In this document: in pieces, positions 1 through 64,000 of the stretch | Numbering within the stretch: position 1 is the stretch's first letter | Layout: every line of letters begins with the position of its first letter | Assembly (NCBI GenBank): GCA_002269645.1 | Contig: NIVC01000048.1 | Span: forward strand, 207,491 to 271,490 | DNA: 64,000 nt | Direction of reading: 5' to 3' | Source: Macrostomum lignano | Taxonomy: Eukaryota | Notes under the pieces: generated by a model | What the model saw: only the letters and a program-made list of their open reading frames with translations | Database searches by the model: none | Told to the model about the DNA's origin: nothing | Program-made: the position numbers and the translations under genes

Positions 1-1032
1 CCCTCTAAACTTTTACTAAGGCAAAATAATCGCAGTTTGAAGTTTTGTTTTATTCAAAGAATCCATTTTAAGATCAGTTCATTGGTCAAAATAAAAATTC
101 TCGTCGAACTTACCTGTTGCACAAAAGTGCAGTGCTTCTACTCGTACAAGTTCAATATAGTTTTAAACGAGGTAATTTGACGTCTTTAGGTGGACTTGGC
201 TAACTCAGCCCAATATGTTACAGCGTCTAAAATACAGTAGCTGTCGACTTCAGCGCGCAGGGACAATAGAGAAAACTCTTGTTGCTAACAGCTGGATGAG
301 ACTATGAGAGGCGGTCAGCTTGCAATTGTTCTCCTCTTGCTATGCACAGAAACTCTTCCCCGTACCAGCCTATAGCGATGTAGCAGCATGGCCAGATGGC
401 GGTGAGGCAGTGAAACGGGAGAGACTGCATGCCCACTGCGTGTCAGGTGGTTTATGGTTAAAAAAATAGTATAAAGAAGCTGAATGGCAAGTTTTTCTTA
501 ACCCACAGCGCTACTGACGATACACAAAAAGACTCTTCTCTACCCTGACGCCGCTTGGGCGATGCGGTCAAGAGACGAAGAATGAACGCTTTCTAATGAT
601 TGAGTACGAAAATTTGCCCTGAGTTCTCACCACCGTACAGCACCTTTTTTGACTAATATTTGTAGAGTTCAAATTCAAACTTTTGTCTCCATCATCATGG
701 CCTGTTCGACAGAAGAATTTACTCAGCTTGTCCTTAACTTTAAAGTACGCCTCGAACTTCAGTACCCAGAAAAGTGGGCATAAATAGTTGATTCAAAAAA
801 ATCAACGGATCAAAAATCTTTTTTCATGTCAAATAGCCTAGTAAGTACTCGATACGGCAACTGAGAAGACATGCTGTCTTTTAACCTCTCAATATCTGCC
901 ACTACAGCCATCTAAGCAACATTGAAATATTTTGGAATTTTTCTATATTATACAGAAACTCCACTAAAACGTAGTCGCAATCGTTTTTATATTTTTTCTT
1001 TTACCGTAAAAATACAGGGCATCCTCTGATAT

Positions 1033-1300
1033 TTCTACTCACCAAAGTAGAGTAGTTCGCACGCGTCAGAAGTGGTTTAATTTGTGTCGCGGCATCAGCT
1101 AGATTGCAGTAGCTGCATGCAGCACAGCACAGCGCACTGTAAATAGCGGCTCTCACAGCCTGTGCAGCTGGTGGGCCGCAGCCTGGGGGATCTGGATTTG
1201 AGCCAAAAGCAATTCCTCAGCTTACCCTGTCGCAACAATTACTGGCCGATTTCCGGTCGGGAGCGGCAAATCCCCCAGGCTAACTCGATACCCATTTTTG
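1033..1300 (+). repeat. ~260-bp direct repeat (second copy 2223-2479) carrying ncRNA copy A and ~135 nt of upstream flank
   Basis: Direct sequence comparison. Similarity decays immediately after the T-run. Confidence 0.9.
1170..1299 (+). ncRNA. Putative Pol III structured ncRNA, copy A1 (~130 nt, Y/sbRNA-like topology, family unassigned)
   Basis: GTGGG(1171-75) pairs with CCCAT(1291-95) and is followed by a T-run. AGCCTGGGGGA(1180-90) is the perfect reverse complement of TCCCCCAGGCT(1271-81). The internal loop is CCGC/AACTCGATA. TAAATAG lies at 1140-46. Covariation with copies B and C. Confidence 0.6.
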
Positions 1301-1632
1301 CACTTAATTTATCAACAATTAGGAATTGCGAGTTACATTTGATGTACCTGTGTGTTGAACATTTTATCTTAAAGACTCTCCGCTCCAATTGCTTAATATT
1401 CAATAAATTCAATAACATAGACATGTACATTTATATCTCCAGCGGCACTGTACATGTATCATGTACAAATGATTTCAAGTTATCATTTACACTGTCCATG
1501 CATACTGATAATATGACCTGCCTTAATTCAATACAATACATTGTTTTTAGTTTGCATACCAGTATTTGTCAATTTTGCTATTGAAATGAGAATTTTGGCA
1601 TAAACTTCTACTGATTTCTTTGCCTATTTTCA

Positions 1633-1937
1633 GTAGTATGTTTGGTCCACTTTTGGAAATTTAATGATGAGAAATGCAGCCGGTTGCGCCAAGTCGCTCA
1701 GCTTCAACTCAAATAGCCGCATTGCCTGCCGCATCTGTCGGTGGGCCGCGGACCGGGGGATCTGGGCTTGAGCCAACAGCAACTCCTGATCAGTGCTTCT
1801 GGGACGGCTGGCCGATGCGGCTGGTCGGACCGGCGCGACTCCCTCGGTCCAACTCGATACCCACTTTTTGCTGCTTTTGTGCTGATCTGGTCAATGTTTG
1901 ATAGCCGGTGGGGCAGCTGCGGCCTCTGGGTTCAAAT
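1633..1937. repeat. ~300-bp inverted repeat (partner 2913-3229) carrying ncRNA copies B/C
   Basis: 1633-1937 is the reverse complement of 2913-3229 with scattered substitutions and small indels. Confidence 0.9.
1740..1869 (+). ncRNA. Putative Pol III structured ncRNA, copy B
   Basis: GTGGG(1741-45)/CCCAC(1860-64) followed by T5. GGACCGGGGGA(1750-60) pairs with TCCCTCGGTCC(1840-50). Same internal loop as A1. AAATAG at 1711-16 has the same 30-nt offset as in A1. Confidence 0.6.
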
Positions 1938-2349
1938 CGATGTTCTGCAGTCAGAATCAAACGCCATTACGTCATTACTGAACTCTCTGTGCATCGAACT
2001 GGTTTTAGGGCCGCCTTTTACAGGCTTGATTGGTTTCAGACACATGAGCAGAACCGCAAATCTCGATTTTTGACTGTTTTAGATGTGAAGTTTTAGCTTG
2101 TCAAATTTCGATGTTTGGGAATAATTCATAGCATTTTCTGACAAATACCATATGATGAATTACTGTATAGGTTTCTGTTTTTTCTCTTCTCAAAGTAAAA
2201 AATACATGCAGTATTATTATGCTTCTACTCACCACAGTAGAGTAGTTCGCACGCGTCAGAAGTGGTTCAATTTGTGTCGCGACATCAGTTGGATTGCAAC
2301 AGCCCAGCACAGCGCACTGTAAATAGCGGCTCTCACAGCCTGTGCAGCC

Positions 2350-2478
2350 GGTGGGCCGCAGCCTGGGGGATCTGGATTTGAGCCAAAAGCAATTCCTCAG
2401 CTTTCCCTGTCGCAACAAACTGGCCGATTTCCGGTCGGGAGCGGCAAATCCCTCAGGCTAACTCGATACCCACTTTTT
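2350..2478 (+). ncRNA. Putative Pol III structured ncRNA, copy A2
   Basis: Near-identical to A1. AGCCTGGGGGA(2360-70)/TCCCTCAGGCT(2449-59), CCCAC followed by T5 (2474-78), AAATAG at 2321-26. Confidence 0.6.
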
Positions 2479-2985
2479 GTCGTTAATTACGGTAGTGTAG
2501 GCATTTTTTATACTCGTAGAAATTAATAATACATGCGTTACTTTTACACTTTGCTATATAAACAGTATTCACATAAACTTCGTATCTTGATTAAGCAAAT
2601 GCAGAAATTTGGTATCTATTTGAGCTGTCTCGATTTCAAATTTCTCTACCGAGGTGAGTAGTAATATAATAATATTGCAAGCATTATCACTTTAAGAAGT
2701 GGAAAATGCAGAAACTTATGCGGTATAGTTAATCATACACAAACCTATGCGTAATAATTACTAGTATTATTCCCGAATATTAGGATTATCAAGCTGAAAC
2801 TGAATATGCATACATATATGCTGGAAAATTTTATCAAGTTCAAGAGTGACGTAGTTTCACTCATGTGCCCGAAACCTCGGCTCCCAAGCCTGATGCTGAG
2901 CGCAGAATGTGAGTTTGAACCCAGAAGCCGCAGCTGCCTCACTGGCTACCAAACATCGACCAGCTCGGCACAAAGTTGCAGCCGC

Positions 2986-3117
2986 AAAAAGTGGGTGTCG
3001 AGTTGGACCGAGGGAGTCGTGCCGGTGGTCGGATCAGCTAAATCGACCAGCCGTCCCAGAAGCACTATCAGGAGTTGCTGTTGGCTCAAGCCCAGATCCC
3101 CCGGTCCGCGGCCCACC
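2986..3117 (-). ncRNA. Putative Pol III structured ncRNA, copy C (inverted paralogue of B)
   Basis: Reverse complement reads GTGGG-CCGC-GGACCGGGGGA...TCCCTCGGTCC-AACTCGACA-CCCAC-TTTTT. AAATAG (rc at 3142-47) lies 31 nt upstream. Confidence 0.6.
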
Positions 3118-3747
3118 GACGATGCGGCAGGCAATGCGTGGCTATTTGAGTTGAAGCTATAGGGGCGACTTGGCGCAACCGGCTGCTTTTCTCATCAAGA
3201 AATCGCCAAAGTGCACCAACCATACTACTTACAGGAGGCAAGGGAAGCTTACTCGTTTCCTAGATGCATACTTTTAAATAAACTATTTGTTGCAAGTTTT
3301 CGGGGGTCATACGAAAATAATTTTCATTTGCTACTCATAGTAGTTGCTTTTAAAATATTAAAGCAGAGTCTTTAATTGTTTCTTGAATGTAAAAAGTTTT
3401 AGCTTTAAATTTTATAGAATACTTTTATTATTTTCATTAGATAACAATTGTATTAAAACATAATTTTGTTGAAACGTTCTTTGCGCGCGTGTTCAATTGT
3501 TCTTATTGCAAGAATCTGAAGGCATCGATGAACGAGCTGGGATTCATTTTCGGCTAATGACAGCTAATACTGACTAGTATTAATCCCACTAACATCATTC
3601 AATAAATAATAACATTTACAGAAATAAAATTCGAATAGTTTAATCCATTTATTACGCTTCTAAACAAACTTTTCATAGTTTTTTATAGACCTTTGCCCAG
3701 TTTGTTACTAGACTACAGAACTTAGAAGACTGATTAAGAACTAAACA

Positions 3748-3781
3748 ATGGACTTGGCTCTTCCAGGCAACTTGCAAGATG
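3748..3781 (+). CDS. C1orf50: C1orf50/DUF2452 family protein, exon 1 (MDLALPGNLQD, phase 1)
   Basis: ATG at 3748 and GTATGT donor at 3782. The phase matches the acceptor at 6149. This exon is inferred from splice signals and frame, not from homology. Confidence 0.55.
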
Positions 3782-6149
3782 GTATGTGAAATTTTAAATT
3801 GTCACTCCTAAAATCATAATTTTCCTAAAATAGGCCTTGGCGTATAGCTATAGCCTGTAGGCTATTTTAGAATGTCAATTTTTTCTCTGCTTGTGTATAG
3901 TATGGAACAACCATGTCATGCTGTAGGCCTATGCCGCCTATATATCCTATTTATGCTTGTTTAATCACTAATATCCAATTACAAGGCATATTTATAAATG
4001 GTCTTGGCATACTATATAATAATTGTTATAAATATGGCATTAACAAAGCTTATTTATGCCTAGCTTGAGTTTTTAAGTTGGATTGGTTAGTTAGATTGGA
4101 AGTTAGTTTGGAAAATCTAAAATATTTTATAGACCTAATATTTTGAACAGTAGCAATATTATTAAATAAAATAAACTAATAAACTATTTTTGCTACAATA
4201 TAGAGCTACCCCATTTGCCTCCCTCCTTTCTTAGGGTCTTTACTCTCCAAAATCTATCCTTCAATAAATTTCTAGTTTTATCACTAACAAGCTATAATAT
4301 TTTATAACCAAATAACCAGAATTAAAAAACAAATTTCTTATAATTTTATGCTTTCTTAGAAAGTTTTATTCTATTATATAGTTCACCCTATCAATTGAAG
4401 TGGGGGAAAAGAAAAGAAAAAAACTTCCTAGCTTGGTTGGCTAACACCAATTTGAGTGGTTCTGACTTTTGAATCACTACCAGCATTGAGTTTGCATGAA
4501 TTAAATCTGGAAAATTGCGTAGACAAATCCCAACAAAATTTCTCCTGTTTTACTCTGGCTACTGCACTGGGGTCCTCAATTCCAGGGGGAGGGTAGTCCT
4601 TATAAGGCCATAGCTAAACCATGGTACAAATGGAGCATTAGTTGGCTAGTAAAGTGGACATTGTGAGTCAAAGTTTGGCAAGAACAAAAAACATAAGGGG
4701 AGAATAGCCTAAATTTAAAAAAACCAAAAACTGGGGCACAGAGGCCAAAACAGGAAAATGATGGGCCAACCTAGGAATTTGGATGATGACAAGGGTGATG
4801 TCAGGGTAGCACTTCAAGGTGGACATATGGGACCAAACCCGGGAAGAAAACAACACAACCAGGGGGTGGAACAAATTCAAAAAATCATGTAGTAAACCCC
4901 ATTTACTATACAATATACATTTTATCTCCATTATTAAGTCAGCTTCACTACCATTCCATATATGCCCAACCTCAAAATTTCACCCGTCCAGTATAACTTA
5001 GTTTTGTTCAGATTTGCAACTTAGTTCCTCCTAATTGCGACTTAGTTCCTCTCAATTGTGACTTAGTTTCCTTGATTGTGACTTAATTTTCACTTTATAT
5101 ATGACTTTTCTTGCCTTTTTCTCTTTTCTCCTCCTCTCTCTCTCCTCTTTCCCCTTTCTTTTGTCTCCCTCCTTTCTTTTCCTTTTCTCTTCCTCTCCTT
5201 TCTTTCTTCCCCCAATTTTTTGTTTTTTTTTCATTTTTGATTTTGCAACTTCCTTGTCTAGTGGTCATTTCACCTGTCCAGTTTGGTTAGGTTGGATAGG
5301 TGTTGAGCATGTATGTTCACTAGGCCTACCCGACTTTATTTTGCTTGAACTAATATGCATTTTGTTTAGACTTTGTAAACAGCCACTCACACTTAGTTCA
5401 TCTATCATTATTCACTTGTCAATAAAATTGACAATTGAAAGGAATTCTATATTTTTAGAAGACAAAAATTTTGTTGGCCAAATAATAAAGGTACTATAAA
5501 AGTGCAAGCCAGATTATAATATTAAAGACAAATGAAGTTTGCAGGCCACATAAAAAGTCTTTGTAGGCCAGATCTAGCCTGCAGACCAGAAGTTGCCAAC
5601 CTTGGTATAAATGAATCTATTGTCTATTATGTCTAATAATTTACAATTATTTCAGTTCTATAAATTTGACTCTACTTATAACATTACAATTTACTTGTAT
5701 AGATAATGATTAAGTTTCAAAATGACTCCAATAAAAATTTGGCTCAAACCAAATATTCTTTATAATTGTATTGACTTGAAATTTTAGTATTAATATTATA
5801 GCAAGTATTTTAATATATAAAATTGCAATGAATAAGTTTAAAAATTGTCTTTGTCTTTTTGAACTGGTTGTTTTCTATTATCACATTTCAAATTAATAGA
5901 CAAAAGGACTAAGGCCTAGAAACCTATACTAGCTTTTGGATTGTTTTTGTGTTTGTTTTGGTAGGCATTCTGATTTTAATTAAGCTTTTTACTAAGATAG
6001 AATAAATAATTGTAGCTAATTAAAATACCAATGGGCTACAAATTATGATAACTATTTCTTGTTGCATTGCAATATCTTGAACTTGAAATACACACAAAGC
6101 TCTAGCTAACATAATAAGCTGAAGCTCTGACCAATCTTCAACATTTCAG

Positions 6150-6262
6150 TGCGCACAGTTGAAAAGAATTCAAAGCCTTTAGGCGTGGAACTGGTCTCGG
6201 CCAAGCATAGCCAAGTCAGCACACCTGGTGACTTAGTGAGTTTGGCCCAGCAAATTGAGAAG
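6150..6262 (+). CDS. C1orf50: C1orf50/DUF2452 family protein, exon 2
   Basis: TTTCAG acceptor and GTAAGA donor. VELVSAKHSQVSTPGDLVSLAQQIEK resembles human C1orf50 [27 protein letters not shown] (recalled sequence). Confidence 0.8.
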
Positions 6263-6835
6263 GTAAGAAGAATAAATCTTAATGCTTCTAAATTGTATAC
6301 AGTATCTTTGCAATGCATATCACAGAGTAGAGTACTGCTTATTCTATAAGATCGTTGTCCACTCTGCCTGCTGATCAATCAAATTAATCTAATTGTTAAA
6401 TATCAATTTTGAGCAGTGTAAAAGCGACAATGGCTACATTAGGGTTATTTGTCTAGCTAAATTGAAACTCGTGCAATCGTGCAGCACTCGTTTATCTCCA
6501 AGCACTTTTGTAAACTCTAACTTGCCATAAAATTCTATCCTTAGCCAGTGGGCCCATTTATTCACAGGGCCATTAGCCAGTTGCTAGTGCAAACAGCAAA
6601 TTTTGAGTATCATTGCTGCTGTAATTCGCTTTATTTAAACTACATTCACAGCCTGATCTTTGCTAAGCTCAGTGTAAATATATGCATCGACTGAAAGCTG
6701 TTTAAATACGTGGTTTGTTTGATGCGGTGAAGTCGTTCAGCTTAAAAATCGCTCCCAGGTTCTGACTAAGCTCAGCAAAGCGATTATTGTCTGACAGAGA
6801 GCCAGATTTGCTCTTAATCGATCATCGGCATCGTC

Positions 6836-8509
6836 ATGATGTCTGGATATCGACAGCGCTTGTTGGAGTCTTTTTTGGGCTGCTTATCGGAGACCACAGC
6901 CCACGGACTGGTGCGTCTCAGAGACAGCGGATCCGACGGCAGACGGCGACCTCTGCAAGTGAAGACTGTGTGGCTATTAGCCATTCTAGCCTCCTTGGCC
7001 TATTGTTCGGTGAAAGTGTATGAGTCTTACAAAACATTTACTAGCGGTGATGTGGCCACGGTTATTAAGGCGAATTCCGTTCCATTTGTGTTTCCCGATG
7101 TGTACCTGTGCCACGAGAGCGCCATATCCGGCAGCTATTCGGTCGCACTCAGCCATCGGGACAGCGAAGAGCTTAATCGCTACAGACGATTAGTAAACGA
7201 AACAGTAGCTGGATTCTCCGATGCAGAGACCCGACTGTACAACTATGCGATTCGATTAATCAACAGTTTGCCATATCAGTTTGTTTTCAATCGGTTAGGT
7301 CGTCAGCTGCAATCTGTACTTTATTACGACGTTGTTGGAGTTCAAACTTACACAGTGAATACTACTCATCTGAGCATATTTCACGATCCTGGTTGGTTTA
7401 ATTGCATCTTACTTAGTCTGCCTTACAAAGTTAGAAGATCCATGCAAGATTCCAACACGATGATCAGCTTGGTGCTCTATTCGGATCCGCCCATTCCGCC
7501 CCCGCTCGACAACTCAACTTATCAGGATATGCATCCGTACATTGATGGAGGCTACATCAATTTAAAGCCGTACGATTTGGACGCCTTTTATGGTCTAGAT
7601 GCGACACGATCAAGCGGATATCGGGTATTTTTAACCGACCAAGGCAGCTATCCAACTACATTCGACACCCAGCTGATTGTTGGTACTAGTCAGAAGCATC
7701 AGATAGTTGTCAAAATGCAGGATATTGGCTATGATGTGAAGGATTTTGCTGGTAAATGCGTCAGCGGCGACACCAATGAGGTCATCGGGGTGCTGAATCC
7801 CTACACAGGTGGCATGGACTCTTACCCGTACAATCGGGCAATGTGCTGGTACAAAGAAGCTGCTAGACTATCCCGCCTCTGGTATAACTGCTCCGTGTGG
7901 CGTTATCCCACAATGTGGTTAGATCGCGATTTGCCTTCCTGTTTTAACATGTCGTCAATAGACAATCCGGGCTTCTCTAACGTCCTTTTTGATGCCGAAC
8001 GAAATCAATTGTTATCGAAAGCTTGGCTGGCTTGTAAAAATGTCATCCCTTGCAGTAGTCGGGTGTACACTTATCAGTATTCGTCAAGTTTTTGGCCAAG
8101 TCAACGAACCTGGCAAAATTTTCGTCGCACCTATTCAGCTTATCGCGCAGATTTACCAGCGGGTGCTGTCCGGCACCCGGGTATCGATTATCTATTGAAC
8201 AATGCCACGGATGAGTTTGCAAAAGAATCACTTCTTGTATTGACTTTTTCCGCTGCTGAGGGTACCAGCCAGTCTTTGCAGTTGTCTCTGGCCTATGACT
8301 TCAACTCTCTTATCGCCGATGTTGGAGGCCTAATGGGTTTGTTTCTTGGCATGTCACTGCTGTCGCTGTTGGAACTTTTAGAGCTGCTGCACGATCTAAT
8401 ATGCTGCTTGTTTTGTTCCACTACTGATAGTCATGTTGAAGAAATTCAGATTGTTGAAGCTTCAGTTGCTGGTGCAGCTAGTGAATCGTCATCTTCCAGA
8501 AATACCTGA
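6836..8509 (+). CDS. DEG/ENaC (amiloride-sensitive sodium channel family) subunit, 557 aa, intronless
   Basis: N-terminal TTAHGL (HG) motif, TM1, post-M1 FPDVYLC, GYRVFL and TM2 LIADVGGLMGLFLGMSLLSLLE with a G-x-S filter. Confidence 0.92.
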   Translation: MMSGYRQRLLESFLGCLSETTAHGLVRLRDSGSDGRRRPLQVKTVWLLAILASLAYCSVKVYESYKTFTSGDVATVIKANSVPFVFPDVYLCHESAISGSYSVALSHRDSEELNRYRRLVNETVAGFSDAETRLYNYAIRLINSLPYQFVFNRLGRQLQSVLYYDVVGVQTYTVNTTHLSIFHDPGWFNCILLSLPYKVRRSMQDSNTMISLVLYSDPPIPPPLDNSTYQDMHPYIDGGYINLKPYDLDAFYGLDATRSSGYRVFLTDQGSYPTTFDTQLIVGTSQKHQIVVKMQDIGYDVKDFAGKCVSGDTNEVIGVLNPYTGGMDSYPYNRAMCWYKEAARLSRLWYNCSVWRYPTMWLDRDLPSCFNMSSIDNPGFSNVLFDAERNQLLSKAWLACKNVIPCSSRVYTYQYSSSFWPSQRTWQNFRRTYSAYRADLPAGAVRHPGIDYLLNNATDEFAKESLLVLTFSAAEGTSQSLQLSLAYDFNSLIADVGGLMGLFLGMSLLSLLELLELLHDLICCLFCSTTDSHVEEIQIVEASVAGAASESSSSRNT

Positions 8510-8879
8510 CTAACTTGCGCTTATTGAAATTGCTGCACAATACTCCGATTTGGGTAAAATGAAATCACGATTTTACGGAAATCGACTGCTTGACAGATAT
8601 GCTAGAACTTTTAATATAGAGACGGATATTGTTCTGTTAAATGTAAAATATTTTTATACGGGTACTTTTTACAAGCAATTGACATTTCATAAGCCTCAAG
8701 CCTCAATTCCAACAATCTGCAATGTAAAGCTTATAGAATATGATGACCAATATTTGTTTCTCTTCAATGTTGTAAAGTTGCAAGTTTTTGGGATTTTTTG
8801 TTATGAAAGATTAGCTTGTAAATCGCGCCTCCATTTTAACCTCTGCTTTTTTGTTCCATATTATCGTATAAGAATTCAT

Positions 8880-9144
8880 TCACTGGAGGGCACCCTGATG
8901 CAGCACGATTGGCGACATTATCCCACAGCTAGCGCTTGGGCAATTTTTCCCGTCTCGCTGACTTCTAAGCACCTACAAGCGCACCTACAGCGGGTTAAGT
9001 GGTTGGCCCTCATGGCTGTGAATCACACGACAACTTCCGGCCAATTTTCATGCCCTAGCCCCAAATAAATTTGGCTTGGTACGGAATCAAACCAGGGGTC
9101 GTGGCACAAGAGTCACGTGTTTATCTCTGAGCTGCTCTACCCCC
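8880..9144 (-). mobile_element. Candidate tRNA-derived SINE (degenerate tRNA-like head at 9072-9144)
   Basis: rc reads GGGGTAGAGCAGCTCAGAG...GGTTTGATTCC, with A-box-like and B-box-like motifs at tRNA spacing. Stems are imperfect and a ~190-nt non-tRNA body follows. The 3' boundary is approximate. Confidence 0.5.
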
Positions 9145-9209
9145 AGTTTTTCGATTTCTTTGCTTAAAATTAATGTAAAATAAAACCAGAATATTCGCTT
9201 TATAATTAA

Positions 9210-9494
<285 letters not shown>

Positions 9495-9867
9495 TGATAA
9501 TGATTTCTTTGATGTGTATGCAATGCAGACTGATGTTTATTTTAAGGAAGAATTTAAAGTACATACGGAATCTGGTAAAACTGATAATCTACTATATGGG
9601 ATCTGGTAGGATTTAGAATTTAAAGATTTAGTATAGGTGGATTACATGAGATCTGAGATAATGAAGAATTTACTACTAGATGGGCTTAAGGATTGAATTT
9701 TGAGTCTAATAGATAAGTTAAGTCTTTAAAATTTAAGTCTCAAATTAAGTCGAGATATGGTGCTTAAAATAAGACTTATTATAATGAAAGATCTTGGGAA
9801 ATTTTCTACTAAAAAATCTAGCAACGACAACTCAAACATCGAATCGCTGATCCCCCATATCCGCCAG

Positions 9868-10086
9868 GAGTGGGGCACCTCATGCCCGCACTCATTCCTG
9901 GGCGCCTATCGTCTGGAGTTTGACCAATCGTGGACACCCGTAGAGAAATTGGCAGCCAAGGCCGCCTCGCAGAAGCTAGTCTCTGAAATGTTTGGCTCGC
10001 AGAGACTGGCGGCCATCGAGTCTGGAACCGCCGCTGCAACCTCTGCTGCTCCTTCGTTGGCGCAGAAACCGGAAACTGTTGATTGA
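9868..10086 (+). CDS. C1orf50: C1orf50/DUF2452 family protein, exon 4 (joined protein ~194 aa)
   Basis: CAG acceptor, EWGTSCPHSFLGAYRLEFDQSWTP motif and stop at 10084-86. The four exons sum to 585 nt in frame. Confidence 0.9.
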   Translation, partial: EWGTSCPHSFLGAYRLEFDQSWTPVEKLAAKAASQKLVSEMFGSQRLAAIESGTAAATSAAPSLAQKPETVD

Positions 10087-11140
10087 TTGACAGATTTTGC
10101 TCAGACTGTTGCAAGCAGAAAGTAGAACATTGATTTTTAATGCTTTAATCGCTTTTTAACATTCGATGAAGTTGACTGGTAGATGACCATAACTAATTGC
10201 TTTGCATATGACAATGACCTCAAACATACAGATGTTTAATTTTGTGTATGCTTTTAATATTTAACTACTTAAGATCAATATTAATAGCCAAAATCTGGTG
10301 GTGTTGCAGTGTCTTTCTATTACACTGGCTTGATTTTCGGGTGTCGCATATAAGTTTCAATTAATGGCTTTTTAATTATCAGCTTTCACTTTTCAGACTA
10401 CCTTGATTAGTAGTCTTAAATATATGAATACATGCAGGTGTTTCAGTATCTTTTTGTGTTGTCCTGCCAAATCAAGTAGAATTAAGCCAAATGTTACGTT
10501 GCATGTGAGTATTTAGTTTTACGACTACTATAACATGCTGCTGATATGGTATCAAAGTATGCATTACTGTAGTAACTTTTATTATAGTGTAGTGACAGTG
10601 AGCACTTCGTTAGATTTCGGGTACAAAGCTCATAATTATCTTGCCTTCTCTATTGATTAAGTCGTTTTCCTTTCAAATTTAAATCTGAAACATATAAGGA
10701 ATGATTTTCTGTGTGTCACTCAGAAGTTCCACTAGTGACTAGTAGTGAGTGACGCATGCAAAAGAAACGACGGGCAGCAGGAACATCACGTTTGATTAAT
10801 CAAAAATACACATTTCACCAGCTTCCGCTTCAAAAGTATTGTAGGACAGTGGTTAAAAGGTTTCCATATTTTGTAATGTGTCCTTCTGAATAAGCGGTCC
10901 TGATCATTCAAACACGTCTCAGAAATACAGAAAACTTTTATTTTATTTCATAATATTTCTTTCTTAAAAATCTACGGCAATTGACTGTCAGTAAAATTTG
11001 ACTGCCAGGTCAAATTTAAACCTAGCCTAAATCGTCCACAGTAGAATGACAATATCACCTTACTTCGGGTGTCTCTTTTTTTGACCAGAAGCGAGTTTGA
11101 AATGATTAAATTAGTTAGTTCTTTCACCGCGTTGGAGCTC

Positions 11141-11406
11141 TTATCCGCGAACGTAAAACTCTCCAAAAGATTGGTTGGCCAGACTGAATGGCAGAGCAGG
11201 AAAATCCAGCAAGTGGCAGAGACCCTGCTTTGAGTAGAGCACGGCAGGGCAGGTGGGATGCTGACACAGGCTCATGCACCCGATCCGGCTCCTGTTAGTT
11301 GAGATCGTGTTGTAAGCCGGTGCCGAGGCATTGTTCATTGCGGCATAGGTTCGATTGCCCAGGTATAGAAGATGAATTGGTCTGGAAATGTAAGGGAGAA
11401 ATTTTG
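11141..11406 (-). CDS. WSC protein exon 2, PAN/Apple-like Cys domain
   Basis: SRIGCMSLCQHPTCPAVLYSKQGLCHLL has PAN-like Cys spacing. It is in frame with exon 1 only through the pyrimidine-rich AAG acceptor at 11407-08. Confidence 0.6.
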
Positions 11407-11580
11407 CTTTCAAGCAAAAAAATTTGCAACGATTAGCACCCCTCACTCTAAATCGCAGTTTAGATTCGTGTGTACATGAGATAGTGCTGTCTGCGGTCTC
11501 TGTGTTTTCTCAAGTGCAAGAGATTAAGTTAATTGCAACATGTAATCATAGTTTCGCGGCCGATGCAATGAGCAGCTCAC

Positions 11581-12010
11581 CTTGGTAGTTCAACTGATAC
11601 ACCGAATTTGCATTTTGTCCGCCGCAAATTTTTGATGGATCTCCCCCACAGCCTTCGTTGCACAGCGACTCGTATGCCGAGCCCTGCGAGCCATACGAAT
11701 CGCTGCAGAAGCACCAAGCCGCGGCCTGGACGCCAAAGTAGCGAGTTCCCGTCATGCTGCACAGAGCGGCACACAATTCGAGCGTCATCAACGAGCTCAG
11801 AATCGCGAACTCGTAGCTCGTGACTGACTGGGAGCCGATTCTTGCCACGTTATATGGCTTTGTTGGTGTCATATCACGGACTCCGTTTGTGAAGTCTTTG
11901 AAGCAGCCAAGATAGGAAAGTTGGACTTTTCTAGTGCCGAGGCCAGCCACACCTGCGGCGATACAGCAAATCACACCTGCCAGAAGCTTGACATGGATGC
12001 TGTGAAGCAT
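11581..12010 (-). CDS. Secreted WSC-domain protein, exon 1
   Basis: Signal peptide MLHSIHVKLLAGVICCIAAGVAG, WSC motif YLGCFKD...MTLELCAALC...YFGVQAAAWCFC...CNEGCGGDPSKICGGQNANSVY, and GTGAGC donor (phase 1). Confidence 0.88.
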
Positions 12011-12297
12011 TCTTTTCGGTCGTAGCACTTTTCACCCAATTGGATTTGACTATCCGCGTATAGTTGAGCAGCAGTTCTTGTAGGATGCGAAGTCTTAAAA
12101 AGGATGCACATATATGAAAGAGGCTTTTTGAGTTGATTTGGGATTGCCAGACTGTCTTTGTTTGGTTGCCAGGCAGGTTTCAAACAGAGAGATTTTGCAC
12201 ACTACTGTGCAGATGCAAAATAATATATTATTGATTTCTAGAGTATTAACGATTCCTTGCTGCGATGAGAGCGTAATTGTTCTAAACCAACTTAAAG

Positions 12298-13520
12298 GGC
12301 GCTTGAGCCTTCAAGACTTTTTTCTTGCAATGCTTTTTCTTCCAAGTGTCGTGCTGTGTTAGCGTGTTGTTGCATTGAGTTGGCTGGCTGCTTCTAGAAG
12401 CAAAAGTGCTCTCGCTCAGCGCTGCTCTTTCCGCCCCTCATCCGACGACGACGGCTTTCTGCTGCGGCGACGCGTGGGTCGACGTCAACCGGAGAAGCGG
12501 CTCAGCGTGCTTGGCTACGCCGACGACCTCGCCCTGCTGTCCTTGACCGTCGAGGGCGCCCAACGGCAGCTGGACAGGCTGGTTGCCGTTGCGGCGAGCG
12601 TCGGCCTGGTGGTCAACACGGAGAAGACCGTTGTGCTCTGCGTGCCGGACGACATCGAGGCTGCAATATTCTGCGCTGAAGGGCAGGCGACCGAGCTCCC
12701 GCGATGTCAGCAGTTCGTCTACCTCGGCGGTCTGGTTCCAGACGCTCGCGAGGACCTGCGACGCCGCCGCGGGCTTGCCTGGGCTGCCTTTCGTTCTGTG
12801 AGGGCAGTCCTGCAGTCCGAGGCCCTACCGGACCGCCAGAGGGCGGCGCTGTTCCAGGCGGTAATCGAGACCGTCCTGCTGTACAACGCCGAGACCTGGA
12901 CGCTGACGGACTCACTCGAACAGCAAGTCGATGCGGCGCACGCTGGCCTGCTGCGCGCCGCCTTCAACATCGGCGTCGAGCGAGTCAACAACGCGGCACT
13001 CTATCGCCGCGCTGGCCTGCCACGTCCAAGCGATCTACTGCGCCGTCGGCGACTCCAGCTCGCAGGCCATCTCATCCGCGCCGAGTCGTACTGCCCACAG
13101 CCGGTGCAGGAGGTGCTGCTCACGCTGCAGGCACCCTACCGGTGAGGTCAAGCGCGAACTCGGCGTTACGTCGACTGTCTGCTGGCTGACGCCGGCGCCC
13201 CGGACACTGCCGGTGGCGCGGCCTTTTTGTTCGCGCCCAAGCCATGAAGCGCGCCCTGTGACGCTGATTTTTACCATCCTGACAGCGTATTTTGTTGTTG
13301 TTGTTGTTGTTGCCCCTCTTAATTGTAGTCCAAGTTGCGTGACAAGTGCTGGAACCTCTTGGAGGAATTGGGAGCCTGCGCAATGTGGCGACTAGAGAGT
13401 AAGGTGGAGAGCCAGATGGAAACCTGTGTGTTTTCTTGTTAAGTACGGCTAAAAACTTTCCACTTGAGGCATGTTTTCTGTCCTATACAGTTTCCCTCTC
13501 TGCATCTGCCTCTAATGTCT
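12298..13520 (+). repeat. Unclassified interspersed repeat, copy interrupted by a LINE
   Basis: 12298-12439 and 13312-13520 align to 22590-23060. Confidence 0.75.
12440..13311 (+). mobile_element. 5'-truncated non-LTR retrotransposon (RTE-like clade), RT C-terminal part
   Basis: YADD catalytic motif, VNTEKT, FVYLG and ETVLLYNAETWTLT. A TGA at 13143-45 is probably premature. (TTG)n tail at 13292-13311 and TSD GCCCCTC at 12433-39 and 13312-18. Confidence 0.9.
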
Positions 13521-13949
13521 ACCAGTTTCTCTACCTGTATATCTCCCTCCGATTTTATGATAGTGAACGATATTTTTTGTGTGACGTTACATATTTTAGA
13601 ACTGGTGAAGTTTTTAAGCTTTTAGGTGGTCTTTTCTTTCGATTTGCAAATTTAAGCAGCATAAGCACAGCGAGTATTGAAGAAATGAAATCAAATCTGA
13701 GGTCTTTAGTGACTTTAGCTGGGAGTTAAAATCATAGATACAACTGTAAAGAATCAAGGCTTCGAAGCGAAGCTTCATGGCACAACATTTCTCCTGGTTG
13801 ATATCATTGCCGCAGTAGAGTTATTTGAAACCTTGATAAGCGCATCAAAAACTACTGCAAGTTTCAGCTCATAAAAATTTAGGATTCGAAATGCGAAGTG
13901 ATCAGGAGCGATTCGGTTTCTGAATATGCTGCTACTTCTTCGTGCCAGC

Positions 13950-14300
13950 ATATTCTCTTCTGGGTCGGGGGTTGATCCTCTTCAGCGACAGGCTCCTTCC
14001 TCCCTGGCAAGCCTGTTGGTCCTCCTCGCCTTGGCACAGTAGCTCTGCTGGCGCTCAACCGGGAGCTGGGCGAGGCAAAGGTACCCCAGACTCCGCCAGC
14101 GTAGTGGGCGACAGCGCGCACCGTGGCGATGTGGGCAATGTGAGCACCTCGAAAGGGGCGCCGCCGCCGCCGAGTTTGACCCCGAGGAAGACGAGGAGGT
14201 ACCCTGGTGTAGGGAGTTGCAAACCATTTGCCAAGTGCACCCAAGGGCACAACATGGTCGCTCCCATTTGCCGGCAAGCCGGGCGAAAGCGGTTTGCATT
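13950..14300 (-). mobile_element. Possible degenerate LINE relic (post-RT region)
   Basis: Frame-shifted fragments VFLGVKL, F..HIAHIAT and VRAVAHYAGGVWG resemble the YLGV.L / F..HI / VRP.LEYA..VW pattern of LINE ORF2. Confidence 0.35.
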
Positions 14301-16134
14301 GGAAGCTTTGTTGTTGCATGAGTTCTATTAAGAGATCAGAAAGCATGACCTCAGATAACAAGCTTCCTAAGATACATTTTCACCCTAAGCCATGTCTCTC
14401 CCTCTCTCACAGTTATCCAAGTCAACTGTTACACTGGATTGCTCAAAAAATAGCATTTTGTGTATAATTATTCTCGCACCAACTGAAGATTCACCTTCGT
14501 GAATAATTTAGGGTGTGCAGCAGCCGGTTGGGAATCGGTTCCGCAATATTATAGCTACATACGAGTACAGGGAGAGGGAATCAATCGATTTTCAATGCCC
14601 TGCTACCGCATACGCGGTCTCTTCTGATGTAATTCAATATAATAATGCGCGTACGGCAGGCGGGGGAGGCTGCAGATGAAGGAGAGAATAATTCAACAAG
14701 CCTATATGAGCATCTTCCAGCAGAGAGTAAGCCAGGGGTTAATAACCATGCATGGCTACCAGCGCATTATGCAGAGGCCATGTAGAAGGAGTTGTAAGAA
14801 ATCAATAGGCCCTGCTGAAAAGTGTATCGACTATATTCTGCCGGGCGTTATACTAATGCTGTCACATCCATGCACCAATGAAGCTGTTTCTTGCCTTTTA
14901 CAGTCGCTATAAGCTAGGGAGTAAGTCGTTGACACCACACGAAGCTCTCGCCTCAATGCTATAAGTTTTGGCAAAGTAGTATGCATATGCATACAGTGTT
15001 TGAATAATTCATTATTAACTCAAACTCGTGTTGATGATTGGTTGTCGCTTGTGTCCGCTTGGGCTGGACTATCTATAATCCATATTTTATATGATTGTGC
15101 ACGCTTTCTAACTATTATAGTTGTGCATACGACTTAGCTCGTATGATGACTTGAGCATTCTAGAAGTAAATGTTTCTCACCTTTAAGTAGGCAGAGGAGA
15201 GTGTAAATTATAAATCGAACAATTTACTGACAAATTGGCGTATTAATTTGTGAATTTCTAAAGCGTCTTATGTGATTTTTTAAACTACTTTTGATTTGCC
15301 AAAATTCTTCTGTCTGTCGCCGTTGCAGTTGTAATTGATGAATGTTTATTAACAGTTGGGCGAATCATCTCAGTTGCTAGTATTAACAAAGGATCGCTAA
15401 TCCCTTAAGTTGTTAAACCAACTTCAACCCATGTACATTGATCAGATAAAGCTGTACCCATGCTCGAGAGTTGCCTCTTGGATATTTGTAAAATAAGTTG
15501 TTGAAGAGCATCTGTAGCTGGCTCCTGTAGCTGGCGCCCCTTCTATCCTCTTTAGCAATATTCACTTTGATCCAAAACTGAATATCCCGACTTGTCTTTA
15601 GGGGCTAAGAAACTTGACATTTCTACAGCACATGAAGCTCAACAATCCTGATCAGTCCCACTTTACGGAAATTGACGGTTATAGCCAACCAACTGGTCAG
15701 CAGCGCCACAGAGGGGAAGACAAGGCTGGACACGGGCTGGCCCAATGCTTCAACTCATAATGGCCACAGGAGCGCAGGCGTTGAAAGGCAAGGCGCCGCT
15801 GTAACTTTTATTATTAATAATTCAATCCTCATCGCCATGGCACGACAGAGGCGGCTGCAGTCAGGTGCTGGGAGGCCAATAAAACGTTCAGCTGGCTAGT
15901 AAATTCCCCAAAATTCTGAGCGCCTGTTCCCCCCCCCCTGCGGCGCTCATTAGCTGCAGTTACGCGATTAGGAAGTGTTCAGGAAACTGCCTTGGGCTGC
16001 ATCATGAGCTGCCAAGTGGTCCATGCTAGACACTTGTGAATGCGTTAAAGTTAGAATTTTATTAGGTAATTTTTACGCTTTGGTTGAATTTTACTGCTTT
16101 GACTGCTCTATGAATTCCTGTAAAGTGCTTCTGC

Positions 16135-16925
<791 letters not shown>

Positions 16926-17592
16926 CATCTGTCTGTCTGTCTCTCAATCTAATCTAATTCATTTTTTAACAGAAATCTGCTTTTCTGGTACGGGTACAAT
17001 TGTACTTTTTTCGACAAAGTTGTGACATTTCCGTTTTATTTTAATTTTATAGAACTATTCTAATATAACAATTATACCTACCTTCACCCCAACCCGCTCG
17101 CAAGCTATTTTCACTGAGTCATTGGTTTCTTATAGTAGGCCATCCCTGCAGATAGCAGCTGGTTGCAGTTAAGAGGCTTCAGTCAAGGCAGATTAACAGG
17201 CAGACACAGATAATATTTCACTTCTCTGCAATTCAGCCACCCAGGTATCAAATGGAAGTTAAAAATAATCTGCAATCAGTGCGATCACGACCGATAAACG
17301 GGAGCGTTTTGCTGTCTCTACCACCAACCCGTCTATCCCCGTCTCTCTGCTTCAGGAAAAGAATCTGGGATTTTTATTGCAGTATTGCTGCTGGGTTCTG
17401 CCAGCCCGGTTGCTGGGCAAGTGGCCGCGGCTTGCTAAATATTTTTGTCTGGCTTAGTATTATCTATTACGAGTATATCTGGAGCTTGTCTGTCTGTCTG
17501 TCATCCAACTCTCATGTTTTCTTTTTTCATAAATATACATAGTAGACCTACGTACGTTAATTCTCATATTTCTTCTCATCCCTAAGTGTAAC

Positions 17593-18288
17593 ACTAAAAC
17601 TCCAGCTTGGCGCCTCTCTAAAACTCCAGCTTGGCGCCTCACTAAAACTCCAGATTGGCGCCCCTTTAAAACTCCAGATTGGCGCCTCACTAAAACTCCA
17701 GCTTGGCGCCTCACTAAAACTCCAGATTGGCGCCTCACTAAAACTCCAGATTGGCGCCCCTTTAAAACTCCAGATTGGCGCCTCACTAAAACTCCAGCTT
17801 GGCGCCTCACTAAAACTCCAGATTGGCGCCTCACTAAAACTCCAGCTTGGCGCCTCACTAAAACTCCAGCTTGGCGCCTCACTAAAACTCCAGATTGGCG
17901 CCTCACTAAAACTCCAGCTTGGCGCCTCACTAAAACTCCAGATTGGCGCCTCACTAAAACTCCAGATTGGCGCCTCACTAAAACTCCAGATTGGCGCCTC
18001 ACTAAAACTCCAGATTGGCGCCTCACTAAAACTCCAGATTGGCGCCTCACTAAAACTCCAGATTGGCGCCTCACTAAAACTCCAGATTGGCGCCTCACTA
18101 AAACTCCAGCTTGGCGCCTCACTAAAACTCCAGCTTGGCGCCTCACTAAAACTCCAGATTGGCGCCTCACTAAAGCTCCAGCTTGGCGCCTCACTAAAAC
18201 TCCAGATTGGCGCCTCACTAAAACTCCAGATTGGCGCCTCACTAAAACTCCAGATTGGCGCCTCACTAAATCTCTAGATTGGCGCCCC
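17593..18288. repeat. 24-bp minisatellite ACTAAAACTCCAG(A/C)TTGGCGCCTC, ~29 copies
   Basis: Direct inspection. Confidence 0.95.
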
Positions 18289-18809
18289 TTGAACCCTGAT
18301 TCTTGTTTTTATAAAAAAGAGCCAAGACACTGCAGAGAAAAATAATTTGTTATAATTTCACGGAGATTCAAATTTCGATATTCAGCATTCGATACCCAAG
18401 TGGCCAAGGAGCTGATAAATGTGAACAGGCGCAGGACAGACAAAATTTCCCAATATTTTGATGTCGAGCAGCTCCCATGGGGAATCCGCAATCGCAGGAG
18501 ATATGATAGAAAAATCCTAGAGGGGAAGAATATTCCAATTATTTTGATTTCCTTCCTGCCGAGGCAACCGATTGCGCAATAGCCGGGGCTGGTGAGAGAG
18601 GCTGAGTGCTGCGACAGATTGTGGGGACCGCTGAACATCTGGATTGGAAACCCGTTTAACCCTCGGGCAAAGGCAGGAGCGAGAATCAGTGGGAGAGCAC
18701 CTTCACGTATTGCTGAATAATTAAGTCTTTGCTTTCGATACTTAGAGACCGGCTCGAGTTTTAAGACTGATTAAATTCTAAGCAAATATGCAAATTTTCT
18801 TGAATCGAA

Positions 18810-20390
18810 CTTGGCGCTGATTAAGCATTGATCATGGCGCCATTCAAGCATGGATCTTGGCCCCATTTAAGCACCGATCTTGGCGCTGTTTAAGCACCGA
18901 TCTTGGCGCTGATGAAGCATCGATCTTGGCGCTGATTAAGCATCAATCTTGGCGCTGATGAAGCATCAATCTTGGCGCTAATTAAGCATCAATCTTGGCG
19001 CTGATTAAGCATCAATCTTGGCGCCATCCAAGCATCGATCTTGGCACTGATTAAGCATCGATCTTGGCGCTGATTAAGCATCAATCTTGGCGCTGATTAA
19101 GCATCGATCTTGGCGCTGATTAAGCATCAATCTTGGCGCTGATTAAGCATCAATCTTGGCGCTGATTAAGCATCGATCTTGGCGCTGATTAAGCATCAAT
19201 CTTGGCGCTGATTAAGCATCAATCTTGGCGCCATCCAAGCATCGATCTTGGCACTGATTAAGCATCAATCTTGGCGCTGATTAAGCATCAATCTTGGCGC
19301 TGATTAAGCATCGATCTTGGCGCTGATTAAGCATCAATCTTGGCGCTGATTAAGCATCAATCTTGGCGCTGATGAAGCATCGATCTTAGCGCTGATTAAG
19401 CATCAATCTTGGCGCTGATTAAGCATCGATCTTGGCGCTGATTAAGCATCGATCTTGGCGCTGATTAAGCATCAATCTTGGCGCTGATTAAGCATCGATC
19501 TTGGCGCTGATTAAGCATCGATCTTGGCGCTGATTAAGCATCGATCTTGGCGCTGATTAAGCATCGATCTTGGCGCTGATTAAGCATCGATCTTGGCGCT
19601 GATTAAGCATCGATCTTGGCGCTGATTAAGCATCGATCTTGGCGCTGATTAAGCATCGATCTTGGCGCTGATTAAGCATCGATCTTGGCGCTGATTAAGC
19701 ATCAATCTTGGCGCTGATTAAGCATCAATCTTGGCGCTGATTAAGCATCAATCTTGGCGCTGATTAAGCATCGATCTTGGCGCTGATTAAGCATCGATCT
19801 TGGCGCTGATTAAGCATCGATCTTGGCGCTGATTAAGCATCGATCTTGGCGCTGATTAAGCATCAATCTTGGCGCTGATTAAGCATCGATCTTGGCGCTG
19901 ATTAAGCATCAATCTTGGCGCTGATTAAGCATCAATCTTGGCGCTGATTAAGCATCGATCTTGGCGCTGATTAAGCATCAATCTTGGCGCCATCCAAGCA
20001 TCGATCTTGGCACTGATTAAGCATCAATCTTGGCGCTGATTAAGCATCGATCTTGGCACTCGTTAAGCATCAATCTTGGCGCTGATTAAGCATCAATCTT
20101 GGCGCCATCCAAGCATCGATCTTGGCACTGATTAAGCATCAATCTTGGCGCTGATTAAGCATCGATCTTGGCGCCATCCAAGCATCGATCTTGGCACTCG
20201 TTAAGCATCAATCTTGGCTCTGATTAGGCATCAATCTAGGCGCTAATGAAGCATCAATCTTGGCGCTTATTAAGCATCGATCTTGGCGCTGATTAGGCAT
20301 CAATCTTGGCGCTAATGAAGCATCAATCTTGGCGCTTATTAAGCATCGATCTTGGCGCTGATTAGGCATCAATCTAGGCGCTAATGAAGC
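18810..20390 (+). repeat. 23-bp satellite GATCTTGGCGCTGATTAAGCATC, ~68 copies
   Basis: Direct inspection. Confidence 0.95.
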
Positions 20391-20911
20391 GATCTAGACT
20401 TGCTAAAAAACATATAACTCAGTTTCGTTTTTAGAATGTTGGACTAATTGTGAAGAATTTCAAAGCGACTTCTCATTCATGTTTCTACGAATGAACCGCA
20501 CAATTGCATGAGCGAAATGATCCAGATGCCGTTGATGATGCACATCGTCCAGAGCTAGTCTTAGGAGGTCCATGGCTTAATTGCTGCAGTGTCCCTCACT
20601 GAAGTTGGAAAATCCTCTCTTATAAGCTCCTTATGCTTAGAGCCGGCAATCTGCTTGGATTATGTTGACAAAAATACTCACAGGCTCGTGCCTGCCAGCT
20701 TTTCAATGAGATTTTCGACATGCAGTCTACCTGCAAGCTTGCGTGTGCCGAACAGTTTATTCAAATTGCGGCCAACCTAGCGGTCGGGTTGAACGGATTC
20801 GTAAAAGTGTACTTTTAATCTGACACGCAGTATCTTCTCTGATAATAATAAATTGTTATCTAGGAACTTGATTTTCAAATTAGTCAATGTGATTTTGTGA
20901 ACAGTAAATCT

Positions 20912-22398
20912 GTGCTTGAATGGCGCCACGATCGATTATTAAACAGCGCCAAGATCGGTGCTTGAATGGCCCCACGATCGATTATTAAACAGCGCCAAGA
21001 TCGGTGCTTGAATGGCCCCACGATCGATTATTAAACAGCGCCAAGATCGGTGCTTGAATGGCCCCACGATCGATTATTAAACAGCGCCAAGATCGGTGCT
21101 TGAATGGCGCCAAGATCGATGCTTAAACAGCGCCAAGATCGATGCTTGAATGGCGCCACGATCGATTATTAAACAGCGCCAAGATCGGTGCTTGAATAGC
21201 CCCACGATCGATTAAAAAGCAGCGCCAAGATCGGTGCTTGAATGGCGCCAAGATCGATTATTAAACAGCGCCAAGATCGATTATTAAACAGCGCCAAGAT
21301 CGGTGCTTGAATGGCCCCACGATCGATTATTAAACAGCGCCAAGATCGGTGCTTGAATGGCCCCAAGATCGATTATTAAACAGCGCCAAGATCGGTGCTT
21401 GAATGGCCCCACGATCGATTATTAAACAGCGCCAAGATCGGTGCTTGAATGGCCCCACGATCGATTATTAAACAGCGCCAAGATCGGTGCTTGAATGGCC
21501 CCACGATCGATTATTAAACAGCGCCAAGATCGGTGCTTGAATGGCGCCAAGATCGATGCTTAAACAGCGCCAAGATCGATGCTTGAATGGCCCCACGATC
21601 GATTATTAAACAGCGCCAAGATCGGTGCTTGAATGGCCCCACGATCGATTAAAAAGCAGCGCCAAGATCGGTGCTTGAATGGCGCCAAGATCGATTATTA
21701 AACAGCGCCAAGATCGATTATTAAACAGCGCCAAGATCGGTGCTTGAATGGCCCCACGATCGATTATTAAACAGCGCCAAGATCGGTGCTTGAATGGCGC
21801 CAAGATCGATGCTTAAACAGCGCCAAGATCGATGCTTGAATGGCCCCAAGATCGATTATTAAACAGCGCCAAGAACGGTGCTTGAATGGCCCCAAGATCG
21901 ATTATTAAACAGCGCCAAGATCGGTGCTTGAATGGCCCCAAGATCGATTATTAAACAGCGCCAAGATCGGTGCTTGAATGGCCCCACGATCGATTATTAA
22001 ACAGCGCCAAGATCGGTGCTTGAATGGCGCCACGATCGATTAATAAACAGCGCCAAGATCGGTGCTTGAATGGCCCCAAGATCGATTATTAAACAGCGCC
22101 AAGATCGGTGCTTGAATGGCGCCACGATCGATTATTAAACAGCGCCAAGATCGGTGCTTGAATGGCGCCACGATCGATTATTAAACAGCGCCAAGATCGG
22201 TGCTTGAATGGCGCCACGATCGATTAATAAACAGCGCCAAGATCGGTGCTTGAATGGCGCCACGATCGATTATTAAACAGCGCCAAGATCGGTGCTTGAA
22301 TGGCCCCACGATCGATTAAAAAGCAGCGCCAAGATCGGTGCTTGAATGGCGCCAAGATCGATGCTTAAACAGCGCCAAGATCGATGCTTGAATGGCGC
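20912..22398 (-). repeat. Inverted array of the related 23-bp monomer, organised mostly as a 46-bp dimer
   Basis: rc gives GATCTTGGCGCTGTTTAATAATC alternating with GATC(T/G)TGG(C/G)GCCATTCAAGCACC. Confidence 0.92.
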
Positions 22399-22589
22399 TA
22401 AAATTGAGAGAATAAGGCGCCAAGGCTGATTCAAATTCCCATGACAAGACGAAGTTCTCTCAACGGCCTGCCACTAAAATAATATTTTTTACAAAAAAAC
22501 TGACACAATTAAGAGTCTCACAACAGCTGCCTATGCAGCATTGTTTTTCTGTCCCTACCAGCGTTTTGTGTTCTTAACCAGCTTGAATG

Positions 22590-23060
22590 GCGCTTGAGCC
22601 TTCAAGACTTTTTTCTTGCAATTGCAATGCGTTGTTATCTCCACGTGTCGTGCTGTGTCAGCATTGTTGCTTCGAGTTGACTGACGCACTTGCAAATTAG
22701 ACTAAAAAAAGTTGTTGCTGCAAAGAATCGCTGGGTATTGCTGCCTCTAGGAGCAGAAGTGCCCTCGCTCAGCGCTCTCTCTCTCTGCCCCTCTCCCCTC
22801 TCTTTCCCTTGCAGTCTCCATCTCTTCAGCAAGTTTTTTCAGCAGCTGACAAGCCTCTCCAGGTTGCGTGACAAGTGCTGGAACCTCTCCTGAAGGAATT
22901 GGGAGACTGCGCGGTGATGAGGCGGCTAGAGAGAAAGGAGGGAGAGAGACAGATAGAAACCTGTGTGTTTTCCTGTTGAGTAGAGATGTTTTTTCACTTG
23001 AGGCATGTGCTCTGCGCTCTACAGTCTCCTTCTCACCTTTCTCCCTGTGTATGCCTCCCA
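22590..23060 (+). repeat. Uninterrupted (empty-site) copy of the repeat at 12298-13520
   Basis: Shared GGCGCTTGAGCCTTCAAGACTTTTTTCTTGCAAT...GCTCAGCGCT and GTTGCGTGACAAGTGCTGGAACCTC...CACTTGAGGCATG blocks. Contains GCCCCTC with no LINE. Confidence 0.75.
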
Positions 23061-23074
23061 TCTCAATCTGTACC

Positions 23075-23835
23075 TCCCTCCCATCTCTACCCGTGTCTCC
23101 CTCCCTCTCTACCCGTGTCGCCCTCCCGTCTCTACCCGTGTCTCCCTCCCGTCTCTACCCGTGTCTCCCTCCCTCTCTGCCCGTGTCGCCCTCTCGTCTC
23201 TACCCGTGTCGCCCTCCCGGCTCTACCCGTGTCGCCCTCCCGTCTCTACCCGTGTCTCCCTCCCTCTCTGCCCGTGTCGCCCTCCCTCTCTACCCGTGTC
23301 TCCCTCCCTCTCTGCCCGTGTCGCCCTCCCTCTCTACCCGTGTCGCCCTCCCGTCTCTACCCGTGTCTCCCTCCCTCTCTACCCGTGTCGCCCTCCTGTC
23401 TCTACCCGTGTCGCCCTCCCTCTCTACCCGTGTCGCCCTCCAGTCTCTACCCGTGTCTCCCTCCCTCTCTACCGATGTCACCCTCCCTCTCTACCCATGT
23501 CGCCCTCCCTCTACTTGTGTCTCCCTCCTTCTCTACCTGTGTCTCCCTCCCTCTCTACCCGTGTCGCCCTCCCTCTCTACCGATGTCGCCCTCCCTCTCT
23601 ACCCATGTCGCCCTCCCTCTCTACCCGTCTCGCCCTCTCGTCTCTAACCGTGTCGCCCTCCCTCTCTACCGATGTCGCCCTCCCTCTCTACCGATGTCGC
23701 CCTCCCTCTCTACCCATGTCGCCCTCCCTCTCTACCCGTCTCGCCCTCTCGTCTCTAACCGTGTCGCCCTCCCTCTCTACCGATGTCGCCCTCCCTCTCT
23801 ACCGATGTCGCCCTCCCTCTCTACCCGTGTCTCCC
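23075..23835. repeat. ~22-bp pyrimidine-rich minisatellite CTCTCTACCCGTGTCGCCCTCC
   Basis: Direct inspection. Confidence 0.9.
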
Positions 23836-39780: not shown

Positions 39781-40387
39781 AAAAGTATGGGTAAGTTGTT
39801 GATAGTTCGGCAGATTAGTAAGTCAGCAGTTAAATGTATTGGTAAGTGGAGTGGTAGGTAGGCCTATGGGTAGGGTAAGTTGGTAAATAGGTTCTGTAGG
39901 TAGGTGGCTGGCTCCATTCCTGTATCTTAATAGCAGTATCCAAAAGCGAAATTCATTCAGCGGGTTTCCAAACTGGCTATGCTGTCTAAGACGCCAACAC
40001 ACGCGTAAGAATACGTGACAGTCCGACTGGAGTTTCCATTTCACCCCCTTCCGTCTTGTCAAACAAACCAGTTGGGCATAAGCGGCGCGGCGCGCTTTCC
40101 TGTGTGAAATTTGAGCCAACTTTTGAACGAAGGAATATATAGAGAGAGAGAAGAGGAAAGTTTTTCGGGCTTTTTGTTGATCGAACCTCAGTTGGGCTGT
40201 CTTGAGGTGTGCTTTTGTGTATGCATACTGCAGATATTGCATAACAGGTTTGGTAAACACACCGCGAAGTATTCTGGGGCTTTTAAACATTTTCACTACT
40301 ACCTCTGTAGATATGGCGTTGCCATGGGAGCCATGAATGAATGAAGTGAAACCATTTCAGTTAACTTTCAAGTTTTACTAGTTAGCA

Positions 40388-41320
40388 AGGACAGACACTA
40401 AGACAGACACTAAGACAGACACTAAGACAGACACTAAGTCAAACACTAAGACAAACACTAAGACAGACACTAAGACAGACCCTAAAACAGACACTAAGAC
40501 AGACACCAAAACAGACACTAAGACAGACACTAAGACAGACACTAAGACAGATACTAAGACAGACACTAAGACAGACACTAAGACAGATACTAAGACAGAC
40601 ACTAAGACAGACACTAAGACAGACACCAAGACAGACACCAAGACAGACACTAAGACAGACACCAAGACAGACACTAAGACAGACACCAAGACAGACACTA
40701 AAACAGACACTAAAACAGAAACTAAGACAGACACTGAGACAGACCCTAAAACAGACACTGAGACAGACACCAAGACAGACACCAAGACAGACACTAAGAC
40801 AGACACCAAGACAGACACCAAGACAGACACTAAGACAGACACCAAGACAGACACTAAGACAGACACCAAGACAGACACTAAAACAGACACTAAAACAGAA
40901 ACTAAGACAGACACTGAGACAGACCCTAAAACAGACACTGAGACAGACACCAAGACAGACACCAAGACAGACACTAAGACAGACACCAAGACAGACACTA
41001 AGACAGACACTAAAACAGAAACTAAGACAGACACTGAGACAGACCCTAAAACAGACACTGAGACAGACACCAAGACAGACACCAAGACAGACACTAAGAC
41101 AGACACCAAGACAGACACTAAGACAGACACCAAGACAGACACTAAGACAGACACTAAAACAGAAACTAAGACAGACACTGAGACAGACCCTAAAACAGAC
41201 ACTGAGACAGACACCAAGACAGACACCAAGACAGACACTAAGACAGACACCAAGACAGACACTAAGACAGACACCAAGACAGACACTAAGACAGACACTA
41301 AAACAGAAACTAAGACAGAC
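40388..41320. repeat. 12-bp AGACAGACAC(T/C)A repeat
   Basis: Direct inspection. Confidence 0.95.
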
Positions 41321-41859
41321 TAAAGCAAAGATAACTGAGGACTGCAGCTAAAACCGAAAGAAGAATTTATAGTCAACAGCTGAACAAACCGTCACCATGG
41401 TAACGGATTTGACTCGAGCCATCTGCAGTAATTAATTCACCTCAAGCCAGAGGACTATATAGGCCTAGCCATGGCAATATCTGGAAGTGGCAGTTCCGTT
41501 TAGCCATCAACTCTCGCCGAGGCCTGTAAAAACATCGCAACGGAATCCGAAGACCAGCGGGATAAAAAAGTGGCGATGTCAATCAGCAGAGGTTGGTGGG
41601 CAACTGCAATAAAATCCAATGCTTTAATGCAGTCGTGTTTCTGTTTGTGTGCGTTTTTTTCCAAGTTTTTGTCGTTGCATTTTCTCTGCGAATCAGATTG
41701 CACGTCAGCTTTTTTGCAATTTTTTATGCAAGTTTTCTGACAGACAAATTGATGTAGATAATCGTTTGGTTGTTTGTTGCTAGCTTGGGGTCTTACGCAA
41801 TGCTGCCTTGGTTCTTGCTATCGCAGCATCTTGATTTTGTCTTCGTGTTCGCCTCTCTT

Positions 41860-42115
41860 TCTGTCTCCCTCTCCTTCCCTCTCGCTCCCTCTCCCTCCCT
41901 CTGTCTCCCCCCTTCCCTCTCGCTCCCTCTGTCTCCCTCCTCCCCTTCCCTCTGTCTCCCTCTCCCTCCCTCTGTCTCCCTCTCCCTCCCTCTGTCTCCC
42001 CCCTTCCCTCTCGCTCCCTCTGTCTCCCTCTCTGTCCCCCCTCTGTCTACCTCTGTGTCTCCCTCTGTGTCTCCCTCTGTGTCTCCCTCTGTGTCTCCCT
42101 CTCTGTCTCCCTCTC
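41860..42115. repeat. CT-rich CTGTCTCCCT-core repeat
   Basis: Direct inspection. Confidence 0.85.
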
Positions 42116-43216
42116 CGTATTCCTCTTCGTTTCTCCCTTCTCATTGTTCTCGTTGGCATATTAGTTCTGTTACCATGACATAAAAAAGGGTCGCAAGAGA
42201 AACTTAGGACTCACAAAGGCCATATTTCATCTGGTTTTTTAAAATTAACCCTGTATATAAATCAATTTTTTAAACCATTTTTATAACAGCTAAGTTCAGT
42301 TTTTCTGTTGAAAAAATTCCAACTTAAAATATTTTTGTCTCTACTATGGACCACTAGACCGACAAAAATGTAAATGAGGCATTATGAATATGATGAAGTT
42401 GGGTGATCCATATAATGATGAAGACGCAGGTGTCCCACCCCCTGCTGTAATATGGATTCCGCTACACCGCTCCCTCTGTCCTCCGCCCCCACCCTATTTA
42501 TCTTAGGGTCTGTTATTAGCCATCTGCCATTCTCATGGTCTGATAGCCTACTGCCTAAGAATCCATACCTCAGCGGGGAGCCACCCAACCACCCCCCACC
42601 CTCGGTTCCTTTTGGCTTGCCCACCCCCTAGCTATTGAGAATCATCTCGTCGGCAATTCCTTTTTACTTGTAGTTCCCGCGGCTCTGCAGGGGGTGGTGT
42701 AGCTGTTATTATGTCGTGGCAAAAAAATTTCATATCTCATATTTTGGGGTGTGTATACTCCTCTCCCACCACGACTGATTGCCAGCAGCTCAGCGGCTGC
42801 TTTCAGCACAAGGCTTGAGACAACAGTGTTCAGTTGATAGCGGTGTGGGGTGTGGCTGGGTTCGGACACTTCTGCTACACAATGCATGCAAAAATTTATC
42901 CAGCAGTAGAGGGGCTTTAAGGCAGACCAGCCATTTGAGTCTTTTGTAAGAGAGCTCAGCTCGCTAATGCTAATTTTCGTAATTTTTCTAATCTCATTGA
43001 GTATGGAATTGAATGCATTATTAGGTATGAGTCAGACTTGGGGGAGAGGCGTCATTTGTCAAAGTGACATTGGAAATTGCTGTTCCTGCTTGTTGTGGGG
43101 CTTGACAATATCGACTAGTGGGTAATCCCGCTGAGCTGCCCTCGCCTTCTCCATTTGCTGAGTGGCTGCGAATTCTAATGGAGCAGAGACACTTCTGACT
43201 GCTGTGAATTCACGCC

Positions 43217-43601
<385 letters not shown>

Positions 43602-44159
43602 CACATCCATTTGACACATTTTCAATGGTTTTATTTAATAGCCTCAACTCTTCTCGTAATAAAACATTAACTTTATTTTTGTTATTAAAGATAACATGCC
43701 AAGGAAAAAACTCGTCTAAAGTCCCACAAAAAAGATTCCAAAGGTTAAGTTTAATAACGAAAAAAAACACACAGATCCCATGGGGCGGGGCATTTTTGCT
43801 GATCTGTTTGTTTAAGACCTTCTCCTCCGCGTACCGCAGCCAGCAACAGCAGAGCGGAACAAGGACCGAAGCTCTTCAACTGCTGTTGGCTTTCAAAGCT
43901 TTCTTTTTTACATCGTTAAAAAACAATTGTCTTCTCTAGGGACCATTTTAAACAAAGCGTTGTCCAGAAGCCTAAAAAAGGTAAGCTTGGACGCATATTT
44001 AGATTTTGGACCACCACACTATTGTTATTGCAATTTTCAAGGCTTTGCCGCCCCAGATGGCCCAGATTATCTCTCAGTTTTGGGGTGTTCTTTTCAGTTT
44101 CACCTGTTTAATTAAGTTTTAAAATGATTTTTAACTACTCGGCATAATTATTTTGTGTA

Positions 44160-44770
44160 TTCGCTAGTGAAGGATAAGAGAAGAAGGTGGGGATAGAGAG
44201 ACAGATAAAGTAGGACAAGGAGGAAGAGTGAGAGAGAAAGGGAGACGAAAAGGAGAGTGAGAGGGATAATGAGGTACAGAGTTAAAGGAAGGCAGGGAAA
44301 GTTAGTGAGAGAGGGAGACAGAGAGGGTGAGTAAGAGAGGGAGACAGAGAGGGAGAGTGAGAGAGGGAGGCAGAGAGGGTGAGTGAGAGAGGGAGACAGA
44401 GAGGGAGAGTGAGAGGGGGAGACAGAGAGGCTGAGTGAGAGAGGGAGACAGAGAGGGAGAGTGAGAGAGGGAGACAGAGAGGGAGAGTGAGAGAGGGAGA
44501 CAGAGAGGCTGAGTGAGAGAGGGAGACAGAGAGGGAGAGTGAGAGAGGGAGACAGAGAGGGAGAGTGAGAGAGGGAGACAGAGAGGGAGAGTGAGAGAGG
44601 GAGACAGAGAGGGTGAGTGAGAGAGGGAGACAGAGAGGGTGAGTGAGAGAGGGAGACAGAGAGGGTGAGTGAGAGAGGGAGACAGAGAAGGTGAGTGGGA
44701 GAGGGAGGCAGAGAAGGTGAGTGGGAAAGTAGACAGAGAAGGTGAGTGGGAGAGGGAGACAGAGAGGGTT
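44160..44770. repeat. ~24-bp GA-rich GAGAGGGAGACAGAGAGGG(T/A)GAGT repeat
   Basis: Direct inspection. Confidence 0.9.
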
Positions 44771-46021
44771 AGTGAGATATCTGTCAGCTAAAAAGCATAA
44801 ATAATTCATATTCAAATTTCTAATTAAACTGGAATCTTTAATTAATAGGGTTGCTCGGAGTGTTTGCTTCCATGACAAGAAATAACCTTTGTGGACCGAC
44901 TCAGCGTGATTTCGCATTGCACAACATGTAAAGAATGTCAACTTTTGTTGTTTAATACGCCCAGTCAGTCAGTCTTGATCAAATTGGCGTTTCTGAATGC
45001 CGGGGGGGGGGGGGGTGGGGGTTGTGGCTCCAGCACCTGCCCCCAACCTGCCTGCCATCCAAGTTGCAGACTCTGTGGTTGCTAAGGCTTTGTTGTCAGC
45101 CGTACGGAGAAATATCGAAATTGCTTTAGCTTGGTGTATTTCTACTTTTTTCTATTAGAACCACAAAGGTGAATTTCATTCGACGATTATGTTGCTATGT
45201 TGACAGATTGTCAATCTGGATATATCACTAAGAAATTTCGGATTCACGTCTCTACCAGTATGAAGACCATAAAGTTCAAGGCAGTGCCCCACAGACTGAT
45301 GGATTTTTTAAAAAAAGTTTTTTGAAAAATCCGAAAACAAATTTTCAATTAGTAGAAAACTGGTTCTTGCACAATTGAATTCCAGTTTTTGCTGGTTTTC
45401 TTACCTATTTTTCAGTGATACAGAATTCACACTTTAAAACAGTCAGTCTCGGGGTGTGTTGGAGATTGGGTTTTTTCTGTTCAAAACTCGAGCGACAAAA
45501 AGGCTCATGTCAGCTGTCAGTTTGAAGATTTGGTCGAATTCCCGGTGGGGGAATTCGCAATCTTTCAGGTATCTATTTTCCCTCATTCTCCTGAACACTC
45601 GAGAGCCAAGATCCTTGATAACAATTGACCCAGGAGTCCTGCTACAACGATGTCTTCTGGGACGATATATTTTGAATCGCGGGGATTTTTTCCGGCAAAA
45701 TTTGAAGGGGCTCAGGGAAGAAGCTTCACGATGATTTGGGATGAACGGGATCGGGACAGGCGCAATTGAGGGCTGCTGGGAAAAAAAAGTTTTTTTGAGG
45801 CTCCGCGATGCTTATGAGGGAAGAGAAAAGTGACGAAAAGGTGAACGAAGGTGACAGTTCGAGATTGAAGATTTAGATTGTGAGACGGCATGTGATGGCG
45901 AGGGTGGGGAAAGGGGAGCGGAGGCTGGGCAAGAGAAATATATAGCCTTGGCTCTGAGGGTTAGGGTTGGGTGGGGTGCACTTTGGGAACATTTAGTGTG
46001 AATAGCGGAGTGAGAGGAAAT

Positions 46022-47095
46022 CAGGGTTGAGAGGGAGACAGGGGTGAGAGGGAGACAGGGTTGAGAGGGAGACAGGGTTGAGAGGGAGACAGGGGTGAGA
46101 GGGAGACAGGGGTGAGAGAGAGACAGGGGTGAGAGGGAGACAGGGGTGAGAGAGAGACATGGGTGAAAGGGAGACAGGGGTGAGAGGGAGACAGGGGTGA
46201 GAGGGTGACAGGGGTGAGAGGGAGACAGGGGTGAGAGGGAGACAGGGGTGAGAGGGAGACAGAGGTGAGAGGGAGACAGGGGTGAGAGGGAGACAGGGGT
46301 GAGAGGGAGACAGGGGTGAGAGGGAGACAGGGGTGAGAGGGAGACAGGGGTGAGAGGGAGACAGGGGTGAGAGGGAGACAGGGGTGAGAGGGAGACAGGG
46401 GTGAGAGGGAGACAGGGGTGAGAGGGAGACAGGGGTGAGAGGGAGACAGGGGTGAGAGGGTGACTGGGGTGAGAGGGAGACAGGGGTGAGAGGGAGACAG
46501 GGGTGAGAGGGAGACAGAGGTGAAAGGGAGACAGGGGTGAGAGGGAGACAGGGGTGAGAGGGAGACAGGGGTGAGAGGGAGACAGGGGTGAGAGGGAGAC
46601 AGGGGTGAGAGGGAGACAGGGGTGAGAGAGCAACAGAGTTGAGAAGGAGACATGGGTGAGAGAGAGAAAGACAGGTTTGAGAGGGAGACAGGGTTGAGAG
46701 AGAGACCGAGGTGAGAGGGAGACAGGCGATGAAGGGGTGAGAGATGCAGATGGCCTGAGAGGGAGACATGGGTGAAAGGGAGACAGGGGTGAGAGGGAGA
46801 CAGGGGTGAGAGGGTGACAGGGGTGAGAGGGAGACAGGGGTGAGAGGGAGACAGGGGTGAGAGGGAGACAGAGGTGAAAGGGAGACAGGGGTGAGAGGGA
46901 GACAGGGGTGAGAGGGAGACAGGGGTGAGAGGGTGACAGGGGTGAGAGGGAGACAGGGGTGAGAGGGAGACAGGGGTGAGAGGGAGACAGGGGTGAGAGG
47001 GTGACAGGGGTGAGAGGGGGACAGGGTGAGAGGGAGACAGAGAGGTTAGAGGGAGACAGCGTGAGAGAGAGGCAGGGTTGGGAGCGAGACAGACA
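46022..47095. repeat. 17-bp GAGAGGGAGACAGGGGT minisatellite
   Basis: Direct inspection. Confidence 0.95.
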
Positions 47096-48069
47096 GGGTG
47101 CAAGAAGAACATAACTGAGAGGCAGGCAGGTGAGAGACATGTAAGAGCATGAGAAGGGAGATCAGGAAGGGGTGGAGCAAGTGACACTGTATACAGTAGT
47201 GTACTTTTAAAATCAGTCGCTTGATTCGCGAACCCCCGCCAGGTTAATGAGCATCCGAGATTGGCAGGTCACGCGCCGTACCACATCTCCCTCTCTTATC
47301 TCTCACCCGCATAAATTAATAAAAAAATCTTCTAAGAGCAAGAAATTCATCAGCAATTTTCGACTCCATGCGGCTACTTCTCAGCCGAGGAAAATATGGA
47401 TAATTAATATGCAATAATTTTTGGCTGAACTGAAATGAGATTCGTGGGAACGCTGGGTTGAGGGCTGCATAGACCGTTCTGCTTACCTCTACTAGCGAAG
47501 CGCTTAAACTGCAGAATTTCTAGGCAAGGTGAAGGTCGCCAATACAACAGTTCTGTCTGTCAAAGTGGCTAATAATGTCTGTTTAATTTGGGAAAGCTGA
47601 GTAGCTGGGTGAAGTAGTTCTTATTTGCTCAGTAGCTGAGTAAATCGCGTACAAGTCCGGCAAGCCTAGCTCAGACTGCTGCCTCTTAGGCAAACAGAAG
47701 TTTTGCTTTTAGTTTTGAAAGTTGAAGTTTCCAAGGGGTTTTAATAGCTGGATTGCTTTTAGAAGAAGACAGATGTGTGAGATGGGTACTTAATTGATTG
47801 ACCTAAGCGAATATGATATGTTATTCAACTATAGAATAAACTAGCACAGAGAGATAGATAGAGACAACTCATTCATCGTGTAGAATATTAGCAATAAACT
47901 ATAAACTATATGTAACTTTTGACTTTTTACAGTCACTATTATTATTTTTTCAAGGAAATGATGCCTAACAACTGCCCTGAAAGCCAGTTATCTAACCTAA
48001 GATCCCCTATGAGCTCGAAAGCTCAAAGCATCTCAGCAACGCCCCATGAGAAAAAGACTTTAAGCAGCT

Positions 48070-48830
48070 CCATATGAGCCGTGACATCTCAGCAATTCTT
48101 CCCATGAGCATAGACATCTCAGCGATTCCTCCCATGAGCATAGACATCTCAGCGATTCCTCCCATGAGCATAGACATCTCAGCGATTCCTCCCATGAGCA
48201 TAGACATCTCAGCGATTCCTCCCATGAGCATAGACATCTCAGCGATTCCTCCCATGAGCATAGACATCTCAGAAATTCTTCCATTGAGCATAGACATCTC
48301 AGCAATTCTTCCCATGAGCATAGACATCTCAGCGATTCCTCCCATGAGCATAGACATCTCAGAAATTCTTCCCATGAGCATAGACATCTCAGCGATTCCT
48401 CCCATGAGCATAGACATCTCAGCGATTCCTCCCATGAGCATAGACATCTCAGCAATTCTTCCCATGAGCATAGACATCTCAGCGATTCCTCCCATGAGCA
48501 TAGACATCTCAGCGATTCCTCCCATGAGCATAGACATCTCAGCGATTCCTCCCATGAGCATAGACATCTCAGCGATTCCTCCCATGAGCATAGACATCTC
48601 AGCGATTCCTCCCATGAGCATAGACATCTCAGAAATTCTTCCATTGAGCATAGACATCTCAGCAGTTCTTCCCATGAGCTGTGACATTTCAGCAATTCTC
48701 CCAATGAGCATAGACATCTCAGCAATCTTCCATTGAGCATAGACATCTCAGCAGTTCTTCCCATGAGCCGTGACATCTCAGCAATTCTCCCAATGAGCAT
48801 AGACATCTCAGCGATTCCCCATTTGAGCCT
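48070..48830. repeat. 30-bp CCCATGAGCATAGACATCTCAGCGATTCCT minisatellite, ~25 copies
   Basis: Direct inspection. Confidence 0.95.
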
Positions 48831-49761
48831 TGACATTACAGCAATGAAAGTACTGCTTTGTATAAGTTATAAAATACCTGCCTAATATTTATCCCAATAC
48901 ACGATATAGCACTAGTTAATTTCTGTGCTTTTTCAGCTCCCAGAAAACAGCGGCTGAGCCCTTAAGACCTTCTTACCTCAGCCTGACTACCTGCCCGACT
49001 CGCTCATTTCCTGAGTAGATTGACAGCTTGGTACACCGTTCGCGGATTTGTTGACTCAAGTGCAAAAAAATCTCCCCCCTCCAGGCGAACCAGGGGCCCG
49101 GATTAACGCCTGACTAATCCGAAATCCCCAGTGCCGCTGTTAATCTGAGCAGCATGGTAAAAGCTTTCAATTCCAGTCAATTTTCAGACCAAAAAGTGGC
49201 AAAGACACGCAGTGGGCTTGTTTGCACACCAGGAGAAGTTTATCTGGGAGTCTTATGACTCAGCTTGAACCGCACAGGAAGATTGTGTTCAATTTGAGCA
49301 TAGGAGACGTCGAAATTCCCTGTTAAAAATATAGAGCCCAAGTCATTGTGCAGCTGTCCTCGATGTCTTAACCGTCCGCAAATGCATCATTTATTGTTTC
49401 AGATCTCTAGCAGTGTCTGGCTGAGAGATTTGAAATCGGTGCACTTTTAACTGAGCGTGTACACTTCAGCTAACTCTAGGGCTCAGTGACCACACAAATG
49501 TACTTATTCTTTTCAAGGCACCTACAAATTGTAGATTGTACGCTCGTAGCTGCGCGAACCTCACGCCTCTCTGTCGTGGATTCTTATCTTGTACAGTTGG
49601 TTCAGTAAATAGGGGCATTGTGGAGTTCGTACATTCAGCTAAACCACTCCTCTGTGCGTCGTTGTTGATTAAATCAAAAGCGCAGAAATTGGAATGCAAT
49701 TGTACAACTTGCTCTGCTATTGGTTTCGCCAAGCTGTTTGTCTCTGAAAAACCGACCGAAA

Positions 49762-50859
49762 ATGTCCCCAGCATCGGCAGCAGGCGACCCGAGTTCCGGG
49801 GCGACCGCAGCTTCGGCACTCGCCTTGTTCCTCGTCGGCCGCATGCTGCTGCAGATGTTCGTCGCCTCACGCCGCAGCCGCAACCGTCGCCGTGCTGGCA
49901 CCGTGTCCGCCGTGCTGTTGTACCCGGTGAAGTCCTGTCTGCCGGTCCATGTGCCCAGCGCTCGCGTTACCGAGTCCGGCCTGGTCAGTCCCGACGGCGT
50001 TCTCGATAGGAGCTTTGCCGTTGTGAGCGTCACTAACAGGAAGCTCCTGGCGTTGAAGGCCTGTCCGAGGCTGTCGCTGATTCAGCCGGTGCTGGATCGG
50101 TCGAGTCCCACTGGAATTCGCCTGAGCCTGTCCGAGTCTGCAGACGCTGAGAAGTTGAACGTTTCCAACTCTGTGACAGTGCGCATCGGAGCCAAAGACT
50201 CGCGCACCTCTGGCGTGGAGAAATTCGACATGTTCGGCGAAATGGCCTACGGGAAGGTGTGCGACAAGGACACGAACTCCTGGCTGCGGGCAGTCTGTGG
50301 TAGAAACGACGCCATACTGGTGTACTGCCACCAGGAGCTTCGAACGACACTGACCGAACTGCGCGAATGCCAACGGCTTGGCATCGCGTCGAAGACGTTC
50401 GACGGCTGCGACATGCCGTCAAGCGGGGACAGCCGGATTGCCTACGCCAACACCGCACCGCTGCTGTTGGCAACAGAGCCGGCGCTGACTGCCCTGAATC
50501 AGCGTCTCGCCGACAAAGGTTGTCCACCTGTTGGTCACTGCAACTTCCGAGCCAACCTGGTCATCGACGGACCCATCCAGGACCGCGAGGAGGAAGCCTG
50601 GTCCTTCGTCTTCTTCCCGTCGAGCGGCTGCACTCTGGCCGTGCTGACCCCGTGCACCCGGTGCGGTATCACCACCGTGGACTACGCCAGTCCGGGCGAC
50701 GAGCGTCGACAGCTGCGCACCGACGGCGAGCCGCTGAAGACACTAGCCGAGTATCGCAAGGACGGCGCGTTCAAGAAGTTCAGCCCGGTGTTTGGCGTCA
50801 ACGGTTTCGTTGAGCTGCCAGGAGATGTGGCTGTTGGCGACGAGGTGTTGGTAATTTAG
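49762..50859 (+). CDS. MTARC: MOSC-domain protein, mitochondrial amidoxime-reducing component (mARC)-like, ~365 aa, intronless
   Basis: N-terminal hydrophobic anchor followed by a basic stretch, MOSC_N YPVKSC and DRSFAVV, FRANLVIDG, PCTRCGITTVD containing the Moco-ligating Cys, and FGVN. The first ATG is at 49762. Confidence 0.9.
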   Translation: MSPASAAGDPSSGATAASALALFLVGRMLLQMFVASRRSRNRRRAGTVSAVLLYPVKSCLPVHVPSARVTESGLVSPDGVLDRSFAVVSVTNRKLLALKACPRLSLIQPVLDRSSPTGIRLSLSESADAEKLNVSNSVTVRIGAKDSRTSGVEKFDMFGEMAYGKVCDKDTNSWLRAVCGRNDAILVYCHQELRTTLTELRECQRLGIASKTFDGCDMPSSGDSRIAYANTAPLLLATEPALTALNQRLADKGCPPVGHCNFRANLVIDGPIQDREEEAWSFVFFPSSGCTLAVLTPCTRCGITTVDYASPGDERRQLRTDGEPLKTLAEYRKDGAFKKFSPVFGVNGFVELPGDVAVGDEVLVI

Positions 50860-53624
50860 ACTGTCGGTGCGAAAATTGCAAGCATACGTGTACTGTTGGG
50901 GTTGCGTGTACGTCGAAGGACATTGAATTTTTTATGCTGTCAATGATGAAGGTTTGCACGAGTGAAATTGCAAATCATAATCGATTTTTTTGCTTTATTC
51001 TGGTTTTGCAAAGTGGTTCTGCTTAGACTTATTTTATTTTAGCTTTTCAAAAGAAAAATTCGTTCACGAAGTTCGGCTTAAAGTGTACAATAAGCTTGAT
51101 GCAATTTTTTTTGGCTGGTAGCATGCAACAATTAAACGGAGATTTCCCAAGGGAATTTCTTAGCCTATGGGCCACACAAAGCGCAACCTTTCTAAACTGA
51201 TTTCCCTGGTGGCTGGTGCAATTTCTGAAGAATATTCTATTGACTGACTGAGAATGAAGACAGAGGTTCAATTGACAAATTATTTCCAAAGTCAAGATGC
51301 TGTTCAGTTTTTCAAGTCACCCAGGAATTCAGTCGGGGTATAATTAACTGACGAGGCTCGACAGTTATGCGAGCGATATCTGCTAAACCCTCCCACTGGC
51401 CTCGCTGCATTCTCTGTGGTGTGTTTATGTATACACAAGAACCACTGCTTGAAACGAGCGGCGCTTACCACGGAGCCGCCCCCAGCCAGTGGAAAGTGTA
51501 TAATGTCAACTTGTATATTGTCATTGCAAAGGCAATACATGCATGTGTATGTGCCTGCGTTTCTTCGCAGACTGCCTCTCCCCCACCTCAACCCTGTCCT
51601 GTCTTCACGATCCGCTGGTGATGTCTCTCTTTCGCTCTCTTTTTTTATCTCTGCATTTTCGTCTTAGACTTGGCGTACGTATAAGCCGAGTTGCCCTTCC
51701 GCAATGTCGGAATCCATTCCCCCAGCTCCAGCGCTCTGTTAGTGTTGGCCCTATTGCTGGTTTATAAACGGATGCTGCCAAATGGAGCAGCTGACTTCTA
51801 AACTTCAAAGGTCTTCGCTCGTTGCAGCAGCAGCAGCAGCCGTTTCGCACTACTTCTATGCATGTACCCCTTGTGCCCCGGGTTGGCCTTAAAGAAATAC
51901 CAAAAAAATAGGAATGAACAGGCAAGCAATTAATCAGAAGTTTGCTATTTCTACCCACACATACACCCCAAGCAAAAGTGTAAATCCCCCTCTGTGTCCA
52001 TTGTCCACGTCAACGCATGCGAGACTTCAAACGAACTGCATGTTTTCTGAATTTCTGACTCTTTCATTCATATCCACGAGTTGGTTGCGTCTTGAATTAA
52101 GCTTGGATAGGGAGCATTTTTTCTATCCGATTGCCAGAGCTAAAAATTGAGGTCGTTTGATATTCACTTTAAAAAAAAAACACTGACCCTATGATGGCTT
52201 CAAAGGCGCTTGCTTCGTTCTTTCCATATTGCGTGTGTTCATGCTCAATGCCCCAGCTTTGTGTGCAGCTCAGCGGGCAATTTGTCCGGCTTTGAACGGA
52301 ACCCCCCCCCCGCCAAGCGATAGCCCTCAGGGCAATTTCGGGGCAATCCTTGCCCTTCCCCTCCCTCCCCCTTGCTTGGGACAAAATGAAGTCAAAGAAA
52401 GTCGTTGGTGGATGGCCTTAGGATGGACGGGGCCTTTCTCGGGGCAATAGAAGGGCCGGGGGCCGATGCAGGAGAACCCGACGTGAGGAACAAGTAGAAT
52501 TGGAAACTTCGGAGCTTTCGGGCGCGCTCATTCATGGCTTGTATAGTGTTTGCCGGCGGCTGCTTGCCAGATGCTAATTTTATCTGCACCCGCAGCCTCT
52601 GCGTCTGTCACTGGAAAGTTTCCAATCGATTAAGTCCCGTTCCATGTCGTGTCTCTGTGTGTCGGTTTTTTATTCTGCCAACTTGTTTGTAACTTTTTTC
52701 TGGAGTTATCATCTTGGCTTGAGAATATTTACTTCGACTAACAAGACACACAGATAAAGGCATAGTTTTATAACTAATAAATCATTTAATCGAAAGTGTC
52801 TAGGTTTTAGGACAACAGGCGCCCATTAAATAATTCACGCAACTCAAGAGATCGGCGTAACCAAGAAAGGGGCCGCGGCGCCCCTTGGTGCTGGCGCCCC
52901 CTGGTGCTGGTTAGCACGTCGCCAAATATTCAATCAGCGCCCAAGCGCTAACGGGATTCAAAGATTAAAAAGCGCCCGGGTGTTTAAGCACATCAATGAT
53001 ATCGAACCAAACTGCAATCCAAGATGAAGAACTCGAAATGCACTTTTGACCGGTGCAGCTGAGTCAGTGCAAAGATTTGCATTAAAGGAATTTCCAGAAA
53101 TGCGTCACGAGCGTCTGGAAATTTATTCTCTAACTTTTCTCGAAGCTTTTTATTGCTTTCGATCCGACCTGTGGAATAGTCCGTTCCGATTCTTCATCAC
53201 TCGGTTTTCATCTTCAGCCTCTCCCATATCGAATTCTCACTTGATTAAAAGTGGGCGAGAGGGAGTCGTGGCCGAGGGCGGCAGTTCAGGGCGATTAATT
53301 TTCTTCTAGAAAGAGCATTGAAAAAAGAGAACAAAAAAAATCACAAAAGATCTCATGCAATTTTGGGAGAGAAACTTCTCAAGTAGCAATCAGTCAGGGA
53401 AGTCCGGAGGAGTCCCAGCAAATTTCGATGGAAACCGGTTTTTCAGGAGCGATATTGACAGCTCGATGTACTTTAATCAAATGTCACAAAGAACCTTTTA
53501 ATTGGATTTTCCCATGGTAAAATGAAGAACAAAGAACATTGTTACATGGAATCCAGGTAGCTTTTCGCCTAAATTTCACATGCATAATAGATTTAAGCAC
53601 CCAGTTTTATAAGTCCTAAACTTC

Positions 53625-55010
53625 ATAGTACTTAAACATTATAGGTCCTAAACTTCATAAGACCTAGACTAAATGAGACATAAACTTCATAAGATCTAAA
53701 ACTTCATGAGACCTAAACTTCATAAGACCTAAACTACATGAGACCTAAACTACATGAGACCTAAACTTCATAAACCCAAAACTACATGAGACCTAAACTT
53801 CATAAGCCCTAAACTACATGAGACCAAAACTACATGAGACCAAAACTTCATAAGACCTGAACTATGAGACCTAAACTTCATAAGCCCTAAACTACATGAG
53901 ACCTAAACTACATGAGAACTAAACTTCATAAGACCTAAACTATGAGACCTAAACTTCATAAGCCCTAAACTACATGAGACCTAAACTTCATAAGACCTAA
54001 ACTACATGAGACCAAAACTACATGAGACCAAAACTTCATAAGCCCTAAACTACATGAGACCTAAACTTCATAAACCCAAAACTACATGAGACCTAAACTT
54101 CATAAGCCCTAAACTACATGAGACCAAAACTACATGAGACCAAAACTTCATAAGCCCTAACCTACATGAGACCTAAACTTCATAAGACCTAAACTACATG
54201 AGACCTAAACTTCATAAAATCTAAACCACATGAGACCTAAACTTCATAAGACCTGAACTGAATGAGACCTAATTTACATGAGACCTAAACTACATGTGAC
54301 CTAACCTACATGGGACCTAAACTTCATAAGACCTAAACTACATGAGACCTAAACTTCATAAAATCTAAACTACATGAGACCTAAACTTCATAAGCCCTAA
54401 ACTACATGAGACCAAAACTACATGAGACCAAAACTTCATAAGCCCTAACCTACATGAGACCTAAACTTCATAAGCCCTAAACTACATGAGACCAAAACTA
54501 CATGAGACCAAACCTTCATAAGCCCCAACCTACATGAGACCTAAACTTCATAAGACCTGAACTGAATGAGACCTAATTTACATGAGACCTAAACTACATG
54601 TGACCTAACCTACATGGGACCTAAACTTCATAAGACCTAAACTACATGAGACCTAAACTTCATAAAATCTAAACCACATGAGACCTAAACTTCATAAGAC
54701 CTGAACTGAATGAGACCTAATTTACATGAGACCTAAACTACATGAGACCTAAACTTCATATGACCTAAATTTCATAAGACTTAAACTTTATAGAACCTAA
54801 ACTACATGAGACATAAACTTTAAAAGAGACACGAGACCAAAGCTTCAAAAGATCTGAACTACACGAGGCCTAAACTTCATAAGACCTAAACTAAATGAGA
54901 CCTAGACGTCATGAGACCCGAGACCTAAAATTTATAAGACCTAAACTATATGAGACCTAAACTACATGAGACCTAATCTTCATAAGAACTAAACTGCATA
55001 AAAACTAAAC
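53625..55010. repeat. 16-bp two-variant satellite (GAGACCTAAACTACAT / AAGACCTAAACTTCAT) with higher-order blocks
   Basis: Direct inspection. Confidence 0.92.
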
Positions 55011-55513
55011 TTCACATCGCCTAAAAATGCCGTTGAAGGAAATTAAGATTTTCATTGAAGATGCCTAAGATAATTTTGGTCTTATGAAACCGAACCTATC
55101 CAAAAATCCACATACATGTAGGACTTTAAACATTTGCTGTTTAGAAGTGGCTATATTTTCGAGTCTTTTTTAGTCGTCCTTGGTAAATAGCTACCTGCCG
55201 GACTTGAAAATATGGTATAAGCTATCGGTAGATACTCGTGCAGGCTTCGATTTTGTTGAGCAGTTCCAGTCCAGTGATTCGAAACCTCAAGCCCCCACCC
55301 GCGGTTGAAGAGACATCGATCTAAAATGGCTACGGCTAATATCCCTAGATCAGCCAAGTGGAAGGAAGCACTTGTGTCCGTTCCTTTTATGGCTAACTAC
55401 CTGTGTAGCATGTGTTATACGACGTATAATCATCTCGTATAACTAAAACTTTTAACTAAATCGTATAAGATGTTGAGTAATAAATACACCGGTTGAAACT
55501 ATTGGGCCCCTCT

Positions 55514-56075
55514 CCAGGGCTTCCAGGGAATCCAGGGCTTCCAGGGAATCCAGGGCTTCCAGGGAATCCAGGGCTTCCAGGGAATCCAGGGCTTCCAGGG
55601 AATCCAGGGCTTCCAGGGAATCCAGGGCTTCCAGGGAATCCAGGGCTTCCAGGGAATCCAGGGCTTCCAGGGAATCCAGGGCTTCCAGGGAATCCAGGGC
55701 TTCCAGGGAATCCAGGGCTTCCAGGGAATCCAGGGCTTCCAGGGAATCCAGGGCTTCCAGGGAATCCAGGGCTTCCAGGGAATCCAGGGCTTCCAGGGAA
55801 TCCAGGGCTTCCAGGGAATCCAGGGCTTCCAGGGAATCCAGGGCTTCCAGGGAATCCAGGGCTTCCAGGGAATCCAGGGCTTCCAGGGAATCCAGGGCTT
55901 CCAGGGAATCCAGGGCTTCCAGGGAATCCAGGGCTTCCAGGGAATCCAGGGCTTCCAGGGAATCCAGGGCTTCCAGGGAATCCAGGGCTTCCAGGGAATC
56001 CAGGGCTTCCAGGGAATCCAGGGCTTCCAGGGAATCCAGGGCTTCCAGGGAATCCAGGGCTTCCAGGGAATCCAG
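55514..56075. repeat. Perfect 18-bp CCAGGGCTTCCAGGGAAT minisatellite, ~31 copies
   Basis: Direct inspection. Confidence 0.95.
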
Positions 56076-56489
56076 GCTTCCAAGGATTTTCTATAATTTA
56101 ATGAATTCCTAAAATTTTCCTGGTTTTCCAGGACTCCTTTCAATCCATTGTCGGATGCTTACGTTAGCTTGAAATTCTTCTTTTATATCAAATTTGAAGG
56201 GAAAAGTTCTATGAAGTTGTCCAGCGACTAGATTGGTTCTGTCACTTTCCTAGAGTGGTCGAGTTGAAATTGGGAGTTTAGCCTAATCAGGAAATATCGA
56301 CAAGTTTATTGATTGAATGAACTCGAAGTAACTTCTGCAAATGGATTCAGGACCTGTTAGGGTCACTTAGGGTCAGTCAGGAGTTTCCAGAATGGAAAAA
56401 AAATTTTATACAGGAAGTTTTGGATTTATTTTTTCGGTTTTGGATTTTCGATTTCGATCTCGAACATTTCAATGGGTTCGAGATGGCGA

Positions 56490-56705
56490 GGGAGATAGGG
56501 TAGGGACGGGAGTGAGAGGGAAATAGGGTAGGGAGTGAGAGGGAGACAGGGTAGGGCGGCTGAGAGGGAGATAGGGTAGGGTGAGAGGGAGATAGGGTAG
56601 GGGTGAGAGGGAGATAGGGTAGGGCTGAGAGGGAGATAGGGTAGGGAGTGAGAGGGAGATAGGGTAGGGCTGAGAGGGAGATAGGGTAGGGAGTGAGAGG
56701 GAGAT
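56490..56705. repeat. GAGAGGGAGATAGGGTAGGG repeat
   Basis: Direct inspection. Confidence 0.85.
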
Positions 56706-58929
56706 ACACGCAGGATCAGTAAGGTTGAAATTGAGACCGAGGAGGGTTAAGTAAGAGAAGATGGCGGTGATCTGAATGCGAAGTGTTTCAGAACTCATTA
56801 TAAAGGTGGCGCGGGCCGTGAAGTTAATTAGCCATGGCCTCCAATTCATCAAATTGCCGGCATCGCCCCGCGGGACACCTGCGGGCGACAAGTCAGTCGC
56901 GATCCGGCAATTGGCATGAGGGAAATTATTCCCTTCCTGTCTGACTTGGCATCTCGCAATTAGAAGGTTGATTAATTGATCTGAAGATTCGCTGATTTTT
57001 GTTCATCTCTCGTGGTTGTGGCTTTTGACTGGATGCAGTTTTGTACAAGGAGATCTTCCGGAACAATGGGGTGTTGCATGGGTGATTTTCACAAAAACCG
57101 AGCTGAAGTGTCAAAGACTATCTAAACACGTAAAAAAATTTGGGATACATGATTAGATCTCCAATCTGTAGTTAAATCATCTAAAAAGCTGTTTATGCAG
57201 CGCTTAAGACACTGCGCACTTATGATATACTGCGCGTTTATGTGGGAAATCTGTTCCCACATACCGGTAGACGATAGAAAATGTGAATAAACACAAATTA
57301 GACACATCATATTACTTCCAATGAGTCACTGCGTGCAAACTGTACAAATAGAATTTTGCGAGCCTTCGAAAATAATTTGGCAATCCAGATTTTAGCCTTG
57401 TAAAATCTCATTGGTTATCTATAAGAAATCGAGCATGACAAAAATATTGATCGTCTGTGTGAAGCCTTAGGTTTTTGTCTTTCTTTCACCGTTTCATTTT
57501 CGCTTCGGCAGTCAAAGTGGAGCTTTGTCAATAGTGACTGAGCATTGTGCACAGTTTATCATTATTTATCTCCATTTGCTAGCTAGAGCTGTGACGTCAC
57601 TATTATGGATGAGAGTTTAGAGAGAGAGATCAGAGTAATGGAGTGATTGGGAAGATGATTTAGAGAACAGAAAAGTAGAGGGGAAGAGAATGAGAGAGAG
57701 GGAGAGAGGGAGGGAGGAGGAGAGGGGAAGTGAGGGGAGAGGAGGAGAGAGAGGGAGAGAGAAGGAGAGAGGGGGGAGAGTGAGAGGGAGAGAAAGAGAG
57801 GGGCATGGAGGGAAAGAGGGGGGAGAATGGAGAAGAAAGTGAAATTTGACTACGCGAATACCCCCATTGTAAAACAATTTAAAAAGCTTCAAACACACTC
57901 AGTAATTTTGATTACGAAACCAAATGCATGGTGAATTGAATTAAATTGAAATTGAATGGCGAATGTTGAACAAAGACACAAAAAGCAGTAATTAATTATC
58001 ATACCGAGGTTTCATTTCATCAACAAGAATAGATCCTGCTCGTATTTATAGGTCAGCTAAACATGAGTCATTTTCAGTTTTGCGAGATCCATAGACATAA
58101 ATAAACTCAACTTTGGACAGAACCCATTGTTGTGGCGACGGTATGTGGGCATTCACTCACCCACTCCAATCACTATATACATTTAACTATAAAATAGTGT
58201 TCTGTGTTGATGTGCAGCGGTTCATTCAACCGCCAAAAAACTCGTTCTACAAATTATACAGATTTCATGCAGTCTCTATAAAGAAGAATCATCTTACTTT
58301 CAGACTACAAACTTCATTCGCGAAACGTCAAAACTGGTCTGCGCAAAAGAAGTTATAAAAAGAAAAGTATAAAGCTTTGATTGCAAGTTCAGGTGATAAA
58401 AAATTAGAATAAGAAGACTTGAAATTGTGCCGCCCTTCCTTCTGCGTATTGCTGGTCTGTTTTCTAGAACGTAACACAACTGCATTGTGCGCTGGACTGC
58501 ACATCCTGTCTGCGTATTTCCTGTCTCAACTTGTCTGGAACTGAAAAATATTATTAATAATTGTTGTTTTGGTTTATGACTCATTTTGCGATTGAAGTCG
58601 TTTTTTGTCGCAGTTCACTAAACCGCTGGGTGTTTTGCAATCAGTTTGAGCTGTCGGACAAGGTTGGGATGCGGGTTCTCAATCGAGTTAGATGGGATGG
58701 ATATTCTGTGTGGGCTTAGGTTTATTATTCTGTGGAAATGTTTTTTTCTTCAATTGAATTGAATTGGCTCAGCTCTTTAACTGTTTTGTTGAGCTATCGG
58801 TCTATAAAACTGCAGGGCGATAGCGGAAATCCTAGCAATTCAAAGTTAATTATGACTATTGCCAGAAATGTTGAGCTGCGATTTCATTTGATGGGTGAGT
58901 CCAGGGAATCATGATGAAAACAAGAATAA

Positions 58930-59205
58930 AATCCTGGGGTTCCTGGGAGAGTACAGGTGTGCTATGGGGTTCCTGGGAGGGTACAGGTTGTGCTATGGGA
59001 TTCCTGGGAGGGTACAGGTTGTGCTATGGGGTTCCTGGGAGGGTACAGGTGTGCTATTACGGTTCCTGGGAGGGTACAGGTGTGCTATGGGGTTCCTGGA
59101 AGGGTACAGGTGTGCTTTGGGGTTCCTGGGAGGGTACAGGTGTGCTTTGGGGTTCCTGGGAGGGTACAGGTGTGCTTTGGGGTTCCTGGGAGGGTACAGG
59201 TGTGC
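58930..59205. repeat. 30-bp GGGGTTCCTGGGAGGGTACAGGTGTGCT(A/T)T minisatellite
   Basis: Direct inspection. Confidence 0.9.
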
Positions 59206-59751
59206 TGTAGCAGCTCCTAAGAGGGTACCAGGGTGCTAAAGGTGCACTATAGGCAGAGCTAGATGTCCCATACATTTTTTCGTATGCAAGGTTGTGCTTA
59301 CGTCTTAAAAAATGCTTATATGAAAAAAACAGTTTTTGTTTTCCCCCTCGCCCAAGCTGAATGTTAGAATACCGAATCTGCAGAATATATAGGAGAGATT
59401 GTCACCCGTTTTTCTCGCCTTTCAAACCCAGCAATTCGCTCAATTGATCGAGTCACTCTACAAGCATGAAAATGGGAAACTGTTTGACTTCCTGTTGGAA
59501 GAGCTGGGAGCAATGAGTGGCAGGAGCGATGACTGGAATCCCTTTTTTGCGCATCTCTACCACAGTGCAAGAATCTTTTAATGCAGCTCTTGCATGCCCC
59601 AAGCGAGATGTTTTATTTTGTCCGTGTTGTCATCATCATCATTGTTTTTCTGCTCAATTGTTCTCACCAAATAACAGCGGAGAGGAAGTTAATAACAAAG
59701 CCATTTCCTAGAATTTCTGTTGCTATGAATGGTGAGGTTTTTTGCGCTTTA

Positions 59752-60230
59752 GATTCTACATTGCCTGTTGTAGCTAATGCTCTGTTACACAGGGATTCTA
59801 CATTTGCCTGTTGTAGCTAATGGTCTGTTACACAGGGATTCTACATTGCCTGTTGTAGCTAATGATCTGTTACACAGGGATTCTACATTTGCCTGTTGTA
59901 GCTAATGGTCTGTTACACAGGGGATTCTACATTTGCCTGTTGTAGCTAATGGTCTGTTACACAGGGGATTCTACATTTGCCTGTTGTAGCTAATGGTCTG
60001 TTACACAGGGGATTCTACATTGCCTGTTGTAGCTAATACTCTGTTACACAGGGGATTCTACATTGCCTGTTGTAGCTAATGGTCTGTTACACAGGGGATT
60101 CTACATTGCCTGTTGTAGCTAATGGTCTGTTACACAGGGGATTCTACATTGCCTGTTGTAGCTAATGGTCTGTTACACAGGGGATTCTACATTGCCTGTT
60201 GTAGCTAATGGTCTGTTACATTCTACATTG
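59752..60230. repeat. ~43-bp TTCTACATTGCCTGTTGTAGCTAATGGTCTGTTACACAGGGGA array, ~11 copies
   Basis: Direct inspection. Confidence 0.92.
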
Positions 60231-63200
60231 CGGTTGTAGCTGTCAGCTGATGATCTGATACTCAGAGGATCCTTCATTGCTAATTCAATCCTCGTAGTTA
60301 CTATACGGGTTCCAAGTGGATTCTTCAAAAGCATAATTTGGCATCAAATTGGTTTATAGATCAGCGGATTTCCCAATTATCAGCATGATGAAGTCGTCCC
60401 CCTTTCATCATCGATTGATGACTCAATTCAAGTGTCAGTTTAAATTTGCATCCACAATATAAGCTTCCAGGAGGTCTGCAGCACAATGCAGCGCATTCAT
60501 GCAGTCTCCTTTCTCTGCAGATATCTTCGTAGAATCGAGCAAAAGCGGAATTCCAATCTGAAATCACGTATTTGTGCGCGCATTGCAGATTATGTGCCAT
60601 GCAACCCAATTGGGAACACGGAGCCGTCAAACTCAATTTACAGAACCGCTGATTTCGGAGTGTGCACAGGCCTTTGGGCTAGAGAGAATTTTCATATCGA
60701 TTATCTATTGTATACAAAAGCGGTTTTCAAAGGAAACAGAGGATCATGTTTTGACAGGGACCAAGATTTGGAAGAAATGGCGATTAGCTGTAAAATCGAT
60801 TGTCATAAACTGCTTTGTATGAATTTTCGTGTATTAGGATCGGGGCACCCAAACATCTCGTACACGTGCTTCAGTATTGAAATGATAATCTACACTACAT
60901 GTACGAGCGTACATCACACAGTATAGTAGCTGTATGAATACGCTCAAAACTGCACGTTACAGAAGTCTTGCGTTTTATCATTGGTGACATAAAGCATAAT
61001 AACTATCAGATATATATATTAATATAATAACTATCCAACATGTTTTGTCTATTTTGATTTATTTACACGTAAAAAACGAAATTGATTACTGTTAGTAGCA
61101 CGCTTAATAAGTCCTTCCTTTAAAATATTTAGACGCCCTAAAACTAACGTGTATGCTTATTTCGATGCAAAAGCACTGTCCAGTGTTTATTTTTTGAATT
61201 TTTTGAACAAAAATTAAATTTCTGATGATTCAGGATTGCTGACTATTCTTAAAGTTTTAATGTTATTCTTTGTTTTACGTGGCATTCTAGCAAGTAAATA
61301 TTAAATTAAACAAACGTACATTTACACTTTCTTCGAATCAAATTCTCAATCTAAGAATGTGTGGTAGGCCGGTCTACCACTGGGGAGAACGACGGCAGGC
61401 CTCTAGCGCGAACACCGGCGGGACATTCCACCCAGTTCCACGGACGGATTGACGTCATTTTTTTCAACTTTTGTTCCCTGGTTTGTTCCCCCGGTTGCTC
61501 CCGCCCTTGCTCCCTCGTCTGTTCCCTTTTCTGTTCCCTCCCTTGGCCCCTGTTGTTTTAATTTTTCCAGCGGCCGGGTTTTCCTCTTTTCCCTTCGTTG
61601 TCCCTTCCCTTGTCCCATCCTCTGTCCCACCCCTGGGATCCTTCACGCCAATTTGATTTATATGAGTTTTCTCTGGAGTCATTTTTTTCCTTTAATTCTT
61701 TTGTTCGTTAGTTTTAGTTTTTGTTTTTTTGTGTGTGTTAGTTTAGTTAGTTTTAGTTTTAATTCTAGTTCTCCTTTTTGTTTCTGCTCGTTCATCTCGC
61801 GTAGCAGTAATAACAATCGGTAACAACAATTAACGTTATAATAATAATAAGTTCGCAACATTTAATATTCATTCAGTTGTTCAGAATCGAAGCCTTTAGT
61901 TTCTATTGAGTCATTTGCCCGCGGGGCGTAAAATAACCAATCAGTCTCATCTCAAAGAAAGCTCTGAGACCCTAAACGTTCCGTAAAACGACATTTACGG
62001 TGGTGGCAGCGCTACTTTACTACTGAGAGTAACACAACTAGCAATTCTCGACGAATTACGAGTTTACGGTGTCTGAGGACCCATTCTGAACGACTCGGGC
62101 CGCTACTAGACCGCTCGACTACGATTACGACTACCCTCCCCCCGGAATTGAGGACCCGGCAGACGGAGTATCCAAGGAGGAGAATCAACGCATCAATTGC
62201 ACAATTTTCCGGCTTTACGTGCCGACGACAAACCCAAATTTTATTCTCCCAATTTCAAATTTTCTTATTATTTTCTTCACCACCCCCACCTCAAATGATG
62301 ATGGAGTTTGCAAAAAGATGGCCTAGGCCTATCTGTACAGTACTGGGTTATGTACGAAGTTGCGAACAAGAGGTCAGTACAGATACAGCCTTAGATGTAA
62401 TTTAGCCGGCACCCATATAGACGGCCATGCCCATAGCCAACCAATAGCCATTATGATTATGACAAACGATCGAATTCATTTATTCATTATTCCACTACTA
62501 TTGCAACTACTACTACTAGCCATTACATTATTAGGCCTAGCCGCCTACTGCCTTCCCGCCTACTAGGTTTATGGCTAATTTACACGGTAGTGCATTGTAT
62601 TGTAGTACTGAGTTGTACTGTATTGTAGCAGTGCAAGTGTGCAACTCAAGAGTGACTAACTAGGGCTACTAACCAACTGTAACTGTCTATTTAGAAGGAA
62701 TCATTTTTGCTATTTTTGCTATTTTTGCTATAGCCAGTGTCTGCAATTTATTTTTCTTTATGTATCTGTAGGCCTAGTAGATAATTCTGAATTGTTAGAA
62801 CAAAAGTGGTTTCTTATCTGGGGGAAACAAAGCAAACCTAGGCCTAAAAAGTAAATAATTAGGCATTGGAATTTTGTTAAACTTTCACATTTGCAAAACA
62901 AAGATGAAAGATTTTTTAAGTAAAAAAAAATAGGTTGTTTATATTATAAAAAATAATATAATGACTTTTATATATTTTTTGTTGTTAACAAAACCTAATC
63001 TTTTGTGAATTTTGTGATCTATATATGATATTGATAGGCATTGAATAAACATAGTTAAATGATTTAATTGTCAACTATAAGTTACTAAAATAAAATAAAA
63101 TTGCAATGCTATTCTTAACATTTTTGGCCTATAGTAACTGAAATATTCTTATAAATGATAGTCTTAACCATAACTATAGACAATTCCATAGTTTATACAA

Positions 63201-63829
63201 GTATTATAATAGTGATATAAGCAGCCCAAAAACTTGGAATTTTGTTAAAATTTCACATTTGCAAAACAAAAAAGTTAGCTAAGTTAAAAATGGCCTATAT
63301 AAAGCACTTTACAAGGATAAAAAGATAATATTTGTATATATTATGCAATTGTCTCTGGTTAAAACTTGTTTAAGACTTTCAATTACTGTGGGTGAAAAAT
63401 ATTTTTAGAGTAGCATTGAAATTTATTTTTATTTTAGTAATTTATATTATATTTGATAATTAAATTATTAAACTGTGTTGATTTAATGATAGGCTAGCAA
63501 GAGCATTTTTTGGGTTGCTTATGAATTATTCATAAACCTATTAATTATCAACTTTATATCTTTAACTACTAATAATCAATTTATTAATTTAAAAAGTTAT
63601 AAATGGTTTGTAGGATGGCTAAAATTCCAATTATGGGCAGCTTATCATCTATATATTATTAGTTATATATTCTATTTAAAGCCTTAAGCTTATATTATAT
63701 AAAATGCATAAAATCTTTTTTTTGGATTCTGATTCCAGTTTTGCTAAGATCCTAGGCCTACATATATAAGATTTTAGTATATTGAGTCATTTTGCCACAA
63801 CTCATTTAGTTCAAATGAATATGCTATAC

Positions 63830-63920
63830 ACAGGTGTGCAGAGTAGGAATGCTTGGTTACTGGGGTGGAGCACAGGTGTGCCCAGGGTAGGAATGCTTGG
63901 TTACTGGGGTGTAGCACAAG
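63830..63920. repeat. Two-copy ~43-bp tandem repeat
   Basis: CACAGGTGTGC...GTAGGAATGCTTGGTTACTGGGGTG occurs twice. Confidence 0.8.
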
Positions 63921-64000
63921 TGTGCTGCAATAGGCAGGGGACATGCATGGCTGACTTGATGGTCCATGACAAGCAAATCCCTAATCATGTGTCAAATTTC

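Follow-up and report, generated by a model that had tools for sequence, protein, structure and literature searches.

Four paralogous Macrostomum lignano genes predicted to encode a rod-shaped, Pol III-type RNA of ~125 nt

Gene copies, flanking sequences and promoter-like elements

The stretch of DNA analysed here, referred to as the window, comprises 64,000 nt of a Macrostomum lignano contig and contains exactly four copies of an element 129-132 nt in length, all within 2 kb (1170-3117, about 208,660-210,607 of the contig) and each ending in T5 (Table 1). The same four positions were given in a preliminary description of this DNA, and they were confirmed by the sequence itself, by a pattern search of the window (4 matches, as compared to 0 in 100 shuffles) and by a scan of the whole 64 kb, with filters off, using a covariance model made from the four copies (model R1), which returned four hits of 138-151 bits and a runner-up of 9 bits. 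Neither the pattern search nor the model scan detected any further copy in the 64 kb window. The preliminary description had separated A from B/C types; there are just two types, namely A (the copies at 1170 and 2350) and B (those at 1740 and, on the reverse strand, 3117).

Table 1. Coordinates of the predicted genes, structural elements, promoter-like elements and duplicated units (positions within the window unless given as nt of the RNA; offsets are relative to the predicted transcript start).
Feature	Position	Strand	Details
Studied window	NIVC01000048.1, 207,491-271,490	forward	64,000 nt; Macrostomum lignano, GCA_002269645.1
Copy A1	1170..1299	+	RNA body 1170-1294; T5 terminator 1295-1299
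Copy B1	1740..1869	+	body, then T5 1865-1869; fold as A1
Copy A2	2350..2478	+	body, then T5 2474-2478; fold as A1
Copy B2	2986..3117	-	body, then T5 2986-2990
A1 P1	nt 1-6 with 122-127
A1 P2	nt 8-9 with 117-118
A1 P3	nt 11-22 with 101-112
A1 conserved 5' strand	nt 22-50 (1191-1219)	+
A1 3' stem-loop domain	nt 59-99 (1228-1268)	+
TATA-like box AAATAGC, A1	1141..1147	+	-29..-23
TATA-like box AAATAGC, B1	1711..1717	+	-29..-23
TATA-like box AAATAGC, A2	2321..2327	+	-29..-23
TATA-like box AAATAGC, B2	3141..3147	-	-30..-24
Candidate proximal element GGTTGC, B1	1682..1687	+	-58..-53; putative
Candidate proximal element GATTGC, A2	2292-2297	+	-58; putative
Candidate proximal element GATTGC, A1	1102-1107	+	-68; putative
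Candidate proximal element GGTTGC, B2	3175-3180	-	-63; putative
Duplication unit A	986..1309, pairs with 2172-2488	+	86% over 329 columns; ~185 bp upstream + gene
Duplication unit B	1620..1959, pairs with 2891-3241 inverted	+	85% over 354 columns

The copies of each type are parts of larger duplicated units, and that of type B consists of ~120 bp of upstream sequence, the gene and ~90 bp downstream. The M. lignano genome is rich in repeats and duplications. The distal upstream block of the A copies recurs alone and inverted at 2644-2737, and thus may be a repeat rather than part of a promoter. Within each type, the gene bodies are more alike than their surroundings. A2 is 98.4% identical to A1 over aligned bases, and divergence is 1.6% in the body as compared to 10.5% in the flanks (p = 0.0018); similarly, B2 is 93.8% identical to B1, and body divergence is 6.2% as compared to 10-18% in the flanks (p = 0.034). 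With both types pooled, the excess of flank over body divergence has p = 1e-4. Gene conversion among neighbouring copies could also produce bodies more alike than flanks. The differences between B1 and B2 are mostly in the 3' hairpin, which is so heavily altered in B2 that this copy may be decaying.

Between types, the only similar sequences are the body (BLAST, 1739-1870 against 2349-2479) and an upstream AAATAGC box; the preliminary description, which placed its limits at GTGGG and the T-run, is therefore right for the body, but the TATA-like box upstream matches too. Conservation between A and B is uneven: 18/21 positions match in the 5' stems and 24/29 in the 5' central strand, as compared to 22/44 in the 3' domain, with 13 additional gap columns. 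One reading frame is open across both A1 and B1, and so the suggestion that no frame is preserved fails for this pair but holds for the four copies together, because indels of 2 nt in A2 and 1 nt in B2 break the shared frame and no coding frame is conserved. Additionally, the four copies were translated in six frames, concatenated and searched against a protein database with the aim of catching spurious ORFs over homologous RNA genes, and no match was found.

The AAATAGC box is invariant across the four copies and starts at -29 or -30. The candidate proximal elements are less constant in spacing, extending from -53 to -68. At the other end, the terminal T5 is the sole run of at least four T in each body.

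The comparison with Rfam proposed in the preliminary description indicates that no Rfam 15 family matches: cmscan at the gathering score yielded 0 hits across the whole 64 kb, and at E<=10 the 2.3-kb cluster and single 141-nt copies yielded noise only. ARAGORN detected no tRNA or tmRNA. A pattern scan for orthologues returned 3 hits in metagenome contigs and 2 in GTDB genomes (GC-rich MAGs), all read as chance, and zero in viral contigs. When model R1 was run on the pattern-hit loci, weak partial matches at or near the pattern sites were obtained in L001-L003 (at best 19.3 bits, model positions 17-108, E = 0.0037), likewise read as chance, and nothing was obtained in L004 or L005. As to the proteins of the window, the ASC and MOSC proteins had no eukaryotic relatives in a word-indexed database (at a strict threshold of 1e-20 for ASC), and no exact protein record was found for the ASC, LRR and WSC ORFs. 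The MOSC gene, in contrast, had an exact protein match on contig NIVC01000048.1 of GCA_002269645.1, and the paralogues recovered were all from M. lignano, which together identify the organism.

Predicted fold and covariation of the stems

Minimum free energy (MFE) folding gives the same architecture in all four copies, with z = -2.2 to -3.1. A terminal stem of 6 bp (P1, GGUGGG/CCCAC(U)) is followed by the 3' U5 tail, and a stem of 11-12 bp (P3; AGCCUGGGGGAU in A, GGACCGGGGGAU in B) is separated from P1 by the internal loop CCGC / AACUCGA(U/C)A, which is found in every copy. The terminal stem, internal loop, 11-bp stem and U tail that had been claimed for this RNA were thus independently recovered in 4/4 copies. 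The internal loop is present as originally described, although its bases are able to pair as a 2-bp CG/CG mini-helix; its asymmetric layout is then an invariant C/AUA, the 2-bp CG/CG helix and C/AACU, with the loop sequence CCGC / AACUCGAUA. Beyond P3, the 5' strand of the central region is conserved over 29 nt (AUCUGGRYUUGAGCCAAMAGCAAYUCCU...), and its 3' stem-loop is variable. Within the window, the conserved strand has no antisense target. RNAalifold (n=4) proposed a long-range helix, UUGAGCCA/UGGCCGA, which was put aside; the local 3' stem-loop forms in 4/4 copies and covaries, and the choice between the two rests on four sequences, too few to decide.

All 19 stem pairs of P1-P3 are kept in all copies, three of them through double changes (76/76 cells paired, as compared to 34-58% after a shift of the 3' partner by 1-3 columns). 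The three double substitutions noted previously between A and B (A-U to G-C, C-G to A-U and U-A to C-G) were confirmed, and there are also two G-C/G.U changes. For instance, the outer five pairs of P3 read GGACC/GGUCC in B1, changed relative to A1. Overall, 6/6 of the A-vs-B differences in P3 are pairwise compensatory and zero pairs are broken. The helix closing the 3' domain covaries as well (GUCGC/GCGGC in A; GUGCU/GGCGC in B1; GGCAC in B2, where U.G becomes U-A). Since there are only two types, this covariation derives from essentially one A-vs-B comparison, and since the four paralogues form two lineages it reflects few independent events.

Interpretation and alternative readings

The reading preferred here, to which we give a probability of roughly 0.6, is that the copies are four paralogous M. 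lignano genes for a non-coding RNA of ~125 nt that is transcribed by Pol III, adopts a rod-like fold and serves as a ribonucleoprotein (RNP) scaffold. Its parts differ in strength. That a functional non-coding RNA gene family exists is very likely on the strength of the sequences, and its transcription by Pol III is predicted with good likelihood; the scaffold role is proposed tentatively. The earlier claim that the copies form a small, functional RNA family of Pol III type is supported by the sequence because the upstream box lies at a fixed distance, T5 is single, changes are compensatory, and bodies are more conserved than flanks. Membership of the Y/sbRNA, vault, 7SK or spliced-leader families could not be demonstrated for these RNAs.

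SINEs typically carry box A/B and a poly-A or simple-repeat tail. Box A/B, poly-A, simple-repeat tail and tRNA are all absent from the copies. The SINE origin that had been left open is unlikely inside this window, where there are only four clustered copies, each with its own upstream box. More generally, the copies could be local duplicates of a repeat, SINE or pseudogene with no functional gene family behind them, shaped by gene conversion and chance compensatory events. The small sample (four sequences, two lineages only), the duplication of flanks together with bodies in a genome of this kind and the degraded 3' hairpin of B2 relative to B1 are all consistent with such an origin; it is nevertheless rather improbable, because P3 differs only by compensatory changes and a second helix covaries too, because A-vs-B similarity ends exactly at the transcript ends while the spacing of AAATAGC is still kept, and because the 64 kb hold no other copies. 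It is very hard to credit the copies as Pol II snRNA-type or spliced-leader (SL) RNA genes, with the U run as the Sm site. M. lignano does have SL trans-splicing, with short (109 bp), multicopy SL RNA genes in which a 35-nt SL precedes a GTAAG donor and an Sm site (PMC8629364), and the 3' end of A1 reads AUUUUUG. However, 3/4 copies read ACUUUUUG rather than RAUnGR, a search of the window allowing up to 3 mismatches did not find the 35-nt SL, no splice donor is conserved among the copies, A-vs-B conservation stops at the U run without a 3' hairpin beyond, and the TATA-like box at -30 favours Pol III over the Pol II snRNA type. A shortened 7SK-like RNA, in which the HEXIM-binding 5' hairpin is joined straight to the U tail, is suggested by GGGGGAUCUGG, which is conserved in 4/4 copies and resembles the GAUCUGG motif of 7SK, by the type-3-like promoter, and by a second GAUC in B1 (nt 48-51) that could pair with the first; a large deletion has been reported in a tentative schistosome 7SK (PMC2770079). 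Conserved 7SK hallmarks are an SL1 with paired GAUC-GAUC (the HEXIM site) and an SL4 next to UUU-OH (PMC10083321), and both are missing here, which tells against the 7SK-like alternative raised in the preliminary description: the second GAUC is absent from A1 and A2 and lost in B2, and in place of an SL4 hairpin before the U tail, the 3' end is paired with the 5' end. With a length of ~125 nt as compared to ~300-440 nt, and no match to the Rfam 7SK and Arthropod_7SK models, a 7SK identity is highly unlikely.

Two further alternatives involve vault RNAs and Y RNAs. A divergent vault RNA, homologous to the putative vault RNAs (vtRNAs) of Fasciola hepatica (Table S9 of PMC8824774), would account for the length (within 80-150 nt), the panhandle fold and the clustered genes. 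The Fasciola vtRNAs fold likewise: their P1 has 6 bp (GUCGGG/CCCGAU), the loop is CC/CAAU, P3 is rich in G, and a 3' hairpin is present. Their alignment to the copies is weak but exceeds chance as judged against dinucleotide shuffles (global z = 2.4 and 3.2, p = 0.013 and 0.003). In contrast, vtRNA genes are type 2, with internal box A/B (PMC7904556, PMC8824774), and the promoter of the copies appears external; their best box A matches 6/9 positions and their best box B 6-7/9, which 25-95% of shuffles reach, and the vtRNA hallmark GGTTACTTCG, which adjoins box A in vtRNAs, is absent. The vault-like alternative suggested earlier thus lacks box A/B and GGTTACTTCG. Furthermore, the Rfam Vault model does not match, and a covariance model made from Fhe_vtRNA1, 2, 3 and 5 (R2), run with filters off on the window, reported none of the four copies, although R2 is narrow (4 sequences, 90% alike) and might miss a remote homologue. 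M. lignano vtRNAs have already been identified by Rfam (PMC8824774), and so the canonical vtRNA is probably another gene. Overall, a vault origin appears quite unlikely. A divergent Y RNA/sbRNA homologue, i.e. a flatworm Ro60-binding RNA in which the terminal stem, an unpaired C and an opposite 3-nt bulge form the Ro60 site, is doubtful, although it is consistent with the paired ends, U tail, lower stem, bulges, upper stem and large loop, and with clustered genes that each have a Pol III-type promoter. The ends are also Y-like (UGGGCCGC as compared to UGGUCCGA, and ACUCGA as compared to ACUUGA, using hY primer sequences from PMC13501136). In vertebrates, the Ro60 site consists of a conserved 7-bp helix with one bulged C and, on the other strand, a bulge of 3 nt (PMC4726728); the copies have a helix of 6 bp, then C7, which is unpaired and lies across from AUA, and then 2 bp, so that the elements are present in an arrangement and sequence unlike hY3. 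In hY3, an 8+5-bp helix runs on without a break past the bulged C; in the copies, by contrast, C and AUA lie opposite one another, and no Y-like register can be drawn. The caution in the preliminary description that the canonical bulged-C helix is not exactly matched was thus well placed, the helix being imitated only loosely. Its Y RNA/sbRNA label fares less well: the Rfam Y_RNA and sbRNA models give no match even at E<=10 on 141-nt single copies, and the upper-stem motif GUG-CAC/UG-CA and the loop motif UUAUC of these RNAs (PMC4450293) are absent or unconserved, the upper stem having UG-CA in A only and CG-CG in B, and the loop beginning AUCUGG. Moreover, the 5' half of the loop is conserved in the copies, whereas Y loops vary.

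Proposed mode of action and comparison with known RNAs

Under the preferred reading of four Pol III genes for a structured RNA, Pol III would transcribe each copy from an upstream promoter with the TATA-like box, with initiation probably at the first G of GGUGGG and termination at the single T5. [quoted passage not shown] Such an RNA may act as the stable scaffold of a small RNP of the Y/vault-RNA type, with its U tail bound by La-type proteins, while pairing of its ends would keep it stable and allow its export. Specific contacts with protein or RNA would be made at the invariant internal loop and along the conserved 5' strand, and the outer part of P3 and the 3' hairpin might be needed as structure only.

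Small Pol III RNAs are poorly charted beyond vertebrates, insects and nematodes. Since no catalogued RNA family matches, this RNA may be a new small RNA. It is conceivable, and we suggest it with some reserve, that it belongs to a class of small Pol III RNA of macrostomid flatworms that has not been described before and is distinct from Y, vault and 7SK RNAs, in which the loop docks a dedicated protein and the exposed 5' strand of ~29 nt is a sequence-specific binding or guide segment. In a narrower form, which seems unlikely, it would be the long-missing platyhelminth partner of Ro60, its binding helix having been rearranged. Since M. lignano serves as a model for stem cell and regeneration research and is open to transgenesis and RNAi, the RNA family is directly testable there. 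A 2009 survey of schistosome genomes expected Y and vault RNAs but did not find them, and identified 7SK only tentatively (PMC2770079); later work described putative vtRNAs from Fasciola and reported M. lignano vtRNAs that Rfam detects (PMC8824774). If the partner is Ro60, La or vault, a gap in the evolution of these RNPs would be filled, and if it is a different one, a new RNP would be defined. If the RNA is not expressed, it would be an example of how far paralogue-only covariation misleads.

In comparison to known systems, the predicted RNA shares with 7SK a GAUCUGG motif atop a long G-C-rich stem, a U tail and a type-3-like promoter, but is about one third the length and lacks the LARP7-type 3' hairpin and the conserved GAUC-GAUC pairing. 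From vault RNAs it differs in lacking box A, box B and GGTTACTTCG and in a promoter that looks external, and it resembles them in its T-run terminator and in a variable centre between conserved ends. Relative to Y RNAs and sbRNAs, the copies are longer (~125 nt), their terminal helix is 6 bp rather than 7-8, and the C and 3-nt bulge are opposed instead of flanking a conserved helix. The likenesses to Y RNAs and sbRNAs are the paired ends with an oligo-U tail, putative individual Pol III promoters (AAATAGC at each copy), close to the termini, a 5'-strand C left unpaired together with a 3'-strand bulge of 3 nt and, loosely, the end sequences.

The four copies show a common anatomy, covariation and differential conservation

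The four structured RNA elements described previously were recovered at the same coordinates by sequence reading, a pattern search and a covariance-model scan. Each is 129-132 nt long. A 26-nt degenerate pattern of the 5' end matched exactly these four copies and had 0 matches in 100 shuffles. A covariance model of the four copies (R1), as the preliminary description had proposed, was likewise applied, filters off, to both strands of the entire 64-kb window. It gave the copies 138-151 bits, against 9 bits for the runner-up. Inside the window, at least, the copies thus form a tight cluster and are no dispersed repeat. The preliminary description had separated A, B and C types, but only two are found: A (A1 and A2, at 1170 and 2350) and B (B1 and B2, at 1740 and, on the reverse strand, 3117). 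In BLAST of the cluster region against the window, each type is duplicated together with its own flanks, and A-versus-B similarity spans the RNA body only (1739-1870 versus 2349-2479, 74%). It begins at the first G of GGTGGG and ends, as first reported, at the terminal T run (T5).

Features of the cluster and of neighbouring regions of the window
Feature	Coordinates	Strand	Details
RNA element A1	1170-1299	+	sequence reading of 900-3500
RNA element B1	1740-1869	+	sequence reading of 900-3500
RNA element A2	2350-2478	+	sequence reading of 900-3500
RNA element B2	2986-3117	-	sequence reading of 900-3500
Duplication unit A	986-1309 and 2172-2488		86% (BLAST)
Duplication unit B	1620-1959 and 2891-3241, inverted		85% (BLAST)
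ASC/DEG/ENaC amiloride-sensitive channel ORF	6836-8509	+	557 aa, intact, intron-less; Pfam E = 8.6e-39
DUF2452 (C1orf50-like) gene, two exons	9244-9462 and 9868-10083	+	Pfam E = 2.5e-50
LINE-type reverse transcriptase fragment	12375-13145	+	GC-rich (52%); weak RVT_1 match below Pfam cut-off
Leucine-rich-repeat ORFs, two	27965-29227 and 31506-32768	both -	420 aa each
MOSC protein	ATG at 49762		exact encoded match on GCA_002269645.1 contig NIVC01000048.1

Independent minimum free energy folds gave the same architecture in all four copies (z = -2.2 to -3.1 versus dinucleotide shuffles), and the terminal stem, internal loop, upper stem and U tail originally described were all recovered. From the 5' end, the terminal stem P1 (GGUGGG/CCCAC(U)) is followed by an unpaired C7 opposite AUA, the 2-bp mini-helix P2 (CG/CG), C10 opposite AACU, the 12-bp stem P3, a large central region and, at the end, the U tail. 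On the alignment, 19/19 pairs of P1-P3 are standard in every copy. Between A and B, P3 carries three two-sided changes (A-U/G-C, C-G/A-U, U-A/C-G) and two pairs that go from G-C to G.U, which bears out the compensatory substitutions claimed earlier. When the 3' partners were slid by 1-3 columns as a control, 34-58% of cells paired, with no double changes. The 29-nt 5' strand of the central region is identical between types at 24/29 positions, and the 3' domain at 22/44, with 13 gap columns. This 3' domain nevertheless folds into a stem-loop in every copy, and its closing helix lies at the same place (GUCGC/GCGGC in A, GUGCU/GGCGC in B1, GUGCU/GGCAC in B2), with two further double and two one-sided changes that keep the pairing.

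Within types, the bodies diverge less than the flanks (pooled p = 1e-4), both for A (2/128 versus 18/172, p = 0.0018) and for B (8/129 versus 31/226, p = 0.034); part of this closeness of the bodies could be due to gene conversion. One reading frame is open through A1 and B1 but shifts in A2 (indel of 2 nt) and in B2 (indel of 1 nt), and thus nothing suggests coding, in agreement with the absence of a preserved frame reported before. The shared fold, the covariation, the body/flank contrast and the broken frame, as read from the sequences of four paralogues in two lineages, argue for selection on RNA structure. A real, functional non-coding RNA family is the preferred reading (probability roughly 0.8), and it is improbable that the copies are a non-functional repeat.

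Upstream and terminator signals

With the first G of GGTGGG, the exact start of A-versus-B similarity, taken as +1, AAATAGC is the sole upstream block invariant in all four copies (-29 to -23 in A1, A2 and B1; -30 to -24 in B2). A second block, G(A/G)TTGC, is no more than a candidate proximal element; it lies at -58 in both A2 and B1, at -63 in B2 and at -68 in A1. Additionally, the upstream regions of A1 and A2 have in common a distal block, CTACTCACC...GTAGAG. The segment that holds it (2151-2242 and about 986-1075, both +) has a third, inverted copy at 2644-2737 (-), 76% over 95 nt, with no RNA gene behind it. Because it also stands alone there, the distal block may be part of a repeat and not of a promoter; the inverted segment resembles either a piece of a repeat or a solo relic of a promoter. 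The terminal T5 is the only run of at least four T in each body. Judged by established promoter architecture, the combination of a TATA-like box near -30, a purine at the start and one T-run terminator fits a gene-external (type-3-like) Pol III unit, and transcription of the four copies by Pol III is predicted as probable.

Neighbouring genes and repeats

The protein content of the window is metazoan and comprises ASC channel, LRR, MOSC and WSC proteins and a LINE RT fragment. The ASC ORF does not appear among the annotated genes recorded for the assembly. Its ten best HMMER matches are 24-33% identical to it; the nine that are named are all M. lignano paralogues, and the tenth is a Logan sequence. 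Together with the exact MOSC match, this assigns the window to M. lignano, at about NIVC01000048.1:207,491-271,490. Exon 1 of the DUF2452 gene has no in-frame ATG and its match begins at profile position 40, so the N-terminus must either lie in an upstream exon or depend on the AUG-ending M. lignano spliced leader. Several long ORFs overlap on both strands in the region of the LINE fragment. The two LRR ORFs, neither on record as an annotated product, lie 3.5 kb apart and encode identical proteins, and behind each lies a long microsatellite of tetranucleotide type (29839-30933 and 33380-35647; SIYLSIYL... in the ORF list). The pair is the product either of a tandem duplication of very recent date or of duplication in the assembly. 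Very dense, long micro-/minisatellite arrays, seen as repetitive ORFs on both strands, lie at many sites within 16000-48800 and give strong local GC/AT skews. The downstream flank common to B1 and B2 (1928-1940 +; about 2913-2922 -) harbours a GGGTTCAAA(TCGA) that resembles a tRNA T-arm/box B; in front of it stands GGTGGGGCAGCTGCGGCC, a faint echo of the RNA's own 5' end; ARAGORN found no tRNA in this flank, and it was unscored by R1.

Comparison with known small RNAs

The Rfam comparison suggested in the preliminary description gave no family match: Rfam 15 had none at gathering score in the 64-kb window, and only unrelated noise at E<=10 for the cluster and single copies. Rfam 15 does not contain the family, and the papers on small RNAs of M. 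lignano or flatworms that could be searched yielded no description of it. The Y RNA/sbRNA-like architecture proposed earlier holds for the general layout and not for family membership, which is unlikely given the Rfam result and the Y motifs. The M. lignano copies combine an unpaired C with a bulge of 3 nt on the opposite strand, which recalls the Ro60 site as described in PMC4726728. However, in all four the C faces AUA, whereas in hY3 it is bulged from a continuous helix. Of the Y RNA motifs (PMC4450293), GUG-CAC/UG-CA of the upper stem and UUAUC of the loop are missing or unconserved, and the 5' half of the loop is conserved, not variable.

Vault, 7SK and SINE origins had also been left open. 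Fasciola hepatica has putative vtRNAs (Table S9 of PMC8824774) that share the layout and align with the copies weakly but above chance (z = 2.4-3.2), yet a covariance model made from them did not recover the four copies in a window scan. Vault RNA genes are described as type 2 with box A/B (PMC7904556), but in the four copies matches to these boxes are not above chance and the vtRNA hallmark GGTTACTTCG is absent. In addition, M. lignano vtRNAs are reported to be already detected by Rfam (PMC8824774), unlike these copies. A vault relationship is doubtful, more so than one with Y RNAs. Of these three named families a 7SK-like RNA is the least probable: only one GAUC is conserved, the 3' hairpin is absent and the length is one third of that of 7SK (PMC10083321). 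Only in B1 is there a second GAUC (nt 48-51, window 1787-1790). It could pair with the conserved one (nt 20-23, window 1759-1762) across a U.U mismatch, which recalls the site that HEXIM binds in 7SK; in the A copies the second site reads CAGC, and B2 has lost the C. A SINE is unlikely, with no A/B boxes, tail or dispersed copies within the 64-kb window, and so is a spliced-leader RNA, the published M. lignano SL (PMC8629364) being absent from the window.

For the functional RNA family, Pol III would transcribe from the upstream AAATAGC box to T5, and a La-type protein would bind the U tail. The paired ends may serve as a stabilising or export mini-helix, by analogy with Y RNAs (PMC4726728). 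Two platforms for specific binding are predicted, the internal loop (CCGC / AACUCGAYA), which is invariant, and the conserved 5' strand; outer P3 and the 3' hairpin would have a structural role only. With one locus and four paralogues, the family is a clean candidate that can be tested in a tractable model animal, and it comes from a phylum in which this RNA class is poorly known. Action as a small RNP scaffold of Y/vault type is a tentative prediction; the RNA is not a demonstrable member of the Y or vault families, and is best classed as a small Pol III RNA of the stem-internal loop-stem kind.
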